Shown here: positions 1-55,971 of the stretch, in pieces
Layout of the letters: the number at the start of each line of letters is the position of its first letter
Numbering within the stretch: the stretch's first letter is position 1
Source of the DNA: a virus
Reading direction: 5' to 3' (one strand)
Virus record (IMG/VR): IMGVR_UViG_3300045988_144994
DNA: 55,971 nt
Made by a program: the position numbers and the translations under genes
Notes under the pieces: generated by a model
The model's database searches: none
The model's input: the letters and a program-made list of their open reading frames with translations, nothing else
Told to the model about the DNA's origin: nothing

Positions 1-55
1 TAAGTTTTTGAGGGATAGACGTAAGTTTTTGAGGGATAGACGTAAGTTTTTGAGG
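1..55. repeat. 21-bp tandem repeat array (taagtttttgagggatagacg; 2 full + 1 partial unit); left copy of a 55-bp terminal duplication
   Basis: Units at 1-21 and 22-42, partial unit at 43-55. Bases 1-55 are identical to 55917-55971. Confidence 0.95.
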
Positions 56-92
56 ACATAAAAAAATAAAGTTATGAATACAGAGTTTAAAG

Positions 93-118
93 GACCGGGA
101 CTATTCCCCGGTCTTTTT
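93..118. terminator. Hairpin gaccggg-actattc-cccggtc followed by T5; bidirectional terminator candidate
   Basis: 7-bp GC-rich stem 93-99/107-113 with T-run 114-118 and an A-rich 5' flank. The integrase stop codon (101-103) lies in the loop. Confidence 0.5.
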
Positions 119-1351
119 ATATAATACATAGTCTATTACTTTTCTATTTGCTTCGTCTACTTGTGTGTAGTCATATTCACGGTATTTCTCAATAACTTTT
201 TGCGACGACCGCATTTGTGCTTTGTCTATTGTTTCGTCTGGTATTCTAAGTTTACCTGCAATTGTGGCCCACGAATGGCGGGCATAGGCAAAGGTAAAGT
301 ATTGTATTTTATCCTTCGAATCGCGCTTGTTATTTATTTTGTCTATTGATTCTCTGATGCTTTCGTTTACTATGCGTAAAAGCGTTGCACGGTCCGTATA
401 TAACGTTTTTATCAATCTTGTTTTTGATGAATCCGCATATCGATTAATAATCTCTATTATTTCCGGTTGAAGTGTAAGTTTTAGCTTTACTTTATTACCG
501 GCTTTTCTGAATGTCTTTAGTCTTTTTACATCTATTCCCCTCTCAAAATATGGCATATAAAATATATCTTTCATGTTCATACCGCACAGAAAGAACGACA
601 AGAATAGAAAATCTCTCCCTATTCCCGTTGTATCGTAAATCTGTTTCAATACACCTGCTTCAATACACCTTATTTCCGTGTCGTAATCCGAAGGTATTTT
701 GAAATTTCGGAAAGGGTATAAGTCGGCACTTATCAAACCGTCTCCAATTGCAATATTAAAGATTCTCTTTATATTCCGTAGATGCTTATTAAAGGTTACT
801 TCCTTGCCTTTGTACTTTAAGAAATACGCCTTTAACTGGATAAGAGCGTTCCTGTCTATACTTTGGAAATGAATAATTTCAGATTTGAAAAATTCAATCA
901 TAAGGTTTTTTGTTCCTTCAAAGGTAGAAGCATATCCGCTTCTTTTTAATTCTTCGGGTGCTTCTTCATTTTTAAGGTCTTCTATTTGCTTTGAGATAAC
1001 CCCAATGAAATCAGATACAGATTTTAGAGGTTCTTGGGATTTAGAATTGATATTGTCGTAGGTGACAAATAACTGCTTTAAGGTTTTGACGGATGCATTT
1101 TTTACCGAATCACCGAGTTCTTTATAATAAGTCTCATATCTGCTTTTTTGAGCAAATAGATCTGAATTCCATTTTGCTGCTTCTTGGAATTCCTTCTTTA
1201 TTATCCCATTATCAGGGTCAAAAAAAGTGGGTTCAATATAATAGATAGTTGGAATAAAGGTGGGATCTTCCCCTTTTTTCTTAATCTTAATTTTAATATT
1301 CCCTTTCCCTGTTTTCCCTGAAACGTCTCTTAGCACTACACTTAATTCCAT
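101..1351 (-). CDS. int: Tyrosine recombinase / phage integrase
   Basis: 416-aa ORF. The C-terminal region FTFAYARHSWAT...KYREYDY fits the HxxR and catalytic Tyr pattern of tyrosine recombinases. It lies next to a tRNA-fragment attP. Confidence 0.9.
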   Translation of the reverse strand: MELSVVLRDVSGKTGKGNIKIKIKKKGEDPTFIPTIYYIEPTFFDPDNGIIKKEFQEAAKWNSDLFAQKSRYETYYKELGDSVKNASVKTLKQLFVTYDNINSKSQEPLKSVSDFIGVISKQIEDLKNEEAPEELKRSGYASTFEGTKNLMIEFFKSEIIHFQSIDRNALIQLKAYFLKYKGKEVTFNKHLRNIKRIFNIAIGDGLISADLYPFRNFKIPSDYDTEIRCIEAGVLKQIYDTTGIGRDFLFLSFFLCGMNMKDIFYMPYFERGIDVKRLKTFRKAGNKVKLKLTLQPEIIEIINRYADSSKTRLIKTLYTDRATLLRIVNESIRESIDKINNKRDSKDKIQYFTFAYARHSWATIAGKLRIPDETIDKAQMRSSQKVIEKYREYDYTQVDEANRKVIDYVLYKKTGE

Positions 1352-1449
1352 GATGTTTATGATTTTTTAACTATTAAATGGGCTAAAAATAGCCTTTAGA
1401 CCTAATTTTGAACGTCATTTTTTATGAATTGTTTCAAAAACCTTGAAAA

Positions 1450-1471
1450 ATTTCTACTGGATTTCTACTGG
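1450..1471 (+). promoter_or_regulatory. Tandem atttctactgg x2; candidate integrase arm-type binding sites
   Basis: Exact 11-nt tandem duplication about 110 nt from the attP core. Related copies lie on the other side of the core. Confidence 0.35.
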
Positions 1472-1580
1472 AATACCCCTCTTTTGGGCACAAAAGTGTG
1501 CTTTTTGTTACCTAATCAGGTAGAGTAAGAACAACAAAAAAGGTGTTAGAATCTAATCTAACACCTTGATTTTCAAATTG

Positions 1581-1637
1581 TACTCGAGGCGGGAATTGAA
1601 CCCGCACGGCCGCAATGGCCACAGGATTTTAAGTACT
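1581..1637 (-). other. attP core candidate: 3' portion of a tRNA-Leu(UAA) gene (anticodon loop to discriminator) with no 5' half
   Basis: The minus strand reads cttaaaa (anticodon UAA), tcctg, variable arm ggcc-attgc-ggcc, T arm gcggg-ttcaatt-cccgc, acceptor ctcgagt plus a. The 5' anticodon-stem partner, D arm and 5' acceptor are missing. Confidence 0.6.
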
Positions 1638-1695
1638 AATTTGTGCATCTATTCCTCTGATTGAAAATCAAAGTGTTATATTGTTTCTGGTAGAA

Positions 1696-1717
1696 ATTTC
1701 TACTAGTTTCCTACTGG
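1696..1717 (+). promoter_or_regulatory. atttctactag + tttcctactgg; candidate integrase arm-type sites on the other arm
   Basis: Two degenerate copies of the 1450-1471 motif. ttctggtagaaatttctactag is also an imperfect palindrome. Confidence 0.35.
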
Positions 1718-1810
1718 ATCAACATTTCCGTCTAATCCGGTGCCTGATTTTATCGTTATATTCTCTGGTGTTTTTTGATAGTGTTATTATTGTTTCTTCA
1801 TTTGTTGCCA

Positions 1811-2359
1811 TTATCCTACGTTCTTTTTAAGTGCTACAAGTTTATTTTTAATTTCTTCTTTATCTTCCTCTTTTACAATACTCATCACTGCCTCGATCAG
1901 TATTTTCAAATTATTTGTATTGCTTTGATTTTGGTCTTTTAAAATCTCTTTCATGTTTTTGAGGATCGTATCAATAGTTCTATTCAAGTTTTCCATAACA
2001 GTTTTTTCGATTTTTTGGTTAATTAATTCGTCAATGCTGTTATTACGTTCTTCCGAAGTCGATTGTTTCGATAAATTTTCAGAATTTTCAGGAATATTTT
2101 TAAGCATAGAGCCGAAGCCGGTATAAAACCAATGCGTGTTTAAATTATATTTTTTTAGTATTGCTTCAATTACATCACTTTGAATTGTAGGATATTTTCC
2201 GGTTTTTTCACTTACATGAAACAAAGAATTGATTCTTGGCTGACTTAATTCTATATTTTTAGAAAAAGCATAGATACTTCCTGCATTTTCAATTGCAAAT
2301 TGATATAATCTTTTATTTAATGGAGGTAAATTATTTATGTCTATTCCGGCCTTTTTCAT
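1811..2359 (-). CDS. CI-like HTH repressor candidate
   Basis: 182-aa ORF. The N-terminal region ends in ...LNTHWFYTGFGSM, resembling the WLxxGxG end of phage CI-type HTH domains. The C-terminus is coiled-coil. It sits in the lysogeny module next to int. Confidence 0.5.
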   Translation of the reverse strand: MKKAGIDINNLPPLNKRLYQFAIENAGSIYAFSKNIELSQPRINSLFHVSEKTGKYPTIQSDVIEAILKKYNLNTHWFYTGFGSMLKNIPENSENLSKQSTSEERNNSIDELINQKIEKTVMENLNRTIDTILKNMKEILKDQNQSNTNNLKILIEAVMSIVKEEDKEEIKNKLVALKKNVG

Positions 2360-2403
2360 ATAAAAGAATTTTTGTATGTTTGTTCTTGTTTAATTTTTAT
2401 ATC

Positions 2404-2685
2404 ATGAAAAAAATCAAAGAATTCATTCACAATCTTATTTGGAGTATCTATAATTTCAAACTTGTTGTTTCTATTTATCGCATTAAATTTAAGTTTGGTT
2501 CCAATGTAATATATGATTACTTATTATTCATTCATAATAACGGGAAACTGACCAAGGTCATTAAAAAATACATGTTAGATAAATATCCAAATATGACACA
2601 AAAAGATTTAGATGACATTTTTTTATGGTGTATGATGTGTCGATTGACTTATATGTCAGTTCCTGATTCATACCTTAAAAAATAA
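2404..2685 (+). CDS. Hypothetical small protein (93 aa)
   Basis: Internal ATG of track ORF 2293..2685. It fills a 289-nt gap between two minus-strand genes. The region is AT-rich, so the ORF could be spurious. Confidence 0.3.
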   Translation: MKKIKEFIHNLIWSIYNFKLVVSIYRIKFKFGSNVIYDYLLFIHNNGKLTKVIKKYMLDKYPNMTQKDLDDIFLWCMMCRLTYMSVPDSYLKK

Positions 2686-3038
2686 TCTATTAAAAACCTT
2701 GCACCTTCTGTCAAAATGATTGTTATTAATGCTGTTAATAATCTATCTTTCCATTTATTTTTATTGTTTTTGATTTCTTCTTCTTTTTCAGAGATTGGAT
2801 TTTCAAGAAGTGGATTGAAATTCAAATATTCTCTTCCGTAATCAGTGATGTAACACATAAAATAACCCATATCTTCTGTATCTGTCCCGTTCATCAATCC
2901 TTTTCTTACTAAGCTATCCATTGATATATCCCTCTCCTGTTTAGATAGAATTTTTAGGATATATTCTTCAGGATTCTTGCAATTGGAATATGCTAAAAAC
3001 ACCTTTTTCTCATTTTTGCCTAAAAATATTCTTTCCAT
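2649..3038 (-). CDS. Hypothetical protein with a C-terminal hydrophobic helix
   Basis: 129-aa ORF with segment LLTALITIILTEGA near the C-terminus. No recognisable catalytic motif. Confidence 0.5.
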   Translation of the reverse strand: MERIFLGKNEKKVFLAYSNCKNPEEYILKILSKQERDISMDSLVRKGLMNGTDTEDMGYFMCYITDYGREYLNFNPLLENPISEKEEEIKNNKNKWKDRLLTALITIILTEGARFLIDYFLRYESGTDI

Positions 3039-3153
3039 TAATCAACTTATTTACTTCTAAATAATTACATCAAATAGTTATTTAGAATTAGTATAAATAG
3101 TTTCTTTATACAAAAATTCTTATACATTTCGTCCTTATATAAAATAATTCTTG

Positions 3154-3166
3154 TATATTTGTATCG
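3154..3166 (+). promoter_or_regulatory. Bacteroidota-type -7 box TAtaTTTG, extended as tatatttgtatcg; early rightward promoter candidate
   Basis: Matches TAnnTTTG. The same 13-mer core recurs at 55422-55434, and tatctttgtatcg occurs at 54342-54354. It is about 90 nt upstream of the first early ORF. Confidence 0.4.
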
Positions 3167-3174
3167 TCTTCCTA

Positions 3175-3196
3175 TGTAATACAAATGTAATACAAA
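3175..3196 (+). repeat. Perfect tandem duplication tgtaatacaaa x2 (operator-like)
   Basis: Copies at 3175-3185 and 3186-3196. Further ATACAA/TTGTAT half-sites occur at 3106-3117 and 3151-3165. Confidence 0.6.
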
Positions 3197-3255
3197 AGAA
3201 CACACTATAAAATAACAAATATACGTCATTTTTTAAATAAACAAGATAAAAACCT

Positions 3256-3465
3256 ATGAAGTACGCTTTTAAAAAAGGATATGGGCAAGTAAAAGAAAAA
3301 GACACAAAGGAAGTCAAAGCTAAACTTATGCAAGCCTTGGGTATAAAAACTCGTAGTGCGTGGCTTGCAAGATTAAGAGGAGAAGTCGAGCCAAAAATGA
3401 GTGAAGGAAAAAAGATTGAAAAAATTTTTGCTGAATACAAGATTAAAAATGTTTGGGGAGATTAA
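3256..3465 (+). CDS. Hypothetical small basic protein, first early gene
   Basis: 69-aa ORF directly downstream of the promoter/operator region. No motif recognised. Confidence 0.5.
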   Translation: MKYAFKKGYGQVKEKDTKEVKAKLMQALGIKTRSAWLARLRGEVEPKMSEGKKIEKIFAEYKIKNVWGD

Positions 3466-3468
3466 GCT

Positions 3469-3741
3469 ATGAACCTGATACTCCGAAATACCGACCGGAT
3501 CGAAATGTCGATGAGTGAGTTCCTCGATTTCACCAAGAGCGTTGTCAAGGAAGCCGTTGTCGAAACTTACGGGGAATATATGAGCCGGAATGAAGCAATT
3601 AGGCATTTGGGCAGTCGGAAAAAACTGGAGCAAGCGATCAAAATGAATTTGATTAATCCGGACAAGGGGAATGGTAATCAGAAATGGCGGGTAAAAACCC
3701 GTGAAGTCATTGAAGCATATAAAATAATTGATAAACTATGA
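3469..3741 (+). CDS. Hypothetical protein, possible HTH/excisionase-like
   Basis: 90-aa ORF. The segment MSRNEAIRHLGSRKKLEQAI looks HTH-like. The function is inferred from position only. Confidence 0.4.
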   Translation: MNLILRNTDRIEMSMSEFLDFTKSVVKEAVVETYGEYMSRNEAIRHLGSRKKLEQAIKMNLINPDKGNGNQKWRVKTREVIEAYKIIDKL

Positions 3742-3923
3742 GAACTTTTTCAATATTAGCCTTTCTTCTTGCCCTTGGAATATTAGGATGCAGTATTTAC
3801 GGAGGGCAGTACCATAGTCTTCCTTTCGCAATAATGTCCGGTATTTTGGGTTGGGCGATGTGGCCGGAGAAGAAACAGACAGAACCATATCGGAACAATC
3901 GGAGCTGGGATAAAGATACGTAA
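3738..3923 (+). CDS. Small membrane protein
   Basis: 61-aa ORF with two hydrophobic segments. It overlaps the upstream stop by 4 nt. Confidence 0.5.
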   Translation: MRTFSILAFLLALGILGCSIYGGQYHSLPFAIMSGILGWAMWPEKKQTEPYRNNRSWDKDT

Positions 3924-4043
3924 TGGCGGAGGAATTTAGCAAGGTTTGGTCCGGCTTAAACAAAGTAAACCTAACACCGCCCCGGGTGAAAGTAAGGGGG
4001 AACAGGGTGCGGAACCTGTATAAAAATATGTCGTGAGTTCTTT

Positions 4044-4105
4044 GGTCCGGTGACATTCTTTTCTTTACACCACAACATCTCCATTTCACACCGGACCTTT
4101 TTTTT
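4044..4105 (+). terminator. ggtccggtg ... caccggacc stem followed by T8
   Basis: 9-bp GC-rich stem 4044-4052/4089-4097 with a 36-nt loop, then T-run 4098-4105. Confidence 0.45.
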
Positions 4106-4184
4106 AAGTGACATATAAAGTACATTGTAGCCCTAGTCCTGTCGGGAGATAGCACGAAAGGCAAAATTTTAAAAGGGAAAAGTT

Positions 4185-4373
4185 ATGAACGACAATGCAA
4201 ATGTAAATGTAAGTGACAAAAAGGATAAAGAAATTGAAGATCTTAAAAAGCATCTTAGTGCAGCAAATGCATCTTGGACAAAATATTTTAAGGAATGTGA
4301 AACCCTTAAACAGGAACTATTAAGGTACAAAGAGCTGGTAAAAGTACAGAGTGCCATTATAAACAACAATTAA
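4185..4373 (+). CDS. Small coiled-coil protein
   Basis: 62-aa ORF. The motif KECETLKQEL is shared with the 15544 ORF (NECEKLKAQNQEL). Confidence 0.55.
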   Translation: MNDNANVNVSDKKDKEIEDLKKHLSAANASWTKYFKECETLKQELLRYKELVKVQSAIINNN

Positions 4374-4377
4374 CCGT

Positions 4378-4423
4378 CCGGGGCAGTCCGCTGTAACTGT
4401 AGCAATATCTTGGACTACCCCGG
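4378..4423 (+). other. 12-bp hairpin (1 mismatch) immediately 5' of tRNA-Thr
   Basis: ccggggcagtcc (4378-4389) pairs with ggactaccccgg (4412-4423). The loop is 22 nt. Confidence 0.5.
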
Positions 4424-4429
4424 CAACCT

Positions 4430-4502
4430 GCCTACTTAGCTCAGTTGGTAGAGCATCGGTTTTGTACTCCGAAGGTCATCCGTTCGAACCGGATAGTAGG
4501 CT
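4430..4502 (+). tRNA. tRNA-Thr (anticodon UGU)
   Basis: 73 nt. Acceptor gcctact/agtaggc (7/7 pairs), D arm gctc-agttggta-gagc, anticodon arm tcggt-tttgtac-tccga (one U.U pair), V loop aggtc, T arm atccg-ttcgaac-cggat. Confidence 0.85.
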
Positions 4503-4606
4503 CAAAAAGTAATTGATTAATAATAAATTGAAGAAAAATGTTGCGGAATTTAGAAAATATTTGGTCGGAAAGCTTGGTTAATTCAGAGGAATTTGCCATG
4601 TTTGCA

Positions 4607-4793
4607 GTGCCAAATCATATTACCGTTGGTTCTTTGTGTAGTAAAGAATCATTAATTCCGTATAACAGCGGGGTTTCTCTGACATATACAGTTTTACAAC
4701 GGTATAGTGATTTGGCGATCAGGAGAGGCTCCGCTTCTTCTTTTGTAAAGAAAATATTATTAATCAAATTTTTAGTTGTCAAATGCCAAATCA
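4607..4793 (+). promoter_or_regulatory. Leader element E0: start-mimic / anti-start / start triad
   Basis: gccaaatca (4609-4617) pairs with tgatttggc (4708-4716), and accgttg (4622-4628) pairs with caacggt (4697-4703). The sequence tgccaaatca recurs at the start codon (ATG 4783, copy 4784-4793). Confidence 0.5.
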
Positions 4794-5073
4794 CGCTAAA
4801 AAATTTGAAGCAGAAACCACAGGTGTATCTACTTCACAGCCTAAAAAGACAGTATCTAAACTGGAAAAAGAAATCATCTCTATCCAGAAGAAAGTATCCA
4901 AGCTACAAGAGGAATGCAGACACGAACGAAATGAAAAGTATCGCCTGCTGTGCTACATTAACAGGTATTGTTCAGCACTGTTCCCTTACTTCGACAGAAG
5001 TAACCCGGTTGATTCCAAAAACTGGGAAAAGGTACACCGCCTCCAGCTGGATCTGGATAAGGAAATAAAGTAA
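4783..5073 (+). CDS. Small coiled-coil protein
   Basis: 96-aa ORF. It is preferred over the overlapping 4538..5068 ORF, whose product looks non-protein-like. It resembles the 13705 ORF in layout (MP.. N-terminus, coiled coil, Cys/Tyr-rich tail). Confidence 0.6.
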   Translation: MPNHAKKFEAETTGVSTSQPKKTVSKLEKEIISIQKKVSKLQEECRHERNEKYRLLCYINRYCSALFPYFDRSNPVDSKNWEKVHRLQLDLDKEIK

Positions 5074-5164
5074 GGCCGTCCCAGTCGCCAAACTAACGGC
5101 CTTACAAAAAACTCTAAGCTCTTTGACATGTTGACAGACAATAAAAAACACGCAGTTTGTCGCT

Positions 5165-5287
5165 GCGGGCTGGTGAACTACCGGGCAATACTCCGGTAGT
5201 GGCGGAAGTCGCGTGTCAAAGGCGCATTAAGCCAGCAACGGGTTGTACTGGAGTACTCAGAAAGAGGTTCGATTCCTCTTGCCCGCC
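5165..5287 (+). ncRNA. tRNA-like element A (about 123 nt)
   Basis: T arm agagg-ttcgatt-cctct is followed by tgcccgc and c. A 5' partner gcgggct (6/7 pairs) lies at 5165-5171. There is a candidate 7-nt loop gtcaaag (CAA) and an 8-bp hairpin at 5177-5200 where a D arm would be. Confidence 0.3.
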
Positions 5288-5312
5288 AAATTTCAAACAA
5301 CAAAACAAAAGT

Positions 5313-6272
5313 ATGGAAAATAATTCAGAAACAAAAAAGCTGACGATCACGGAGCTTAAATCCATGTCTCCGTTTCAGGTTTTAGAGGATACGAGAGTAA
5401 GAGAGCGATTCGTTACACTCTACAATAACATCCACAATTCTGAGCAGGGCGAATTATTCTTTGAAAAAGAAAAATACAACCTACAGAGAATCATACAAGC
5501 CTCCCCCAACCTAGCAAAATGTACCGGTTTCTCCACATATGGAGTACTCCTTGACATCGCAAGCATGGGACTTACCCTTGAAAACGCATCCCGGCCCCTT
5601 ATTTACATCATCCCCGGTTCCGTGAATGTAGGAACAAAAGAAAAACAAACATGGGAACAACGGATGTCCATTGAAATTTCTCCATATGGAGAGCTCGATT
5701 TAAGAATTCAAGCCGGGCAGCTATTATATGCCGACCGTCCTGTAATCGTATTCGAGGGGGATGAATTTAAGCCAAAGGTAACCGAAACCGGACAGAAAGT
5801 GGTAGTCTATTCGGCAGCCATTCCACGGCAAAGCAAAACAATTATCGGAGCTTTTATCAAGCTGACCCGCCCCGATCGTTCCTTTGACTTCTTTTGGATG
5901 CTTCCAGAAGACATCGACCGTCTGAAAGGATATTCCTTAAAGAAAAATCAACGGAAAGACAAAGACGGGAATGTATATGGAGACGCCAATGCCCTCTACC
6001 ATTCAAACGAAGGTCAAATCGACACCGGATTCCTTGAAGCAAAAGTAATCAAGCACGCTTTCAAGACATTTCCGAAATTAAGGTTAGGACAATTCTCCGC
6101 TTTACAGCAATACGAACAAGTCCAGGCCTCCGACTATGGGTTGGATGAGCCAGTATACAACCAAGTCCCGCAAAAAGAAACCGAAGAAGAAGCCGAAGAG
6201 ACAGATGTACAGGAAATCGCCAAGCAACAGGGCGGTGTAAACATAGTAGAAAACCCAGAAGAACCCTTTTAA
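5313..6272 (+). CDS. recT: RecT-family single-strand annealing protein
   Basis: Start moved to the internal ATG (MENNSETKKL), because the upstream part of track ORF 5157..6272 covers the tRNA-like element. The region GFSTYGVLLDIASMGLTLENASRPLIYIIPG is RecT-like. Confidence 0.7.
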   Translation: MENNSETKKLTITELKSMSPFQVLEDTRVRERFVTLYNNIHNSEQGELFFEKEKYNLQRIIQASPNLAKCTGFSTYGVLLDIASMGLTLENASRPLIYIIPGSVNVGTKEKQTWEQRMSIEISPYGELDLRIQAGQLLYADRPVIVFEGDEFKPKVTETGQKVVVYSAAIPRQSKTIIGAFIKLTRPDRSFDFFWMLPEDIDRLKGYSLKKNQRKDKDGNVYGDANALYHSNEGQIDTGFLEAKVIKHAFKTFPKLRLGQFSALQQYEQVQASDYGLDEPVYNQVPQKETEEEAEETDVQEIAKQQGGVNIVENPEEPF

Positions 6273-6274
6273 TC

Positions 6275-7444
6275 ATGGAAACAACAGCACTCTCAACAAC
6301 ACAGGAAGCATTATTACAGGCAAAAGACATCATTGCGCAAAACATTGCAAGTAATGAAAAAGCAAAAGAAGTCGCAAAAATCCTGCTCGCTAAAATAGAA
6401 AACACCCCTATCTCAGACACTCCGGAAGTCCGGTTCCTAGACGAAGAGTGTAAAACATTCCTCGGAAAGATAAGCAAGACCATTTCGGCCATGACCGACC
6501 GCCGGAAACCAATCACACAGGCATTCGACCAAATCCGGAAACATTTCACCGAACTGGAAAACGAACTGAAAACAGGGGAAGAAATACAGGCAATACAAAA
6601 TTTCAGAAACGCATTTGCCCGGCATATCGCGGAAATCGCCGCAAAAGAGGAAGAGTCTCGGCGTATCAAGGCTGCCACAGAACAGGAGCGCATCGAAATG
6701 CGTGCTTATTTCAAACAAGCCTTTACCAACGACCTGGTAAACACATTAAGCCTTGCATACGATTCGCTTGAAGAAATATTCAACTCCATCACGCTGCAAA
6801 ACTGCGAGCTAAAAAAAGATGAATTGAAAAACTTCTCATCCGAATACAAACCGGCCACTTTCTCATATCCATACAGGAATTACATTACAAAAGAAGAAGA
6901 GATCGCAATCTATGAAGAAATAGCTTCTTCCAAATCTGCCAAAAATGAACTGGAATACAATGAAAAAATCACCGAAAAAATCCGGTACTACCTTGATCGC
7001 GTTGATTCAAAGAAACAAGAATTGTTAGAGATCGCGCAAGCAAATGCCGCGGAAAAAGAACGCATTGCCAAAGAATCGGAAGAAAGGGCAAAACGGGAGG
7101 CCGAAAAAAAGAAACAAGAACTTCTGAATTTCAGCCAAAAACAACAAACAGTCATTGAAGCCGAAAAGACAGAGGCATCCCTCAACACTCTTTTCGACCA
7201 AAACTATTCTTCGCCATCGGTAAATGTAAAAAAGACCCTTTCAATCGAAGTAAACAATCCGGCCGGATACGGACAGATATTCATGTTCTGGTTCGAGCGT
7301 GAAGGAAAGAATCTTACAAACGAAAAGATTGAAAAGAAATCCATCTCACAGATGAAAAAGTTCTGCGAGGACATAGCCAACAAAGACGGTGAAATCATCA
7401 GTTCAAACTTCATCACCTACAAGGAAGTAATCACAGCAAAATAA
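6275..7444 (+). CDS. Long coiled-coil protein of unknown function (RecT-adjacent)
   Basis: 389-aa ORF rich in E/K heptads. It starts 3 nt after the recT stop. Confidence 0.6.
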   Translation: METTALSTTQEALLQAKDIIAQNIASNEKAKEVAKILLAKIENTPISDTPEVRFLDEECKTFLGKISKTISAMTDRRKPITQAFDQIRKHFTELENELKTGEEIQAIQNFRNAFARHIAEIAAKEEESRRIKAATEQERIEMRAYFKQAFTNDLVNTLSLAYDSLEEIFNSITLQNCELKKDELKNFSSEYKPATFSYPYRNYITKEEEIAIYEEIASSKSAKNELEYNEKITEKIRYYLDRVDSKKQELLEIAQANAAEKERIAKESEERAKREAEKKKQELLNFSQKQQTVIEAEKTEASLNTLFDQNYSSPSVNVKKTLSIEVNNPAGYGQIFMFWFEREGKNLTNEKIEKKSISQMKKFCEDIANKDGEIISSNFITYKEVITAK

Positions 7445-7517
7445 AGACCCATACTATAACAGGCCGGAGATATCCAATTCCGATCTGTCTGAATTAAAAC
7501 GTCAGCTTTACGGAGGC

Positions 7518-8087
7518 ATGGAAATAGACCCAGTCCACGCAAAGTTCGGGAATCTGATAGACCACATGATCACTGAGCCGGGAAAGGTAAACTATTTCAA
7601 ATTTACTTGTGCAAGCGAACAAATGACGGAAGATGATTTCAAACAGGCAGAGGAAATGAAAAAAGCGTTTATGCGCGACGAACTTGCCAGCAAGATACTT
7701 CCACTATCAGACACACAGAAAGTCATGATCAACCCCTGTCAAAGATTTGATTATGATGTTCCCTTTACGCTTCCAGTAAGATGTAAATGGGATCTGTGGA
7801 TGCCGTCAATGAATTGGGGAGGGGACATAAAAAGCACCTCCGCAACGACACAGGCGCAATTTGAATCCGCCGTAAGGCAATTCGACTACGACCGGCAAAG
7901 ATTCTTCTACATGAACATCGCAGGATCGGATAAAGATGTCCTGATCGGAATTTCAAAGGAAAACTTTCGTGTCTTCAAGGTATTCATTAAGCGAGGTGAC
8001 GAACTCTGGGAATCCGGCCGACAGAAATGTATGGAACTTGCATTCAAATACTGGACTATGTTCGGAGACTTAAAAAATACGGCATGA
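7518..8087 (+). CDS. PD-(D/E)XK nuclease-like protein (candidate exonuclease partner of RecT)
   Basis: The motif GGDIKSTSATTQAQFESAVRQFDYDRQRFFY fits the D-[IL]-K-[ST]...F...Y..Q..Y pattern of PDDEXK phage nucleases. Confidence 0.55.
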   Translation: MEIDPVHAKFGNLIDHMITEPGKVNYFKFTCASEQMTEDDFKQAEEMKKAFMRDELASKILPLSDTQKVMINPCQRFDYDVPFTLPVRCKWDLWMPSMNWGGDIKSTSATTQAQFESAVRQFDYDRQRFFYMNIAGSDKDVLIGISKENFRVFKVFIKRGDELWESGRQKCMELAFKYWTMFGDLKNTA

Positions 8088-8479
8088 AAATAACACCTAT
8101 CGAAGAACTTGAAAGAGAAGCAGAAGAGATTAATGAATATCTCTCCACCGTACCACCGGAAGAGCCTAATCTAGCAATAGAAAGAGGCGGTGAACTTTCT
8201 GCATACATCGCCCGGACAGGAAAAATGCTTGCCGATGCAAAATTTTACCAAGACCAGGCAATCGCACAAAGCATCGTTTACAACCTCGGGAAACAGGCAG
8301 GTTGTCCGGCGTCTGTTTTAAAACAGCTTGTAGAATCTTCCTGTCAGCGTGAAAACCTGTTGGTTAACACTATCGAACGCCTGAATCGTGCCGCAACACA
8401 CCAGCTTGATTGGCTCCGGACGGTCGTAAGCATGGCAAAGGAAGAAATGAGAACTTCAAACGCAATCAGCCAGAAATGA
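8084..8479 (+). CDS. Hypothetical protein
   Basis: The internal ATG (MKITPIEEL) overlaps the upstream stop as ATGA. 131 aa. Confidence 0.55.
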   Translation: MKITPIEELEREAEEINEYLSTVPPEEPNLAIERGGELSAYIARTGKMLADAKFYQDQAIAQSIVYNLGKQAGCPASVLKQLVESSCQRENLLVNTIERLNRAATHQLDWLRTVVSMAKEEMRTSNAISQK

Positions 8480-8730
8480 TACGAAAATGTGATAACTGCG
8501 GAAAAGAATACAATGCAGACCCAAGAAACCTAAAACGTGGTTGGGGACTTTGTTGTAGTAAGAGTTGCGCTGCGAAGAAAAGAGAAAAATCTAAGTCCGG
8601 ATATAATCCTATCCGTGTTGCTATCAATAATAGACGAAGAGTGGAATGGAATATCCCTAAATATCCATTTAGCTATGATGGCGCAGACGATGACCAATGG
8701 GGAGATTGTGAATTTGGAATACACGATTAA
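8476..8730 (+). CDS. Small zinc-ribbon-like protein
   Basis: The internal ATG (MIRKCDNCGKEY...CCSKSC) overlaps the upstream stop as ATGA. It has a CxxC...CC..C pattern. Confidence 0.55.
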   Translation: MIRKCDNCGKEYNADPRNLKRGWGLCCSKSCAAKKREKSKSGYNPIRVAINNRRRVEWNIPKYPFSYDGADDDQWGDCEFGIHD

Positions 8731-8776
8731 ATCATAAAAACAATATCCAACCAAACAACAGAAAAAAAATAAAAAC

Positions 8777-9247
8777 ATGAAGGTTGCAATTAACACAAAT
8801 ACAGAAATGGAAGCTATTTACTTAAAAGTAGATGCTGGTATACGTTATTGGCAAGATGCCTATATCAACGGAAGTCGTGATACCGATTGCGATGAAACAG
8901 ACGGCTATCCCAATATGCCATGTGCTGAATATATAGGAGAACAACATCGTGTTCTTCGTGGAAACGATTGGCGTTGGCAACCGCTTATTGAAATCGAAAC
9001 AGGCAAGATAGTAAACTGGCAGCAAGGAATTACCGCCAATGTTCACTACAAGGTATGTGATGATTTTGCTTGTAAAATTCTCGATGGCGATAAGAAAGTT
9101 ATCACTTCTTACGATGGATATGTGCCCAAGATAATGTGTCCAGCTGATGAAGGATATGGCGACTACATCATTATGAATGTTGACGAAAACGGATTCATTC
9201 AAGACTGGAAGAAAGAATTGATTAGTGGAATTATAGAAGAAGAGTAA
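8777..9247 (+). CDS. Hypothetical protein
   Basis: 156-aa ORF in operon context. No motif recognised. Confidence 0.6.
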   Translation: MKVAINTNTEMEAIYLKVDAGIRYWQDAYINGSRDTDCDETDGYPNMPCAEYIGEQHRVLRGNDWRWQPLIEIETGKIVNWQQGITANVHYKVCDDFACKILDGDKKVITSYDGYVPKIMCPADEGYGDYIIMNVDENGFIQDWKKELISGIIEEE

Positions 9248-9273
9248 AATCTGCCCGAGATTACCGGGCAAAC

Positions 9274-9401
9274 GGATATGTAGCTCAACGGTAGAGCGAC
9301 AGCAAGGAACGGCAGCGCATATAATTGTCACCACAGAAGCGCGGAGTGGCAAGCCTAATCCCCTCGACAGTAGGATGATTGTTCGAATCAATCCATATCC
9401 C
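9274..9401 (+). ncRNA. Oversized tRNA-like RNA B (128 nt): canonical acceptor, D and T arms, with 78 nt in place of the anticodon arm and variable loop
   Basis: Acceptor ggatatg/catatcc (7/7 pairs), ta, D arm gctc-aacggta-gagc, T arm gattg-ttcgaat-caatc, discriminator c. I could not find a 5-bp/7-nt anticodon stem-loop in 9298-9376. Confidence 0.5.
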
Positions 9402-9530
9402 AAACCCTTTATGAAAAATCCGTTTTAAATCCGAGAGTAGGACGAAGATAGCGTATGGTTTTACGGGTTAAATTCCCGATGGCTCTATCTGAAAGGTGAC
9501 GCGAAATCGGACAGGATTAGATTGATGCCT

Positions 9531-9560
9531 TCCCCGGGGAGAAATTCCCGGGGATTTTAT
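9531..9560 (+). terminator. Intrinsic terminator
   Basis: Stem tccccggg/cccgggga (8 bp, 9531-9538/9547-9554) followed by ttttatt. Confidence 0.6.
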
Positions 9561-9570
9561 TAAAAGTGAC

Positions 9571-10020
9571 ATGTATAAGAAACGAAAGAAACCGCTTTTT
9601 GATAAACCTGAAATCAAGGTCAAAAAGAGACCTAATTTAAAGACAAAGCTGGACCGCATATTTTCAGAATTTATCCGATTGAGGGACGCCAACCTACAAG
9701 GATATACGGTATGTATATCATGCGGAAAAATAGTCCCTTGGAAAGAGGCTGATTGTGGTCATTTCGTAAACCGCTCCCACATGGCGACGCGATACCATGA
9801 AAAGAACTGCAACGCACAATGCCGTTCCTGTAACCGCTACGACGAGGGGAACAATATTGGATACGCACGCGGATTGATTAAAAAATATGGACCGGACATT
9901 ATAGAAGAACTGGAGGTACTGAAACACCAATCATCACACTTGACAGACTTCGAGTATCAGGTATTAATCAAAGAATATACACAAAAAGTAAAACAGCTCC
10001 ATGAGGATAAAGGAATCTAA
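9571..10020 (+). CDS. ninG: NinG/Rap-like recombination endonuclease
   Basis: CISCGK...CGHFVNRSH...NCNAQCRSCNRYDEGN fits the lambda NinG family Cys/His pattern. Confidence 0.7.
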   Translation: MYKKRKKPLFDKPEIKVKKRPNLKTKLDRIFSEFIRLRDANLQGYTVCISCGKIVPWKEADCGHFVNRSHMATRYHEKNCNAQCRSCNRYDEGNNIGYARGLIKKYGPDIIEELEVLKHQSSHLTDFEYQVLIKEYTQKVKQLHEDKGI

Positions 10021-11659
10021 CGATTGTTTTGAAATAACATTCGAGTACAACAAAAGGCTGACGTGGGCGGTAAAGAAACTCATGGAAATATGTCCCAGCT
10101 CCGAATATAATCCCAAACGGAAGTCATTCATATTTCCAAAGAGATACGCATCGCAGATTCAGAGGTTCGGACAGAAATACGGATTTGTATTCACCAGAGA
10201 ACACAACAAAGAAGATTGGAAAATCCCGGTACTTCCTGAACTGAAACAGGACATTCCCTTAAAAATGGAATTGTACCCCTATCAGAAACAGGGCGTTGCC
10301 TATAATATTCTCCATAAAAGAACAATCATAGGCGATAAAATGGGGCTTGGAAAGACCTGTCAGGCTATTGCTTCTGTTCTTGCCTTAGATGCTTTTCCAT
10401 GTCTGGTTATCTGCCCTTCTTCCTTAAAAATAAATTGGCAAAGAGAGTGGCACATGTGGACCAACAAAAAGGCGTGCATACTGAATAATTCGAATATCAA
10501 CACATGGTATTTGTTCGCCTCCGGTAAGTCTTTGTTTGGCGACAGCGTAAAAAACGATGTTTTCATCTGCAATTACGAAAGTCTGAAAAAGTATTTCGTT
10601 CAGGATATAGTCACAAAGCCCGGACAAGCCTTCAAATTAAAGGATGTAATATTCACACAGCACATAAACCTGTTCAAGTCTGTAATAATAGACGAAGCGC
10701 ACCGGATAAAAGACCCGACATCACAGCAGAGCAAGTTTACAAAAGGGCTGACGTCAGGAAAGGAAGTCATATTCGCCATATCCGGAACACCGGTAGTGAA
10801 CAAGGCAAAAGACCTCGCTTCCATGTTAGCGATCATCAATCAGGTGGATAAATTCGGAGGATACACAAATTTTTGCGCCGAGTACGGATTCAACGACAAT
10901 ATGGAAGAACTGAACTACAAGCTAAATACGACATGTTTTTATAGCCGGAACAAAAAAGAAGTCCTGAAAGAACTTCCTGATAAAATAAGGACAGTCGTCC
11001 CCTGCGACATAGACAACCGCGAAGAATATGCGTCAGCACTTTCCGACCTTGCCGATTACCTGAAAGAATATCGCGCAGCGACAGATGAACAAGTAAGGAG
11101 ATCAATGCGTGGCGAAACAATGGTAAGAATCGGTGTCCTTAAAAACATATCCGCAAGGGGAAAATTAAATGCCGTAAGGGACTATATAAATGACATGCTA
11201 GAATCAGACGAAAAGATTGTCGTATTCATTCATCAGAAAGAAATAGCCGGATTCCTTACACAGGCATTCCCTGACGCTGTAACAATTACCGGAAACGATG
11301 ATATGGTGACACGGCAGAAAAACATCGACGCATTCCAGAATGATCCGTCGGTAAAACTGATAGTCTGCTCCATCAAAGCCGCCGGAGTTGGATTGACCCT
11401 TACGGCATCCTCCAATGTGGTATTCGTTGAACTTCCGTGGACAGCCGCCGACACCGACCAGTGCGAAGACAGATGCCACCGAATCGGACAGAAAGATTCA
11501 GTCAACTGTGTTTATTTCCTTGGTAAAAACACAATAGACGAAGACATTTACAAAGTCATACAATACAAAAGGGAAATATCAAATACTATCACAGGAGGTA
11601 TCAATGAAGCCATAGAACAGGAATCAGAATTTGACTTATTAATCAAAAACATAAACTAA
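10001..11659 (+). CDS. SNF2-family helicase
   Basis: Walker A-like GLGKTCQAIA, DEAH box IIDEAHRIKD, and C-terminal helicase motifs (...QCEDRCHRIGQK). Confidence 0.85.
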   Translation: MRIKESNDCFEITFEYNKRLTWAVKKLMEICPSSEYNPKRKSFIFPKRYASQIQRFGQKYGFVFTREHNKEDWKIPVLPELKQDIPLKMELYPYQKQGVAYNILHKRTIIGDKMGLGKTCQAIASVLALDAFPCLVICPSSLKINWQREWHMWTNKKACILNNSNINTWYLFASGKSLFGDSVKNDVFICNYESLKKYFVQDIVTKPGQAFKLKDVIFTQHINLFKSVIIDEAHRIKDPTSQQSKFTKGLTSGKEVIFAISGTPVVNKAKDLASMLAIINQVDKFGGYTNFCAEYGFNDNMEELNYKLNTTCFYSRNKKEVLKELPDKIRTVVPCDIDNREEYASALSDLADYLKEYRAATDEQVRRSMRGETMVRIGVLKNISARGKLNAVRDYINDMLESDEKIVVFIHQKEIAGFLTQAFPDAVTITGNDDMVTRQKNIDAFQNDPSVKLIVCSIKAAGVGLTLTASSNVVFVELPWTAADTDQCEDRCHRIGQKDSVNCVYFLGKNTIDEDIYKVIQYKREISNTITGGINEAIEQESEFDLLIKNIN

Positions 11660-11660
11660 C

Positions 11661-11843
11661 ATGAAAATCCCGCTTACCCTCTCCAACCAAATCCTAACCT
11701 TTCTATTCAAAGACAAATCCGGGCTAATCAAATATCTTAAAGAGATACGCGATAGTCCGGTTTCTTTTTCGGATGTAAAAGGGATGGAAAGACAAAGGAA
11801 GGCGGGGATACTGGTTAAGAAACTTGAAAAATTGAAACATTAA
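11661..11843 (+). CDS. Hypothetical small protein
   Basis: 60-aa ORF tightly packed after the helicase gene. Confidence 0.45.
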   Translation: MKIPLTLSNQILTFLFKDKSGLIKYLKEIRDSPVSFSDVKGMERQRKAGILVKKLEKLKH

Positions 11844-11855
11844 AACATTAAAATT

Positions 11856-12332
11856 ATGACAGCAACCTATTTTGAATCCACAGTAAAATACGAAAAAGTA
11901 AATGAGGATGGCAAAGCAAAGAAAGTGACTGAATTATACCTCATAGATGCAATGAGCTTTTCGGAAACAGAAGAAAGGAGTTGCAGGCAGTTATCCGAAA
12001 TAGTTCAGGGGGATTACCTCATTCAAGCCCTGAAACGGTCAAAAATAACAGAATACATTGAATCAAATGACGAAAACGATGACCGACTCTACAAAGCAAC
12101 AGTTAAAATAACCGATAGCGATAACTTCGGCAAAGAGAAAGAATCCTCAATTCATTATCTAGTTGCCGCATCAAACATCAACCGGGCATTGGATAACCTC
12201 GAAAAATCACTGTCAACATTTGTAATACCCTATGAGATAGTAAAAATCGAAGATACGAAGTTTGTAGAAGTGATCCCCTACATACCGGACGACAAAGAAC
12301 GCATACCGGACAATTTAAAACCACAACAATAA
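11856..12332 (+). CDS. Hypothetical protein (DUF4494-like by recollection)
   Basis: 158-aa ORF. The N-terminus TYFESTVKYEKVNEDGK...YLIDA resembles a Bacteroidota phage family. Not verified. Confidence 0.55.
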   Translation: MTATYFESTVKYEKVNEDGKAKKVTELYLIDAMSFSETEERSCRQLSEIVQGDYLIQALKRSKITEYIESNDENDDRLYKATVKITDSDNFGKEKESSIHYLVAASNINRALDNLEKSLSTFVIPYEIVKIEDTKFVEVIPYIPDDKERIPDNLKPQQ

Positions 12333-12350
12333 CACTAAAACTATAATATC

Positions 12351-12740
12351 ATGGAAAAAATCACAGACAAAATTAAATCCTTCGAGGATGCTTGCAAGCA
12401 TCTCGGACTTAACCCTAACGACCTGCCGGTTGTAGATATGCTACCCGAAAAAGATAGAAAATCAATTATTGCATACTACAAGCTGACAATCATTACAAGG
12501 GCACTAAATGAAGGATGGGAACCGGACTTCTCCAACTGGAATGAATACAAGTACTACAATTGGTTTTACGTTGAAGAAAACAAAGACCAGCGTTCCTCGG
12601 GTTTTCGTTGCGACGGTACGGGCTACGCGTGTGCGGACGCGTATGTCGGCTCTCGGCTTTGCTTTAAAAACAGAGAACTGGCTAAATACGCCACAGAACA
12701 ATTCAAAGAACTATACCGTGAATATTTACTTATTCTTTAA
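12351..12740 (+). CDS. Hypothetical protein, paralog 1 of a tandem pair
   Basis: The C-terminus SSGFRCDGTGYACADAYVGSRLCFKN...EQFKELYREY parallels that of the next gene. Confidence 0.6.
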   Translation: MEKITDKIKSFEDACKHLGLNPNDLPVVDMLPEKDRKSIIAYYKLTIITRALNEGWEPDFSNWNEYKYYNWFYVEENKDQRSSGFRCDGTGYACADAYVGSRLCFKNRELAKYATEQFKELYREYLLIL

Positions 12741-12750
12741 AAGAAAAAAC

Positions 12751-13224
12751 ATGGAAAAGACATTAAAGATTACAGAAGAACAAGCCAAAGAGCTTTATCA
12801 GGAAGTATCTCCTAAATTTAAGGAGATACTTGAATTAAACTTTGGCAAGGGTACATTCTTGAAAAACTTTCAAGATACCGTGAAGACCTACGAGGATGCT
12901 TGTGCAATTATTGGTGAAAAGCCGATAGATGAAGAAAATCTGCTAAGTTCAGGGCTTGACAAATCGGATATTGCTTTCATGAAGTTAAAGGCAATATACA
13001 AAGCCGCAAACAAGATGAATAGAAACTGGAAAGCGGATTTTTCCGATTCAAATCAACATAAATATTACCCGTATTTTGTTTGGCGTTCCTCGGGTTTTCG
13101 TTACGTCGTTACGGACTACGCGGTTACGTGCACGAATTTCGGCTCTCGGCTTTGCTGTGGAAATTCGGACGATGCAGAATACATCGGGAAACAATTTGAA
13201 GACTTGTACAACGATTATTTTTGA
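12751..13224 (+). CDS. Hypothetical protein, paralog 2 of a tandem pair
   Basis: Start set at the internal ATG (MEKTLKITEEQ). The C-terminus reads SSGFRYVVTDYAVTCTNFGSRLCCGN...KQFEDLYNDY. Confidence 0.6.
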   Translation: MEKTLKITEEQAKELYQEVSPKFKEILELNFGKGTFLKNFQDTVKTYEDACAIIGEKPIDEENLLSSGLDKSDIAFMKLKAIYKAANKMNRNWKADFSDSNQHKYYPYFVWRSSGFRYVVTDYAVTCTNFGSRLCCGNSDDAEYIGKQFEDLYNDYF

Positions 13225-13251
13225 TAATGGAGAACACAGAATTAAATCGGA

Positions 13252-13464
13252 ATGAGCAATAATTTATTCACACCAGAAGACAGCGAGCGGATAGAATTAC
13301 TCTGTCAGCTTAATCGCTTAGAGGCTCCCGTAGAAAAGTTACGGGAGCTTGTTGTTTATACAGAAAAATATAACCGCAAAAAGGAAAGGGAGGAGGGAAA
13401 GAAACAACATCCTGAACGGTTTCCCCGGGGTTCCATTCCCCGGCAGGGACAAATCTTACATTAA
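13252..13464 (+). CDS. Hypothetical small protein
   Basis: 70-aa ORF. Confidence 0.45.
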   Translation: MSNNLFTPEDSERIELLCQLNRLEAPVEKLRELVVYTEKYNRKKEREEGKKQHPERFPRGSIPRQGQILH

Positions 13465-13507
13465 ATTTTGCAATTATGGATAATAGCCGTATATTTGTGG
13501 TGTTCAA

Positions 13508-13717
13508 CTGCCAAGACGAACAACATAAATTACGTTAGAAGGGTGTTTTTATGCCCTATTATTTCTTGAATTTTCAAGTAAAATATAGGCCGTCGAAATT
13601 CCTTCGTTGCATAGCCCTTCATCGTAAGTGTTATGTTCGTCTTGGCAGATAACGGGAAAGTCGGCGGCTTTCTTATTTTTATTAACTTATAATTCATCAA
13701 CGTAATGCCAAGACGAA
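13508..13717 (+). promoter_or_regulatory. Leader element E1: start-mimic / anti-start / start triad
   Basis: ctgccaagacgaaca (13508-13522) pairs with tgttcgtcttggcag (13634-13648). Inner helices are ttacg/cgtaa and gaaggg/cccttc. A small hairpin gaaag-tcggcgg-ctttc plus a T-rich run lies at 13656-13683. tgccaagacgaa recurs at ATG 13705 (copy 13706-13717). Confidence 0.5.
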
Positions 13718-13998
13718 GTGAATCTGTAAGTAATGTGAATCATAGTACCATTACAGCACGTCCACCCCGACGAAACGAGGGTAAATTACTTTCCGAAGTA
13801 AAAGAGTTGCAACAACAACTAATCCAAGTAAGACAAAAATTAGAGATCGAAAAGAACTGCAAGAATCAGGCGTATTACTTTATTCTCAGTTCCGGCAACT
13901 TCAGAAAGTTTGCTGAGTTCCACAAAACGCATAAGGCAAGCCTTGATTATCACGGAGCTTGCATGGCGCAGCTTTATCTTGATTCGTTTGAAAAATAA
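13705..13998 (+). CDS. Small coiled-coil protein
   Basis: 97-aa ORF. Its layout is similar to the 4783 ORF. Confidence 0.6.
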   Translation: MPRRSESVSNVNHSTITARPPRRNEGKLLSEVKELQQQLIQVRQKLEIEKNCKNQAYYFILSSGNFRKFAEFHKTHKASLDYHGACMAQLYLDSFEK

Positions 13999-14013
13999 GT
14001 AAACCACACAAAT

Positions 14014-14727
14014 ATGGAAGAATTGATTATTACTTCTAACGATGGTAGAATGTCATCGTTAGAAATTGCACAGATTACCGAAAGAGAACACAAAGATGTC
14101 ATGCGTTCAATTCGAAACATGGAAGAATCTTGGTTAAAAATAGCCGGGCGCAATTTTGCGCTGGGCACGTATAAAGATGCTAATAAGCAAGATAGACCAT
14201 GCTATTATCTGACAAAAACCGAATGTTTATATGTCGCAACAAAATTCAATGACGAAGCAAGGGCTAAATTGGTTTTACGTTGGGAACAATTAGAAATAGA
14301 AAAGCGAACAGAACAAAGCAATCTTTCCCCGGCTGAAATGCTTCTCAAACAATGTCAGATCATGGTAGAACATGAAAAGAGATTGTCAACCGTTGAGCAG
14401 AAAGTTAATGAGGTATTAGCTATTCGGGAAGAAGCGCAGAAAGACATGTTATCACTCCCTCTTTCTACTGATGCTGTTCCTGAATTAAGCATGAGAGATA
14501 AAGTCCTTGCTTTGGTAAACAAATATTCCATGCACTTCAATGTTCCTCAAAAGAATGTGTGGGACCATATTTACCAAACCCTTTATTACAATTATCATAT
14601 TGCACTGCGTTCCTACGCCAGAAAGAAAAATGAGAGTCTTATTGATGTAGCTGAACGTGTAGGCGCATTGGATAAAATGTACGCAATTATTTCAAACCTA
14701 TCAAGGCAAAACGGATTAGTAGCATAA
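14014..14727 (+). CDS. Rha-family phage regulatory protein
   Basis: The N-terminus ITSNDGRMSSLEIAQITEREHKDVMRSIRNM is typical of the Rha family. Confidence 0.7.
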   Translation: MEELIITSNDGRMSSLEIAQITEREHKDVMRSIRNMEESWLKIAGRNFALGTYKDANKQDRPCYYLTKTECLYVATKFNDEARAKLVLRWEQLEIEKRTEQSNLSPAEMLLKQCQIMVEHEKRLSTVEQKVNEVLAIREEAQKDMLSLPLSTDAVPELSMRDKVLALVNKYSMHFNVPQKNVWDHIYQTLYYNYHIALRSYARKKNESLIDVAERVGALDKMYAIISNLSRQNGLVA

Positions 14728-15031
14728 ATTCCTCTTTAATAAAGAATCAGCATGAATATAAAAGGACAGATAAAGTTAAGGGTGGATGCCGTTAACACCC
14801 ACCCATGGTTAGAACTATTTCCGTACTCTTACAGTTGTTCTTACAGTAGTACGTACTTGGGTTCTAACCCGAACTTGGATTTTAGCCATGATGTTACTTT
14901 TAAGTTTAACAAAAAGGAGGTTTACTCCCCGGCCCGCTTTGAGCCCCCTTTATTACTCGCTGCGGTACGGGCTAAAGTCCGCTACAAAGTTAACCATTTT
15001 GTAGTATCTGTCCTTTTTAATAATAAAATAT

Positions 15032-15223
15032 ATGCCCCGCATCCCGAAACCCAAACAACCAAAACCGATCATTCCCCGGCTGTCAACAACCTATTCCGAC
15101 TGCCGGGAATGTATCTACTACCGACCGTGGAAATTCGGATTAGTTGATTGCCCGTTTTCGGTGGTGCCGCATGAAAACTGTCTGACTAGAAAAATTGAAT
15201 GTGTAAATTATAAAAAAACATGA
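15032..15223 (+). CDS. Small Cys-rich protein
   Basis: 63-aa ORF with a C..C....C...C...C pattern. It overlaps the downstream start by 4 nt. It is preferred over the overlapping 14752..15147 ORF. Confidence 0.5.
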   Translation: MPRIPKPKQPKPIIPRLSTTYSDCRECIYYRPWKFGLVDCPFSVVPHENCLTRKIECVNYKKT

Positions 15224-15525
15224 TTGAAAATACTATTAAAAAAATTGAGCAATGGGTTGTCGACAGAAACCTGCATACCCAGGATCCAAAAGTACAGATG
15301 TGTAAAACAGTTGAAGAACTCGGAGAACTAGCCCGGGCAATAAACAAAGGCGATAGGGAAAAACAGACAGACAGCATCGGGGATACGGTTGTCACTCTCA
15401 TCTGTATATCAAAACAACTGGGTATTGATTTCAGTGAATGCGTTGAATATGCATACAACGAAATCAAAGACCGGAAGGGGAAACTTATCAACGGGATATT
15501 TGTAAAAGAGGCGGATTTTGTATAA
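15220..15525 (+). CDS. MazG-like nucleotide pyrophosphohydrolase
   Basis: KTVEELGELARAINKGD...IGDTVVTLI fits the EExxE...D pattern of small MazG-family proteins. Confidence 0.7.
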   Translation: MIENTIKKIEQWVVDRNLHTQDPKVQMCKTVEELGELARAINKGDREKQTDSIGDTVVTLICISKQLGIDFSECVEYAYNEIKDRKGKLINGIFVKEADFV

Positions 15526-15543
15526 AAAATTAAATAAAAAATC

Positions 15544-15828
15544 ATGAGAGCACTAATTATCACATCCTTATTAGGAGACTACTCCGGTATTGCTGAAGAA
15601 GTAGAAAAACAACTCCAAAACCAAGACAAAAATCAAGAATCCGATGAAGTTGTAAGTATCCATCAGTTCAACATGCTTTCACAGGCGTATGATGCGAAAT
15701 TTAACGAATGCGAAAAACTCAAAGCCCAAAATCAGGAATTGGAAAAGTCAAACATTAAACTCATGGAAGAGGTTAATAAATATCGGTATTTCATTGAGTG
15801 CCAGAAAAACGAAATTGAAAAGCTGTGA
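15544..15828 (+). CDS. Small coiled-coil protein
   Basis: 94-aa ORF sharing the ECExLK motif with the 4185 ORF. Confidence 0.55.
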   Translation: MRALIITSLLGDYSGIAEEVEKQLQNQDKNQESDEVVSIHQFNMLSQAYDAKFNECEKLKAQNQELEKSNIKLMEEVNKYRYFIECQKNEIEKL

Positions 15829-15829
15829 T

Positions 15830-16114
15830 ATGGAATATGGAGAATTGTTAAAAGACCCTCGCTGGCAAAGAAAGCGACTGGAAGCCATGCAAGCGGATCG
15901 ATTTACCTGTCAGATGTGTTTTCACGCTGATAAACCATTAAATGTACATCATAAAAAATATATTCAGGGAGCGGCACCATGGGAGTATGATACAAGTGAT
16001 TTAATCACTCTTTGTGAAGATTGTCATGCCAAATATCATCGTGATGTTACTAAAACTAAAATAATGGCTAATATGCTTATAAACATTTATGAACTATTAA
16101 AATCAGCAATATGA
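15830..16114 (+). CDS. HNH endonuclease (small, free-standing)
   Basis: Start set at the internal ATG (MEYGELLKD). CQMC...NVHHKKY...LITLCEDCHAKYH fits the HNH/zinc pattern. Confidence 0.65.
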   Translation: MEYGELLKDPRWQRKRLEAMQADRFTCQMCFHADKPLNVHHKKYIQGAAPWEYDTSDLITLCEDCHAKYHRDVTKTKIMANMLINIYELLKSAI

Positions 16115-16115
16115 T

Positions 16116-16861
16116 ATGGCGAGACAATTAAATATTTTTCTTTTGATGTTGATTTTTTTGATGATGAGAAAATAGGTGCAATTTCTGGAGAGTTTGGGAT
16201 AAAAGGAGAAATTACAGCAATAAAGCTGCTATGTGCGGTATACCGGAATGGATACTTCGCTGTGTGGAATGAGCCGTTAAAAATGAAACTTTTAAAATCC
16301 CTTCCAGGAATAAACTCTGAATTACTGGACCAGATCGTGAATCGCTTAGTTAGGTGGGGGTTCTTTGACAGCTCCTGCTTCAGCTCGGTAAAGATTCTGA
16401 CTAGTGAAGGTATTCAGAAGCGATATTTTGAAGCCATTAAAAGAAGAAAGCCCAAGGAAGAATATCCTTATTTACTTATTAATGTAGACAATAATGCAAT
16501 AAATGTATGCAAAAATGACAAAAATGTATACAAAAGTACACAAAGGAAAGGAAAGAAAATAAATAATCCCCCTATAATCCCCCTTTTGGATTTTTCGTCG
16601 GAAGGAATAATCCCGATTGAAAATTTGAAGGAAAGAATATTTTCCGAAGAAACGGCATGGATTGAGACCATAGCAATGAAGCAACAGCTTAAACCCGATG
16701 AAATAATTAAGTGGGTGAACGATTTTTTTGACGAACTCGAGTGTATAGGTGAAAACATGAAAAGCCTAAAAGATTTCAAATCCCACTTTTTCAGGTGGCT
16801 TAAAATCCAACTAAAAAACAGAAAGGAGGAAAAAGATGACGGAAGACTTGAAAGTTGGTAG
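16116..16861 (+). CDS. DUF4373-like replication organiser. The N-terminus is out of frame with the only ATG.
   Basis: ATG at 16116 reads MARQLN and then hits a stop. The family-typical YFSFDVDFFDDEKIGAISGEFGIKGE...VWNEP sequence is in the frame starting at 16115, with no ATG/GTG/TTG before 16262. Confidence 0.55.
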
Positions 16862-18200
16862 ACAGAACTCACCAGACACGGAAAAAGCCGTATTAGGGGC
16901 GATGATGCTATCTAACGAAGCAGTGACCGATGTGGTGTCAAAGCTAAGCACAGATGCGTTCTTTGACCCCAGAAACCGCATAATCTTCGATGCCATCCGG
17001 GGACTGAACGACAAAAGCATACCGGTAGACATGATTTCGGTAGTCGAATGCCTTCGCCAGTCCGGCAAGCTAATTGAAGCAGGCAACGCATCCTACGTAA
17101 CCGAACTCACGAACCTGTCCGGTTTCGGACTTGCTCGCACGGATCACTATTGCAAACTGCTCGTTCAGATGCAGATAGAACGACAACTGGTAGTTATGGC
17201 TACCGAGATAATCCGGATGTCTGACGAAACAAACGACGTTTCAGACACCATTTCATTCGCTGATAGGCAATTGCAGAAAATAAACGAAATCATTTCCCTG
17301 AATAGTCGTATGGAACATATATCGTCGGCAGTCGAAAAAGCGGCTGACGAATCGATATTGAGGACGGAAAACAGACGGCAAGGGAAAATGTCAGGCGTAA
17401 CATCCGGACTGAAAGACCTGGATAAAATGACATCCGGATTCAAGGGGTCCGAACTGATAATACTCGCAGGACGCCCTGGGTCAGGAAAGACAAGCGTGAT
17501 GCTTCACTTCGCCAAGGTCGCCGCAAGAAATGGCGTCCCGGTGTGCATCTACTCCCTCGAAATGGACAGCATCAGCCTTGCCGACAGGCTAATCCTTTCA
17601 GAGACGGACATCGAAGCGGACAGATACCGGAACGGATACATATCCAACGAAGAGTTCAACCAAATCGCATCGGCAAAGAAAAGACTTTCCGAACTGCCGA
17701 TATACGTTGACGACAACCCGATAGTATCCATGCGCTACATCCGTGCACACTCTAAGAGAATGTCAAAGCAGGGAAAATGCGGATTGATACTCGTAGATTA
17801 CTTACAACTCGCTGATATGGGCGAAAAGGGGAAAAACCGGGAACAGGAAGTTGCACAGGCGAGCAGACAGGCAAAGATAATCGCGAAAGAGCTTAATGTG
17901 CCTTTTATCCTTTTATCCCAGCTTAACAGAGCTTGTGAAGAACGGGCGGATAAAAAGCCACAGCTATCCGACCTTCGTGAATCAGGAGCCATCGAGCAAG
18001 ATGCAGATAAGGTTATATTCGTTTATCGTCCGGAATATTACAAGCTGAAAGATCCTCATAACAACCCGATAACCGGAGAAGGTGCGCTCATAATGGCTAA
18101 ACAGCGCAACGGAGCCGTAGGTGACGTGAAATTCAGGTATAATGAAAGTCTCACGAAGATATTCGACCACAACACAAACGAATCCGGAAGACCATTTTAA
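16836..18200 (+). CDS. dnaB: Replicative DNA helicase DnaB
   Basis: N-terminus SPDTEKAVLGAMML, Walker A GRPGSGKT, and downstream LVDYLQL and SQLNR motifs. Confidence 0.9.
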   Translation: MTEDLKVGRQNSPDTEKAVLGAMMLSNEAVTDVVSKLSTDAFFDPRNRIIFDAIRGLNDKSIPVDMISVVECLRQSGKLIEAGNASYVTELTNLSGFGLARTDHYCKLLVQMQIERQLVVMATEIIRMSDETNDVSDTISFADRQLQKINEIISLNSRMEHISSAVEKAADESILRTENRRQGKMSGVTSGLKDLDKMTSGFKGSELIILAGRPGSGKTSVMLHFAKVAARNGVPVCIYSLEMDSISLADRLILSETDIEADRYRNGYISNEEFNQIASAKKRLSELPIYVDDNPIVSMRYIRAHSKRMSKQGKCGLILVDYLQLADMGEKGKNREQEVAQASRQAKIIAKELNVPFILLSQLNRACEERADKKPQLSDLRESGAIEQDADKVIFVYRPEYYKLKDPHNNPITGEGALIMAKQRNGAVGDVKFRYNESLTKIFDHNTNESGRPF

Positions 18201-18218
18201 TAAAAAATCACTGAAACA

Positions 18219-19013
18219 ATGAAAACATACGTAATAACACTATCAAAACAGTTTCTTTCCGGACATAAAGAGGCTGGGAAACCGACAAATTTTAGAGATA
18301 AATTCTTGCTCGGAATAGGCTGCCCGGACTGTAAAACCCAACAAGACTTATCAGGTGAAAACATATCGCCTTGCAATAGTTGCATAAGAGCGTGTATGTA
18401 CCCCAAAATACATACAATGCGGTCGAATTATCAACTTTGGGAGTCAAGCGCTAAACATGAAAAACGCAGAGAGGAAAGTCATCAAATTACTAAAAGAAAA
18501 CAATTTGATAAAGTAATGGAAATAAAAGGAAAAGTTCATTTAATGTTCGAGCAAAGTGGAACTTTCAAGAATGAGTTTATAAAGCTGGGAATACCATCGG
18601 AAGATTATGATATCCAAAATAATTTTGGACAAACTGACCACGTTGTAGACTTGTTTGCGGAGATTGAAAAAGCGTATGACGGTAAAGGAAGCGTGTTTGA
18701 TAGTATTACGAAAGACGATTTGATAATGGCTTTCTTCCCGTGCATTTACTTTGAGTCCATGCAAGCAAATTACTATCAAATGCATTGCAATAACTTATAT
18801 TGTAAATCTAAAAATGAGCAATATGAAATAGTACTTGAGAGAATAGGTAAAAGAGAGAAGTTCTATTCTTTATTATATAAATTTTTTGCTGTTTGTGATT
18901 TCAGGCAGATAAGAATGATATTGGAGAATCCTGCCACACAACCGCATTATCTGTTGTATTCTGCAAACTTTATTGGCAAGGCACAGAAACATACACAACT
19001 TGAATTATTTTAG
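18219..19013 (+). CDS. Two-part ORF: N-terminal domain of unknown function plus a C5-cytosine-MTase-like segment that appears C-terminally truncated
   Basis: The second half has LMFEQSGTF (motif I-like), FFPCIYFES (PC motif IV-like) and ILENP (ENV-like). No motifs VIII-X follow before the stop at 19011. Confidence 0.4.
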   Translation: MKTYVITLSKQFLSGHKEAGKPTNFRDKFLLGIGCPDCKTQQDLSGENISPCNSCIRACMYPKIHTMRSNYQLWESSAKHEKRREESHQITKRKQFDKVMEIKGKVHLMFEQSGTFKNEFIKLGIPSEDYDIQNNFGQTDHVVDLFAEIEKAYDGKGSVFDSITKDDLIMAFFPCIYFESMQANYYQMHCNNLYCKSKNEQYEIVLERIGKREKFYSLLYKFFAVCDFRQIRMILENPATQPHYLLYSANFIGKAQKHTQLELF

Positions 19014-19081
19014 AAGATGTGCAGAATGTTTAATGAGTTCCGAGAATATTTAAAACTTTAATTAATTTATCGGTGTGTGCT

Positions 19082-19282
19082 ATGGACAAATACGGAAACA
19101 TAGATCAAAACTGGTATTCTTCCGAAGCTCAGAGAAGTGAACGGGAGCATGCCGAACAAGTCCTAAAGGAGATGAAGGACTTTGAAAAGTTATGTAAAAA
19201 GTTTCGCAAGAAGGTAGTTGAAAAGACTTCTCAGGGAGTAAGGATCAGATATGTAAAGAGAAATCAGACAACAGCAGAGTAA
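19082..19282 (+). CDS. Hypothetical small protein
   Basis: 66 aa from ATG 19082. The track uses the upstream GTG at 19073. Confidence 0.45.
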   Translation: MDKYGNIDQNWYSSEAQRSEREHAEQVLKEMKDFEKLCKKFRKKVVEKTSQGVRIRYVKRNQTTAE

Positions 19283-19330
19283 ATAAAAAAATGGACGCCA
19301 CCTAAATGACGTCCACGCCGGCTCCACTGC

Positions 19331-19365
19331 AGCAGACACACAAAAAACGTGTCTGCTTTATCTAT
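19331..19365 (+). terminator. Intrinsic terminator candidate
   Basis: agcagacac (19331-19339) pairs with gtgtctgct (19349-19357), followed by ttatctatt. Confidence 0.5.
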
Positions 19366-19564
19366 TCTTGCCGAGGTAGACCAATACCCTTACAGAAATA
19401 AACTCGCAGACACGTATATACGTAGTCTAACGAGCTTAGTATCTGTTTTTTTTATTTTGGTCTTTTCGGCAAGTACTAAACTCAACTACAACAATTACAA
19501 AACAATATGCACAACTCTTTGTGCGCAGCAAATATAAGAAATTATTTAAGATTAGTATTAACAT

Positions 19565-20362
19565 ATGGAAGAACACATAAAGCGTAGTATTAATTTAATT
19601 CAAAAGTTACAAACAGATGAAATCTATAATCTAGGTTTTTCCGGAGGGAAAGACAGTATTGTATTGCTGGATCTAGCGAAAAGATCTCAGGTCCCATTTA
19701 ATGCTGTTTATTCAAATACTACAATAGACCCTCCTGGCACAATTAATTTTATCCGGAAAAACTATCCAGAAGTAAAAATAGTAAACCCTAAAGAAAGTTT
19801 TTTTAAGCTTGTAGCACGTAAAGGATTACCATCTAGACAGCGCAGATGGTGTTGCGAAATTCTTAAAGAAAATTATGGAATTGGGAAGAGAAATTTAGAG
19901 GGGATGCGATGGGAAGAATCTTCTGTAAGATCTGGATATGAACCGGAGCAATGCGACGTAAGAAAGAATATGGAAGGTGCTATTCATGTTCTTCCGATAC
20001 TTCATTGGACGGAAAATCAGATATGGGAATACATATACAAACAAAAACTTCCATATATGCTATATTATGATCCTCCTTATAACTTTACAAGGCATGGATG
20101 TGTCGGCTGTCCGCTTGCATCAAAAACGCAAATGCAACTTGAATTTAAATATTTTCCCAAATATGCATTCGCGCTTTTGAAGTCGATTAAAGAATATCAA
20201 ATAGCAAAACCAGATTCATTCTGGGGCAAAAACTTTTCAAACGAATATGAGGCATTTTATTACTATTTGCACGAGATGACTGTTCAAGAATTTAAATTTT
20301 TAAAAACTGCCTCTTTATTTCAAAATGATTTTGAAAGTATAATTAAAAACTGGCTAAAATGA
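19565..20362 (+). CDS. PAPS-reductase-family / PP-loop ATPase (DndC/IbrA-like)
   Basis: PP-loop GFSGGKDS near the N-terminus and a later Cys-rich region (RRWCCEILK ... HGCVGCPL). Confidence 0.8.
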   Translation: MEEHIKRSINLIQKLQTDEIYNLGFSGGKDSIVLLDLAKRSQVPFNAVYSNTTIDPPGTINFIRKNYPEVKIVNPKESFFKLVARKGLPSRQRRWCCEILKENYGIGKRNLEGMRWEESSVRSGYEPEQCDVRKNMEGAIHVLPILHWTENQIWEYIYKQKLPYMLYYDPPYNFTRHGCVGCPLASKTQMQLEFKYFPKYAFALLKSIKEYQIAKPDSFWGKNFSNEYEAFYYYLHEMTVQEFKFLKTASLFQNDFESIIKNWLK

Positions 20363-20505
20363 ACAAAGATCTAACAAACAAAATCCTGCCTTATTGCGGG
20401 CATGGTCTGAAAGTGATATATGAAGATTATTTGTGTTGAATCGTTAAAAAATAATCCCTATGCAGAATGATTTTGATTTGTCGGAAAAATGCCGTATGTT
20501 TGTAG

Positions 20506-20704
20506 TGTCTATCATACTAAGAGGGCGGTAAGTCCGCCAAAACTGCGGGCATTTTTTATGCCTTAAATCGATATACGGTTTCATTACCCCCGTGTGGAGT
20601 GTTAATGCACCCACAGCCCTCTTAGGTGATAGACAGCGGGAAAGGATGGAACCGTTTTTTATTTCTATCCAAACATATCAAATTCTTAGGGATAATGTCT
20701 ATCA
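20506..20704 (+). promoter_or_regulatory. Leader element E2: start-mimic / anti-start / start triad
   Basis: tgtctatca (20506-20514) pairs with tgatagaca (20627-20635), and taagaggg (20518-20525) pairs with ccctctta (20617-20624). A T6 run lies at 20655-20660. tgtctatca recurs at ATG 20695 (copy 20696-20704). Confidence 0.5.
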
Positions 20705-20988
20705 CGGAAAAGAATTTGCTAACATCGGTACAAGGTATTGATGAAGCACGTTATGCCCACGAAACGGCTAAAACTACTGTAACTATTCCTTCAATCAACG
20801 TCGAAGAACTATTGGAAATCTCTTCAACACTAAGAGGCGACGAAGCAATTATCGAGGTGTCCAACCTTGTCGAATTTAATCATGATGAACCGGATCTTGA
20901 ATACGCTTTGAGGTGTGTTTGCCGGTTCTATGCGAAAGTTTCGTATCTTGTTGACAGAATGAAGCAGATATTAACCGAAGAAAAATAA
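20695..20988 (+). CDS. Hypothetical protein
   Basis: Start set at the internal ATG (MSITEKNLL). The upstream part of track ORF 20626..20988 lies in the structured leader. Confidence 0.55.
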   Translation: MSITEKNLLTSVQGIDEARYAHETAKTTVTIPSINVEELLEISSTLRGDEAIIEVSNLVEFNHDEPDLEYALRCVCRFYAKVSYLVDRMKQILTEEK

Positions 20989-20994
20989 CCTATT

Positions 20995-21708
20995 ATGAAC
21001 GAAATAATTAAAATTACTGAATCGAACGGCAAACAAGCTGTTTCGGCAAGAGAATTATATAAATTTCTTGAAGCTACCGAACGCTTTAATAATTGGTTTG
21101 AACGTCAATTACAATATGGATTTGTAGAAAACATTGACTATGTAGGGTGTAAACAATTTAACACCCTTGCAAATCAGGAACTTAATGATTACGCTTTAAC
21201 TATTAATTGCGCTAAAGAAATTTCAATGCTCCAGCGCAACGAGAAAGGCAAACAAGCACGTCAATATTTTATAGAAGCAGAAAACAAATACAGACAGTTG
21301 CAACAGACCGGAGGTTTTCAAATTCCGAAGTCTTACTCTGAAGCTCTAAAATTAGCAGCCAGCCAAGCGGAACAAATCGAACAACAGCAAAAACAAATCC
21401 AACAGCAAGCTCCGAAAGTCCTTTTTGCTGACAGTGTTTCCGCTTCTCATACCTCCATCCTTATCGGAGACCTTGCAAAGATTTTAAAACAAAATGGAGT
21501 TGAGATCGGTGCCAAAAGGCTATTTGTGTGGATGCGGAGGAATGGTTATCTGATAAAGAAACCTGGTATGAGCTATAATATGCCATCGCAAAGAGGAATG
21601 AATCTTAATTTGTTTGAAATTAAAGAAACGGTAGTGACACATTCTGACGGACACACTTCAATAAACAAAACCGTTAAAGTTACCGGAAGGGGCAAATCTA
21701 TTTTGTAA
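20995..21708 (+). CDS. Phage antirepressor (AntA-like N-terminus plus KilAC-like C-terminus)
   Basis: The N-terminus GKQAVSARELYKFLEATERFNNWFERQLQYGF is AntA/AntB-like. The C-terminus ILIGDLAKILKQNGVEIGAKRLFVWMR is KilAC-like. Confidence 0.7.
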   Translation: MNEIIKITESNGKQAVSARELYKFLEATERFNNWFERQLQYGFVENIDYVGCKQFNTLANQELNDYALTINCAKEISMLQRNEKGKQARQYFIEAENKYRQLQQTGGFQIPKSYSEALKLAASQAEQIEQQQKQIQQQAPKVLFADSVSASHTSILIGDLAKILKQNGVEIGAKRLFVWMRRNGYLIKKPGMSYNMPSQRGMNLNLFEIKETVVTHSDGHTSINKTVKVTGRGKSIL

Positions 21709-21745
21709 ACAAATTTCTAAAACAAAAAGAATTGGTATAACTAAC

Positions 21746-21766
21746 AGAGGGGTGTAATGCCCCTCT
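21746..21766 (+). terminator. Hairpin agagggg-tgtaatg-cccctct (terminator-like, no clear T-run)
   Basis: 7-bp GC-rich stem downstream of the ant stop. Confidence 0.35.
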
Positions 21767-21791
21767 CTAAAATTACTAAGTTCAAACAACC

Positions 21792-22055
21792 ATGATCCCC
21801 AACAAAACCAGTAAAGACTACAAACGGCTCAAGGAGCTGCTTGATAAAGGAGAAAAAATAACTGTATTTTTTTTGCATAAATCAGGGTATGGGACTGAGC
21901 ATAAAATACGCAAAACAGCAGAAAAGAAATATAACGAAATAACACACTGTGACGGATATTTTATAGGCCCAATGACCATATTCCCTTTCAGTAAAAAACC
22001 TTTTGAATACTACTGTGAAAAATACAATGTTGAATTCATAGAGCCAAATTTATGA
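21792..22055 (+). CDS. Hypothetical protein
   Basis: 87-aa ORF. Confidence 0.55.
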   Translation: MIPNKTSKDYKRLKELLDKGEKITVFFLHKSGYGTEHKIRKTAEKKYNEITHCDGYFIGPMTIFPFSKKPFEYYCEKYNVEFIEPNL

Positions 22056-22079
22056 AAGACCAATCTTTATTTCATAGAC

Positions 22080-22520
22080 ATGAAAATTTATATAATTCTA
22101 ATCCACGAGATCCCTTTTGTTCATGATATTATGGACAAAGTGGACCTTACAGAAAGAGGGAGTAAAGTGTATATCAAATTCAGGACGATTAAAATGGAAT
22201 CACATGATGAAAGTGAATATAATTTCAAGAAAATAGTAGAACATATATGTTTTAAGCAGCATAAAGAACTTCAAAATACGGATGGGATAGGTAAACCTGT
22301 ATTTGTATATGCTGTCTCAAACAAATCTCATCGTATTGTTTATTTCAGGAAAGGCATAAATCAAGTTTCAGACGGTAAAAATATATATATGTTTGATAAT
22401 TTGATTTCTCGTTTTTTATCTGTTCAAACAGATAGCATGCGGAAAGTTATCAATGTAGGAGACGAAATAGACGGTAAGTTTCATCCGATAAAATGCTATA
22501 AATATACAAACATTCAATAA
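22080..22520 (+). CDS. Hypothetical protein
   Basis: 146-aa ORF. The start is uncertain, with an alternative at MDKVDL. Confidence 0.5.
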   Translation: MKIYIILIHEIPFVHDIMDKVDLTERGSKVYIKFRTIKMESHDESEYNFKKIVEHICFKQHKELQNTDGIGKPVFVYAVSNKSHRIVYFRKGINQVSDGKNIYMFDNLISRFLSVQTDSMRKVINVGDEIDGKFHPIKCYKYTNIQ

Positions 22521-22526
22521 AAAGCA

Positions 22527-23048
22527 ATGATGAATACAGAAAGAAGTTTATATGAAATAGAGGTCGCATTGGCCAAATCCGATAGCTTTAATTTTATCCG
22601 AAATATCGTCGCTTTCAATGTAAATGGATGGGGAAGTAAATTTCATATCGGGCATGAGTGTGATATGCTAGTCTTATCAAAATCAGGATACTTAACGGAA
22701 ATAGAGATAAAGCGTAGTTTCTCAGATTTTATTGCCGACTTCAAGAAAAAGCATCACCATGAATCGGCCGGAATTATAAAATACTTCTACTACTGCGTTC
22801 CTGAAAAGATATATGACAAAGTATGTAGTGAACTATCAAAGAGAGATGTATTATATTCCGGCATAATCACATTCAATGAAGATTTAATAATCAGACATCA
22901 TGGATATGATAAAAACGTACATATCCGTGAAATGCGGCCGTACCGAAAACTATCCCTAGAAGAGCAATTGCAAGTTGCAAGATTCGGAGCAATGAGATCT
23001 GTGATTTTGAAGGAAAAACTTATCAAAGAAAAGGAGGAAAAGAAATGA
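22527..23048 (+). CDS. PD-(D/E)XK nuclease-fold protein (MmcB-like)
   Basis: GHECDMLVLSKSGYLTEIEIKRSFSDF fits the E-x-D ... E-I-K pattern. The stop is 8 nt from the tnpB stop. Confidence 0.55.
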   Translation: MMNTERSLYEIEVALAKSDSFNFIRNIVAFNVNGWGSKFHIGHECDMLVLSKSGYLTEIEIKRSFSDFIADFKKKHHHESAGIIKYFYYCVPEKIYDKVCSELSKRDVLYSGIITFNEDLIIRHHGYDKNVHIREMRPYRKLSLEEQLQVARFGAMRSVILKEKLIKEKEEKK

Positions 23049-23055
23049 GTGTGAA

Positions 23056-24261
23056 CTACCCATGAGCTAAAGACTCATGGGCTTCGGGTTTCGCAGAGGA
23101 ACGGCCTTTCAAAAGATTGGCTCTTACTTCCTCTCCACCCGTGTAATCGACAGTTCCTGCCGATATATGGTTTAATCCGAAACGAAGAATATTGATAGCA
23201 GCATTAACATCACGATTATGATGAGTATGACAAATAGGACACTCCCACTCACGGACAGACAAATCTTTAGTCTGTTTGTTGACATACCCACAGACATTAC
23301 AAGTCTGCGAGGAGGGGAAGTATCGGTCTATTTTTACAACCTTTTTGCCGTTCCATTCTGCCTTATAGGTAAGCATGGAAACGAAGCTGCCCCAGCTTGC
23401 ATCGGTAATAGACTTGGCAAGGTGATGGTTTCTCTCCATTCCCTTTACATTCAAATCCTCGATGCAGATGGTATCATATCTTCTAACAAGGGAAATGGAG
23501 CACTTGTGCAGATAGTCTGTACGGCTATTGGAAATCTTATCGTGAAGTCTGGCAACTTTGAGCCTTTGGTTTTCAAACCCTCTGCTGCCTTTCTTCTTAC
23601 GGGAAAGATGTCGCTGTGCTTTAGCAAGTTTGCGCTCGTATTTTCTTGTGTATCGGTTATTCTTAAAAGTTTCTCCCTCAGAAGTGATAAGCAAGTCCTT
23701 CAAACCCATATCCACACCAACCGACTTGTTAGTCTTTTCAAGCGGAGTTGCGTATTCTTCTTCTGTAAATACAGAAACGAAATACTTTCCGCTTGGTGTC
23801 TTGGAAATAGTTACCTTACCGATTTCACCTTTTATCTCACGGTGTACACGGCACTTGATGCCCTCCTTGAACTTGGGTATGAAAAGCCTGTCACCTGCGA
23901 CAGATGCAAATTGTGGAACGGTAAAACTATTCTTAGAGTGCTTAGATTTGAAGTTAGGAAACTTCGCCCGCTTCTGAAAGAAATTGGTATAGGCTACTTC
24001 AAGACTGCGGATAGCGAACTGCAAGGTTTGAGAATTTACTTCTTTAAGCCATGCGGTTGCTTCCTGCTTCTTCAATGCGGTAAGCGATTTAGCCTGTGCA
24101 TAGTAATTATCGCTCTTACCAGTGAGCCTATATTGTTCCTTACGCTGATTGAGAAAGTAGTTGTACACAAACCGAGCGCAACCGAAATGTCTTGCCAGCA
24201 AATCGGCTTGCACCTTAGTCGGGTACAGTCTGAACTTGTATGTTCGATTAATCTTTCTCAT
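23056..24261 (-). CDS. tnpB: TnpB (RuvC-like RNA-guided nuclease, OrfB family)
   Basis: Start set at the internal ATG (MRKINRTYKFRLYPT), the typical N-terminus. D...E...D RuvC segments are present, with zinc finger CNVCGY...CPICHTHHNRDVNAAINI. Confidence 0.9.
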   Translation of the reverse strand: MRKINRTYKFRLYPTKVQADLLARHFGCARFVYNYFLNQRKEQYRLTGKSDNYYAQAKSLTALKKQEATAWLKEVNSQTLQFAIRSLEVAYTNFFQKRAKFPNFKSKHSKNSFTVPQFASVAGDRLFIPKFKEGIKCRVHREIKGEIGKVTISKTPSGKYFVSVFTEEEYATPLEKTNKSVGVDMGLKDLLITSEGETFKNNRYTRKYERKLAKAQRHLSRKKKGSRGFENQRLKVARLHDKISNSRTDYLHKCSISLVRRYDTICIEDLNVKGMERNHHLAKSITDASWGSFVSMLTYKAEWNGKKVVKIDRYFPSSQTCNVCGYVNKQTKDLSVREWECPICHTHHNRDVNAAINILRFGLNHISAGTVDYTGGEEVRANLLKGRSSAKPEAHESLAHG

Positions 24262-24321
24262 TTCGCTTACAAAGATAGCAATTATTTCGTAAACAGCCAA
24301 AAGTTTATGTATATTTGTGGC

Positions 24322-24726
24322 ATGAAAGAAAATTATAATCACGAGAATAGACACAAGTATTACCTAAAGTGCCATCTTATCTTCTGTATCAAATACAGGA
24401 GAAAGATACTCAAAGGTGAGTTTGATGACAACATTAAAGCCATATTTCAGTCAATAGCTGACAATTCAGACTTCGATATAGACATCATGGAAACCGACAA
24501 AGACCACATACACTTTCTTATCAGCTATCCGCCAAAACTATCCGTAACATCAATAGTAAGGAAGCTAAAGCAGGAGAGTACAGTCTTTTCGTGGCGCTTA
24601 TATGGCAGTATGTTGAGAAAATACTTTTGGAAAGAGAAAACCTTATGGTCAGACGGATATTTCGTCTGCTCAATAGGCGAGGCTAATCCAAATACAGTTA
24701 TAGAATATATTAGAAACCAGGGATAG
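24322..24726 (+). CDS. tnpA: IS200-type Y1 (HUH) transposase TnpA
   Basis: 134 aa, the last part of track ORF 23218..24726. HUH motif HIHFLISY and C-terminal SDGYFVCSIG...YIRNQ. Confidence 0.9.
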   Translation: MKENYNHENRHKYYLKCHLIFCIKYRRKILKGEFDDNIKAIFQSIADNSDFDIDIMETDKDHIHFLISYPPKLSVTSIVRKLKQESTVFSWRLYGSMLRKYFWKEKTLWSDGYFVCSIGEANPNTVIEYIRNQG

Positions 24727-25048
24727 TGCCTTACATCCAACAGGCTAAAGACCTGTGGGTTTTACGGCACTCAATATAAAAAATCCTCCGTCTATTAGAA
24801 CAGCTATTTTGACTGGTACACTAAAATTAGATTCTGGCTTATTGTTTGATTTCATATCATTATAAAAAACAAAGGCTCTTGGGTCGGCATGCTCATTATT
24901 AAACCAAAATTGGTAGAACATACGAAGCCAAGAGCATAATTATGCCACAAATATAGATTCTGGAAATATGATTTACAAACAAAAAATCCAGAAAATCATT
25001 TTATAATGGCATTTTTAACATATACGGATCAACATTGCATAAAGTTAC

Positions 25049-25075
25049 AAAAAAGAGGGAACACACTCCCCTCTC
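25049..25075 (-). terminator. Intrinsic terminator closing the minus-strand cargo/late transcription unit
   Basis: On the minus strand, agaggg/ccctct stem (25054-25059/25069-25074) followed by U6 (plus-strand A-run 25049-25054). Confidence 0.5.
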
Positions 25076-25198
25076 ACACCTTCCGATATGTTCACGACGT
25101 ATATTTTCAGCTTTTACAAGCATCTTAATTCATGTAAGGCCATTTCACATAGAAATGTTATGCAAGCTGTGTCGGCAATATCAAGCAATATTTCAAAT

Positions 25199-25639
25199 TT
25201 ATCGGACATAGTATTTTATTTCATAGTTGCGAATAAATCCCTTGCATAATAAATAAACTACAACTGGGAACATCATTTCAGCAATATCTCCGTTTATATA
25301 ACAAACTTCCTCCCCTTGTAGATTAAATCCGCTACTTACTGCGATATGAACTGACAGGTGGTGTAATTCATGTGTGATTAGGTTAAAATATTTTGCTGGA
25401 CTAATAGAAATAGCAAATATGATCACCGATTCCCGGTAAAAATAGTTACTAAATGTAAGTCCATTGTTTACATTATCGCTTGTTATATTTATATATGCTT
25501 TTTTTAAATCTTCTTCATTACAATTTATCTGGTACAAGGCATCTATTATTTCTTCAACATGATACCTTGTGACCGGATAAAAGGCGGTTATGTTCCATTT
25601 CTGGCCCTTAACATAGATATGGAACCGTTGTTTTATCAT
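25199..25639 (-). CDS. Small HExxH protein (putative zinc metalloprotease)
   Basis: Contains the motif ITHELHHLSVH. Start set at MIKQRF, which overlaps the upstream stop as ATGA. Confidence 0.55.
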   Translation of the reverse strand: MIKQRFHIYVKGQKWNITAFYPVTRYHVEEIIDALYQINCNEEDLKKAYINITSDNVNNGLTFSNYFYRESVIIFAISISPAKYFNLITHELHHLSVHIAVSSGFNLQGEEVCYINGDIAEMMFPVVVYLLCKGFIRNYEIKYYVR

Positions 25640-26058
25640 ATCATATCCTCCCATGGGATGGGAATACCTTTATCTTCCTGCTTTGTCATCCAGCACCTAA
25701 ATATGCTTTCTGGCACTGCATCTTCATCATCTATTTCATCCTTGACGGCTTTACATAGATGCAATTCATCCTCAATACTCGATTTCCAACGATCAGAATA
25801 AATCATATTTATGACGTACACGAAATTGTACCCTATGTTCCTTTCAAGTTTAATTCCGTGTTTCGATAATAATTCTTCGGCCTTTTCTTTCGAATACGGC
25901 TCAATACTTTCTAATTTCCCTGTAGCGGTGTTTTTTCGCATCATTTGCTTTACTGCATATTCACACGCCCTTTTTGAAAAGGAATATCCGTAATTCCGGA
26001 GATATGCCTGCATTTCACGGGGTATATAGTTATAACTGCTTAAGGCTGGTGTACACAT
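25636..26058 (-). CDS. Hypothetical protein
   Basis: 140-aa ORF, translationally coupled to the HExxH gene. Confidence 0.6.
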   Translation of the reverse strand: MCTPALSSYNYIPREMQAYLRNYGYSFSKRACEYAVKQMMRKNTATGKLESIEPYSKEKAEELLSKHGIKLERNIGYNFVYVINMIYSDRWKSSIEDELHLCKAVKDEIDDEDAVPESIFRCWMTKQEDKGIPIPWEDMI

Positions 26059-26104
26059 ATTTTTGTATAATATAGAGGGGCAAAATGCCCCTCTTAGTTA
26101 ATAA

Positions 26105-26341
26105 TTACATAAACCGGGGATCAAATCCCTGTCCGCCAAAATTATTCCGGAACCATTGTCCGACATTTTCGCCATAACCACCTTGGCCCATATTTTGGCC
26201 CATGCCTTGTCCATAATTTGGGCCATATCCTTGATTGCCGTTTCTTTGTCCCATTCCCTGTCCCATTTTATTGAGCAGTTTATGTCCTTTTTTCAGGAAG
26301 TCCTGCAATTCTTCTGAGAATTCTCTTATTTCTTCATTCAT
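26105..26341 (-). CDS. Low-complexity G/Q/M/N-rich small protein
   Basis: 78 aa: a helical N-terminus followed by GQGMGQRNGNQGYGPNYGQGMGQNMGQGGYG repeats. Confidence 0.5.
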   Translation of the reverse strand: MNEEIREFSEELQDFLKKGHKLLNKMGQGMGQRNGNQGYGPNYGQGMGQNMGQGGYGENVGQWFRNNFGGQGFDPRFM

Positions 26342-26363
26342 GATACAATAATTTTAAAGTTAA

Positions 26364-26792
26364 TTAATTCAGGAGTTCTTTCAATTCACCGAGATCTTCC
26401 GACGTAAATTTGATACTCCCTAAGCTACCTACAAACATATCTAACAGAAAATTATTAGGCATATCTATGATTGCCTGCCCTTTCCCTGCCTTAACTTTAA
26501 CCATGCCAAATTGATAATCCCGGATGTCCATTTCTTCAAATAAAGACACCAGATTATCAATCATAACATCGCTGTCGATCGTCCCGTCTTCACTGGCAAT
26601 AAACAAAAAGCTGGTATCAAGCCATTTATTAATAAGTGCATCCTTCCGAGCCAGTAAATTACTTAGCCCATTTTTAAAAAAAGTGCGTGTGTGTGCTTTA
26701 TCCGGGAAAAGAGAATCTATTTTACCATTTCCCCACGACTGTATCGCAGTTTTAATTTCACCTTTAAATTGGTTTAAATCCTCTTTTTTCAT
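26364..26792 (-). CDS. Hypothetical protein
   Basis: 142-aa ORF. It overlaps the upstream stop by 4 nt. Confidence 0.6.
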   Translation of the reverse strand: MKKEDLNQFKGEIKTAIQSWGNGKIDSLFPDKAHTRTFFKNGLSNLLARKDALINKWLDTSFLFIASEDGTIDSDVMIDNLVSLFEEMDIRDYQFGMVKVKAGKGQAIIDMPNNFLLDMFVGSLGSIKFTSEDLGELKELLN

Positions 26793-27304
26793 TTTTTGCC
26801 TCCTTTCGAACGTTTCATTTTTTGATACTCAGCGTAAGGGATGTCGGAATACTTTTCTTTATATTCCTGGAAATCATTAATCTCTTTGTCAACCTCAGTA
26901 GCAGCGGATTTTCTAAGCCTTTTTACAAGCGTCAGATGATTCTCTAGGGCATCCTTACCTTCTTTTGAGCCTTCTACCACCGGGCGCATCATTTGCATGT
27001 ATTTAGCTTGAAGAATAGACATTATCATATTCTGACTTTCAATAAATTCTTCATTGTTTGTTACGATTTCAAATTCCTTGTCAGTCATTGCTGATACAAT
27101 GCTTTCGATTTCGTCCCATATAGGAGTCTGGCTTTGTTGTGGTTGCTGGACCATCTGATTTTTTGCTCTTTGCATCGCTTGTTTTTTCTGCTCCAAAGCG
27201 GCCTGCATCCGCTCTATCTCCTGATATCGTTCTTCCATGTTATAGGAAGATTGGTTTAAAAGGGGATCGCTGCTTCCGTTAAAGAAAAAGTTATTTCCTG
27301 GCAT
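26789..27304 (-). CDS. Hypothetical Q-rich coiled-coil protein
   Basis: 171-aa ORF. Confidence 0.6.
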   Translation of the reverse strand: MPGNNFFFNGSSDPLLNQSSYNMEERYQEIERMQAALEQKKQAMQRAKNQMVQQPQQSQTPIWDEIESIVSAMTDKEFEIVTNNEEFIESQNMIMSILQAKYMQMMRPVVEGSKEGKDALENHLTLVKRLRKSAATEVDKEINDFQEYKEKYSDIPYAEYQKMKRSKGGKK

Positions 27305-27358
27305 GGCTATTTAGTTTTTTGTTTTCTACGTTTATAAGCTCTCTTTTGGGTGAGCATT

Positions 27359-28123
27359 TTAGGCTGCCGGAGTTGATCCTCCACTTGTCTGGTTGCGAAA
27401 GCAGCAATAACTTCCGATACCCGTAATAGTAGGTTCGGTAGGTACTACTACTACACCTTCAACCATTTTGCAGGTCTTGCGGTCTACATAGTTAATTCCG
27501 GCGGTGAATGCTTTTTCAATTTCACACTGAATCAGTTTATCCTGATAGGGACGGACGGCATTGCTAATCGCTACTTGTGCTTTCAGATCACACAGTTCCT
27601 TCCGGGTTTCATCGTCTTTATCACGGGTATACTTGTACAGGCCGAACAATTCAGAATTCAGACGGTTATTAACCGCGTCGATATTGTCCCGGTTGTTTTT
27701 ATACAACCCAAAATCGGCGTCTACCATCGTCTTGTACAAGCTGAATTTTTCAGCAATGTCTGTTTCACGGTTTGCTGCAATAGCCTGCATAGAGCCCAGT
27801 TTTAATCCCCACATTGCATTTGTCAATTCCAAAGCATCTTCACATCCTTTTTCCCATGCTTGGAAAGAAGTAGGGGCAACACAACCATTCCCGGCCCCAG
27901 TGCCGTATGCGTTAATGTTTACATTTGCAGGAGTACTAGCACCTCCGGAGAAACCAGCTCCACCGCCTAGGATTGAACCAATACCATTGCCACGTCCCCA
28001 AAGAGCGGCAGCGCCGAGGACAGTACCGATAATACCCAAGGTAAGGCCGGCATTCGCCCGCTCTCTCGTAGAGCGACGATTTTCACCGCCTTCCTCATAC
28101 ACTTTCTTTTCGATAATTTCCAT
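27359..28123 (-). CDS. Membrane-anchored protein with a Gly-rich linker and three F[SG]LYK repeats
   Basis: TM helix GLTLGIIGTVLGAAALW, a Gly-rich stretch, then EKFSLYK / ADFGLYK / ELFGLYK. Confidence 0.6.
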   Translation of the reverse strand: MEIIEKKVYEEGGENRRSTRERANAGLTLGIIGTVLGAAALWGRGNGIGSILGGGAGFSGGASTPANVNINAYGTGAGNGCVAPTSFQAWEKGCEDALELTNAMWGLKLGSMQAIAANRETDIAEKFSLYKTMVDADFGLYKNNRDNIDAVNNRLNSELFGLYKYTRDKDDETRKELCDLKAQVAISNAVRPYQDKLIQCEIEKAFTAGINYVDRKTCKMVEGVVVVPTEPTITGIGSYCCFRNQTSGGSTPAA

Positions 28124-28318
28124 ATAATTAAAGAATTTTGATTATTCCGGCACTATTGCCGGATATCCCAAAATTCGACATAAATAGATGTTTTGTAAAA
28201 AGTTACATTCCTATATAATAGAAGTTTGAGGACTTTAAACAGAATAAATTTCCAATAAAAAAGAAAGTTTGATATGAATCAGTCCGCACAATAATAAATC
28301 TTTGCCCACGGACTAAAC

Positions 28319-28351
28319 AAAAAAAAACTCCTTCCGGAGAATCAGAAGGAG
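28319..28351 (-). terminator. Intrinsic terminator after the lipoprotein gene
   Basis: On the minus strand, ctccttc-tgattctccg-gaaggag (plus-strand stems 28328-28334/28345-28351) followed by U9 (plus-strand A-run 28319-28327). Confidence 0.7.
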
Positions 28352-28369
28352 TGTATTGAGTAGTTGCGC

Positions 28370-28744
28370 TTATTCTTTTTCCATTTCTATTTCAACATAA
28401 TTTCTATCATATTTGCAAGCATTCCCTGTGCCCAAATCTATAGCCCAAGCAATTATATTTAAAAGATTAATACAAGAAACACCGTTAAATCTTGTGTTTA
28501 GAAAGAACGGTTCATTTTTATATCCTTCTTTTTTAGCCATCATATTCACTGATGATAGCTCTTTACCGATCTTTGTTGTAAATGTCCCATCATTTTTAGT
28601 TTCCCCTAATTTTACTCCATCTTTATAAATACCTACTTCTGGCATTTTTGCGTCAAAAGTTATGGCTTGTCGGGATCCGGTAAATAAGGTCGCACAGCTT
28701 GAAAACAACAAACAAGCACAACAAATGGATATAATCTTTTTCAT
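28370..28744 (-). CDS. Lipoprotein (moron candidate)
   Basis: Start set at the internal ATG. MKKIISICCACLLFSSC is a signal peptide plus lipobox. 124 aa. Confidence 0.65.
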   Translation of the reverse strand: MKKIISICCACLLFSSCATLFTGSRQAITFDAKMPEVGIYKDGVKLGETKNDGTFTTKIGKELSSVNMMAKKEGYKNEPFFLNTRFNGVSCINLLNIIAWAIDLGTGNACKYDRNYVEIEMEKE

Positions 28745-28874
28745 ACTAAATAAATTTTGATTGTTAATTGCCGCAAATATAATCAAAAAATACCCCACCG
28801 TATTTGTTAAAACATATAAAATAATTGGGATTACATTTAATTTAGATTCATTCTGATTTAAATCAAGGAAAATA

Positions 28875-29354
28875 TTATTTATGTGAAAGGTTTTCAATGC
28901 TTGAACGTATAGCATCTACTTGTTTTTTATGCCTTCTCCTTGCAATAATATGTATATATATGTCCCGGTCTGCGTATGCCGTTATGGTAGTATCTACAAT
29001 ATCTTTCAATGATTTTGCTTTTACATATCTTATGAACATTGCAGAAAAAAGGTCACTTCTGAATTTTTGAGGTGTTATTTCCATGTCCCTGCGCTTTACA
29101 TCATGTACATCATCGCAATAAAAATATAGCATTGCATTCTCATTGTCAAGAAGCACCCCGGCAATGAACGTGGATATTTTTGACAATATGCCAGAATTTG
29201 TATATTGTTCGCCGGATATTCGCTCAAGAGTAATGTCCAATATTTTAATATTGCCCAACTCTTTCATTATCTCATCAGGCAAATTTTGACAATCTTCTAT
29301 ACGGATAAGATATTCATTCCCGAAATTGTCACTTATTGGATAAGTTATTATCAT
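28875..29354 (-). CDS. Hypothetical protein
   Basis: 159-aa ORF. It overlaps the upstream stop by 4 nt. Confidence 0.55.
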   Translation of the reverse strand: MIITYPISDNFGNEYLIRIEDCQNLPDEIMKELGNIKILDITLERISGEQYTNSGILSKISTFIAGVLLDNENAMLYFYCDDVHDVKRRDMEITPQKFRSDLFSAMFIRYVKAKSLKDIVDTTITAYADRDIYIHIIARRRHKKQVDAIRSSIENLSHK

Positions 29355-29584
29355 TTCGAAGTAGAAGCAGGGAAATAGATATCTTTTTTGCTACGCAATT
29401 CTTCAATTTTAGACATTTTATGATCACGTAGTTTGTTGAAAAAATCAACAAGGGCTGTCGATGTATTTTTTACAACGAATGTTTGCGAATATGATTTTTT
29501 CTCTTTCATTTGGATATCTGTTTGATGATACAAATGTATAAATTCTAATCCACATAAATAGTCAACACATCTACATTTTTGCAA
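29351..29584 (-). CDS. Hypothetical small protein (start uncertain; alternative ATG at 29509)
   Basis: 77-aa ORF. The N-terminal 25 residues are Cys/His-rich and could be non-coding. Confidence 0.45.
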   Translation of the reverse strand: MQKCRCVDYLCGLEFIHLYHQTDIQMKEKKSYSQTFVVKNTSTALVDFFNKLRDHKMSKIEELRSKKDIYFPASTSK

Positions 29585-29615
29585 ATAATTCTCAATTTAG
29601 AATCATTCCAAAACA

Positions 29616-29843
29616 TCATTCTGTTTTTTCCCTATGATTTAATATGTCAGCAATCGTTTTGTGACACAGCCCGGTCTGTTCCTTTATTTTATCGTATATG
29701 AAAGAGCGTGGAAGCAAATGGAAAAAATCTGAATATTTTTCTGAGTTTTTTAATTCTTCATATATGCTGATAACTTGTTTGTTACGCACCATCGTACTCG
29801 GCCTTTGTAATTTTTTCATAAATTTTTTCTCAAAAAAGTGCAA
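29616..29843 (-). CDS. Hypothetical small protein, possibly DNA-binding
   Basis: 75-aa ORF. The segment QTGLCHKTIADILNH looks HTH-like. Weak evidence. Confidence 0.4.
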   Translation of the reverse strand: MHFFEKKFMKKLQRPSTMVRNKQVISIYEELKNSEKYSDFFHLLPRSFIYDKIKEQTGLCHKTIADILNHREKTE

Positions 29844-29936
29844 CCAATAAAAATCCTGTCCGTAAAACTCCCCGAAAGAAGTCTTACAGACAGGATGTAG
29901 TGGTGGTACGCTATATTTTTGAAGTGGGGCTTCTTT

Positions 29937-30314
29937 TTATATTTTGCCCCGGATAAACCGGATAATCTTTAATACTGACGGTATACTGAATGCTGCCAGT
30001 AAAATGATAAGCCACCACATAATGCTTGGTACTTTGTTTTTTACAACTTCAACCGGATAGGGGACCGCGATGCTATCTGTTTTGCTTATATTTACCGTAT
30101 CATGCATAAGCCTATCACGATACACAATATGATATTTGTCTCTGAAAACTGTATCGCCTTTAACAAGAACAAATACACTGTCGCGTACATAGATACTATC
30201 CCGCTTTATCTTGTCAATGTATTCTTTCTCTGTCTTTACTGTCTCTACCGGCACGTACTGAATACTCCGGCAGGAGAATATAGAAAGGGCTATCAGTATA
30301 ATTATTATCCTCAT
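29937..30314 (-). CDS. Unimolecular spanin candidate
   Basis: N-terminal lipobox LSIFSC plus a C-terminal TM (WWLIILLAAFSIPSVL). It lies immediately after the holin, overlapping by 4 nt. Confidence 0.45.
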   Translation of the reverse strand: MRIIIILIALSIFSCRSIQYVPVETVKTEKEYIDKIKRDSIYVRDSVFVLVKGDTVFRDKYHIVYRDRLMHDTVNISKTDSIAVPYPVEVVKNKVPSIMWWLIILLAAFSIPSVLKIIRFIRGKI

Positions 30315-30745
30315 TTTTCTGTTTTTTCTTCTATGTCAATAATATCAGACTTCCGCCTGAAAAATTTAAAAATATCGACCTTTACATGCCGACCGTGAGC
30401 TTCAAAGTAATTCCCATAACAGGAATTTATCTCAAACCCGTATATGACCAACAGGACAATAGAAGGAAGCAGCGGAATGTCAAAAGGTTCTCCAAATGTC
30501 TTCCCTATAGCTCCGGCAAGAAGAATCCAGCATAAGTAATCTACCATTTTGTTGATAGTCCTTCTCCCAGCCCGTGAAAACCGGATTCTTTCACCCCTTT
30601 TCTTGGATGCCGCTATCCCAAACCTTAGGTCTACGACAATTAATATCAGTGCAAGCAGCATAAACCATTTTAAGGGTTCAATGAACTCCATAAAACCACT
30701 CATAAATACTGTGGCCATTGCCGAAATTGTGTTTCTTTCACTCAT
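30311..30745 (-). CDS. Holin
   Basis: 144 aa with about 3 TM segments. VVDLRFGIAASKKRGERIRFSRAGRRTINKMVDY resembles holin family 4-type motifs. It is adjacent to the endolysin. Confidence 0.55.
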   Translation of the reverse strand: MSERNTISAMATVFMSGFMEFIEPLKWFMLLALILIVVDLRFGIAASKKRGERIRFSRAGRRTINKMVDYLCWILLAGAIGKTFGEPFDIPLLPSIVLLVIYGFEINSCYGNYFEAHGRHVKVDIFKFFRRKSDIIDIEEKTEK

Positions 30746-30790
30746 AATTTTAATTTAAATGTGGTACTTCTATCCCCTCCCGAAACATTG

Positions 30791-31249
30791 TTATAAACAA
30801 TATCTTTTATAGTTCTCGACAAACTCCTTAACGGTCCCTCTGCCTAATGGCGTATTGTAATATTGTTTCCAGTATTCACCCATCGCCCAAACATCCTTAT
30901 TCGAAGGTAATGCCTCCTTTACACGCAAATAATGTATGCGGGTCATACAGATCATCAGCTTTTTGTTATCTACAAGCATCTCAGGCTCCATAGTGACAAC
31001 ACCGGATGCTTTCATTACTTTCCCCATTAGTTCCGGTTTATGCCGGAGAAAATTAACCACAATATCATTGAAGGTTGCCGGCTCCATCTGCCCATATCCT
31101 AAAGCCGGACCACCGCCAATTTGCCGGGTGTACTTAAAATTGCTTTCCTGAGCAAACGTCCCCATGATAAGATCTCTTGCATTGTCAGAGTACAAGCCTG
31201 TTTCTTTCAGTGTTTCGGTTATTAACCTTCTCCATTCCTCTTTGTCCAT
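30791..31249 (-). CDS. Endolysin, lytic transglycosylase (SLT)-like
   Basis: FAQESNF (catalytic E-S) and LGYGQMEP (GLMQ-like) motifs. Confidence 0.6.
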   Translation of the reverse strand: MDKEEWRRLITETLKETGLYSDNARDLIMGTFAQESNFKYTRQIGGGPALGYGQMEPATFNDIVVNFLRHKPELMGKVMKASGVVTMEPEMLVDNKKLMICMTRIHYLRVKEALPSNKDVWAMGEYWKQYYNTPLGRGTVKEFVENYKRYCL

Positions 31250-31347
31250 ATTGTTTTATATTTCTAAATTATTCTTTTGTATTCTCAAAAAAAACTTTGT
31301 AAATTTGCAACATAAGATTGACTTGGGGTTGCTTGGGAAATATTTAT

Positions 31348-31375
31348 AGAGGTCGCGAGGGCGGCCTCTTTTTTA
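31348..31375. terminator. Hairpin agaggtcgc-gagg-gcggcctct with a flanking T6/A-run
   Basis: 9-bp stem with one G.U pair. The T-run is on the plus strand (31369-31374). It sits between the tail and lysis genes. Confidence 0.4.
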
Positions 31376-31687
31376 TAAATCCCTTATCTTTTTACAAAGA
31401 AAAAAAGTCCTCATTGTAATTTCACCCCGTTCATCTAATTCCTTGTATCTGTTTTTAAGGAATTCTATTTCTACGGGATCAAGATTAAAGTCTTCACCTT
31501 TATCAATAGATGTATTCCAGTCGAGATACCCTGTTTTCTTATTCTCCACTATGGAATATTTTTTGATATCCTTTACTGTTATTCGGGTTTTGTCGCGAAT
31601 ACTTTCCATGGTTATCATTTGCAACATCGTCCCGTGGTCCGGTAAAATTTCTTTTAGTATAAACCTTTCGTAAATGGTCAGTTTCAT
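31373..31687 (-). CDS. Hypothetical protein
   Basis: 104-aa ORF downstream of the fibre gene. Confidence 0.55.
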   Translation of the reverse strand: MKLTIYERFILKEILPDHGTMLQMITMESIRDKTRITVKDIKKYSIVENKKTGYLDWNTSIDKGEDFNLDPVEIEFLKNRYKELDERGEITMRTFFLCKKIRDL

Positions 31688-31980
31688 AGGCTATATTTTT
31701 GTGATTCAGTGATTTTTGAATAAAATTCCGTAATTAGCGGAACAATTTCCTGAATAATACCCAAGTCAACATTTGCTCCGTTAATTGAGCCAAAATCTTC
31801 GGACTTGGGATTGTATTTAATGGCTGCGTTCATGTATTTCTGCCCATCACCCAAGTATCCGTTTGCTACTACGGAGATAACTTCCGGTGCTTGCTCTTTT
31901 TGGTACTCTGCACTCAGCGATACATTTATATTCTGTACCGTTGCCGTTGCTTTTGCTGAAATAAAATAGTTAATTTCCAT
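31684..31980 (-). CDS. Hypothetical protein
   Basis: 98-aa ORF downstream of the fibre gene. Confidence 0.55.
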   Translation of the reverse strand: MEINYFISAKATATVQNINVSLSAEYQKEQAPEVISVVANGYLGDGQKYMNAAIKYNPKSEDFGSINGANVDLGIIQEIVPLITEFYSKITESQKYSL

Positions 31981-31992
31981 GTTTTTTATAAT

Positions 31993-34900
31993 TTATCTGT
32001 AACTTAATTGTCCGGTTGATCTATTTATACATAGGTAATAATTCGAAGCCCCTGAAATATTGGGTATACTGGCTAAATCAAGATAGATCTTATTTCTAAA
32101 TGTAGACTTTCCAGCAATTTCAACAGCATCTCTAAATATCGATACTCCCTCTTCAACTATTAAAGCCGCAGTTGGAGCCATCTTTATACTATCATCAACA
32201 TAGTCTATGGCCCTTAATTTTAATGCTGTTATTTCTGATAGTGTTGCATTACCGGAAGTATTTTTGGCTATTATCTCTAATCCGGTTATACTTGCTTGAG
32301 TTCCTTTTGCTGTTATTATTCCGGCTTGTAACACACCAGTTGAAGGGGCTAGTACGCCGGATTCTGATGCATATACAGAAAAACCATTTTTAGCATAACA
32401 AGAGCCTGTCATTAACTTAGGATTAAAATCAGATGATCTCAACCCATTATTACTTAATTCTAACCCTGCTATTTTATTTATATTTCCAAGTTGAAGATAC
32501 GTAACTTCACCAACGACCCCTTTTATCCCCCAATCAGTAGCACTATTATAGTACATACCAATATAATTATTAGTGTCTTTGTAAGCTTTAAAAGATCTTT
32601 CTGCCGTTGTCGATGTGATTTGAATACCGGAACCACTCCCATACGCAGCCCCTCCGTAAATCTTATAATCTGCGAAATTGAAGCCTGCTACGGAGAGCAT
32701 ATTTGCTTTGATGGAATCAGCAGCAAGAATGTTTGTTTTTAACTTGTCGATAAAACCATCTATAGCAATTAAGGCATCCGCCTTTATCAGATTCGTGTTT
32801 ATATAACCTCCTTGGATAAGCGTACCATTTTCTGAGTTTACAGCATTTTTTTCCAATGCCTCGAAATTTGTAAATCCAAGTTGTGCAGCAAAAGAATCTT
32901 TCGTAGTAATCTCTATGTCGGAGTAACCGTCCGCTGTCTGGTCGAAAACCGTGGCGTAGTCCACGAACCATTCCAAGGGGGCAGTTGATGGTTTTACCGG
33001 GCCTGACAGCATCAGGTGATTTATGGTGCTAAAAGTACCCGTACTCCCGCATGTCACCTTGAATATATAAGTCTCGTATTTCCCCGTACCTGCCATTGAG
33101 GTCAGCTGCTCTTGCTTACCATCGGTTCCGTAGCTGTTATGAACATTTTTCAAAGTATACCCGACGGGTATTTTGGCACTCACTTTCACGATAAACACGG
33201 CATTGGCACGGGACTGATTAGCAAAATAGAATCCCCCCAAATGATTTGTCCAGGTCCCTCCGTATGCTTTAATATACAGGCAATAGTCCGAGTCGTTATA
33301 AGGCGATCCGGCAGCATTTGCGTTTGAGGATTTTTGTATTCTGGAAACTGTTAGTGATCCACCATCATTTTGTGCATGATATGTTTTGGTGCCATTTAGC
33401 CCTAGTTTAAACTCCGGGTCTTTGCACAGCATCTTCCCGTTAATAGACTCTCCAGGTATTCCTTGGGCTCCTGTATCTCCCTTATCGCCTTTAGCTCCTT
33501 GGGCTCCTGTTGCCCCCTTGAAAGCGATTGAGTAGGAGAAAACACGGGTGAAAGACTTGCCATCTACTGTAACAGGTATATTCACCGTTCCGCTCGCCGT
33601 AGTCATGCTGGTGGTAACGGTAAAGGTTATTGTTGCCTTGGTTGTCCCGTTATTGGTTATACTTGCCGTCATGCCTGCAGGCAAACCGGATATGGAGCCG
33701 ATAGTAGCCGCAACTTGTGTAGCGCCCTTGTAGGCTACCACGGCACAAGAGGTAGACCCTGCCAATGCCGCAGATACAGAACCAGCGAAAGCATGTGACT
33801 CGTTCGTCAGTAATACTGTATAAGCATCTGCTCCTGATGTACCCATGGCTCCTGTATCTCCCTTATCGCCTTTAGCTCCTTGGGCACCATCTGCCAATTT
33901 TGCCAGCGTGAAACTATCCGATAGCTTCTCATCCCCGTCACAAACAACCCGGAACGTCCTAACATTCGTACCAGAAGGAAATAAAGTAGTGTTCCCCGGT
34001 ATAACAGAATAAGTTGAGGATGTAGCCCCGCTTATGTTCGTCCATGTACTGCCGTTTAAATACTGCCACTGATAAGACGTCGGGGTGAAATTTCTTGGGA
34101 GTGCCGTTAAAACAATACTTGCCGGGGAAGGTGTTCCAGTATATCCAGCACCATACTTAAACACCTGTGAAGGGGCCGTGATGTCTACCGTCTTAGCGAT
34201 AGCGTCTTGGATGGATTGCTCCACGTCTCCGTGAGAAGGAGTCCAAACAGGGGCGGGAAGAAAGCCTTCGACTAGCATTACTTCGGTAAATTTTACAGAG
34301 TTACCGGCGGTTGATCCGCTAACACCGGCATAACATAGTAATAATCCTTCTTGTTCAGTGAAATTATTATATGTAATTAAAAAACCTCCATTCTTATCTG
34401 CATTTAACATTGGACATAGCGCAGCAGTTATATCTTTATCATACAATACAAAAGTATATTTACTAGGAGTACCTGCTAAATTCTGAATATTACCTGCATT
34501 TACGTAATATACCGTGTTGGGCTTTATTTTAGATACATATAATTCCTTACGTACCCAGTTTCCTGTCCCACCTGTAACAGTAAATTCCTTCGTCCCATCC
34601 GCCAGATTCACATTATTTGCTCCGGTCTGATCTTCTTCTGCAACGGGGAAGCCTTGCAAGGGTTTATTGCCTTCGATTAGGGAGATATTGTAGATTAGTG
34701 TATTGGCTTTACTGCTTCCGTATGACGCAGATATTTTCTGCACTGTTTTCCCGGCTTTCGTAATTAATCTGGCGATTGTTTTTGTGATTATTGTTCCTGC
34801 TAATCCATGCCATTCTGCCGTTCCATCAGTGTAAAATATCCTGAAAGCAAGTCCATCGTAATTTTGTACTGCTGCAAGTTTCCATTCAACAGATAATACA

Positions 34901-37863
34901 TACTGTGTATCGGGTTTGAATTGCAAATCAAATACCGGATTAGCAATTTCATTGCTGCCCGCCCAATTTTTATGCAGTAGTGCTTCATTTATCCTGAGAT
35001 ACACCCCGTCTGCATCTTGCCCCCAAACTGCAATATCCTTGTTCTTCTCATTCCATCGGAGCATCATTTTTTTGGATATGAGATTTACGGAGCCGATTTG
35101 TAACGCATCCAATCTCGCCTGCGCCTCGTTTATTGCGTTCTGCTCCGCCTCTGTTACAATACCGTCTGCGTAAGCATTGGCCCTTGTTTCTGCCAAGGCT
35201 GCCTCGGCTGCCGCTACATCTATGGCGTGCTGTTTTTGGTCGTTAATGGAGGGAGTCCACAATAGCGAAGTTTTATTGCCTAATACTAGTTTTACCCACT
35301 CTATTTCAGATTCTGCAACTACACTTGATTCGCATGCATATATATTAATGAATTTATTAGCAGCAATATATGATCCATTTACTAATGTCCACTTAAATGT
35401 TTCTATTGCAATATTATCTGAATTAAACTCATTTGGGAAAATGTTAAGTAACCTAGCCGAACCACCTGAATTAAATATGCCAAAATATTTTTTATCAGTT
35501 CCTAATTTCCCTTTAATAACAATTGTACATTCTTCTCCTTCTTTGGGTTTGTAATCTCCTAAGTAAATTGTCGCTGTTAGATAATCACTATTCTTCCATC
35601 CCTTGTTACTATTGTCAAGGAGATTGGTTTCTCCTACCTGTAGGTTGTCCAGATTACTCTGCACGTCTCCGATGGACTCTTCCACCGTTTTACCAGACAT
35701 CAGTCTGAACACCCCTTTCATGTAAACGTTCTGACAATACAATCCGAATCCTGTCAACTGCCCGAAATCTTCATCCACTATGCCATTCAAATTACCCGTC
35801 CGCATCGGTTCTTTCCCTTCAAAAGAATAGGAGTTTATCCCAGCATAGAAAGCAATGTAAGGCGAATTGTTGTCATACGCCGAAATCATTATCGCGGATT
35901 GGCGGTTTATGTCTGTCCGGTTTCCTAATAATACTATTTCTTCATCAGCCTCCGGAATGCCGCTATTCTCCTCACAATCCGTTTTTGACAAGACAAAGTA
36001 ATCCGCGCCTACCTCCGTGACAAGACGCCAATACCTTTTCATTTTCTGCCCGTCAAAAACTTGGTGAAAAGCTTGGTCGCCCACTACGAAAGGATTCATT
36101 ATCGTCCCACTGTCAGTATTGAAAAAGCACTTGTACCCATTCTCTGTCTCCTCTACACTTCCCGTCTTTATAGCTGCCGGAGAGACACAAAACTTCCCGC
36201 CGATTGCCTTTACCTGCTGTATCAGAAACTCAAACACACTGAACTGCCCCCTTACCGTCAGATTCTGAAACTCAGCATTCCCGTCTTTTATTCTGTGTCC
36301 GCTACCAAACGCTCCGGAGGTGAAATTCTTGGATGAGAAATTGTCGGATTGGACTAATTCAGCCGCTTTCACAGAATTAAATTCAACGTCCGCGTCTTTA
36401 TGTAACTTTTGATTGAACCACTTCGGATACCACGCATTGATAAGGTTATAGAAGAGCCTTTTTATATCATCTATATTGATAAGCTGCTTTAAGGTGAATT
36501 GTATCTGCTCTATTGTATTATTTACCTTAGTGTCGTAGGTATAAAGCATCTGGTCGCCCAATTCAACCCTTATATCATCGCTTGTTTCAGTAGTACCGAT
36601 AATTCTTGTCGTGATATTCCGGCCGCCTATTTTTACGGTAATTCCATCACCGATATTCAGTAATATTCCTTTCTTCTTGATATAGTGTTTTTGAACTGAT
36701 AGAGACGGGGCGTATTGCGGTTCACACTTTTTGTTCAGCTCATTTTGTGTTGCCTCCCTCAATTCCTGTGTTGCTTCATCTATGTAAGATTGCGGCATAT
36801 TGATGTTAAGGAGGACAAACACGTCTCCGACACGTGGCTGTCTGTTTGCATTCGGAAGATAATACCCGTCTTCTTCCTCTTTTACGATAATTGAAAGCGT
36901 CTTGTCGGTATTGTTCCAGCTGTTTTTCACTATCTCAAAGTCCAACCCGGTTAAATCTCCTGTCTGAAATTTTACAACCGGAACCTCGTTGTCTGCATAA
37001 TAATCAGATAAGTTGAAAGGAATATCGAGTTTTATCTTCCAGCTTCCGGCTTCTTCAATATTATCCGGTATCGTTACACCTAACACCGTCTTGTTAATCA
37101 GGCGTGGATAGATGTTTTCATTAATATATACACCCGTAATTTTGCCGTATTTGTTTACATTCTTTTCAAGAACTTCGTTGCCCAGATTCAACCGCTTGGG
37201 GCTATCCGGAGAAACATAGTCGGCAGGCAGATTTAATGTACCTCCTTTACCTATCATTCGTGTGGTAATGGAAGCGTTTGCGACCTTTGCGAGTTTTACT
37301 GAATAGCTACCTTTGTTCCTCCCATATTCAAATACATGGTCAGTCTCTTCTCCGATTCTGCTCTTTACGGTTATGATAGTGCCCGTAATATCCCACTCCA
37401 TTTTGGCATTCTCGCATACCGTTTGAAGTGCGGCCATACAATTACTATTATCAAAACTCAAATCAAGGATACTTCCGTTCTGAATGGTTCCAAGGGTAAA
37501 TTCCGGATAGTCCTCGTTCAAGGAATCAATCAGCAATGTCATGAAGTCGCTGACCTCTCCATGGTAGGCAAATGTTGTCGCTCCTTCGTCCGTCATGATG
37601 GAATTGTTCAGCTTATATCCTTGAAAATAGAACGTAAGCGGATAGGTAAACACTCCGTTACTTTCCTCTATATCAATAGGCTCGAAAATCTCGTACTTTT
37701 CATTCCCGACTAAAACATAGTCGCCTATCTTTAAGTCAAGATCATTCTTTGACGAAATAGTGAACGAAACATATTTATTTCCGCTTAATGACTTCGAGAT
37801 GGTATCATCAACGACAAATTCGTAAATAACGGTATTATCTCTATATATGCTATATCCTTTCAT
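31993..37863 (-). CDS. Tail tip / host-specificity protein: Tal-like N-terminus fused to a long fibre with collagen-like repeats
   Basis: 1956 aa. The N-terminal about 350 aa resemble the siphovirus prophage tail (Tal) domain. Two G-x-y stretches are present (GAQGAKGDKGDTGAMG and GATGAQGAKGDKGDTGAQGIPGE). It follows Dit. Confidence 0.75.
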   Translation of the reverse strand: MKGYSIYRDNTVIYEFVVDDTISKSLSGNKYVSFTISSKNDLDLKIGDYVLVGNEKYEIFEPIDIEESNGVFTYPLTFYFQGYKLNNSIMTDEGATTFAYHGEVSDFMTLLIDSLNEDYPEFTLGTIQNGSILDLSFDNSNCMAALQTVCENAKMEWDITGTIITVKSRIGEETDHVFEYGRNKGSYSVKLAKVANASITTRMIGKGGTLNLPADYVSPDSPKRLNLGNEVLEKNVNKYGKITGVYINENIYPRLINKTVLGVTIPDNIEEAGSWKIKLDIPFNLSDYYADNEVPVVKFQTGDLTGLDFEIVKNSWNNTDKTLSIIVKEEEDGYYLPNANRQPRVGDVFVLLNINMPQSYIDEATQELREATQNELNKKCEPQYAPSLSVQKHYIKKKGILLNIGDGITVKIGGRNITTRIIGTTETSDDIRVELGDQMLYTYDTKVNNTIEQIQFTLKQLINIDDIKRLFYNLINAWYPKWFNQKLHKDADVEFNSVKAAELVQSDNFSSKNFTSGAFGSGHRIKDGNAEFQNLTVRGQFSVFEFLIQQVKAIGGKFCVSPAAIKTGSVEETENGYKCFFNTDSGTIMNPFVVGDQAFHQVFDGQKMKRYWRLVTEVGADYFVLSKTDCEENSGIPEADEEIVLLGNRTDINRQSAIMISAYDNNSPYIAFYAGINSYSFEGKEPMRTGNLNGIVDEDFGQLTGFGLYCQNVYMKGVFRLMSGKTVEESIGDVQSNLDNLQVGETNLLDNSNKGWKNSDYLTATIYLGDYKPKEGEECTIVIKGKLGTDKKYFGIFNSGGSARLLNIFPNEFNSDNIAIETFKWTLVNGSYIAANKFINIYACESSVVAESEIEWVKLVLGNKTSLLWTPSINDQKQHAIDVAAAEAALAETRANAYADGIVTEAEQNAINEAQARLDALQIGSVNLISKKMMLRWNEKNKDIAVWGQDADGVYLRINEALLHKNWAGSNEIANPVFDLQFKPDTQYVLSVEWKLAAVQNYDGLAFRIFYTDGTAEWHGLAGTIITKTIARLITKAGKTVQKISASYGSSKANTLIYNISLIEGNKPLQGFPVAEEDQTGANNVNLADGTKEFTVTGGTGNWVRKELYVSKIKPNTVYYVNAGNIQNLAGTPSKYTFVLYDKDITAALCPMLNADKNGGFLITYNNFTEQEGLLLCYAGVSGSTAGNSVKFTEVMLVEGFLPAPVWTPSHGDVEQSIQDAIAKTVDITAPSQVFKYGAGYTGTPSPASIVLTALPRNFTPTSYQWQYLNGSTWTNISGATSSTYSVIPGNTTLFPSGTNVRTFRVVCDGDEKLSDSFTLAKLADGAQGAKGDKGDTGAMGTSGADAYTVLLTNESHAFAGSVSAALAGSTSCAVVAYKGATQVAATIGSISGLPAGMTASITNNGTTKATITFTVTTSMTTASGTVNIPVTVDGKSFTRVFSYSIAFKGATGAQGAKGDKGDTGAQGIPGESINGKMLCKDPEFKLGLNGTKTYHAQNDGGSLTVSRIQKSSNANAAGSPYNDSDYCLYIKAYGGTWTNHLGGFYFANQSRANAVFIVKVSAKIPVGYTLKNVHNSYGTDGKQEQLTSMAGTGKYETYIFKVTCGSTGTFSTINHLMLSGPVKPSTAPLEWFVDYATVFDQTADGYSDIEITTKDSFAAQLGFTNFEALEKNAVNSENGTLIQGGYINTNLIKADALIAIDGFIDKLKTNILAADSIKANMLSVAGFNFADYKIYGGAAYGSGSGIQITSTTAERSFKAYKDTNNYIGMYYNSATDWGIKGVVGEVTYLQLGNINKIAGLELSNNGLRSSDFNPKLMTGSCYAKNGFSVYASESGVLAPSTGVLQAGIITAKGTQASITGLEIIAKNTSGNATLSEITALKLRAIDYVDDSIKMAPTAALIVEEGVSIFRDAVEIAGKSTFRNKIYLDLASIPNISGASNYYLCINRSTGQLSYR
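33466..33504. repeat. 39-bp perfect direct repeat, copy 1 (collagen-like segment of the fibre gene)
   Basis: ggctcctgtatctcccttatcgcctttagctccttgggc is identical at 33847-33885. Confidence 0.9.
33847..33885. repeat. 39-bp perfect direct repeat, copy 2
   Basis: Identical to 33466-33504. The spacing is 381 bp, which keeps the reading frame. Confidence 0.9.
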
Positions 37864-38659
37864 TCGATATTACGATTAATTTGCAACTGAAATCAGCGTA
37901 TACTTTCCCGATAGAAAAAACGTTTTGTACAGAAAATCCATTCGTGCAAAAACATTTAATCTCTCTTTCTCTGTAATTGATAGTTCTTATTCCGGCTTTC
38001 CCAAATAGGGCATATAATGATTTGATTCTCTCCTTGAATTGCTCTGTATTTTCAGCTATTATCATACCGGAAACGGTTATCTCCGTCTTCTCTTGCCCTC
38101 CTTTTGAATAAAGTGAATAAGACGGATTTTGGGTTGTGCTCAACGATTTTGGCGCACCGATTCCCTGATAGTTTGATATTTCTTTCAGATATAATCCGAA
38201 AGAAGTCCATTTGTATCCGTCAATCTCCCCGTTTTCGGTGGGAGAGGGGAGTGTCCCAGATAAATTAACAAGAGGTTCTATGAATTTAATCGTTATTTTG
38301 CAAGCCGATTTTGTAAAGGTTTCGATGGTCGTACTTTTGCATTTTACACTCCAGCTTCCCCATTTGCATGACAACGTAAATAACTCCGGCAACTCGTTCA
38401 TGAAATCATTTATTAAAGGAAGAGAAGAGTCAGAATCAGACACGATATTTCCTGTTATTGAAATATCCCGGCTGTCAAAATCCATATCTTCACTCTCCAC
38501 ATAAGGCTCCACGCTGTTGTCTGTAACCCAATCGTAGTAAGTAGTCCCTTTTCTTTTCGGAAGATTGAAGCATCCAGAAATGGCAATATTGCCATTTGAT
38601 TTTGTTGGAATTATCCCGAATTGGGAAATAGGAGTATTATTAATATAATATTCTGCCAT
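37850..38659 (-). CDS. Distal tail protein (Dit) candidate
   Basis: 269-aa ORF between the tape measure and Tal genes. Assigned by synteny. Confidence 0.5.
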   Translation of the reverse strand: MAEYYINNTPISQFGIIPTKSNGNIAISGCFNLPKRKGTTYYDWVTDNSVEPYVESEDMDFDSRDISITGNIVSDSDSSLPLINDFMNELPELFTLSCKWGSWSVKCKSTTIETFTKSACKITIKFIEPLVNLSGTLPSPTENGEIDGYKWTSFGLYLKEISNYQGIGAPKSLSTTQNPSYSLYSKGGQEKTEITVSGMIIAENTEQFKERIKSLYALFGKAGIRTINYREREIKCFCTNGFSVQNVFSIGKVYADFSCKLIVISNERI

Positions 38660-38742
38660 GCCGTCCGGTGTTGGGTGGTATGTGTCATCACATACTGATG
38701 CAAATATAATTATTATTTAGAATTATTCAAAATAAAAATCCG

Positions 38743-41700
38743 TCATCTTGCGTATCTTTTACTTGATTCACTTTCAATTGTTCGTAGTCTTCCGTCCATG
38801 TTTTTCAATGTGTTGTGCATATCAGACAAGACGGAAGTATTATTCGCCGTTTCTCCGGTATTCCTCGCTATCGTGTTCAGTATGGAGTTGCATGTGGCCA
38901 TTGTAGACTTGTATGTTTCATGAAATATCGTTGTCTGCTGGCTGATAGCCTTTAATGTATCGTAGGAACCTCTCCATATTCCCATTGATTCATTTGCAGT
39001 TTTCTCCGTAATTGTTTCGGATATGGTGCCGGTTTGGCGTTTTAATTCTTCCGGAGAACTTTCCCAATTAAAAGTTTTAGCCAAATTATCCCGGTCTTTA
39101 ATCATATCTTGGATTATATCTTGATAATCATCCCTCAATTTTTCTGCCTCTTTTGCAGTAATCTTATTTTCGCTTTCTGCTGCTTCTGTCCAACTTTTAT
39201 ACAGATTTTCTATTCTTCCCTTGTACTGACTTGCGATTAGACCGGCTATAATCGATTTTCGCAAATATCCTTCAAAGTCATCACACATATCTTCAAAGGA
39301 AGCATCCATATCCGAAAGTGAATCAATAAATCCATTATAAAAACTATCGAATGATATGCCAGTTAGTGCTTCTTGCAATGTGTTAGCAAGTTCCTTGGCT
39401 TCATCGTTGCAGTCAATGATTGCATCTAAATTTTCAGTTATTTCAGAAGGTATTTTACTCCACGCTTCGGGGAAATCTCTTCGTATAATCTCTAACTGTT
39501 CCCCGGATAATTTATACATTTGTTGTACACTGGAAATATTTTGTCCTATAGACTTTGAAATATCATTCCATGATTTCTTAAGCCTTTCGTTGGCCCGGTA
39601 AGCATAACTATGTGAGCCTGCACTTGATCCTGCTTTACCTCCTACTTCCGCTAATCTTCTATAATTTTCTATTTGCTTTTCTAGCGCTTCGTTAGCTTCT
39701 TTCGCTGCCTCTACCGATGCAAATCCACCTCCAAATACAATTTTTTCCTTTGATTTATCAATGATTTTTTTGTATAGATCATTTATAGCCTCTAGTTGTT
39801 CTCTTAACGCCTTATATTGTGCTACTCCGTTATCTGATCCTACCCCGAATATACTGCCAATTGTTTTTGTAACGCCTGCCAATACATGAATTGCACCCGT
39901 TACAACACTCATTGGCTTGGTTATATCAATTTCTGCTAATCCATCCACTACCTGTCCCAATCCGCTTAATGCTCCAGAAATAGATTCAGGGATTTCAATG
40001 CCTAAATTAGTAAGCATATTTACAAGATCATTCCCGGCAGAAATTACTTGCTGACCCTGTTGTCCTATTGCATTAACGGATTGTGTCATTTTGCTAAGGG
40101 ATTCAGCTCTTTTCTTCTCAGCAGCGGAAAGATTTTTTACAGCTCTTTCTTTTGCTTCTGGATTGTCAGCTTTATCCAACTCTTTTTTGGCCTTTGTAAC
40201 CTCCTCTACTGCTTTTCTGTAATCTCTATATCCGCTTACTAATTCTTCAAGAGGCTCTCTGTTTGTAATAGTTGCGTCAAGGTTTTCAAAGGCATCAACA
40301 ACAGTTTTAAAATCTTCTTTACTAATAGAATCATCTACCGTAGAAAGGTATTCCTTTATTTTGTCCCGGAGTTTTTTTAAAGCATCAGTAGATAATTTGT
40401 CAAGATTACCGAATACAGATGACCAGTCGATTTCTTTTTGAAATTGTTCAAGGTCAAGTCCGGATAATTCGGTTTTCTTTTTTTCTTTTGCTACCCGGAT
40501 GGATTCTTCAAGCCTGTTTCTTTCGCTTTCTTCTGTTGTTTTTGCAAGTTCTTCTTGTAGCTTTTCAATATCTTTATTATATTTTCTTTCTATATCAAGG
40601 CGTTGTTGCTGGTATGACTGATATTGTTTTAAAAGTTCGTTTAATTCATCGGTCTGTTTTTTGTACACATCAGATTCGTCTTGTTCTCTTTTTTGTTTTA
40701 CAGTAGAATAAGACGTAGAAATTTGCACTGTTTGCTCAATCGTGAGTGTTCCGCCTTGTTTTGCCGCCCAATCGTCAGCAAGTTTTTTAATTTCAGCAAT
40801 CTTTTCCTGATAGTCTAACCGGATTTGTGCAAGTTCTTTTTCTGTACCTTCCTGCATAAGGTCGATTTGGGCTTGCTGGTTTTGCTTACGGAGAAAGAGA
40901 AGTTCTTCATCAATTTGCTTGATTGTTTTGATTCTTTCTTCCTCTGCTTTTTGGGTAGCTTTAGAAGCTCCGGTTATAGTTTCTTTTTCTTTTGTAAGCT
41001 GGTCTATCTGTCTTTGATAGTCATTGAATTGTTTATTTGTTGTTGATGTTTCCTGAGCTTCCTTGAGGGTTTTTATTTGTTCTTCATACCATTTTACGGT
41101 TTTTTCTACAGATTTTGCATGTGCTTCCGCTTCTTCTTTTGCCCGGCGTTCGGCGTCTTCCTGGGCTTTTATATCAGAATTTACTTTATTCAATATAGAA
41201 TGCTGTCCGGCCAACTTGTCTTGTAATTCTTGAAGTTGCTTATTGGCTCTGATTAATCTTTCACCACGCCCCTGTACGGCATTTTTATTTAGAAAGTCAA
41301 TTTGCTGTTTAATTGAATTAATACTTTTTTCTGTTTCTTTTATACTTTCTTCAGCTTGTGCTTTTGATCGTTCTCTGGTCGCTTTTGCAAGTTGATTATT
41401 TAATTCTGTCAGATTTATCACCTTTAAAGCCTCCAAATTCATGTTATCAAAATAACCTGGATACATTTTTCTTAAACTATCTAATGCAAGTTGTCGCGCA
41501 GCAATGGATTGGTTCTCGTCCCTTGTAATAGTTATAAATGTAGCTGTATCATCTGCATTTTTTTTACTTTCTTCATTGAATTTCTTTAGAGCATCAGTTG
41601 CAGCATCTGTTTTCTTTGTGAACTGATATAAGGCTGTACCAACACCAATTAGGACTGTAGCCAATAAAACGTAAGGATTTGCCTTTGTAGCAAGATTGAA

Positions 41701-42678
41701 AGCAATCTGGGCATCTTTTGCCGTCCGGATCGCTTTAGCAAGGGAAATCCATGCAGAGATATTTTGAATCGTAACGGATACACGTTGCGCAGCAGCTACG
41801 GCTATCAATGAGGCTTTGTATGTTCCGTAGGTAGCAACAAGTACCTTTAATATACTTAATACTTTTTCGTAATTTTCAACAAGATATGAAGCTCCAGAAA
41901 TTGCATCGGAAATAATACCTTCATTCGCCTGTCCGATTTCGTTAAACATCATATCTATCGCATCACCAAGATTTGATATTTGACCTATGATTGTTTTTGA
42001 TTGACCCTCCATCAAGGCATAGAATTTACCCCCCTCGTTTGTCATTCCCTCAAATACTTTTTTAATGTCATCAAACCCAATTTTTCCGGCCGTCACCATG
42101 TCATTTATTTCGCTTGTAGTCTTTCCATACATCTTGGAAAGCTCTTGAAGGACAGGTATACCAGACGACTGGAATTGTAACATATCTCTTGCATACAATC
42201 GACCTTGTACAGCCGTTGTTCCATATAGGTATGTTAAACGTTCAAGCGGCAATCCAAGACCGGCAGCTACATTTCCTAATCTTATAAGAGTATCGTTTAT
42301 TTCATCAGCAGCAAATCCGTATGCAAGCAACTGCCTTGCACCGTCTGCTACTCCTTTTAAATCAAAAGGTGTTGTAGCGGCTGTTTCGACTAATTGATTC
42401 ATAAGGTTTAGGGCGGGTTCTTCTGCTCCTAAAAGAGTTTTAAATGCAACTTCCAATTGCTGAAACTCGCCACGTGTCATAGCTATTCTTTTTACTATGT
42501 CCATTCCAAGATATGCCGTAGCAGCTTGTTTCATTCGCATCCATGCCGTGCTGATAACATTTCCGGATTCATCGGTTATCACACCCATCTTTGTTACTTC
42601 TTTCCGGTATTCTTCCGCCTTGCGCCTCATGTCGTTCAAATCAACATTGACACGTATATTCATTTGTCCGTCTGCCAT
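38743..42678 (-). CDS. Tape measure protein
   Basis: 1311 aa with long coiled-coil and hydrophobic segments, downstream of the G/GT chaperone. Confidence 0.85.
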   Translation of the reverse strand: MADGQMNIRVNVDLNDMRRKAEEYRKEVTKMGVITDESGNVISTAWMRMKQAATAYLGMDIVKRIAMTRGEFQQLEVAFKTLLGAEEPALNLMNQLVETAATTPFDLKGVADGARQLLAYGFAADEINDTLIRLGNVAAGLGLPLERLTYLYGTTAVQGRLYARDMLQFQSSGIPVLQELSKMYGKTTSEINDMVTAGKIGFDDIKKVFEGMTNEGGKFYALMEGQSKTIIGQISNLGDAIDMMFNEIGQANEGIISDAISGASYLVENYEKVLSILKVLVATYGTYKASLIAVAAAQRVSVTIQNISAWISLAKAIRTAKDAQIAFNLATKANPYVLLATVLIGVGTALYQFTKKTDAATDALKKFNEESKKNADDTATFITITRDENQSIAARQLALDSLRKMYPGYFDNMNLEALKVINLTELNNQLAKATRERSKAQAEESIKETEKSINSIKQQIDFLNKNAVQGRGERLIRANKQLQELQDKLAGQHSILNKVNSDIKAQEDAERRAKEEAEAHAKSVEKTVKWYEEQIKTLKEAQETSTTNKQFNDYQRQIDQLTKEKETITGASKATQKAEEERIKTIKQIDEELLFLRKQNQQAQIDLMQEGTEKELAQIRLDYQEKIAEIKKLADDWAAKQGGTLTIEQTVQISTSYSTVKQKREQDESDVYKKQTDELNELLKQYQSYQQQRLDIERKYNKDIEKLQEELAKTTEESERNRLEESIRVAKEKKKTELSGLDLEQFQKEIDWSSVFGNLDKLSTDALKKLRDKIKEYLSTVDDSISKEDFKTVVDAFENLDATITNREPLEELVSGYRDYRKAVEEVTKAKKELDKADNPEAKERAVKNLSAAEKKRAESLSKMTQSVNAIGQQGQQVISAGNDLVNMLTNLGIEIPESISGALSGLGQVVDGLAEIDITKPMSVVTGAIHVLAGVTKTIGSIFGVGSDNGVAQYKALREQLEAINDLYKKIIDKSKEKIVFGGGFASVEAAKEANEALEKQIENYRRLAEVGGKAGSSAGSHSYAYRANERLKKSWNDISKSIGQNISSVQQMYKLSGEQLEIIRRDFPEAWSKIPSEITENLDAIIDCNDEAKELANTLQEALTGISFDSFYNGFIDSLSDMDASFEDMCDDFEGYLRKSIIAGLIASQYKGRIENLYKSWTEAAESENKITAKEAEKLRDDYQDIIQDMIKDRDNLAKTFNWESSPEELKRQTGTISETITEKTANESMGIWRGSYDTLKAISQQTTIFHETYKSTMATCNSILNTIARNTGETANNTSVLSDMHNTLKNMDGRLRTIESESSKRYAR

Positions 42679-42681
42679 AAT

Positions 42682-43262
42682 TTAAAATATTTGACTTGCG
42701 TGTACTTGTTTCGGTTTGTCTTTATCGGTGGAGTAGGAGGGTTGGCACTTTAATAACATTTGGATATTTAGCCAGCTTATTTCATGCAACACTTCATGAT
42801 AGCTTAACCCTAGGCCTTTCATGGCGCCGAATATTATTGCCCAAGGACTGTCGTTTTTGTCTTCTTCGTCAGATTCAAACCTTGAAGGAAAATTATATTG
42901 GTCAAAAAAAAAGGAGAGTTCAGGCGTTCTACATACAACTCCTGCAATTCGGTCATTGCCTTTTCATCGAGATTGTTACGGATAAACTTCTTGTTCTCTA
43001 TCCTGTCCTCTTCATTTCTATATAATACGATAAGGGCGATGTTCAATTGCACTTCGAGATCGTCAAGGTGGTCTAACATTACCGTCAGCACGTCCTTCCC
43101 TTGGTCTTCCTCCGAAATGCCTTTTAGCTCTGCTATCTCCGCTGATATATCAATAATCTGACCGAGTGTGAGCGGTTTTACTTTCAGTTCCTCGCCTCCA
43201 ATATGTATTACCGTGTCCTTTTCATTTATTTCTTTTGCTACTTGTTGCTCTAATGTTTCCAT
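42682..43262 (-). CDS. Tail assembly chaperone GT-like product via -1 frameshift at the T9 run
   Basis: The minus strand reads cc-ttttttttt-gac (plus-strand A9 at 42904-42912). The -1 frame stays open as ...FFFDQYNFPSRFESDEEDKNDSPWAIIFGAMKGLGLSYHEVLHEISWLNIQMLLK... to a TAA at 42682-42684, 4 nt before the tape measure ATG. Confidence 0.6.
42834..43262 (-). CDS. Tail assembly chaperone (G-like, zero-frame product)
   Basis: 142-aa ORF between the major tail and tape measure genes. It contains a T9 slippery run. Confidence 0.65.
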   Translation of the reverse strand: METLEQQVAKEINEKDTVIHIGGEELKVKPLTLGQIIDISAEIAELKGISEEDQGKDVLTVMLDHLDDLEVQLNIALIVLYRNEEDRIENKKFIRNNLDEKAMTELQELYVERLNSPFFLTNIIFLQGLNLTKKTKTTVLGQ

Positions 43263-43275
43263 GTCTATAAAATTA

Positions 43276-43297
43276 GAGGGGGATTTATTTCCCCCTC
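43276..43297 (-). terminator. Hairpin gaggggg-aaataaat-ccccctc after the major tail gene (partial terminator candidate)
   Basis: 7-bp G/C stem followed by the U-rich sequence uaauuuua on the minus strand. Confidence 0.4.
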
Positions 43298-43305
43298 ATT
43301 AGTAA

Positions 43306-43884
43306 TTAGGCGGAAACCACCTGTTTTCTTCTCGAACCCGGAATCTGCTTGTTGTCTTTATTGAAATTCGCCATGATGGTACAGGTCAATTCGAGGTTAG
43401 ACAACCCGGATTTTCCCACAACACCGGTTTCTTTTACAACGACTTCAACTTTTGCCCACTGCCGGATAATACCTGGATATTTATCGGCTGGCATGGGTTC
43501 CAATTCCACAGCCTGCGGAGGTAACATGAAAGAAACCGGCTCAACTTCCCAGTCTTTGTTCGGGTCACTTTCTCCTGTCGGCTTTTGCCACCCAAGGAAA
43601 TATTTAAATGCCTCTTCCGACATATCATTCGTAGACACCGTAAATGAGCGTGTGCCTTTTCGCGTCTGTATGCTCATAGCAATGTCTTCCACCTCTTCCC
43701 ATTCAACATCCAATTTTTCCGGATCTTCCTGATTCATGTTGAATGAATCGGGAACAATCATTTTCATGTCGTATAACGATGCTAATGCCTCGGAAAAGTT
43801 CGGAAAAGAACCGGCATTTTCTCCGGTTGTAACTGCCGGCATAAACTTTAGGCTTTTAATGCCATATACAACTCTATCTGCCAT
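43306..43884 (-). CDS. Major tail protein candidate
   Basis: 192-aa ORF immediately upstream of the chaperone genes. Assigned by synteny. Confidence 0.5.
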   Translation of the reverse strand: MADRVVYGIKSLKFMPAVTTGENAGSFPNFSEALASLYDMKMIVPDSFNMNQEDPEKLDVEWEEVEDIAMSIQTRKGTRSFTVSTNDMSEEAFKYFLGWQKPTGESDPNKDWEVEPVSFMLPPQAVELEPMPADKYPGIIRQWAKVEVVVKETGVVGKSGLSNLELTCTIMANFNKDNKQIPGSRRKQVVSA

Positions 43885-43886
43885 AA

Positions 43887-44279
43887 TTATAGATTTAAAT
43901 AAGTTACTTTTACTCTTAAATTTCTGAAATGCGTACCGTTGTCTTCCTTGTAATCCTTGCTTGACACAATGGAAAACTGGAATCCACTGTAATTCGTGTA
44001 ATACTGACCTGTTGCGTCTTTATCTCTTCGGAATATCGGCCTTATCTCGTTGTAAGCACTATCAAGCCGTCTGGAGTTCTTTATGCCTTGTACATCGGGG
44101 ATATGGATATTGACGTTTACGATAGAAGAATTGAACAATCTTTCTTCGCCAAATTCAAGCGGGAGGATTTCGATGTATTCTCCCCTATAATTAGGGTCGC
44201 GTGTATCTTCCTTAAAAACTCTTAAATTAGAGTTTTTCAGAAGATTATATACTTCCGTTTCCAACTCGCTCTTTTTCAT
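43887..44279 (-). CDS. Hypothetical tail/neck protein
   Basis: 130-aa ORF in the head-tail joining block. Confidence 0.5.
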   Translation of the reverse strand: MKKSELETEVYNLLKNSNLRVFKEDTRDPNYRGEYIEILPLEFGEERLFNSSIVNVNIHIPDVQGIKNSRRLDSAYNEIRPIFRRDKDATGQYYTNYSGFQFSIVSSKDYKEDNGTHFRNLRVKVTYLNL

Positions 44280-44755
44280 TTCTTGAATCCTGCTTGTTTT
44301 AATATCCTGTCGATAACGTCATTTATCTGGCTTACTAAATACGATTCGGTTTCAGTCAAGACATTATATCCCTTTGCTTCGACATACTCTGCGTAATTCA
44401 TTCCGGCAACGATGATAAGTGTGTATCCTGAGCCGGAAGACTTTCCAAGCTCTTCCGCGTATTTTTTCCCCTCACTTATACCTTCTCCATTGTTTCCCTC
44501 CGGACCTGAAATAGATTCAAATCCTCCTACATCAATAATATCACCGTCTTTTGCCAGCACATAACCGATTGAACTGCGCAAATTACCTGTCCGGTCTGTG
44601 AAATTTCCGTATGATTTCGCATGAGCTACAGCCTTTCCCCCGACAACGGTTTTCAATGTGAATTTTATTGCCTCTTCCACACGGCCAATTGATTCATCAA
44701 GTATGCCAAGAACTTGATTAAACTCGTTTTTACTATATGATAATCCGCTTTTCAT
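44276..44755 (-). CDS. HK97 gp10-like tail component
   Basis: AKSYGNFTDRTGNLRSSIGYVL resembles the TGNLRxSI motif of the gp10 family. Confidence 0.55.
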   Translation of the reverse strand: MKSGLSYSKNEFNQVLGILDESIGRVEEAIKFTLKTVVGGKAVAHAKSYGNFTDRTGNLRSSIGYVLAKDGDIIDVGGFESISGPEGNNGEGISEGKKYAEELGKSSGSGYTLIIVAGMNYAEYVEAKGYNVLTETESYLVSQINDVIDRILKQAGFKK

Positions 44756-45117
44756 GTCTTTATCACGTAGTTAAATTTTGTCGATCGGCTATCGATTACT
44801 GTAGCCTCCACTCCGTTCACGGTCTTATCTTTCTTTGTCAATCTTATTGTTGCCCCTTTTTTAGGCAGCTTTCCAGCATCAAAAGATTTAGGCAAGTAGA
44901 CATTGAAAGAATAGATGTAAGTCCCGCTAAGCGAATATGAGTTGTTCTCCTCAATGCGGCAATCGGACAAAAATTCAAACCCTCCACCGTCTTCTCCTCC
45001 TCCACTGTCTCCACCTCCGAATATCGGGTCTCCGTTCCCATCATAGTCAATCGAACCAGGTGTTCCTCCTGAGCTTGACGTTGATAACTCTATTTTGTCC
45101 GGATAATTGTACATCAA
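44752..45117 (-). CDS. Hypothetical virion protein
   Basis: 121-aa ORF with a Gly/Asp-rich middle. Overlapping start and stop codons on both sides. Confidence 0.5.
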   Translation of the reverse strand: MMYNYPDKIELSTSSSGGTPGSIDYDGNGDPIFGGGDSGGGEDGGGFEFLSDCRIEENNSYSLSGTYIYSFNVYLPKSFDAGKLPKKGATIRLTKKDKTVNGVEATVIDSRSTKFNYVIKT

Positions 45118-45422
45118 TAATACGCTGAATAGTCCTTAATTGTGTTATTTTCCTTTGTCATGTCCGGTTCTCCGAGTTCAGACGCTAACAAGGAATACCA
45201 TAACAAAACACTCTCCATGTTCCATGATGTGGATGCTCCCCCCTCGCTCATATTCGCTACCGGAATGATTTGTGAAAACTCCTTGTACATCGCCATTTTG
45301 GCAATCTTGGGGTCTACATCTTCATCCGGCGTAATATTCTGATTCAACATTATCACATCAATCTCTTCCGGAGATATATAGAACTTGGATAATGTAGCAG
45401 TTATGTATTCCTTGTAGGTCAT
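45114..45422 (-). CDS. Hypothetical protein in the head-tail connector position
   Basis: 102-aa ORF downstream of the capsid gene. Assigned by position only. Confidence 0.45.
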   Translation of the reverse strand: MTYKEYITATLSKFYISPEEIDVIMLNQNITPDEDVDPKIAKMAMYKEFSQIIPVANMSEGGASTSWNMESVLLWYSLLASELGEPDMTKENNTIKDYSAYY

Positions 45423-45434
45423 ATTACATCAATT

Positions 45435-45641
45435 TTAAGCATCCTTGGTTTTTCTTCCCTTCCCGGTTGTATCCTCTTTCTCTTCTTCGGTTGTATCCTC
45501 TTTCTTATTAAAAGGCTCAACCAAACCAAGTGCAATAAGTTCATTCCCACGCTCTTCATTGAGCGTAATGACATCCCCGGCTTTATATAACCGGGAATAG
45601 TCATATTTGTCTCTGAAATCCGATAAAATCTTTACTTTCAT
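45435..45641 (-). CDS. Small protein with a duplicated acidic C-terminal repeat
   Basis: 68 aa. A DNA direct repeat cggttgtatcctctttct (45464-45481 and 45488-45505) encodes KEDTT twice. Confidence 0.5.
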   Translation of the reverse strand: MKVKILSDFRDKYDYSRLYKAGDVITLNEERGNELIALGLVEPFNKKEDTTEEEKEDTTGKGRKTKDA

Positions 45642-46726
45642 GCCTGTACGGTTGTGGTGTCCATAGTATAAATTCTATCAACGTTCGCGATTACAGGAAC
45701 GACACGAGCCTGTGAAGTGGTGTATTCGCGGAGAGAAGGACGATTTTCCCGGTATTTGGAAACGAGCAAATACTGGTCTACCGTCTGATAGTTTACTCCC
45801 TGTACAGGGTGATTCATTTCTGCGAGACGCGACCATACCAAGGAACCTAGCTGACGGTCGCAGACAAATACAATCGTTCCCTTCTTCCACGGTGTGTTGT
45901 TTGTCTGTACTCCGTTCTTTTCTGTCTTGATAGTACGGTCAATCTTGGTGACAGAGAAGTTGAATCTGCTTGACATCACACGGTTTGCCTGTGTATTGTC
46001 AAGTACGGGAATACTCGTGCCGACAAATCCCTGCAAGAATGCGAACTGCTGGCGTACTTGGTCAGATGCGTTGAAGTTGTCAAACCACGCTTGGTCGGCA
46101 TAAGCTCCGATGATAACATTGCCGTCTTCCCGTGCCTTATTGACAACTTTCTGGATGTCATCAATAGGCTTTGATGTGGACGTATTCCCTTCCCAAACGA
46201 CTTTGACGCCGAATTTATTTGCGGTAAGGTATCCGTAATCCACACGTACACCGGTGCCTACATTGTCTGTATCTGCCAATGCCACACCGGTAGACAGGCC
46301 TTGCAAGAACATCAATTCGATACGCTCCCAGATACCGGCAATCACGCGCGGAGTGTCCTCGAAGATTTTGGCGATGATGGTTTTTTCATCAAATCCCTGT
46401 GCGAGTAACGTATCAATGTCCGTCATCTGCTTTTCGTTAAGGAACAATTCCATGCCCATCTTTGGAAGTTCTCCGCTTGCTTTCTCCAACGAATCACGCT
46501 TTTTCAACGGAAGCGGTGAATCCATTGCAACCACATCGGCGGCAACCCGCGTATATTGTCCCGTAAGGGATGCCCAACGGCCATCTACGGAATAATCCGT
46601 TTTAAGCAACTGCTTGAACATATAAGACAGCTGCGTCTGATTCTTGTCGTTCAGTTTTTCCACAATAGCCAAAATCAGCTTCGGGAAGTTTTTCTGAATC
46701 AAATCAAAGTAAAGTGATTTTTCCAT
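45638..46726 (-). CDS. Major capsid protein
   Basis: 362-aa ORF after the scaffold and small-protein genes. The segment VAADVVAMDSPLPLKKRDSLEKASGELPKMG resembles major capsid protein E-type proteins. Confidence 0.75.
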   Translation of the reverse strand: MEKSLYFDLIQKNFPKLILAIVEKLNDKNQTQLSYMFKQLLKTDYSVDGRWASLTGQYTRVAADVVAMDSPLPLKKRDSLEKASGELPKMGMELFLNEKQMTDIDTLLAQGFDEKTIIAKIFEDTPRVIAGIWERIELMFLQGLSTGVALADTDNVGTGVRVDYGYLTANKFGVKVVWEGNTSTSKPIDDIQKVVNKAREDGNVIIGAYADQAWFDNFNASDQVRQQFAFLQGFVGTSIPVLDNTQANRVMSSRFNFSVTKIDRTIKTEKNGVQTNNTPWKKGTIVFVCDRQLGSLVWSRLAEMNHPVQGVNYQTVDQYLLVSKYRENRPSLREYTTSQARVVPVIANVDRIYTMDTTTVQA

Positions 46727-46729
46727 GTC

Positions 46730-47128
46730 TTAGTCCTCCTGATAATCGATTAACGGTAATGCGGTCTTCAATGCGGTGATAAGATCGGCACTCATGGTGT
46801 ATGGTGCTGCTTTTGGGTTGATGGTGCCTCGCGTCATGATAGCGGCAAACGGTTTGCTTGCCGGGATGGTTGCTACGAGAACCCCACAATACTTCGACGT
46901 TGATTCACCGTCAAGTGGGGTATATGCTGCCTCGCTGACAGGCAGAGGCTGAATCTTGCCGTCTGACGTTTCAATAAGAATGTGTCCGGCTTTTACAAAT
47001 TTCTCCGTGTATCCTGTCAAGTCAAGCGAGCGACCGCCACGGATGCCGTCAAAGTAATTCACGATAACGATATTGTCATTACCGGTAATGACTCCTTGTG
47101 GCTCATTCACTAAATTTACTACTGTCAT
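46730..47128 (-). CDS. Hypothetical virion protein (possible capsid accessory)
   Basis: 132-aa ORF between the scaffold and capsid genes. Confidence 0.45.
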   Translation of the reverse strand: MTVVNLVNEPQGVITGNDNIVIVNYFDGIRGGRSLDLTGYTEKFVKAGHILIETSDGKIQPLPVSEAAYTPLDGESTSKYCGVLVATIPASKPFAAIMTRGTINPKAAPYTMSADLITALKTALPLIDYQED

Positions 47129-47140
47129 TTCCTTCTGATT

Positions 47141-47749
47141 TTAGATTAATAAACTATCCGCAATTTCCTTGGCTTGCTCTTGAGTGATTTCGCCTTTGTT
47201 TTGCGGAAAACCACCTCTTTCCGGAATGCCTTTGTCTACCATGTGCTGTTTATAGGCGGTTAGATGTGACGTAATCCCAGCGTTATCAAGTTCTGCCGGC
47301 ACGTTGAGATACTTCAAGTCTGATTCGTCGATACCCAGCCTTTTGGCTTCGGAAGAGATAAAAGTGTTCCGGTCGGTATCTGCCTTGTCTTTTTCGTAAG
47401 ATTGGATTTTCTCTTGAAAAGGCTTGACCGCTTCGGCAACTGCCTCCGCAACCATGGCTTTAATGTCGTCCGGTTTGGGTTCATCTTTCTTGCCAAGATC
47501 GTCCTCCTTGTCCTGTTTGGCTTTCAGTTCGTCGTACTGCTTTTGAAGTTCGGATTTCTCCGTCCTTACCTTGTCTACATCGCCCTGGAATGCTTTCAGC
47601 AAGGGTTCAACCCCTGCGATTGCTGCCTCGATTTGTGATTCTTCTGTGACGGTTTTAGATAAGTAATCAGCCACCCCGTCAAAAGCTTTTTCGCCAAACC
47701 CTAAGTTGGAATACTTAGTTTTCAGTTGAGATAAGATTTTTGGTTTCAT
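47141..47749 (-). CDS. Scaffolding protein candidate
   Basis: 202-aa helical, acidic ORF just upstream of the capsid genes. Confidence 0.5.
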   Translation of the reverse strand: MKPKILSQLKTKYSNLGFGEKAFDGVADYLSKTVTEESQIEAAIAGVEPLLKAFQGDVDKVRTEKSELQKQYDELKAKQDKEDDLGKKDEPKPDDIKAMVAEAVAEAVKPFQEKIQSYEKDKADTDRNTFISSEAKRLGIDESDLKYLNVPAELDNAGITSHLTAYKQHMVDKGIPERGGFPQNKGEITQEQAKEIADSLLI

Positions 47750-47760
47750 TCGTTATGAAT

Positions 47761-47871
47761 AAAAAAAAGGCAAACGTCCGATAGTATAAATACAACTATC
47801 AGGCGCTTGCCTTTTCTGTTAGTAATTCCGTTATTTTAATTGGTAGTGTACATCATCATACACCTGATAGT
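47761..47871 (-). promoter_or_regulatory. Attenuator-like triad: 19-bp hairpin plus U8 terminator, with an upstream alternative pairing segment, 12 nt before the scaffold ATG
   Basis: On the minus-strand RNA, seg2 AAGGCAAGCGCCUGAUAGU (47813-47795) pairs with seg3 ACUAUCGGACGUUUGCCUU (47785-47767): 16 WC pairs, 2 GU pairs and 1 mismatch, followed by U8. Seg1 ACUAUCAGG (47871-47863) is perfectly complementary to the 3' part of seg2. Confidence 0.5.
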
Positions 47872-47913
47872 ATTGCAAATGTACACATTATTTTTATTTA
47901 ATCCAAATAAAAA

Positions 47914-49029
47914 TTACAAATCTTTGAACACCTTTGGATAAATGAAATACTTTTCCGCATATTTAGGATTATTTGTGACGTAGTAGGGTAGGGCACTCCA
48001 TCCCGATATTTGTTTTTTATGAGTTTGTGACCATTTGATGAACTTATCTGGTATGTCGGTTATCATCTTTGGTTTTACCGTTGTCGGTTCTTTGCCGTCT
48101 AATATCGCTTGCGTCATAGCGGCAATGTCTTCTTGTGTAGCGAATATCGGCGTCATGATACATCGGCAATGCGGATGCCATCCGTACCATACGAAATCTT
48201 TTGGGTACCTGCCTTGTGCATAGTCGCATATATCAATAAATGGCTCCGGCTTTCCTGTTTTCGGGTTCTTTAGCGTGTGGTTGTTCGATAATCTGATTTG
48301 AAAGCCTACAATTACTGGATTGTTTTGATAACTTTCCCATTCAGCCATCCGGTAAGAATTGTTTATTTCTGTTGCTGCAAGTCTTCTTGCGTTCATGTAG
48401 GAAGACCGATATACGCCTTGCCCGGGGTGATATTGCTTCGCCGCTTTGCTTAGCTTCAATTCTCCGGTTTCCTTGTCCCTTATTCGGCGGAATAGTTTTT
48501 TCGGTTCTTGTAGATATTCCCTTAAATCCTTGCTTAGTTTTTGCGCCGATTCTCCGTTTGACACGGCAAGTTGTACGGATTCTTCAATTTGTGCCTTTAT
48601 CCCGTCTTTCCATACTCTTGTGGATATGTCAAATTTATCTTTATTGAATTTAAAGGCATCCATCGCCTTATTCCGGTGCTTAAACAATCCGGATTTCCGA
48701 AAATTATCGGCTAATTCTGTAGAAATCTTGCTTAATACAAGCGTTTCCGTGACTTTTTCACCAATTCTCCATGCCGTTTCTTGGGCCGATGTGACAATAG
48801 AGTATATTTCATCGATAAGTTTGTCTATTTTCCCGTCGATGCCTTTTATTCCGTTAATATCAGAGAAAGATTTCAACTTTTTACCGGATAGATACGATTT
48901 AATACCCGGAATATTTGCTATCTCGCTTGAAAATTCGGAATACAAACGCTTCAAGCGGGATGCCGTTTGGGCGTCTAATTCGAGCAACAGGTTATATAAC
49001 TGCTCGAGTGTTAAATCGTCTGTCTTCAT
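47914..49029 (-). CDS. Minor head protein (Mu F / SPP1 gp7-like head morphogenesis)
   Basis: The C-terminal region ...ICDYAQGRYPKDFVWYGWHPHCRCIMTPI fits the HPxCRC motif of the family. Confidence 0.75.
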   Translation of the reverse strand: MKTDDLTLEQLYNLLLELDAQTASRLKRLYSEFSSEIANIPGIKSYLSGKKLKSFSDINGIKGIDGKIDKLIDEIYSIVTSAQETAWRIGEKVTETLVLSKISTELADNFRKSGLFKHRNKAMDAFKFNKDKFDISTRVWKDGIKAQIEESVQLAVSNGESAQKLSKDLREYLQEPKKLFRRIRDKETGELKLSKAAKQYHPGQGVYRSSYMNARRLAATEINNSYRMAEWESYQNNPVIVGFQIRLSNNHTLKNPKTGKPEPFIDICDYAQGRYPKDFVWYGWHPHCRCIMTPIFATQEDIAAMTQAILDGKEPTTVKPKMITDIPDKFIKWSQTHKKQISGWSALPYYVTNNPKYAEKYFIYPKVFKDL

Positions 49030-49131
49030 CTTTTCTTTCTTCTTTCTCTTCTCTTTGTTTTGCCATCTGGATAGTCTTCAAGATACGAATTTCTGAACAC
49101 GGAAAGGATATGAAGCCAAAACCGGTATAAA

Positions 49132-50613
49132 TTACTCCTCTTCTTCTTCATTTTTTGGGGCCCGTTGAAATTCTCCTAACAAAGAGCCTTGTGTTTCTAT
49201 CTGTTGCTCGCGTCTTTCCTTTAATTCTGTCAGGATCTTGTCAAGCTCGACGCTCGGGTCGTTGATATAGTCAATCAACGTAAGTGCGGTTTCCCGGCTT
49301 ATCAGCTCGGAGCTGTAAATATTAATAATGTCTGCTATCTTTTCGCTTACGTCGTCCTGGAATGGTTCGGCAAGCTGGCATGAAACCGAAAGATTTTCAA
49401 CTACTGACTTTAAAGATACGTCAAGCACATTCCCGATAATCGCCTTTATAATGCTTGCTTCTCGCTCATGTGCAATGTAGTATATCTCCATATTCTTCGC
49501 CCTCTTCATGTAGCCTAATGCCATAGCCCTTTTTAACGCCCTGCCTGTCGGTGCGCCTGCTGCTACAAGTGCGTCAAATGATAAGTCCGGCGTCATAGAT
49601 AGCATATAGATACACTTTTCGAGGTCTTTAATCTCTTCTCTTTTCAAATCGACAGCCGTATCTACGGAAAGATAGTCAAATTTGCTGTCTTTGCTCGGTA
49701 CGCCGACCACTTTACCGCCTCCTGCTTTTTCAGTGTCCGGCAATCCTGCCGTGTCTTTTTTGCTCTTTAAAGATTCGGCAACGTCAGCAGACATAACCAG
49801 TATCGGGTCGGCAACATAATCGTTTACATCGGATACGCGGGAACGGAGTGCCTCGATTCTATCTATTAAAGGCTGAATGCCGTACCAAGCCTTGTTTTGT
49901 GTGACATAGACAACAGGGATTTTACCTATCTCGTTTTTTTCTGCTACAACTTCCCAAGCTCCATTTGTTTTTTTGCATCGGTAAATAATAGTCGGGTAGT
50001 ATATATCGAAGTGGTAAACCGTTTTTACCCCCTCCAACAGGTAATATCCATGCCCGAAAGAAAGCATGTTGTCGTATTGGTCGAAGAGCGGCCTTAATTC
50101 ATCCCCTTTGCTTTTTGCGAGGACTTTAACACCAACCTTTTTCTCTCCAGCATCATTTTTGTAAACATAGTACAATTTTGCCGCCTCTGTTTCCGCGCCG
50201 GCTAATCTCTTAAACTCCCTCTGTGTGGTGTTCCATCGCGTGTTTTTCAGTACATCGGAATAAACTTGGAAAGCTCTATCCGCTCCGTCTGAATCCTGCT
50301 GCCATGTCGGAGGGTTCCCATACATGAATGTCAGTTCTATTTCATTTATGATTTGCTGATAGGGAGCTGATAGTTTTGCGAGGACTTTAGGAGGTCTCCC
50401 GATTCTAATTTTGTCTTGTTTACGCATAATCTTATGCGTATCTGGATTGTACTCTAAAATAGCCTCGTTTACCTCTTCGTCCCTGTTTTGTAACAAAGAA
50501 ATGACCTTTGAAATGTCCCTATCCCGGATCAATTCTTCAACAGTCCGATTAATCCCTATAGCATTCTGAATAGTGTTTGATGCCGAATTGAAAAAAGTAG
50601 ATAATAGATTCAT
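49132..50613 (-). CDS. Portal protein
   Basis: 493-aa ORF directly downstream of TerL. Size, acidic C-terminus and synteny fit an SPP1-type portal. Confidence 0.75.
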   Translation of the reverse strand: MNLLSTFFNSASNTIQNAIGINRTVEELIRDRDISKVISLLQNRDEEVNEAILEYNPDTHKIMRKQDKIRIGRPPKVLAKLSAPYQQIINEIELTFMYGNPPTWQQDSDGADRAFQVYSDVLKNTRWNTTQREFKRLAGAETEAAKLYYVYKNDAGEKKVGVKVLAKSKGDELRPLFDQYDNMLSFGHGYYLLEGVKTVYHFDIYYPTIIYRCKKTNGAWEVVAEKNEIGKIPVVYVTQNKAWYGIQPLIDRIEALRSRVSDVNDYVADPILVMSADVAESLKSKKDTAGLPDTEKAGGGKVVGVPSKDSKFDYLSVDTAVDLKREEIKDLEKCIYMLSMTPDLSFDALVAAGAPTGRALKRAMALGYMKRAKNMEIYYIAHEREASIIKAIIGNVLDVSLKSVVENLSVSCQLAEPFQDDVSEKIADIINIYSSELISRETALTLIDYINDPSVELDKILTELKERREQQIETQGSLLGEFQRAPKNEEEEE

Positions 50614-50678
50614 GGCTTGCCGTTCTGTTTTGGGTGCCTTGTAACATCACAAGACAATGCAAATATAGTGATTTTCAG

Positions 50679-51902
50679 TTATAATATATCAATATCAAAC
50701 TCATCTTTGTCGTAAAATACTTTCCGGTCGTAAATATGTCCTAATATTTCAGCAAGCACCCAATATCTTACTGCGTCAATGGCATGGTTGAACTTGTCAA
50801 TCGGTTCATTTAGCCATTTTCCAGCCTTGTCTTGCAAGTAGGTATAATTATTAAACTCCTTTATTACATTCGAACTTCTGCGAGTAATACATATCTCGTA
50901 TTCTTGCATTTTTTGAATGCCGGCCATCACACTACCTTTGAACTTCTCAACAGGGTAGATGTTTATTCCAGCATTATATATTTCTTGAATCAGTCGAGGA
51001 TCTGCACTTTCGGAAATAACTCTCATCTTCGGCACGCCTTTGAACTCTTCTATTATGTCGCCGGCTAACATGTGCGTCTTATAGCATATTTCATCTATGT
51101 ATAGCTTATTGTCAAGCAAACCAACATCCACTATAGCTGTAGGGTCATGAGTATATCCGAAGTCGTTAGCGTATCCGCGCTTCTTGCAATAATCTGGTAT
51201 TGAATCAACTAACGTGTATTTAGGGAAAACAAGCCCCTCTACTTGGCATTGCAATCCAAGCCCGTAAACCCTCCATAGGGATTCATTCTTATATTGTAAG
51301 CTCTCTATTTCATCGATGATTGTTTGTTCTAGAAATGGGTTATCCTTGTATGTAGTGATGAAATGGTAGGTGCGTGGGTCTCTATTTATTTCACAAAGCC
51401 AATGGTCGTCAGAGAAAGATGGATTATAGTCAATGATGGCAAACTTTGTCGTTCTCATCTTAAGCTGCTGCCATTCAATGAATGATATTTCGTTAGCTTC
51501 ATTCACAAATAGTATATCTCGCTTACGTCCTCTTATCTTCTGCTCATCATCCGTAGAGAAAAAATCAATCCATGAACCGTTTGGGAATGTATAGATGAAG
51601 TCTGTCTTGTTCATACATCCTTTCTCATCATATATTCCCATGTTCCGCATTATCTCCTTGAAATCCACAAATACGGTCGCCTTTAATGCCGGCAACGTCT
51701 TTCTGACGATAGATAATCTTAAACCAGGATTCTGTAATAAATAGGTGATAAGTCTTATAAGAATGTTGTATGTCTTACTCGAACGGCTGGAGCCTTGCGC
51801 CGATATCGTGGTATATTTGCGCTTTTTCTGCCCGTCTACAATATCAAACTGATTAATGGCATTATCAACAATGGAGAATATTTTAGTAGTCTGTATCTTC
51901 AT
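50679..51902 (-). CDS. terL: Terminase large subunit (PBSX-type)
   Basis: Walker A-like AQGSSRSSKT near the N-terminus. 407 aa. It follows TerS with an overlap. Confidence 0.85.
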   Translation of the reverse strand: MKIQTTKIFSIVDNAINQFDIVDGQKKRKYTTISAQGSSRSSKTYNILIRLITYLLQNPGLRLSIVRKTLPALKATVFVDFKEIMRNMGIYDEKGCMNKTDFIYTFPNGSWIDFFSTDDEQKIRGRKRDILFVNEANEISFIEWQQLKMRTTKFAIIDYNPSFSDDHWLCEINRDPRTYHFITTYKDNPFLEQTIIDEIESLQYKNESLWRVYGLGLQCQVEGLVFPKYTLVDSIPDYCKKRGYANDFGYTHDPTAIVDVGLLDNKLYIDEICYKTHMLAGDIIEEFKGVPKMRVISESADPRLIQEIYNAGINIYPVEKFKGSVMAGIQKMQEYEICITRRSSNVIKEFNNYTYLQDKAGKWLNEPIDKFNHAIDAVRYWVLAEILGHIYDRKVFYDKDEFDIDIL

Positions 51903-52305
51903 GTTCTACATCCTCCCTTTTGTCGATAATCTCGATGTCGATTTTGGGGATTAAGTCTTTCCCGTCCTTACCGGTTATCTCTGTTGTATTTGGAATCTTT
52001 CCAAATATGCGTTCTGTGATGTCGTTTAAGGTTTTGACCTCTCCACGTCCGGAATCTTTATACAATGCCCGGCACACGTTTACAATCCAAATCGGCGTGT
52101 TTTCATCTTCTGCGATGCTGTTTATCTCTTTCTTGGTGCATTGCATCAGATAGGCAATAACATCTTTATATTCCTCGTGGGATATGTTGTATTTCTTCTT
52201 GGCAATGGTGTATAGTTTGGGCTTCCTGCCTCGGTTGGCGGGTTGGTTTTTTGATGAAAATTGATGTTTTTTTCCTAATATAGCTATATCTTTTCTGCCT
52301 GACAT
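51883..52305 (-). CDS. terS: Terminase small subunit candidate
   Basis: 140 aa with a basic N-terminus (NQPANRGRKPK). It lies immediately upstream of and overlaps terL. Confidence 0.55.
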   Translation of the reverse strand: MSGRKDIAILGKKHQFSSKNQPANRGRKPKLYTIAKKKYNISHEEYKDVIAYLMQCTKKEINSIAEDENTPIWIVNVCRALYKDSGRGEVKTLNDITERIFGKIPNTTEITGKDGKDLIPKIDIEIIDKREDVEHEDTDY

Positions 52306-52306
52306 T

Positions 52307-52555
52307 TCAACCGTTTTTCAACCGTTTTCTATACATTATTTCGGGATTTGATAAAACTCCGTCAACAATAATCTTCCCTTCGTCTTTCGCTTTGATTTCA
52401 CTCTTTAACTCTTCAAGTTCTTGCGGTGTAAGGTCATCAATTGTAAGGCTAAATGCTTTAAGTTCTTGTTTTATTTTTTCTTCCATATATTCTTTGATTT
52501 TAGATAAATGCAAATTTAAGAAATTATCCCTTTTTGTGAGAATATTTCCAACCAT
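52307..52555 (-). CDS. Hypothetical small coiled-coil protein
   Basis: 82-aa ORF. Confidence 0.5.
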   Translation of the reverse strand: MVGNILTKRDNFLNLHLSKIKEYMEEKIKQELKAFSLTIDDLTPQELEELKSEIKAKDEGKIIVDGVLSNPEIMYRKRLKNG

Positions 52556-53102
52556 ACTTTTTTGATAACTTTTCCATTACCCGGTTAAAGTGCGTCACTT
52601 CTACTCTTGCAATTGCACTTTCACTCCAATTTTGCTTGTTGAGATACGATTTCATTTCCCTAAATACTGCATCATTGGCTCTCTCATAATCACCACCTAT
52701 AGTTTTGTATGAAGCTCCCCAACCGCCTTTAGGTCTTTTCACAGAAAATGTATATGTGGGGGTAACTGCTCTAATTTCTTTCACATTAGCGGAAACGGCT
52801 AACATTATATCTTCTCGACTAAAAGAGTTTCCTATTGCACGAATGCCTTTTGCACCTAATGACCTTGGGTGATTGTGCGTAAGTATCGCATCTTTCATAT
52901 TTTTCAACTCACCTCTTGAAAACTCAACTTTATATTGCTTCCCCATTTTAGCTAATAAAGTTTCCCCATTGTCGTTCACTACAAACGCACTTTCATAATT
53001 GTTGTTTCGAATTTGGGCTTCGTGTACTTGTAGAGCTTTTTGCACCTTGCTTTGTCCATTACTGTTATTTCCACCTCTGACACCGCCCGATGTTTTAGCC
53101 AT
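52524..53102 (-). CDS. Protein with a JAB/MPN (RadC-like) metal-binding motif
   Basis: ILTHNHPRS...NSFSREDI resembles HxH...SxxD with a longer spacer than in RadC. 192 aa. Confidence 0.4.
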   Translation of the reverse strand: MAKTSGGVRGGNNSNGQSKVQKALQVHEAQIRNNNYESAFVVNDNGETLLAKMGKQYKVEFSRGELKNMKDAILTHNHPRSLGAKGIRAIGNSFSREDIMLAVSANVKEIRAVTPTYTFSVKRPKGGWGASYKTIGGDYERANDAVFREMKSYLNKQNWSESAIARVEVTHFNRVMEKLSKKYGWKYSHKKG

Positions 53103-54198
53103 TTTTACCTCCTTTATTTACTCTGTTAGCCATAAATTGCTCCACATAAATCACATTATTCTGTATGCAAAGCTCCTTTATCTTTTCTCCTCCGCCGTAA
53201 ACCATCATATTCGGTATTTCTTTCCCTGATATTTCACGAGCGATTTGGATTTCCTCTTTCAAATATTCTTGACGGTCGGCGTATCCTCTTGTAAAGAATG
53301 CGTTATATCCGTCCGGGATGCCGAGGCGGTTGTACTTCTGAAATTTCCTCGATACGTTCAGGTCGACATAAATATTGGCTCCGCATTCTTGCCAATAGCG
53401 GGCAATCCACCTCTTTTTATAGATTTGATGCAACCCATATGCGATAGGGGTAGTATCAAATAATGATAGGTTAGGCTCCACCAAATCTGTGCATCCGCTA
53501 TTTAATACTTCGTTCGGATTCTTCCATATAGCCTCAAACCGATAATCTTCCACATAAAAATGATAGGTGGATATGCCTTTCTTCGCTCTTTTATCACTTC
53601 CCCATCCAGAGAAAGGCAAAAGAAGACCGCTTGTAGGTTGCCCGCCAAGCTTTAATGTCGGTATCTCAAATTCATTGTTGCTGTCATAAATACGGTCACC
53701 CAACATCATTGCGTAGTAGTCGGCATTCTCTTCCTCTTCCTCTTCCTCTTCTTGTTTTCCTTTTGGTTCCTTGCTTTTCTTCTCTGGCTCTTGCCATACA
53801 TCAAAGCCCCAATCGTCCAACTCTTCGCTATCCCATTCGTTGGCGATAATGTTCCAATCTGTTTCACCGAATGAGTTATTATCCTGTATGACTATTGCGC
53901 GGAGTTTCTCCTTTGGCATATTCTCCGGTAAGATACATACAGGCACTTTCTTCCATCCTAATTCAACGTAAGCGTTCAGGCGCATATTGCCACCTAAAGC
54001 AATGTATTTCCCATCAAGAGGATATACAATGATTTCACGAGCTTCTGTCAGTTCGGGGAGTGACTGAATGGATTTGCACAGCTTTATGAATTTCTCCTTG
54101 TTTATGAGGCGTGGATTTTGAGGTACACCATTAATCTGCCCCTCGTTGGGAAGGACTAACGAAATATCAATCTTATCATGACAAACTTTTGCTTTCAT
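53095..54198 (-). CDS. ParB-like nuclease domain protein with a DUF4417-like C-terminal domain
   Basis: The N-terminus NPRLINKEKF...IVYPLDGKYIALGGNMRLNA is ParB N-domain-like. An acidic E-run linker follows. The C-terminus YHFYVEDYRFEAIWKNP is recalled as DUF4417. Confidence 0.65.
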   Translation of the reverse strand: MKAKVCHDKIDISLVLPNEGQINGVPQNPRLINKEKFIKLCKSIQSLPELTEAREIIVYPLDGKYIALGGNMRLNAYVELGWKKVPVCILPENMPKEKLRAIVIQDNNSFGETDWNIIANEWDSEELDDWGFDVWQEPEKKSKEPKGKQEEEEEEEENADYYAMMLGDRIYDSNNEFEIPTLKLGGQPTSGLLLPFSGWGSDKRAKKGISTYHFYVEDYRFEAIWKNPNEVLNSGCTDLVEPNLSLFDTTPIAYGLHQIYKKRWIARYWQECGANIYVDLNVSRKFQKYNRLGIPDGYNAFFTRGYADRQEYLKEEIQIAREISGKEIPNMMVYGGGEKIKELCIQNNVIYVEQFMANRVNKGGKNG

Positions 54199-54241
54199 GC
54201 CCGCCGTTCAAATTAATGTGTGTTGCTACATAACAACAAAA

Positions 54242-54249
54242 CAAAAATA
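54242..54249 (-). promoter_or_regulatory. -7 box TAttTTTG on the minus strand; late-operon promoter candidate
   Basis: Plus-strand caaaaata is the reverse complement of TATTTTTG, about 45 nt upstream of the ParB ATG. Confidence 0.3.
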
Positions 54250-54341
54250 GCGATTATTTATAATAAATCCAAATAACGCATTTCATGGAAAACATTTTGA
54301 AAAAAGTATTGCATAATTCAAAACAATGTCTTATCTTTGTA

Positions 54342-54355
54342 TCGAAGAAAATGAA
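54342..54355 (+). promoter_or_regulatory. -7 box TAtcTTTG extended as tatctttgtatcga
   Basis: It shares the TTTGTATCGAA extension with 55422-55434 and lies about 30 nt upstream of ATG 54382. Confidence 0.4.
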
Positions 54356-54381
54356 TAAATAATAATTTAAAATTTAAAAAT

Positions 54382-54812
54382 ATGAAAACTTTAGAACAAA
54401 TTAAGGACATCTGTAGAAGAGAAAACAATTTTGGTATGAATATAGAACAATGCAAAATCTTCGACAAATACACAGATATGTTGTACGAAGCGTGGGAAAC
54501 GTGGAGCGACGATGTAACAAAGGAATTTTGGGAAAGCGACGAAAAGCCGGATGAACCTACCGATTCTTTTAAAAAGACTTTTTTAATAATTTCTGTTTTG
54601 AAGAAGAATTCTAATATAGAGAGGCTAAAAGTATTAAATACGATGTAATCGAGGGCATCAATTTTACGAAAGAAGAATACGAAGAAAAGACTGTCGGCAA
54701 AGGTTATGCAACTTTCGTCGAGTTTGTTGATAGAATCGTCGAAGATACTATCGAAAATGGAAGTATTGAAGACGCTGTTTTTATAGCAAACGATGCTTAC
54801 GACAAATTGTAA
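54382..54812 (+). pseudogene. Hypothetical gene apparently split by frame changes
   Basis: The frame from ATG 54382 degenerates after ...EPTDSFKK. A protein-like frame without a start (REAKSIKYDVIEGINFTKEEYEEKTVGKGYATFVEFVDRIVEDTIENGSIEDAVFIANDAYDKL*) runs from 54615 to 54812. The junction is A/T homopolymer-rich. Confidence 0.4.
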
Positions 54813-54824
54813 AAAAAAGAAGTA

Positions 54825-55034
54825 ATGGAAGAAAAGAAGCAACGTGGCGGAGCCAGACCAGGGGCAGGGAGAAAGAAAGGGAAGACGATGCTACCGATAA
54901 GTTTTCGCATAGAAGAAAATATATTGCAAAAACTTAAGGATGTAGGTAATAAAAATAGATTCGTAAACATCGCCATCCGGGAAAAGCTGGAGCAAATGGA
55001 GACCTTTACAAAAGAGGGGGACGAAGTAGAATAG
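54825..55034 (+). CDS. Small DNA-binding protein (RHH-like) with an N-terminal GGARPGAGRKKG motif
   Basis: 69-aa ORF. A basic Gly-rich N-terminus is followed by LPISFRIEENILQKLKD, which is RHH strand-helix-like. Confidence 0.55.
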   Translation: MEEKKQRGGARPGAGRKKGKTMLPISFRIEENILQKLKDVGNKNRFVNIAIREKLEQMETFTKEGDEVE

Positions 55035-55049
55035 CGAGGTTAAGCCCAG

Positions 55050-55295
55050 CTATTCTACTTTTAAAGTTACAGATTTCCCGCAGTGCGGACAGGTAATACG
55101 GACACTACTACTTTCTTTCTCTTTAAATAACTCAGAAACCGGGACATCTAAAGCCTTAGCTATTTCGCATAACTTTTGTAATGTAAGATTCCGGTTTAGC
55201 AGCATAGATAAACCAGGCTGTGTTATTCCCATCCGTTTGGCTAACACCTGCATGGTTATTCCTTTCTCCTTTGCAATCTCTTTTACTCTTAGCAT
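55050..55295 (-). CDS. XRE-family HTH regulator with a C-terminal zinc ribbon
   Basis: Start set at MLRVKEIAKEKGITMQVLAKRMGITQPGLSMLLN (HTH). The C-terminus reads CPHCGKSV. Confidence 0.8.
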   Translation of the reverse strand: MLRVKEIAKEKGITMQVLAKRMGITQPGLSMLLNRNLTLQKLCEIAKALDVPVSELFKEKESSSVRITCPHCGKSVTLKVE

Positions 55296-55421
55296 ATATG
55301 TTATATTTAATATTATCGACAAAGATAGATAAATAATGTATATATGGAAAGAATTTCATATTTTTCAGCATATAAGTGAAAAATATTTTTGTTTTTTCTT
55401 GTATAATATTAATATATATGT

Positions 55422-55434
55422 TATATTTGTATCG
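55422..55434 (+). promoter_or_regulatory. -7 box TAtaTTTG extended as tatatttgtatcg
   Basis: Identical 13-mer to 3154-3166, about 40 nt upstream of ATG 55470. Confidence 0.4.
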
Positions 55435-55469
55435 AAATAATAACACATGATTTAAATAAAAATAAGGCT

Positions 55470-55835
55470 ATGAAAATTTATAACTACAAAACAGGTAAGG
55501 CAGTTTTCGTAAACAACGAAAAAATAGAAATTAGTAATAAGGTTGCTGAAATTTTGGAAAACTACACCATGTTCCCAGGGAACATGTATCAGGACTTAGG
55601 CATTGACAAACGGGCGTTTGTCCAGGATAAGGATGAAGACCTACTAAAAATGGCAGAAGCTACCGAAGTGGAAAATTTCGAAAGTAATGGCGAAAATAAC
55701 TTCAATGTCACCTTTATGCTCTATAAAGGGGTTGTATTTGGAGTTTACGGTGAATATGAGGGACAGGATGCAAACTGTCTTAAACAGTTTGATCTGAATC
55801 AAGTTTATAATGAATTTAAAAACCTAAAAAAATGA
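55470..55835 (+). CDS. Hypothetical protein
   Basis: 121-aa ORF divergent from the XRE gene. Confidence 0.6.
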   Translation: MKIYNYKTGKAVFVNNEKIEISNKVAEILENYTMFPGNMYQDLGIDKRAFVQDKDEDLLKMAEATEVENFESNGENNFNVTFMLYKGVVFGVYGEYEGQDANCLKQFDLNQVYNEFKNLKK

Positions 55836-55916
55836 TGAATTTAAAAGCAATCTGCGCTTGCGACAACCAAACGGTATCGTTGTGTTTCAATTCTACCTAG
55901 TCCCATTAAAAGAATA

Positions 55917-55971
55917 TAAGTTTTTGAGGGATAGACGTAAGTTTTTGAGGGATAGACGTAAGTTTTTGAGG
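55917..55971. repeat. 21-bp tandem repeat array; right copy of the 55-bp terminal duplication
   Basis: Identical to 1-55. Confidence 0.95.

Follow-up and report, generated by a model that had tools for sequence, protein, structure and literature searches.

Three leaders in the window, by which we mean the whole stretch of 55,971 nt of DNA, from a temperate phage of Bacteroidales, analysed here, carry a direct-inverted-direct repeat triad at the ATG of the next gene, and they belong to one homologous RNA family. The inverted copy can pair with either direct copy, a second long-range helix defines an alternative fold, and the leaders and their relatives are characterized by a recurrent gene context and a cassette-like hypervariability. 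By analogy, we propose with moderate confidence that these leaders (E0, E1 and E2) are functional counterparts of the c4-icd-ant system of phage P1 and the seqA-CI-seqC system of P4, with a masking conformer built in.

In each leader, segment 1 (the start mimic) and segment 3 (the true start) are the direct copies, and segment 2 (the anti-start) is their reverse complement. In E0, the word GCCAAATCA is found at 4609 and 4785 and its reverse complement at 4708, with the ATG at 4783 and an inner pairing of ACCGTTG (4622) with CAACGGT (4697). The corresponding word of E1, TGCCAAGACGAA, is found at 13509 and 13706 (reverse complement at 13636), and that of E2, TGTCTATCA, at 20506 and 20696 (reverse complement at 20627). 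The triads thus lie exactly where the original prediction had placed them, and its spacings agree with those measured: segments 1 and 2 are 99, 127 and 121 nt apart in E0, E1 and E2, and the ATG follows the end of segment 2 by 66, 57 and 59 nt, respectively. The three words do not occur anywhere else in the window.

The triad pattern is real and not a product of chance. A search of the window for direct-inverted-direct 9-mers within 300 nt yielded 7 k-mer hits at 4 loci, whereas the same count in 200 dinucleotide shuffles, the control proposed with the original prediction, had a mean of 0.27 and a maximum of 3, which excludes chance; triads of at least 9 nt are approximately 25 times commoner in the window than in shuffled sequence. 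E0, E1 and E2 are the longest triads in the window and the only ones that lie on a start codon. Other triads (25035/25158/25242, 29438/29493/29721 and 45460/45590/45746) failed an ATG-anchored scan, and inspection of 24980-25300 revealed no ATG at 25242. The parts of the three leaders are as follows.

4597-4604, plus strand: E0 -7 box cATGTTTG, Bacteroidetes-type with one mismatch to TAnnTTTG, read from the sequence as a putative promoter element
4608-4618, plus strand: E0 segment 1, start mimic TGCCAAATCAT, 5' strand of the closing stem P1
4667-4682, plus strand: E0 segment i, interior strand that pairs with segment p in conformer Y (duplex of -24.2 kcal/mol, equalled by 0 of 500 shuffles; the MFE helix once segment 1 is removed)
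4707-4717, plus strand: E0 segment 2, anti-start GTGATTTGGCG, complementary to segments 1 and 3
4718-4721, plus strand: E0 4-nt linker ATCA, to which the 5' part of segment 2 is also complementary
4718-4746, plus strand: E0 linker, followed by purine-rich segment p and a U-rich tract; p has two possible partners, segment i and a local strand (hairpin 4721-4741)
4783-4794, plus strand: E0 segment 3, true ATG and first 9-11 nt of the coding sequence
13490-13497, plus strand: E1 -7 box TATATTTG, downstream of a terminator-like site at 13322-13350
13509-13520, plus strand: E1 segment 1, mimic TGCCAAGACGAA; P1 reaches approximately 19 bp
13589-13602, plus strand: E1 segment i, GCCGTCGAAATTCC (i:p duplex of -24.7 kcal/mol, equalled by 0 of 500 shuffles)
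13636-13647, plus strand: E1 segment 2, anti-start TTCGTCTTGGCA
13654-13683, plus strand: E1 segment p, local hairpin (13654-13674) and U tract
13706-13717, plus strand: E1 segment 3, at the start (13705) of a small ORF
20495-20502, plus strand: E2 -7 box TATGTTTG
20506-20515, plus strand: E2 segment 1, mimic TGTCTATCAT
20574-20593, plus strand: E2 segment i, TACGGTTTCATTACCCCCGT
20626-20635, plus strand: E2 segment 2, anti-start GTGATAGACA
20637-20670, plus strand: E2 segment p (20637-20656), U tract and alternative local hairpin GGATGGAA/TTTCTATCC (20644-20670)

A Bacteroidetes sigma-A-type promoter is expected to have a TAnnTTTG box around -7, some 5-8 nt 5' of the point where the transcript begins. 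Perfect boxes are present 3-13 nt upstream of segment 1 in E1, E2 and more than 25 relatives, and the box of E0 has one mismatch; by itself, the motif shows no enrichment over the window (75 occurrences, with 64.5 expected). The position of the E0 box suggests that the 5' end of the transcript is at, or adjoins, segment 1.

The long imperfect hairpin between segments 1 and 2 that had been predicted closes in the folds of all three leaders, forming a rod of 19-32 bp (z = -5.25, -5.06 and -4.04 for E0, E1 and E2; 0 of 200 shuffles as stable). A hairpin and a U-rich tract follow the rod in all three. These had also been predicted and are indeed present, but the hairpin is just one of two alternative arrangements of segment p. 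Both p helices of E0, the local one and that with i, stop at the U tract and thus present a terminator-like 3' end. A terminator scan flagged the E1 hairpin at 13654-13674, with E0 and E2 falling short of the scan criteria, and the E2 local hairpin at 20644-20670 covaries among relatives.

Covariation in relatives and thermodynamics both agree with a three-segment logic in which the anti-start pairs either with the mimic or with the true start. We compared 23 distinct variants in a block alignment (A6) that was put together by complementarity search, so that its percent-paired values are inflated by construction: segments 1 and 2 are 95.7% paired, with double changes at 10 of the 11 pairs and a covariation score of 0.816 versus 0.19 when shuffled, and segments 2 and 3 are 98.4% paired, with double changes at 9 of the 11 pairs and a score of 0.808 versus 0.19. 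The concerted change of all three segments, first pointed out between the loci of the window, is therefore also seen in 23 distinct relatives. Approximately 20 distinct specificities occur in relatives. In every variant, 9-14 contiguous pairs join the anti-start to the U-G of the start codon and to the 9-10 nt that come after it, and segment 1, the upstream target copy, is found in all members. At position +10, segment 1 forms U.G in six variants in which segment 3 forms C-G, and segment 2 is often Watson-Crick to the true start where its pairing with the mimic is only wobble. The frequent G.U wobbles indicate that the pairing constraint acts on the plus-strand RNA.

A second covarying long-range helix, which the original prediction missed, is formed by segments i and p and excludes the mimic:anti-start stem. 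In 13 of 13 variants it has an energy between -20.7 and -26.2 kcal/mol, which 0-7 of 500 shuffles equal, and a U-rich tail is located directly 3' of the stem in each of the 13. Double changes occur at all 13 i:p pairs, and the helix is the MFE structure in 11 of 11 variants after removal of segment 1. The Y fold, consisting of i:p and a hairpin of segment 2, is 74.9% paired on a sequence-only MAFFT alignment compared with 64% when shuffled (0 of 500), and 84.1% paired on a model-based alignment of 26 distinct sequences. RNAalifold did not recover i:p from a 22-sequence MAFFT alignment because of one-column register shifts; it recovered the helix from 5 closer sequences. The segment 2 hairpin, 77% paired overall, is absent in the E2/Tannerella subgroup.

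When the full-length RNA was folded, P1 was present in the MFE structures of 22 of 22 variants and the start was free (conformer X). With segment 1 blocked, segments 2 and 3 paired in 17 of the 22, forming 10-11 of the 11 pairs. Conformer X is more stable than any fold with segment 1 unpaired by 5-21 kcal/mol and should also win co-transcriptionally; conformer Y would thus need a trigger. In most members, X and Y alike end in a helix directly 5' of the U tract, suggesting that termination may be constitutive and not switched. A pseudoknot containing P1 and i:p simultaneously is probably precluded by geometry, given a linker of 3-10 nt against a rod of at least 19 bp.

E0, E1 and E2 are members of one homologous RNA family. 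Covariance model R1 detects E1 and E2 at 57 bits, and it also recovers E0, which was outside the seed, at 4661-4744 (21 bits, E = 0.0054), as well as E0_A and E0_B, likewise outside the seed, at 31-35 bits. Such a search had been proposed with the original prediction, which held that the leaders share a layout and not a sequence; this latter view has to be revised, as the loci have motifs in common and one model recovers all three. R1 gave 68 hits in loci encoding the small-ORF family. A scan of IMG/VR returned 152 matching stretches, and the leader is present in approximately 76 of the 80 loci examined, with up to four orthogonal copies per genome. Neither the triad scan nor the covariance model found a leader in the loci of distant Ant homologues (L077-L100). 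A scan of GTDB genomes with the Rha protein yielded two distant hits, one of which is a Tannerella MAG with a Rha-associated leader. As to known families, Rfam at the gathering threshold detected only a tRNA-Thr in the whole window, in line with the earlier statement that the leader could not be assigned to any named RNA family, and at E ≤ 10 the three leaders gave scattered chance hits, none of them to C4 (RF01695), IsrK or SeqA. No match to INPHARED phages was obtained by megablast of 10 kb, and the best tblastn identity of TerL, to Bacteroides phages, is only about 40%. In a limited search of the literature, we came across no account of a comparable RNA in phages of Bacteroides.

Inside the leaders, a hairpin with a AUUUUUUAU loop and an AUAUC/GAUAU hairpin are conserved, although the interior is poorly conserved between subfamilies and E0 of the window is without the U-loop hairpin. 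In one relative (L118), the loop of segment 1 is inverted between 6-bp inverted repeats. The near-cognate triplet noted at the position of the mimic holds for the window (GTG, CTG and GTG) but is not a family-wide trait, as relatives have GTG, CTG, TTG, ACG, TCG, CAG, CCG, GCG and, once, ATG. We therefore rejected leaderless or near-cognate initiation at the mimic as a property of the family: CAG, TCG, CCG and GCG are among the triplets, all three values modulo 3 are seen for the distance to the ATG, and stops usually occur within 5-26 codons. Minus-strand small ORFs over the leaders (4615-4794 and 13530-13700) were likewise discarded, as their stop-free stretches are not kept across variants.

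The genes directly downstream of the leaders are listed below.

4783-5073, plus strand: E0 small ORF of 96 aa, without a match to any family, opening a RecT-like/helicase operon
13705-13998, plus strand: E1 small ORF, 97 aa, 'IEKNxKNQAYxFIL' family
14014-14727, plus strand: Rha-type antirepressor-like gene, 15 nt 3' of the E1 small ORF (PF09669, 3e-19; PHROG anti-repressor families)
20695-20988, plus strand: E2 small ORF, 97 aa, with segment 3 (20696-20705) at its start
20995-21708, plus strand: Ant antirepressor with AntA and KilAC domains, 6 nt 3' of the E2 small ORF (PF08346, 3e-23; PF03374, 1e-31; phrog_63, 1.5e-70)

E1 and E2 thus head operons of a small ORF plus an antirepressor, and E0 heads a RecT/replication operon whose next genes are RecT-like and helicase genes, with no antirepressor. 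The small proteins of E0 and E1 had been described as similar, but their likeness is weak (hhalign probability, 9.9%). In the sampled relatives, KilA-N or Bro-N+KilAC proteins are encoded downstream, and Rha in the Tannerella MAG; the gap between the small ORF and the next gene is often -14 to +17 nt.

The leaders are only 58-80% identical between flanks that are 96-100% identical, and the hypervariable part is the antisense/target triad. At least nine genomes carry 2-4 leaders, and the specificities within a genome are always different. The 4-6 variable nucleotides beside a semi-conserved CCAA core may represent a specificity that separates co-resident and competing phages. Variability between identical flanks could also stem from cassette recombination without specificity in trans.

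In the following model, the promoter, the 5' end, the efficiency of termination and any processed species are inferred from motifs and folding. Each locus would produce a structured RNA of approximately 150-180 nt, transcribed from a Bacteroidetes-type promoter as far as a leaky intrinsic-terminator-like site approximately 45-60 nt upstream of the first gene of the early or antirepressor operon. In conformer X, the decoy segment 1 would lock segment 2 in the long rod, so that segment 3 stays free on the read-through RNA and translation of the small ORF can proceed; the antirepressor close behind is probably translated along with it through translational coupling. In conformer Y, to which X might be converted by 5' processing or by pairing in trans, i would pair with p in a 12-16-bp stem reaching to the U tract, and segment 2 would be exposed, in most members within a small hairpin with the loop UUGGCG or UUGGUC; display on a stem of this kind is typical of antisense RNAs. 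The exposed segment 2 would then pair with the start region, either in cis on the read-through RNA or in trans on other transcripts, and block initiation. It may also pair with the mimic of another molecule, pushing that molecule out of X.

A protein-independent, self-propagating switch, in which Y RNA converts nascent transcripts to Y, is a speculative extension to which we allow a small chance. The anti-start loop of Y would pair with the 5' mimic of a nascent transcript before its own anti-start is made, preventing P1, and the new RNA would be terminated, start-occluded and unmasked. The repressed state would thereby be copied from RNA to RNA, perhaps being inherited by daughter cells as an allele-specific epigenetic immunity, and the default of naive cells would be masked RNA and expression. 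Such a switch would account for the maintenance of both the decoy and the true start as targets, for the diversification of specificities, and for the location of the mimic in the loop of a 5' hairpin, where it complements the loop of the anti-start.

The leaders had been likened to the lambda N leader and the early RNase III sites of T7, with which they share long imperfect hairpins in an early leader near a start codon; those sites, however, lack both a three-way repeat that includes the start codon and a presentation of the antisense type. P1 c4-icd-ant, P4 seqA-CI-seqC and Gifsy-1 isrK-orf45-anrP are closer matches, owing to their gene order (RNA, small ORF, antirepressor) and to the layout of upstream copy, antisense and downstream copy. 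As Citron & Schuster are said to have described in 1990, c4 is flanked by upstream (a1b1) and downstream (a2b2) copies of its target. As in immI of P1/P7, the antisense segment of our leaders shares strand and transcription unit with its target and immediately precedes it; the target is the initiation region of a small first ORF, behind which E1 and E2 have an antirepressor gene. As with P1 a1b1 and P4 seqA, the antisense segment is itself preceded on its strand by a second target copy, and as in P4, E0 combines the upstream copy, antisense and downstream copy on one leader at the head of an early/replication operon.

In c4 antisense RNA of P1 and P7, a few covarying bases set specificity (heteroimmunity) between related phages (PMC12197685). 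Our leaders differ from c4 in lacking sequence or structure homology (no RF01695 hit at E ≤ 10) and in belonging to phages of another host phylum without Shine-Dalgarno-based initiation, with an anti-start that extends over the start codon and the early codons. Furthermore, their upstream copy forms a long stable masking stem, and a second covarying helix defines the unmasked conformer. The CI RNA of P4 is flanked by seqA and seqC and derives from the leader itself (PMC4825925). Unlike CI, which acts mainly by premature transcription termination and has no homology to these leaders, both conformers here end in a terminator-like manner and the target is the start codon region. In Gifsy-1, IsrK is a promoter-proximal sRNA with a leaky terminator, read-through of which yields the translationally coupled orf45 and anrP; alternative structures join the sRNA segment and the ORF, and the long transcript is a trans target of the short RNA (PMC4825925). 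Whereas the read-through mRNA of isrK is inactive by default and is activated by the short RNA, the predicted default of our leaders is start-free; their anti-start pairs with the start codon and not, like IsrK, with the 3' part of orf45, and there is no homology between them.

Several other explanations were weighed against this antisense model. Unlikely, yet deserving serious attention, is a translational switch or timer acting purely in cis, along the lines of the original prediction, in which the mimic holds the start open on intact mRNA and loss of the 5' end (by RNase E/Y/J or an exonuclease) lets the anti-start close its own start without any trans RNA. Constrained folds behave in this manner in 17 of 22 variants, segment 1 lies at the predicted extreme 5' end, and all of the pairings covary. 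Such a switch leaves unexplained, however, the covarying i:p helix and the segment 2 hairpin that presents the anti-start on a terminator-like stem, as well as the cassette-like hypervariability between identical flanks and the constant difference of co-resident leaders. In translational ON riboswitches such as the add adenine riboswitch, the 3' strand of P1 keeps the start free when paired with the 5' strand and occludes it when paired with the initiation region, and this strand likewise has two alternative partners in our leaders. We nevertheless consider it improbable that the P1-enclosed domain binds a phage or host factor that shifts X and Y and sets termination and/or translation. Expression platforms typically have two covarying conformers that exclude each other, as do these leaders, and interior hairpins (the AUUUUUUAU loop and AUAUC/GAUAU) are kept, but the interior otherwise varies across subfamilies, with E0 of the window devoid of the U-loop hairpin, and no Rfam riboswitch match, invariant ligand core, sign of a ligand pocket or pointer to a specific ligand was found. 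Moreover, the hypervariable part is the triad, including P1 itself, in a specificity-like manner, and not a binding pocket.

That the leaders are essentially RNase III processing or mRNA-stability elements, in which cutting of a quasi-continuous P1 rod of at least 20 bp sets stability or translatability as in the lambda N leader, lambda sib and the T7 early sites, is very doubtful. Although the rods of the three loci, at 19-32 bp, are long enough for RNase III and are promoter-proximal in early operons, a staggered double-strand cut of P1 would part i from p and fall in or beside segment 2, which is hard to square with the selected i:p and segment 2:segment 3 pairings, and this reading provides no reason for segment 2 to match the start-codon region. 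Processing by RNase III is compatible with the antisense model, the two not being exclusive. Finally, a DNA-level feature (a target-site duplication of a small inserted element, or a recombination site) or chance repeats can scarcely be credited. Direct repeats do bound a segment of approximately 175 nt, and the inverted loop of L118 would also fit, but shuffles exclude chance, many of the pairs are G.U, which in DNA or on the opposite strand would be A.C mismatches, the position of the inverted copy is internal and not terminal, and a start codon and a promoter box invariably accompany the repeats. The G.U pairs and the geometry also led us to reject a target-site duplication or MITE.

To our knowledge, antisense-RNA control of antirepressors or early operons has so far been described in a few enterobacterial phages (P1/P7, P4, N15, P22 and Gifsy-1), and we know of almost nothing on lysis-lysogeny control in temperate phages of gut Bacteroidales, whose hosts have no Hfq and rarely use Shine-Dalgarno-based initiation. 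An unrelated RNA family appears to do the same job in these phages, and a built-in mask together with four covarying partners of one 11-nt segment constitutes a compact programmable RNA switch. If the antisense model is correct as to action in trans, the variable bases would predict heteroimmunity groups of gut phages from sequence, and the leaders could supply orthogonal regulators for Bacteroides engineering. A natural allele other than the E1 word TGCCAAGACGAA is TGGCAAAGCGA.

Three leaders in the rightward operon, E0, E1 and E2, each precede a small ORF and carry a triad consisting of an upstream start mimic (seg1), an anti-start (seg2) and the true start region of the ORF (seg3). Re-reading of the sequence bore out the originally predicted coordinates of all three triads, which are listed here with associated features.

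4609 and 4785 (+), E0 triad, GCCAAATCA; reverse complement at 4708; ATG at 4783 (sequence)
4622 with 4697 (+), E0 inner pair, ACCGTTG with CAACGGT (sequence)
13509 and 13706 (+), E1 triad, TGCCAAGACGAA; reverse complement at 13636 (sequence)
20506 and 20696 (+), E2 triad, TGTCTATCA; reverse complement at 20627 (sequence)
4597 (+), E0 putative -7 promoter box, cATGTTTG, one mismatch to the Bacteroidetes TAnnTTTG motif, directly upstream of seg1
13490 (+), E1 putative -7 promoter box, TATATTTG, TAnnTTTG motif directly upstream of seg1
20495 (+), E2 putative -7 promoter box, TATGTTTG, TAnnTTTG motif directly upstream of seg1
4764-4772 and 20671-20679 (+), (C)UCAAAUU(U/C) motif, kept in relatives

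No further copies of the triad words occur elsewhere in the window. The proposed shuffle test, run as a window-wide search for words recurring in direct-inverted-direct order within 300 nt, placed triads far above the shuffled rate: seven nine-mer matches at four loci were found, versus a mean of 0.27 and a maximum of 3 in 200 dinucleotide-preserving shuffles. E0, E1 and E2 are the longest triads in the window and the sole ones sitting on a start codon. RNA folding likewise returned the architecture expected for all three leaders, in which seg1:seg2 closes a long rod (z = -5.25, -5.06 and -4.04; no shuffle as good), followed by a small hairpin and a U-rich tract; the E1 hairpin was also flagged by a terminator scan. 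The triad observation is thus confirmed. A TAnnTTTG box lies 3-13 nt ahead of seg1 in all relatives examined. Because this box immediately precedes seg1 in the window and in relatives, the transcript 5' end is probably at or adjoining seg1.

We retrieved 182 related loci via neighbouring proteins and the small-ORF family. Approximately 20 distinct triad sequences were found among them, every one altered in all three segments. The alleles include TGCCAAGACGAA and TGGCAAAGCGA for the E1 type; TGTCTATCA, TGCTTATCA, GACTATCA and GTGCTTAAT (the last with a GTG start) for the E2 type; and GCCAAATCA, GCCAAACA, GCCAAAA, GCCAAGA and GACCAAGGAA for the E0 type, with many more in the main family. The triad geometry is constant across relatives, with 116-127 nt between seg1 and seg2 in small-ORF family loci (98-101 nt in E0-type leaders, including that of the window) and 60-77 nt between seg2 and seg3. 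The leader is present in ∼76 of the 80 loci encoding the small-ORF family; ∼65 were caught by a strict scan, and the rest comprise a GTG-start group, two imperfect mimics and one inverted mimic. Of the other four loci, three lack a leader and one is a deletion variant.

Twenty-three distinct variants were block-aligned to measure covariation. For seg1:seg2, 95.7% of positions were paired and for seg2:seg3 98.4%, percentages that are inflated by the choice of blocks for complementarity, which does not affect pair-type diversity. Double changes occurred at 10 of 11 and 9 of 11 pairs, respectively, the covariation scores were 0.816 and 0.808 (0.19 for both when shuffled), and a one-column shift of the partner reduced pairing to 34-52%. 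The proposal that base-pairing among three segments is under selection is supported by this covariation. Many pairs are G.U, which places the constraint on the plus-strand RNA. Furthermore, positions at which seg2 has only a wobble pair with the mimic are often Watson-Crick pairs with the true start (at +10, six mimics give U.G and the starts C-G), which argues that seg2:start pairing is itself under selection. The start-codon A is unpaired throughout.

L138:1311-1337 has a genuine ATG as its mimic triplet, opening an eight-codon upstream ORF (MPRTKHTY), and the decoy is therefore not invariably free of a start codon. At L118:1300-1330 (IMGVR_UViG_3300045988_177419), the 12-nt mimic loop is inverted relative to L108 between 6-bp inverted repeats (GTGCTC/GAGCAC), changing AATTGGCAAAGC to GCTTTGCCAATT, so that the predicted RNA has two anti-starts and no mimic. 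Template switching at a quasi-palindrome could have caused the inversion, unless it is an artefact of assembly; such an allele would be a natural 'mask-less' variant. At L132:1440-1510, a deletion joins the U-loop hairpin of the leader straight to the small-ORF interior, so that the interior segment i and seg2 are lost together with the start codon and the terminator-like site before it.

A second helix was first proposed by RNAalifold on the E2 subgroup. It pairs i, which lies inside the domain closed by seg1:seg2 (P1), with p, a purine-rich segment just 3' of seg2. The helix was found in all 13 variants tested (-20.7 to -26.2 kcal/mol; 0-7 of 500 shuffles as good), with a U-rich tail directly 3' of it in each and double changes at 13 of 13 pairs, and the i/p sequences are unrelated among variants (GCCGUCGA/UCGGCGGC, GCUACUC/GAGUAGC, GGUUUCAU/AUGGAACC and GCGGGGUUUCUCU/AGGAGAGGCUCCGC). 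The fold combining i:p with a seg2 hairpin was 74.9% paired on a sequence-only alignment versus 64% when shuffled (0/500), and 84.1% paired when 26 distinct sequences were aligned with a covariance model. Because p lies outside, only 3-10 nt past the rod of at least 19 bp enclosing i, the P1 and i:p helices should not be able to coexist, and we infer two mutually exclusive conformers, masked X (P1) and Y (i:p, seg2 exposed).

Without seg1, i:p was the minimum free energy fold in 11 of 11 variants, with seg2 largely unpaired within its loop. Most members are then predicted to fold seg2 into a small hairpin, whose stem consists of the variable part of seg2 and a 4-nt linker copying target positions 7-10 and whose loop, UUGGCG or UUGGUC, is the complement of (U/C)GCCAA; the E2/Tannerella subgroup lacks it. 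In the main family the mimic is also displayed in a 5' hairpin loop, e.g. GUGUUC-ACGCCAA-GAACA. Full-length RNAs folded with P1 and a free start in all 22 variants. When seg1 was barred from pairing, the read-through RNA formed seg2:seg3 (10-11 of 11 pairs) in 17 variants and i:p instead in the remaining five. The masked fold is more stable by 5-21 kcal/mol, and unmasking therefore requires a trigger. Since both folds close in a helix immediately 5' of the U tract in most members, we do not claim switch-controlled termination.

The loci had been thought to share a layout but not a sequence, a view that does not stand, as E0, E1 and E2 are homologous beyond layout. Leaders have in common a hairpin with a AUUUUUUAU loop (interior, in most members, absent from the window E0), the purine-rich p, CUUUCUU and UCAAAUU upstream of the ATG. 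Nearly all members have the last, as (C)UCAAAUU(U/C), 3' of the U tract and ∼5-25 nt ahead of the ATG; it and the hairpin may serve as a translation enhancer, RNase site or protein-binding site. A covariance model of the core from i to the U tract, seeded without any E0-type sequence, ranked E0 third-best in the window (4661-4744, 21.2 bits, E = 0.005), with no other significant match besides E1 and E2. It scored 31-35 bits on the E0-type leaders E0_A and E0_B and gave 68 matches in small-ORF loci. Rfam scans of the leaders gave no match, even at E<=10. The leaders are an undescribed, widespread RNA family. Members of the IEKNxKN.AY.FIL small-protein family at L172, L173 and L174 lie in operons without the leader, and the protein is therefore independent of the RNA element.

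Between phages whose flanks, synonymous sites included, are 96-100% identical, the leader and first codons are only 58-80% identical, indicating that the leader moves as a cassette. L076:1581-1859 encodes a chimeric protein, in which an E2-type N-terminus (MTITKKNLSTS...) is joined to an IEKN-family C-terminal body; the cassette boundary thus falls inside the small ORF, and the exchangeable unit reaches ∼25 codons into it. In at least nine genomes, 2-4 leaders occur together and differ in specificity in every case, as would be expected, though not proven, under negative frequency-dependent selection for a specificity that acts in trans.

The leader may be a timer acting only in cis, an RNase III site or an element that responds to a ligand or protein, but none of these covers all the covarying helices and the cassette behaviour together. 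The best-supported interpretation is a same-strand antisense element that governs whether the first small ORF is initiated, and thereby the antirepressor or early operon. The decoy would mask the antisense segment in one conformer, and control of small-ORF initiation would be passed on to the antirepressor or early operon; the change from X to Y and any action in trans are inferred. Of the original interpretation, three-segment pairing is upheld by covariation, whereas sequence-unrelated loci are not, the leaders being homologous. The nearest known parallels are P1/P7 c4-icd-ant, P4 seqA-CI-seqC and Gifsy-1 isrK-orf45-anrP, to which the likeness is functional and architectural (PMC4825925, PMC12197685); tested for membership, the leaders did not fall into the RNA family of c4/CI/IsrK. 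They represent a variation on an already known type of phage regulation, based on an undescribed RNA family.

Downstream, a Rha-type regulator gene begins 15 nt past the 97-aa ORF of E1 and an AntA/KilAC antirepressor gene 6 nt past the 97-aa ORF of E2, and E0 heads a RecT-like/helicase operon. In relatives the next gene, often at -14 to +17 nt, encodes KilA-N, Bro-N+KilAC or Rha, sometimes with an inserted HNH endonuclease; at L152:1750-2295 and L164:1668-2228, HNH/NUMOD homing-endonuclease genes lie directly 3' of the small ORF, where other relatives have the antirepressor.

A 176-codon ORF (4538-5068, +) runs from ATG 4538 across the whole E0 leader and, out of frame, the entire 96-aa E0 gene. 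One frame is stop-free over the full leader in 7 of 23 leaders, where shuffles predict ∼1, and in E0_A, E0_B and the Tannerella locus this is the frame of the real ATG; the pattern is not general, as most leaders have stops 5-26 codons past the mimic. A 10-bp hairpin (GTAAGGCCGT...ACGGCCTTAC, 5070-5106) immediately 3' of the stop codon of the E0 small ORF carries GCCAAAC in its loop, and the relative E0_C has CGCCAAT at the equivalent site. This loop sequence, which is similar to the core of the mimic and start, may offer the anti-start loop another target immediately before the RecT-like gene.

The window is a temperate siphovirus-like genome encoding an integrase, RecT-like protein, helicase, DnaB, TerL, portal and head morphogenesis protein. 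Megablast of 10 kb against INPHARED found no close relative among deposited phages; its TerL is ∼40% identical to Bacteroides phage TerL, and an uncultured Tannerella MAG holds a related locus. A tRNA-Thr(TGT) gene (4430-4503) lies ∼95 nt 5' of the putative E0 promoter box, and the E0-type leader of L010/L011 is likewise preceded by a tRNA 3' end. A 502-aa ORF (23218-24726, +), whose C-terminus matches phage transposase families (phrog_2577, 3e-41), is overlapped by a 432-aa ORF (23056-24354, -), and the pair may represent an insertion element inside the phage.

Follow-up and report, generated by a model that had tools for sequence, protein, structure and literature searches.

In the c4/icd/ant system of phages P1 and P7 (the immI operon), an antisense RNA and its target come from the same strand and the same promoter. 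The c4 antisense sequences are thought to lie in the loops of a 77-nt RNA, which RNase P processing frees from a precursor and which acts in trans, and Citron and Schuster (1990) reportedly found a second copy of the target (a1/b1) upstream of c4. For the hok-family mRNAs, Gultyaev, Franch and Gerdes (1997) are said to have traced mutually exclusive pairings (tac / fbi / ucb-dcb) through coupled covariations; there, refolding after RNA processing alters translatability.

The c4 RNA blocks the ribosome-binding region of the ant mRNA and sets P1/P7 heteroimmunity, and in phage P22 the small antisense RNA sar blocks translation initiation of the antirepressor gene ant (PMC12197685). The CI RNA of satellite phage P4 (arrangement seqA - seqB - seqC) is processed from an untranslated leader and pairs with an upstream site (seqA) and a downstream site (seqC) of its own transcript (PMC4825925). 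In the Gifsy-1 prophage one promoter gives both a short terminated RNA, IsrK, and a read-through mRNA, and the short form, by pairing with the long one, alters how a small ORF ahead of a regulator is translated (PMC4825925). Bacteroidota lack Shine-Dalgarno sequences, Hfq and ProQ (PMC7366714), and little is known about RNA regulation in this phylum or about the decision between lysogeny and lysis in the temperate phages of its gut members.

Here we describe a leader, E1, that is best read as working like c4-icd-ant and P4 CI RNA without being homologous to either. It lies in the virus record IMGVR_UViG_3300045988_144994, and "the window" below is the whole stretch of DNA analysed, 55,971 nt. 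Judged by sequence, the design of the leader is conserved across many Bacteroidota phages, with three copies (E0, E1 and E2) in this gut-bacterial prophage. The features of E1 and its operon are the following.

13467-13497, plus strand: Bacteroides-type promoter found by regular-expression match, with a -33 TTTG at 13467-13470, a 19-nt spacer and a -7 box TATATTTG at 13490-13497.
13508-13522, plus strand: long-hairpin 5' arm, which copies ("mimics") the start region, with its core at 13509-13520, and is predicted to mask the 3' arm.
13523-13633, plus strand: apical domain of the hairpin in the minimum free energy (MFE) fold, with helices 13530-13534/13623-13627 and 13538-13543/13615-13620.
13634-13648, plus strand: 3' arm, the antisense ("anti-start") segment, complementary to the 5' arm and to 13706-13717.
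13654-13685, plus strand: terminator-like stem-loop from the terminator scan, GGGAAAGUC-GGC-GGCUUUCUU and then a U-rich tract.
13686-13730, plus strand: start-display hairpin predicted by folding, stem 13686-13697/13718-13730, its loop holding AUG 13705 and the target 13706-13717.
13705-13998, plus strand: small ORF of 97 aa, putatively regulated by E1, predicted helical with a disordered, hypervariable N-terminus.
14014-14727, plus strand: Rha-family gene directly after the small ORF (Pfam Phage_pRha, 3e-19; PHROG anti-repressor families).

The two arms form a perfect 15-nt inverted repeat, CTGCCAAGACGAACA and TGTTCGTCTTGGCAG, with 111 nt between them; no other of the 25 inverted repeats listed within 400 nt in the window is perfect over 15 nt or more. 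The 12-mer TGCCAAGACGAA occurs exactly three times in the window, at 13509 (plus), 13636 (minus) and 13706 (plus), the last directly over the ATG at 13705, and by our own arithmetic about 0.007 extra exact copies would be expected by chance in 2 x 56 kb. The fold of 13465-13720 has an energy of -72.9 kcal/mol, against -51.3 +/- 4.0 in 200 shuffled sequences (z = -5.45, none as good), and contains the inner pairs UUACG/CGUAA and GAAGGG/CCCUUC. A preliminary description of this DNA had proposed exactly this pairing of 13508-13522 with 13634-13648, its inner helices, and a 5' arm that mimics the start-codon region; all of these coordinates hold, and the 12-mer recurs at 13706-13717 as the mimicry implies. 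In the apical domain the fold has a sub-hairpin with a U-rich loop at 13540-13557. Alignment and folds show that a UUUUUAU loop and GAUAUA-GGCY recur as apical motifs across the leader family. MAFFT/RNAalifold applied to the whole hairpin gave a consensus for the outer stem only, the interior aligning too poorly.

The promoter was matched to the Bacteroides-type consensus (PMC7366714). It stands directly before the hairpin, which supports the earlier description of E1 as a leader. From its position we predict a transcription start at about 13501-13505. The E1 and E2 promoters have the 18-mer GCCGTATRTTTGTRGTGT in common (0.07 matches expected by chance), and in 22 of 23 family members the -7 box ends 2-11 nt ahead of the 5' arm. 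As to a promoter in the opposite direction, the hairpins of 7 of the 23 members contain CAAAGATA, the reverse complement of the -7 box; it is never accompanied by a -33 box and does not occur in E0, E1 or E2 of the window, and an antisense promoter in the hairpin was rejected.

Behind the hairpin the terminator scan picks up GGGAAAGTCGGCGGCTTTCTT and then ATTTTTATTA, from 13654 onward, in agreement with the gaaag-tcggcgg-ctttc stem and U tract noted before. The site has the parts of an intrinsic terminator, a G+C-containing stem-loop (13654-13674) and a U tract (ATTTTTATTA). The stem folds at -7.8 kcal/mol and is conserved, with compensatory changes, in 17 leaders. Going by this sequence, it may act as a leaky intrinsic terminator, in which case a short RNA of about 175 nt would also be made. 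No antiterminator overlapping the stem was found: neither the long hairpin nor the helix between the 3' arm and the start region shares its nucleotides, and in the folds the latter helix encloses the stem without overlap. Further downstream, the core stem of the start-display hairpin, UUUCRU/AYGAAA, covaries in the 17 leaders; at one pair, for example, 7 have A-U and 6 have G-C. Folding gives the same start-display arrangement at E0 and E2, whose features are these.

4597-4794, plus strand: E0, with a -7-like box CATGTTTG at 4597-4604, 5' arm at 4607-4628 and 3' arm at 4697-4717.
ATG 4783, plus strand: start behind E0, with the copy TGCCAAATCAC at 4784-4794; small ORF 4783-5073, 96 aa.
20472-20718, plus strand: E2, with a -33 TTTG at 20472-20475, a -7 box TATGTTTG at 20495-20502, 5' arm at 20505-20524 and 3' arm at 20619-20636.
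3' part of E2, plus strand: the motif CAGCGGGAAAGG at 20634-20645, ATG 20695, the copy TGTCTATCAC at 20696-20705 and the start-display stem 20679-20687/20710-20718.
20695-21708, plus strand: E2 operon, small ORF 20695-20988 (97 aa) and an antirepressor gene with AntA and KilAC (ANT) domains, 20995-21708.

E0, E1 and E2 have the same layout and unrelated arm sequences, each arm matching its own start codon. The window copies do not cross-pair: cognate pairings have -17 to -25 kcal/mol and cross pairings -10 to -12. The stretch after the hairpin that E1 was said to share with E2 is real, and the shared promoter 18-mer comes in addition; the common ancestry proposed for these two is supported, and we extend it to E0. 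We also scanned every ATG, GTG and TTG on both strands for a start-codon 9-mer that recurs upstream in both inverted and direct form. In the window this returned only E0, E1 and E2 with their opposite-strand mirrors, plus one low-complexity match and its mirror. A stricter scan of 558 kb of related phage DNA gave matches confined to these leaders.

The small ORF behind E1 has no match in Pfam, PHROG, NCBIfam or PDB sequences, and its AlphaFold model (pLDDT 65, pTM 0.36) is too weak for a fold search. Its first ~18 residues are predicted to be disordered and are hypervariable, so that a constraint on the RNA can dominate those codons. The Rha gene is probably co-transcribed with it. In the E2 operon the antirepressor gene matches ANT at 1e-31 and AntA at 3e-23; the genes downstream of E0 gave no antirepressor domain match. 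A Rha, KilA-N, Bro-N or ANT protein follows the small ORF in 8 of 10 diverse loci, as it does at E1 and E2. Between the small ORFs of E1 and E2 no homology was found, and that between the E1 family and the E0 small ORF is borderline (hhalign probability 29%).

The covariation analysis used 23 distinct members, taken from IMG/VR contigs and from genomes of Butyricimonas, Paraprevotella, Mediterranea, Tannerella and environmental Bacteroidota; the GenBank phage collection held no near or distant DNA match. With the register picked for maximal pairing over the core, 92.6% of the cells between the 5' and 3' arms are paired and 12 of 13 pairs have changed on both sides, while between the 3' arm and the start region 90.3% are paired and 10 of 13 pairs have changed on both sides. 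The covariation score of the two arms is reached in 0 of 500 shuffles, and that of the 3' arm with the start region is 0.647 against 0.186 in shuffles, again with 0 of 500 as high, although the family sequences are mutually related and such controls therefore overstate their independence. Duplexes of the 3' arm with its cognate start region have on average -20.0 kcal/mol, compared with -12.7 for non-cognate ones, and in 17 of 27 rows no partner outranks the cognate one.

G.U pairs are about four times as frequent as A.C mismatches (20:5 in the helix with the start region, 21:6 in that of the hairpin), which indicates that selection acts on the plus-strand RNA. Further, several members have a 3'-arm G whose 5'-arm partner is U and whose start-region partner is C.

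The same pattern is seen between near-identical phages. When the window is compared with its relative L065, the rest of the small ORF is identical (279/279) and the Rha gene nearly so (689/691), while the element agrees at 10 of 15 positions in the 5' arm, 12 of 15 in the 3' arm and 12 of 15 in the start core, with coordinated substitutions. At E2, too, changes between near-identical phages are concentrated at the element. Together with the three-way covariation in the 23 relatives, this indicates that the mimic relation first noticed in E1 is under selection. Not all relatives conform: L115 and L143, which are E2-like, keep the hairpin and the post-hairpin motif and have weak or absent complementarity to the start, and some protein homologues have no leader at all.

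In the full-length RNA the hairpin state is favoured over the start-blocking pairing by 11.4 +/- 4.3 kcal/mol across the family (range 3-20). When the 5' arm is deleted, the start-blocking helix enters the MFE fold in 15 of the 23 members, and for E1 the RNA 13634-13730, which lacks this arm, has a fold of -26.8 kcal/mol (z = -3.4) in which the 3' arm pairs with the start region. The preliminary description had spoken of an equilibrium that could be shifted. As the hairpin is more stable by about 11 kcal/mol, a simple equilibrium open to shifting does not exist, and unmasking would have to be an active step.

How does this compare with the described systems? A gathering-threshold scan of the whole window against Rfam 15 returned only a tRNA, and permissive E-value scans of 13400-13800 and 20440-20760 gave chance-level matches to unrelated families; ARAGORN reported nothing relevant to the E1 element. 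Membership in the Rfam C4 family was rejected, there being no match in sequence or structure to the covariance model. The likeness to c4 is in the arrangement. In both, the target is the initiation region of a small ORF ahead of an antirepressor gene, as found for the 3' arm in the leader family, and a few covarying bases set specificity among close relatives, which in P1/P7 is the basis of heteroimmunity (PMC12197685). The differences are that E1 belongs to another phylum, that its target is the AUG and first codons whereas that of c4 is the Shine-Dalgarno region, and that one genome here has three orthogonal copies. Moreover, the E1 antisense makes up one side of a long perfect stem and is masked by the upstream copy, unlike the presumably loop-borne antisense of c4, so the analogy is functional only.

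P4 CI RNA has the same three-site geometry, and in E1 the complementarity of one segment to two sites is found together with covariation. However, the upstream site of E1 pairs intramolecularly to form a hairpin, CI RNA acts by premature transcription termination, and there is no homology; the downstream site of E1 is the start codon, which suggests translational control. As in hok, mutually exclusive pairings share one strand and show three-way covariation, but hok is a toxin mRNA with a separate antisense, Sok, from the opposite strand and with partner elements at both mRNA ends, and no toxin-like ORF is present at E1. IsrK activates translation and is unrelated in architecture and sequence, and at E1 termination and read-through are predictions. 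The sar RNA is an opposite-strand transcript with neither an upstream target copy nor a masking hairpin.

We consider it probable, at roughly 0.6, that E1, E0 and E2 are transcribed leader RNAs that mask their own antisense segment and thereby control translation initiation. From the Bacteroides-type promoter, transcription would begin a few nucleotides short of the 5' arm, and the RNA would fold into a hairpin of about 140 nt, the 3' arm of which is complementary to the next coding sequence from U(+2) through about +12 to +14. In the presumed ON state the 5' arm, being a copy of the target, would hold the 3' arm, leaving the AUG exposed in the loop of the small downstream hairpin, and ribosomes could translate the small ORF together with the antirepressor-type gene that follows. 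In the presumed OFF state the 5' arm would be removed or displaced and the 3' arm would clamp the start region, blocking initiation, either in cis on the read-through mRNA or in trans by the short RNA ending at the terminator-like stem. For the unmasking step our guess is RNA processing. The start codon and first codons are a logical site for such a block because Bacteroidota mRNAs lack Shine-Dalgarno sequences. The specificity lies in about 11-13 nt, which co-evolve at the three sites, and this allows a single phage to run three copies without interference. Most likely the leaders switch antirepressor operons on and off.

A narrower version would place the shut-off in cis only and couple it to decay: 5'-end-dependent degradation strips the 5' arm and so frees the 3' arm to close the start codon, and mRNAs that are decaying cease to be translated, with no trans-acting RNA and no role in immunity. 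The position of the 5' arm at the predicted 5' end of the transcript and the start-blocking folds of 5'-truncated RNAs fit this. However, decay-coupled shut-off needs neither orthogonal specificities nor a rapid diversification of the pairing sequences between near-identical phages, and it leaves the conserved terminator-like stem right after the antisense arm unexplained; we regard it as rather unlikely. It overlaps with the masked-antisense leader, being its cis branch, and the two are inseparable by sequence analysis.

It is quite unlikely that the leader is just a stabilising 5' hairpin with a leaky terminator, an attenuator in which the start-region copy has no pairing function and arose incidentally when cassettes recombined. 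The promoter and hairpin would then travel as a unit with the first codons, as promoter/stem-loop cassettes do in T4-type phages. A mosaic build of leaders and N-terminal coding segments is indeed visible, as in the protein P0026, where an E2-like N-terminus (MTITKKNLQTSVQG) is joined to an E1-family C-terminus; the strongly favoured hairpin state and the conserved terminator-like stem also agree with an attenuator. But one cassette does not explain three separate patches that change in concert within a 98-100% identical background, nor a 3'-arm G with U as its partner in one helix and C in the other, nor the excess of G.U over A.C. Further, a stabilising hairpin has no need of complementarity to the start codon, yet this is kept in at least 20 independent sequence versions.

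A DNA-level element is very improbable, whether an inverton with the 15-nt inverted repeat as its borders or a site of recombination or cruciform formation. The repeat is perfect, a third, direct copy lies nearby, and in the L049/L075 contig an 18-nt piece of the 5' arm is inverted in place, but the hairpin interior runs the same way in each of the 71 copies examined, and the repeats do not enclose the promoter, which lies outside them. A Bacteroidales invertible promoter was rejected on these two grounds. Moreover, G.U-type "mismatches" are tolerated and A.C ones are not, which makes sense only for RNA, and E0, E1 and E2 differ in their repeat sequences, so that one site-specific recombinase could not recognise all three.

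Translational attenuation by ribosomes that open the 5' arm while reading the 20-codon ORF 13476-13538, which was suggested earlier, is scarcely credible: the ORF exists and crosses the arm, as does some ATG-ORF in 16 of 23 relatives, but ATG 13476 lies amid the promoter boxes (between -33 and -7) and precedes the predicted transcription start, 7 of 23 relatives lack such an ORF, and starts and lengths vary, nearly all of the ATGs being inside or upstream of the -7 box. The shared reading frame R[IM]FVV is a by-product of the conserved promoter DNA. For the same reasons (absence in 7/23, unconserved position and length, location before the predicted start), leader-peptide attenuation of the ermC type was rejected.

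Returning to the masked antisense segment, a more specific form of it is possible, and we put it forward tentatively: the leaders could be a previously undescribed class of "pro-antisense" RNA in Bacteroidota temperate phages, with a decoy-masked seed, endonucleolytic release and a role in determining specificity. The long hairpin would be the precursor in which the decoy copy of the target masks the seed, and an endonuclease such as RNase III would cut the stem and free an RNA of about 45 nt made up of seed and terminator hairpin, which would shut the small-ORF/antirepressor operon both in cis and in trans. Immunity specificity would then be determined by the seed, 11-13 nt long and fast-evolving, with three orthogonal circuits per phage and near-identical phages differing almost only at seed, mask and target.

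The leader is a conserved and easily recognised RNA device in front of antirepressor-type operons, and its three-site pairing code can be read from sequence. If the masked-antisense reading is true, it offers an entry point to the induction and immunity of prophages in abundant gut bacteria, a natural case of start-codon occlusion as a regulatory target in bacteria without Shine-Dalgarno sequences, and a source of naturally orthogonal, programmable RNA switches for the engineering of Bacteroides. It would also account for the hypervariable first codons of a whole protein family, as RNA pairing and not protein function constrains them.

Close relatives carry different "specificities". At E1 two haplotypes of the arm are seen, A (CCAAGACGAA) and B (GCAAAGCGA).

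The E1 leader, which precedes ATG 13705, is one member of a conserved family of structured leader RNAs that is widespread among temperate phages of Bacteroidota. All the elements listed for it in the preliminary description were found in place, and the observation is confirmed much more strongly than a single-sequence reading could show. The two arms form a perfect 15-nt inverted repeat (CTGCCAAGACGAACA, 13508-13522, with TGTTCGTCTTGGCAG, 13634-13648) separated by 111 nt, and the inner pairs UUACG/CGUAA and GAAGGG/CCCUUC both lie within the minimum-free-energy fold of 13465-13720. The energy of this fold is -72.9 kcal/mol, compared with -51.3 +/- 4.0 for shuffled sequences (z = -5.45), and none of 200 shuffles equals it. 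A terminator scan also recovered the terminator-like stem and T-run 3' of the hairpin. The mimicry of the start region is exact: TGCCAAGACGAA, a 12-mer, has exactly three copies in the window, on the plus strand at 13509 and 13706 and inverted at 13636. When all start codons on both strands of the whole window were scanned for the combination with one direct and one inverted copy, the only matches were E1, its paralogues E0 (ATG 4783) and E2 (ATG 20695), their opposite-strand mirror images, and one low-complexity match with its mirror.

The general layout of the leaders is as follows.

Layout of the leader, 5' to 3', with E1 coordinates for the promoter and arms
Promoter (plus strand), Bacteroides-type: TTTG at 13467-13470, a 19-nt spacer and TATATTTG at 13490-13497, directly 5' of the hairpin
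5' arm (13508-13522): copy of the start region
Apical domain: about 110 nt, carrying motifs that recur, among them a sub-hairpin whose loop is U-rich
3' arm (13634-13648): complementary to both the 5' arm and the start region
Small stem-loop and U-rich tract: 2-8 nt past the 3' arm
Linker: A/U-rich
Hairpin with covarying stem UUUCRU/AYGAAA: AUG and target sequence are exposed in its loop of about 20 nt

The promoter was recognised from the published Bacteroides consensus (PMC7366714) and is the same at E2; the 18-mer GCCGTATRTTTGTRGTGT is common to E1 and E2, with a chance expectation of 0.07. In 22 of the 23 distinct family members compared, the -7 box ends 2-11 nt 5' of the 5' arm, so the hairpin would be the extreme 5' end of the transcript, as judged from the predicted transcription start. 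The terminator-like stem is kept with compensatory changes (17 leaders).

Some leaders vary in detail. At E0 (window 4597-4794) the -7 box is CATGTTTG, not TAnnTTTG, and a tRNA-Thr (TGT) gene at 4430-4503 lies about 95 nt 5' of the promoter-like box. Leaders of the E2 type (window 20634-20670; loci L093, L114, L115 and L143) have a conserved CAGCGGGAAAGG motif instead of the simple terminator-like stem, followed by a covarying hairpin with CCGUUUUUU in its loop. Examples of the stem of this hairpin are GGAUGGAA/UUUCUAUCC, GUAGCA/UGCUAC and GGUAC/GUACC, and the hairpin is overlapped by a short competing stem (CGG/CCG or CAG/CUG) that precedes a U-run.

Divergent relatives of the small ORF, the gene starting at the element's ATG, were gathered by protein-based retrieval. 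The triple arrangement recurs in them at constant spacing and with no fewer than 13 distinct core sequences: the direct copy lies about 150-197 nt (mostly about 176-197) and the centre of the inverted copy about 37-65 nt 5' of the AUG. Counted over the 23 members in a gapless register, itself fitted on the core, the helix between the two arms is paired in 92.6% of cells, with both sides changed at 12 of 13 pairs and a covariation score of 0.779 (shuffles 0.198). For the helix between the 3' arm and the start region the values are 90.3%, 10 of 13 and 0.647 (shuffles 0.186), and in both cases 0 of 500 shuffles score as high. A register-free test agrees: duplexes of start region and 3' arm average -20.0 kcal/mol for cognate and -12.7 for non-cognate partners, the cognate partner being top-ranked in 17 of 27 rows. 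There is good support for two helices that exclude each other and co-evolve; hok mRNAs are the classic example of such coupled three-way covariation.

At non-Watson-Crick positions G.U outnumbers A.C by 20:5 and 21:6, and in several members a G of the 3' arm lies opposite a U of the 5' arm and opposite a C of the start region. This puts the selection on the plus-strand RNA and not on DNA repeats. The start helix always begins at the U of the AUG and extends to about +11 to +13 (A = position 0); the A is paired with the 3' arm in no member, and the base opposite it is never U. Such an unpaired A in 23/23 would have a chance of about 0.1% if the sequences were independent, while they are in fact related.

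Orthologous copies of E1 and E2 were obtained by a promoter-pattern scan of IMG/VR, and in these the arms and the start region change in concert.

Haplotypes of E1 and E2 (5' arm; 3' arm; start region)
E1 haplotype A (window): CTGCCAAGACGAACA; TGTTCGTCTTGGCAG; ATGCCAAGACGAAG
E1 haplotype B: TTGGCAAAGCGAGCA; TGTTCGCTTTGCCAA; ATGGCAAAGCGAAG
E2 haplotype A (window): GTGTCTATCA; TGATAGACA; ATGTCTATCAC
E2 haplotype B: GTGCTTATCA; TGATAAGCA; ATGCTTATCAC

Between the window and a related phage (locus L065), identical positions at E1 number 42/43 in the promoter, 10/15 in the 5' arm, 82/111 in the apical domain, 12/15 in the 3' arm, 12/15 in the start core, 279/279 in the rest of the small ORF and 689/691 in the Rha gene; the divergence at E2 has a similar pattern. 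Joint change of three separated patches on an otherwise identical background is the signature of a specificity determinant. The window's three copies do not cross-pair (cognate -17 to -25, cross -10 to -12 kcal/mol). That the repeats are purely a by-product of recombination would leave both the G.U pattern and the concerted changes in three separated patches unexplained.

The N-termini of the small-ORF protein family are hypervariable and predicted to be disordered, and the hypervariability is explained by the joint change, in which the start core takes part. Some N-terminal segments are also exchanged between families: the related protein P0026 has an E2-like N-terminus (MTITKKNLQTSVQGVDGA, against MSITEKNLLTSVQGIDEA in the window's E2 ORF, 20695-20988) on a conserved E1-family C-terminus. 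Such a mosaic points to the leader travelling as a cassette with the first 20 or so codons.

Two rearranged copies were seen. In an E1 haplotype-B copy (L049/L075, one contig, IMGVR_UViG_3300045988_177419; equivalent to window 13503-13522) an 18-nt segment of the 5' arm, CTCAATTGGCAAAGCGAG, is inverted in place to CTCGCTTTGCCAATTGAG. The two arms then share one polarity and can no longer form the long hairpin; a natural "unmasked" mutant, a quasipalindrome template switch and an artefact of assembly are the candidate explanations. In a deletion variant (L009/L092, IMGVR_UViG_2845961267_000005) the sequence passes from within the U-rich sub-hairpin directly into the small ORF at around codon 12, and the 3' arm, terminator-like stem and start codon are missing.

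The best explanation, to which we give a probability of about 0.6, is that the leader masks an antisense segment of its own and in this way controls the translation of operons made up of the small ORF and an antirepressor gene. In the ON state the 3' arm would be held by the 5' arm and the AUG would stand in the display loop, allowing translation of the small ORF and the downstream antirepressor-type gene. In the OFF state the 5' arm would be cut away, degraded or displaced, and the freed 3' arm would pair from the U of the AUG through the three or four codons that follow. Full-length leaders prefer the hairpin to the start-blocking state by a margin of 11.4 +/- 4.3 kcal/mol (between 3.1 and 19.8), and the hairpin is the minimum-free-energy fold in 21/23 members; the AUG would thus be exposed in the default co-transcriptional state, so that a block would require an active unmasking step. 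With the 5' arm removed, the helix of 3' arm and start region is in the minimum-free-energy fold of 15/23 members, and in E1 RNA 13634-13730 the 3' arm folds onto 13706-13717 (-26.8 kcal/mol, z = -3.4).

Since a stem-loop and U tract follow a few nucleotides past the 3' arm, a processed product would be laid out like a classical bacterial small RNA, with a single-stranded seed and then a putative terminator hairpin, and it might act in cis on the read-through mRNA or in trans. Bacteroidota, which have no Shine-Dalgarno sequences and neither Hfq nor ProQ, may depend on extended seeds (PMC7366714); an 11-13-nt helix over the start codon fits this. In this picture the complementarity with its covariation, the strand, the conserved stems and the gene context are direct results, and the transcription start, termination, processing, direction of regulation and action in cis or trans are deduced from them.

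Other readings of the element were rejected. A candidate internal antisense promoter is found in 7/23 members and in 0 of the window's copies. Attenuation by the 20-codon upstream ORF (13476-13538), raised in the preliminary description, is not borne out: its ATG lies inside the promoter, and the ORF is missing in 7/23 members and not conserved. An inverton is contradicted by 0/71 inverted copies and by a promoter outside the repeats.

The closest analogue of the E1 leader is immI of P1/P7, where Citron and Schuster in 1990 reportedly described a second target copy 5' of c4. The c4 antisense RNA and its target have one promoter in common; the RNA blocks the initiation region that precedes the antirepressor gene, and it sets the heteroimmunity of P1 and P7 (PMC12197685). 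P4 CI RNA pairs on its own transcript with seqA upstream and seqC downstream, and in IsrK of Gifsy-1 one promoter gives a terminated sRNA and a read-through mRNA, which interact (PMC4825925). However, E1 belongs to neither these families nor that of hok: its antisense segment forms one side of a long stem and is not a loop, the AUG itself is targeted, and the phylum is different. No Rfam family matches the leaders, and we found no published description of the family, though human-microbiome catalogues of candidate structured RNAs (e.g. PMC8040213) might list the motif without a function.

The window comes from a Bacteroidota temperate phage or prophage, with genes for integrase, a DUF4494 protein, SNF2 and DnaB helicases and Rha/Ant proteins. 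Related loci occur in Butyricimonas, Paraprevotella, Mediterranea, Tannerella and uncultured Bacteroidota, and one named homologue of the small ORF is in Odoribacter splanchnicus. The small ORF itself (about 97 aa) has no family assignment. It is followed by a Rha protein gene at E1 and by an AntA + KilAC antirepressor gene at E2, and among diverse related loci the next gene encodes a Rha, KilA-N, Bro-N or ANT protein in 8/10; at E0 the genes that come after the small ORF match no antirepressor domain. At three related loci (L123, L136 and L147) the place right after the small ORF, taken elsewhere by the antirepressor-type gene, is occupied by an HNH/NUMOD homing-endonuclease gene.

Just 5' of E1, the plus-strand region 12351-13224 holds an internal duplication (12590-12727 and 13083-13220, 71% identical) and two overlapping ORFs (12351-12740 and 12508-13224) that both match phrog_11581; it may be a frameshifted or duplicated gene. 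A tRNA gene at 9274-9401 (plus strand), missed by ARAGORN and by the Rfam gathering scan, scores 44.6 bits with permissive filters, above the tRNA gathering score of 29. It has an intact acceptor stem (GGATATG/CATATCC), D arm and T arm and a 69-nt insertion in the anticodon-arm region, and it may be a phage tRNA that contains an intron or is interrupted in some other way.

Follow-up and report, generated by a model that had tools for sequence, protein, structure and literature searches.

Layout of the E2 leader and its genes

The window, the whole 55,971-nt stretch of viral DNA that was analysed (IMG/VR record IMGVR_UViG_3300045988_144994), carries three leaders of one build, E0, E1 and E2. 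E2 lies at 20495-20704, where a promoter is followed by an arm L, a structured core, an arm R, a helix T ending at a U-run, and the ATG of a small ORF. The features of E2, its sister leaders and the linked genes are as follows.

20472..20502, + strand: Bacteroidota-type promoter, from sequence (TTTG, -33, 20472-20475; TAnnTTTG -7 box TATGTTTG, 20495-20502)
20506..20525, + strand: L arm, 5' strand of helix P1 (outer 20506-20514, UGUCUAUCA; inner 20517-20525)
20524..20562, + strand: core hairpins P2 (20524-20538, ggcgg-taagt-ccgcc) and P3 (20548-20562, ggcau-uuuuu-augcc), from sequence and fold
20575..20592, + strand: 5' strand of the T helix (outer 20575-20584, ACGGUUUCAU; inner 20589-20592, CCCG)
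20593..20615, + strand: hairpin P4, UGUGG-A-GUGU uaau GCAC-CCACA, from fold and compensatory change
20617..20635, + strand: R arm, 3' strand of P1, antisense to the start-codon region in its outer 9-10 nt (20626-20635)
20637..20661, + strand: 3' strand of the T helix (20637-20640 and 20646-20655), then the U-run (20655-20660); candidate intrinsic terminator
20662..20669, + strand: segment D (UUCUAUCC), which can pair with GGAUGGAA of the T 3' strand (20643-20650) after read-through
20678..20685, + strand: TCAAATTY motif, conserved, lying 10-20 nt ahead of the start codon
20695..20704, + strand: S, ATG 20695 plus UCUAUCA, complementary to R and the same as L from position +2
20695..20988, + strand: 97-aa ORF, predicted to be controlled by the E2 leader
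20995-21708: AntA/KilAC anti-repressor gene, 6 nt after the 97-aa ORF
4597..4793, + strand: E0 leader (box 4597-4604, L 4608-4617, R 4708-4717, ATG 4783 of a 96-aa ORF)
13490..13717, + strand: E1 leader (box 13490-13497, L 13509-13521, R 13635-13647, ATG 13705 of a 97-aa ORF)
14014-14727: Rha/anti-repressor-like gene downstream of E1's 97-aa ORF

A sequence-only reading of this DNA had described E2 as a structured leader, and when the sequence was re-read all of its strings were found where it had placed them. The words tgtctatca (20506-20514) and taagaggg (20518-20525) pair with ccctctta (20617-20624) and tgatagaca (20627-20635), the hairpins now called P2 and P3 (the latter ggcat-ttttt-atgcc in DNA) and the T-run at 20655-20660 are present, and ATG 20695 is followed by tgtctatca (20696-20704). 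The outer L arm is a copy of the start region minus the A of AUG, and a window-wide search found the exact 9-mer tgtctatca in three places, all within E2. Folding of the 216-nt stretch gave z = -4.4 against dinucleotide shuffles. The window was also scanned for triads, consisting of a word, its reverse complement and the word again (k = 9), which returned five loci versus a mean of 0.4 in 200 shuffles; in three of them the third copy was located at position +2 of an ATG, and the other two were AT-rich low-complexity matches. The element stands well outside chance expectation. The direct repeats at 12590-12727 and 13083-13220 (D2) were rejected as further triad elements, being paralogous coding sequences of phrog_11581.

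The three window copies have a common architecture and are unlike in sequence, as is true of the leader copies in general. With default filters, a covariance model built from E2 alone missed both E0 and E1 in the window, and with the filters off it scored other leader types at only 8-18 bits, which is weak, with correct placement. The cores of the E0, E1, E2, F and G leaders are largely unalignable. Homology of E0, E1 and E2 is suggested by these results, not proven. The cultured Bacteroides phage BF8P1 is without triad leaders. Only one contig carries an inverted L segment, in an E1-type leader, as seen once orientation was resolved.

We take the TAnnTTTG/TTTG motif to be a promoter from general knowledge of Bacteroides promoters. 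Equivalent -7 boxes lie ahead of E0, E1 and all 18 variant leaders collected from relatives, and the block AATAATCCC...GCCGTATGTTTG is kept in all relatives, even beside a different upstream gene. A search of species-representative genomes did not find the exact promoter word. From the position of the motif, transcription is predicted to start at ~20504-20508, at the 5' edge of the L arm, which would make L the 5' end of the RNA. The sequence-only reading had also listed a 25-codon uORF spanning the left arm. This ORF does exist, but it begins (ATG 20489) ahead of the -7 box and encodes a peptide without conservation among alleles, with frame shifts and lengths from 13 to 29 aa, and hence its translation, or even its transcription from this promoter, is very unlikely; it is the one part of that reading that found no support. 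A uORF with ribosomal hopping was rejected on the same two grounds and because the frames of L and S differ. L as the mimic of a leaderless start was likewise rejected, since the position of the ATG's A is occupied by G, C or C, reading CCG in allele C, and L is therefore not a start codon.

The order of a small ORF and then a gene encoding a protein with an AntA, Rha or KilA-N domain was found in the window and in distant relatives, where a KilA-N protein gene follows the small ORF; not all three leaders precede ant-like genes. The small proteins are ~97 aa, hydrophilic and predicted to be helical, without membrane-peptide character, and S lies in their hypervariable, disordered N-terminal tail. 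AlphaFold modelling of the E1-type small protein gave a pLDDT of 65, too low to justify a fold search. A type I toxin-antitoxin module was rejected, as the products are hydrophilic, of ~97 aa, and always linked to Ant, Rha or KilA-N genes. Core types and small-protein types reassort: allele E combines an E2-like core with an E1-like protein, and variant F_2 has the E2 promoter with a different core. No protein repressor was recognised in the lysogeny module with Pfam and PHROGs, several ORFs there being unannotated. Another gene, 2.5 kb downstream of E2, encodes a Y1 (IS200-like) transposase domain. Hosts were inferred via the small-protein family, and E2 probably forms the 5' leader of an early operon in a temperate phage that infects gut Odoribacteraceae.

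Covariation of L, R and S in relatives

Three-way covariation in relatives had been named beforehand as the decisive test of the element, and it was present both in the alleles of E2 and in 18 distinct leaders. Relatives from gut viromes and metagenomes fall into discrete alleles: L, R and S vary jointly, and codon 2 is TCT, CTT or ACT. The three strands of E2 alleles A, B and C, which display this covariation, are listed below.

Allele A: GTGTCTATCA / TGATAGACA / ATGTCTATCA
Allele B: GTGCTTATCA / TGATAAGCA / ATGCTTATCA
Allele C: CCGACTATCA / TGATAGTCA / ATGACTATCA

The alleles recur clonally, and the L/R/S differences lie inside leaders that are otherwise about 93-95% identical. In the alignment of the 18 variants (A5), the L and R registers were picked by best pairing, which inflates the paired fractions (L:R, 90.6%; R:S, 88.0%) but not the covariation, because S was anchored on the start codon. 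Changes on both sides were found in 12 of 13 L:R pairs and in 10 of 13 R:S pairs. The covariation score was 0.80 for L:R and 0.69 for R:S, versus 0.22 and 0.21 after shuffling, and none of 500 shuffles reached the observed score in either case. When the registers were slid, only 31-44% of L:R and 30-49% of R:S positions were paired. A MAFFT alignment proved structurally wrong for alleles E and D and was replaced by alignment-free duplex tests and a strand-concatenated alignment. The R:S pairing of allele E is broken into 5 + 6-7 bp; the third copy of allele D falls on a GTG, with the first ATG 18 nt farther downstream. The alignment-free comparison of leader:start duplexes gave a mean of -17.9 kcal/mol for cognate and -9.9 (sd 2.5) for non-cognate combinations, and the cognate duplexes land on R. 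These results support the proposed leader, in which the closing helix has a 5' strand that imitates the start-codon region.

At inner R positions the partner in L is U, giving G.U, and the partner in S is C, giving G-C, indicating that the pairings are made at the RNA level and on the + strand. In E1_3 and in the E0 and F variants, the + strand favoured L:R pairing over the - strand by 6-17 kcal/mol; the E2 alleles are without strand asymmetry in L:R, and the G.U evidence comes mainly from the sister families. Within the core, P2 shows compensatory changes in allele B (GGCGAG/CUCGCC), and P4 changes from G-C to A-U in allele B with an additional C-G swap in allele E in the alignment. A P3-like hairpin with a U-rich loop is present in most variant families, and it is on this hairpin that the covariance model aligns. 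The TCAAATTY motif is kept in most of the 18 variants despite otherwise divergent leaders.

The T helix and a proposed two-state leader

The sequence-only reading had further proposed an alternative fold that ends at the T-run, formed by cggtttc (20576-20582) and ggaaccg (20647-20653). These two words are complementary, but the helix is longer than it had stated, pairing 20575-20584 with 20646-20655 and 20589-20592 with 20637-20640, and the fold is backed by compensatory changes. In the E2 alleles the T helix is 100% paired, with one compensatory and one G.U-to-A-U change, and a T helix of 8-13 bp abuts a U-rich run in all 18 variants, with differing sequences. Cognate T strands gave a mean of -15.5, versus -9.8 for non-cognate strands. 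As in an intrinsic terminator, a G+C-containing helix lies directly before U6, likewise in all 18 variants; its long loop keeps it from being flagged by a simple hairpin scanner. The pairing of segment D with the T 3' strand is present in the minimum-free-energy fold. Compensatory changes in this pairing in alleles B, C, E and D were judged by eye.

Folding of the leaders showed two-state behaviour. P1 was formed by the free RNA in all 14 variants folded, and blocking of the first 30 nt caused T to form, with R enclosed and exposed, in 14 of 14. The minimum-free-energy folds therefore switch between P1 and T in every one of these variants, and the two helices share no nucleotides. When L was blocked in full-length RNAs, R paired with S in four of six. 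P1 became the minimum-free-energy fold immediately once R was made, and it is predicted to be more stable than the OFF fold by ~20 kcal/mol, and hence the switch would sit ON unless L is removed or occupied. No factor that removes or occupies L could be identified from the sequence. We infer that P1 and T exclude each other, on the steric argument that the helices cross without linkers; the two might still coexist in a compact pseudoknot.

E2 is real and conserved and appears to be an undescribed RNA switch before an early operon of a gut-bacterial virus, and we consider a two-state leader its probable mode of action. The RNA would begin at the L arm and adopt one of two mutually exclusive folds. 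In the ON fold, L would pair with R in P1 (17-18 bp), closing the whole core and keeping the T 5' strand from its 3' partner, so that polymerase passes the U-run; the T 3' strand would then be occupied by segment D, with the start codon free. In the OFF fold, with L unavailable, T would form right against the U-run and cause intrinsic termination, leaving R unpaired within T, and in transcripts that escape, R would pair with the AUG and codons 2-4 and block initiation. By this pairing scheme, L would be a decoy that occupies the anti-start strand. The host does not use Shine-Dalgarno sequences, which makes masking of the start codon sensible, and in such a host it could replace Shine-Dalgarno masking. 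The switch probably sets whether the operon, including the anti-repressor gene, is read. As for the input, we favour, with low confidence and only as a hypothesis by analogy, an R-carrying RNA, namely the leader's own T-form after termination or processing, which would capture in trans L of nascent leaders and S of mRNAs, like phage P4 CI with seqA and seqC.

Taken further, this input would make E2 an immunity RNA of the C4/CI kind, a possible though doubtful reading that extends the cis switch and does not replace it. The terminated or processed T-form (T, P4 and an exposed R loop) would be a stable antisense RNA that forces termination when bound to L and blocks translation when bound to S of mRNAs, so that the anti-repressor operon stays off in lysogens and likewise in superinfecting phages that carry the same allele, with alleles A, B, C and so on as heteroimmunity classes. 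The logic resembles that of P4 CI, in which seqB pairs with upstream seqA and downstream seqC to cause premature termination, and that of C4 of phages P1 and P7, which masks the ribosome site of an ant-carrying operon with a 4-nt difference setting specificity; the gene order is that of c4-icd-ant and isrK-orf45-anrP. The discrete, clonally recurring alleles, with joint changes of L, R and S in leaders of 93-95% identity, agree with it but could also come from module exchange and compensatory drift. The location of S in a hypervariable, disordered protein tail and a conserved AU-rich RAUAU|A at the 5' foot of T, which could be a processing site, are consistent with it as well. The lysogeny module lacking a recognised protein repressor is weak evidence, given its unannotated ORFs. 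Against trans action, the terminated RNA retains its own L, and intramolecular P1 is far more stable than trans pairing, so that processing or kinetic trapping would be needed; the Rfam C4 and IsrK models are also unmatched. Somewhat more doubtful still is a system of immunity or commitment built on RNA alone and specific to the allele, which phages of Bacteroidota would have evolved independently, with a self-templated antisense RNA for each early operon. If true, three orthogonal RNA locks would silence the prophage, and the L/R/S alleles would define heteroimmunity groups of co-circulating gut phages.

P1 closing a multi-stem junction ahead of an expression platform is an aptamer-like build, and the leaders share a U-rich-loop hairpin, GGGAARG after R and, in E2-type leaders, the P4 GUUAAUG loop; the core P2-P4 with its junction might therefore be the binding site of a metabolite or of a protein from phage or host (possibly that of the small ORF), and binding would stabilise or disrupt P1. 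We consider this unlikely, because the cores are largely unalignable across families (8-18 bits), unlike a ligand-binding aptamer, no Rfam riboswitch matched, the reassortment of core and small protein argues against specific autoregulation by the latter, and the model does not require S to covary with L. In the early leaders of T7 and lambda, a 5' duplex is cut or protects the 5' end, and P1, a helix of about 17-20 bp right at the 5' end with very high predicted stability, could similarly be an RNase III processing site or a stabilising stem whose likeness to the start codon is incidental. This is a rather improbable reading, as it leaves the conserved T helix with its U-run and the use of G.U in L versus G-C in S unexplained, as it does the R:S covariation over 18 variants, which contradicts a stem as the sole function. 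An element acting at the DNA level, be it a miniature transposon (terminal inverted repeats plus a duplicated target) or a site of recombinase action or inversion, would fit the presence of inverted and direct repeats, the contig with the inverted L segment and the nearby Y1 domain, but it is already contradicted and highly improbable. The direct repeat does not flank the inverted repeats, contrary to a MITE or IS, and the copies are alike in architecture, not sequence. Moreover, the order is always promoter, element and start codon on the coding strand, the G.U pairs, which are common, would turn into A-C mismatches at the DNA level or if the opposite strand were used, and complementarity is kept by compensatory changes, not by identity.

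To our knowledge, Bacteroidota and their phages have very few known cis-regulatory RNAs, and lysogeny control in gut Bacteroidales phages is almost unexplored. The E2 family adds an apparently new class of regulatory RNA in this understudied group and offers a nucleotide-level model with four covarying helices and natural alleles, the predictions of which are open to compensatory mutation. It also suggests that a protein's N-terminus can be shaped by a constraint acting on the RNA. If the trans reading is true, RNA immunity in the style of P4 and P1 would have been invented independently here; the family would then help to address superinfection exclusion among prophages of the human gut, and it could supply Bacteroides engineering with three-strand switches that are orthogonal and programmable.

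Comparison with known regulatory RNAs

The sequence-only reading had called for an Rfam check, and no known family matched, even at E <= 10: cmscan of 20300-20800, 4400-4850 and 13400-13780 gave noise, with no C4, IsrK, T-box or riboswitch. At gathering score, the whole window contained only a tRNA (tRNA-Thr). Classical attenuators and riboswitch platforms resemble E2 in their exclusive helices, a terminator stem at a U-run and anti-sequestor/sequestor logic. Unlike them, E2 is without an identifiable leader peptide, tRNA-binding site or ligand-binding core: no attenuator sensor was found, the uORF being unconserved, T-box and riboswitch models unmatched and the cores divergent, and the E2 covariance model found no conserved ligand-binding core across leader types. 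Also unlike them, the candidate terminator helix of E2 is long-range and encloses the sequestor strand, and what would be sequestered is the start codon and coding sequence, so that the protein's N-terminus must co-evolve with the leader.

The closest analogues, judged by likeness of organization, appear to be C4 of P1/P7, CI of P4 and IsrK of Gifsy-1. As in these systems, R is complementary to an upstream site (L) and a downstream site (S), with three-way covariation, and the leader lies upstream of a small ORF and then an anti-repressor gene, the same order of RNA, small ORF and anti-repressor. C4, from the immI operon c4-icd-ant, is an antisense RNA that lies ahead of its target on a shared transcript; the target is where translation starts on a small ORF preceding the anti-repressor gene, and a 4-nt difference in C4 and its targets sets P1/P7 specificity (PMC5320573, PMC8201110). 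E2 likewise has an antisense strand upstream on the target transcript, a small ORF before an anti-repressor gene and allele differences of a few nucleotides. C4 (RF01695) is 77 nt with three stem-loops, is matured by RNase P and masks the ribosome-binding site with loops a' and b', whereas E2 is ~150 nt with another fold, would mask the AUG and codons 2-4, has a built-in candidate terminator, does not match RF01695, and occurs as three copies per genome, not all before ant-like genes.

IsrK, from isrK-orf45-anrP, is a promoter-proximal RNA with a Rho-independent terminator and partial read-through, and alternative folds of the read-through mRNA decide on the small ORF and the downstream anti-repressor-like gene (PMC4825925). 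E2 is similar in its candidate terminator-ended leader RNA, alternative folds, small ORF and downstream anti-repressor-like gene. The default read-through fold of IsrK is translationally OFF and the short RNA activates in trans, whereas the thermodynamic default of E2 is predicted to be ON and its antisense strand would be repressive; the Rfam search detected no homology between the two. P4 CI RNA is transcribed from the regulated operon's own promoter, and its seqB pairs with upstream seqA and downstream seqC, upon which the early operon terminates prematurely (PMC4825925). E2 would likewise be transcribed from the promoter of the operon that it regulates and would end that early operon prematurely. 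It belongs to a phage of Bacteroidota, not of Enterobacteria as P4 does, has no Rfam sequence or structure match, and would act in trans or be processed only hypothetically; its downstream site is the start codon itself, and its upstream site is the very 5' end, which forms a long intramolecular helix with the antisense strand. In both, one leader-derived strand is complementary to an upstream and a downstream site on the same transcript.

Triads and the genes behind them

The strings listed in the sequence-only reading of the E2 leader (~20495-20704) were all found where it had placed them. The 9-mer TGTCTATCA occurs at exactly three sites in the window, namely in the 5' arm (L, 20506), as its complement in the antisense arm (R, 20627) and over the start codon and first codons of the ORF (S, 20696), and the E2 region folded far better than shuffled sequence (z = -4.4). 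Scanning for triads (word, reverse complement, word; k = 9) returned five loci against 0.4 expected. At three of the five, E2 and the similarly built leaders E0 (~4597-4793) and E1 (~13490-13717), the third copy lies at position +2 of the ATG that opens a 96-97-aa ORF (~97 aa behind each leader), and a TAnnTTTG box, which we take to be the Bacteroides -7 promoter motif, lies 3-11 nt upstream of the first copy (3/3). Because this motif is just upstream of L, the leader RNA is predicted to start at L or just before it.

Triads and the genes after the small ORF (next gene 6-16 nt downstream, of varying type)
E0: 4609/4708/4785; leads recombination genes instead
E1: 13509/13636/13706; Rha/anti-repressor-like protein
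E2: 20506/20627/20696; AntA/KilAC anti-repressor
Distant relatives: KilA-N protein

Only 5 clusters were found for the E2 ORF, an orphan; the E1-type small-protein family is broader (55 clusters), corresponds to no Pfam family and invariably has its gene beside one for a KilA-N, Ant or Rha protein. Its C-terminal domain is conserved (EKNCKNxAYYFILSSGNFxKFAEFHKxHxxxLDYHGAC in alignment A4), and its N-terminal tail, which contains S, is hypervariable over 20 residues and predicted to be disordered. An 18-residue coiled-coil insertion is present in part of the family.

The window is a ~56-kb phage genome in which early genes (for recombination, replication, and Rha and Ant functions) form a long block on the + strand and structural genes are on the - strand. 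The same 55 nt stand at both ends (1-76 / 55896-55971), made of ~2.6 tandem copies of the 21-nt unit TAAGTTTTTGAGGGATAGACG. The simplest reading is a circular or terminally redundant genome whose assembly overlap fell by chance within a short tandem repeat beside the integrase gene; alternatively, the shared stretch could be part of an attachment or arm-site region.

Other features of the window
101-1351, - strand: tyrosine integrase, Bacteroidota-type
4430-4503: tRNA-Thr gene (anticodon TGT), ~90 nt 5' of the E0 promoter; relative L074 has two tRNA-like stretches in its place
12351-12740 and 12733-13224: adjacent phrog_11581 paralogues (unknown function), which explain the 138-nt direct repeat 12590-12727 / 13083-13220
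23218-24726, + strand: 502-aa ORF, IS200-like Y1 HUH transposase domain at the C-terminus only (residues 380-501)
23056-24354, - strand: 432-aa ORF, overlapping nearly the whole 502-aa ORF on the opposite strand

The closest cultured relatives are Bacteroides phages, with only distant similarity, and several matching metagenome contigs are labelled human-gut. Since proteins of the small-ORF family are known from Odoribacter splanchnicus and are also present in Butyricimonas genome assemblies, the hosts are probably Odoribacteraceae of the human gut.

Joint change of L, R and S

The module of promoter block, leader and ORF was also found in IMG/VR and metagenome contigs, sometimes behind another upstream gene, and leader type, promoter block and small-protein type reassort between phages. 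The leaders fall into a few discrete, clonally recurring alleles, across which L, R and S change in concert; one B-type leader (2 contigs) has a single S mismatch.

Arms of three E2 alleles
Allele A: L GTGTCTATCA; R TGATAGACA; S ATGTCTATCA
Allele B: L GTGCTTATCA; R TGATAAGCA; S ATGCTTATCA
Allele C: L CCGACTATCA; R TGATAGTCA; S ATGACTATCA

The same joint change was seen in E0- and E1-type leaders and in further leader types found via the small-protein family, two of them in Butyricimonas genomes. Covariation was scored on 18 distinct variants, with S anchored on the start codon and the three strands concatenated.

Covariation in 18 variants
L:R: 90.6% paired; 12/13 pairs changed on both sides; score 0.80 (shuffled 0.22; reached by 0/500 shuffles); slid registers 31-44%
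R:S: 88.0% paired; 10/13 pairs changed on both sides; score 0.69 (shuffled 0.21; reached by 0/500 shuffles); slid registers 30-49%

In an alignment-free test, cognate leader:start duplexes averaged -17.9 kcal/mol versus -9.9 (sd 2.5) for non-cognate ones, and the cognate interaction fell on R. In four well-aligned E2 alleles, the structure composed of P1 (helix L:R), the core hairpins P3 and P4 and the long-range helix T was 98.9% paired, with 5 pairs changed on both sides, versus ~36-44% when registers were slid by 1-3 columns. The three-way covariation that the sequence-only reading had named as a test in close relatives is present, and its interpretation is essentially right except for the uORF, which starts upstream of the TAnnTTTG box and whose peptide is not conserved.

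Several families have U in L where S has C, both opposite G in R (E1_3, UUU vs CCC; E0_2, E0_3, L156, L159). At the inner columns, L:R pairs are most often U.G, while R:S pairs at those R positions are most often G-C, and in six variants L:R gained 6-17 kcal/mol on the + strand relative to the complement. Such a pattern would be lost in a DNA repeat or in RNA of the - strand, so L:R and R:S are RNA pairings on the + strand. R:S is almost wholly Watson-Crick and L:R longer yet softened by wobble pairs, which looks like energy balancing of two competing helices.

In one E1-type leader (L038 = L172, IMGVR_UViG_3300045988_177419), the 12-nt L-arm core AATTGGCAAAGC is swapped for its own reverse complement between 6-bp inverted repeats (GTGCTC/GAGCAC), leaving two anti-start strands and no decoy. 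The inversion was seen only in two loci from this contig, among 43 loci of the E1 leader type (non-unique count). Unless this is an assembly error, the contig would hold a naturally occurring "locked OFF" mutant.

Helix T and a probable two-state leader

The proposed cggtttc/ggaaccg pairing, an alternative fold ending at the T-run, proved to be part of the longer helix T (20575-84 with 20646-55, plus 20589-92 with 20637-40), whose 3' strand runs straight into U6 and which encloses P4 and the entire R arm. Compensatory changes occur among E2 alleles (CAU/AUG to CAC/GUG; U.G to U-A). All 18 variants have an 8-13-bp helix at this position ending at a U-rich run, with widely differing strands (e.g. 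CGGUGCUAC/GUAGCACUG, GGCCGUCGA/UCGGCGGCU, AGCUACUC/GAGUAGCU); cognate pairs averaged -15.5 kcal/mol versus -9.8 for non-cognate ones. After read-through, the T 3' strand has a further possible partner in segment D (20662-69), which by eye covaries as well.

Several other leader motifs were observed. TCAAATTY (20678-20685, 4765-4772 and equivalents in most of the 18 variants), 10-22 nt 5' of the start codon, is conserved although the leaders are otherwise divergent, and may serve for ribosome loading or bind a protein in these mRNAs without Shine-Dalgarno sequences. The AU-rich RAUAU|A directly 5' of T (20570-20575; ~14/18 variants) is a candidate endonuclease site that would part the decoy half from the antisense half. 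A small terminator-like hairpin (20532-20556; GUCCGC-CAAAACU-GCGGGC, then AUUUUUU) competes with P2 and P3 and is weaker or missing in alleles B and E. E1-type L040 (IMGVR_UViG_3300029686_000026) has a 9-nt deletion of most of the T 5' strand (AAGTCGTCGAAGTCC to AAGTCC), and would be a natural terminator-less variant if the deletion is real.

P1 and T share no nucleotides; because they cross without linkers between T5', P4 and R, we infer that they are mutually exclusive. Free RNA formed P1 in all 14 variants folded. When the first 30 nt were blocked, T formed abutting the U-run and enclosed a largely unpaired R (14/14), and in full-length RNA with L blocked, R paired with S in 4/6. P1 is the minimum-free-energy fold once R is transcribed; since it would form as soon as R is made, the modelled default should be read-through with a free start codon.

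These results suggest, with fair probability, a two-state leader. With P1 formed (ON state), transcription would be antiterminated and the AUG left free; with T formed (OFF state), transcription would terminate and R:S would mask the AUG. The flip to OFF would require L to be occupied or removed, because the OFF fold is less stable than P1 by ~20 kcal/mol. The most economical trigger, proposed tentatively by analogy with P4, would be an RNA bearing R, i.e. the T-form of the leader acting in trans; if true, this would also account for the discrete alleles.

The E2 finding is real, and chance is excluded. The divergent cores, and the reassortment of leader and small-protein types, speak against a riboswitch or protein sensor. 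An RNase III or stability stem leaves both S and T unexplained. The G.U pattern contradicts a DNA-level element.

Relation to known phage RNAs

Rfam yielded no family match for E0, E1 or E2, even at E <= 10, and the literature searched described no such element in Bacteroidota phages. Three RNAs of enterobacterial phages come closest in logic. P4 CI RNA pairs with seqA upstream of itself and seqC downstream, causing premature termination (PMC4825925). P1/P7 C4 RNA, which is processed out of the c4-icd-ant transcript, acts by masking the ribosome site, and a 4-nucleotide difference sets the P1/P7 specificity (PMC5320573, PMC8201110). Gifsy-1 IsrK is a terminated leader RNA with a read-through form whose alternative folds determine translation of orf45 and the anti-repressor-like anrP (PMC4825925). 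All three share with the present element the order RNA, small ORF, anti-repressor. However, the fold of the present leaders is unrelated, and what they would mask is the start codon plus coding sequence instead of a Shine-Dalgarno site. They have a decoy at the 5' end to keep the antisense strand engaged in cis, wrap that strand in the candidate terminator helix and occur in three copies per genome. The element belongs to an apparently undescribed phage leader RNA family that would operate in the manner of the C4/CI/IsrK group without being a member of it.
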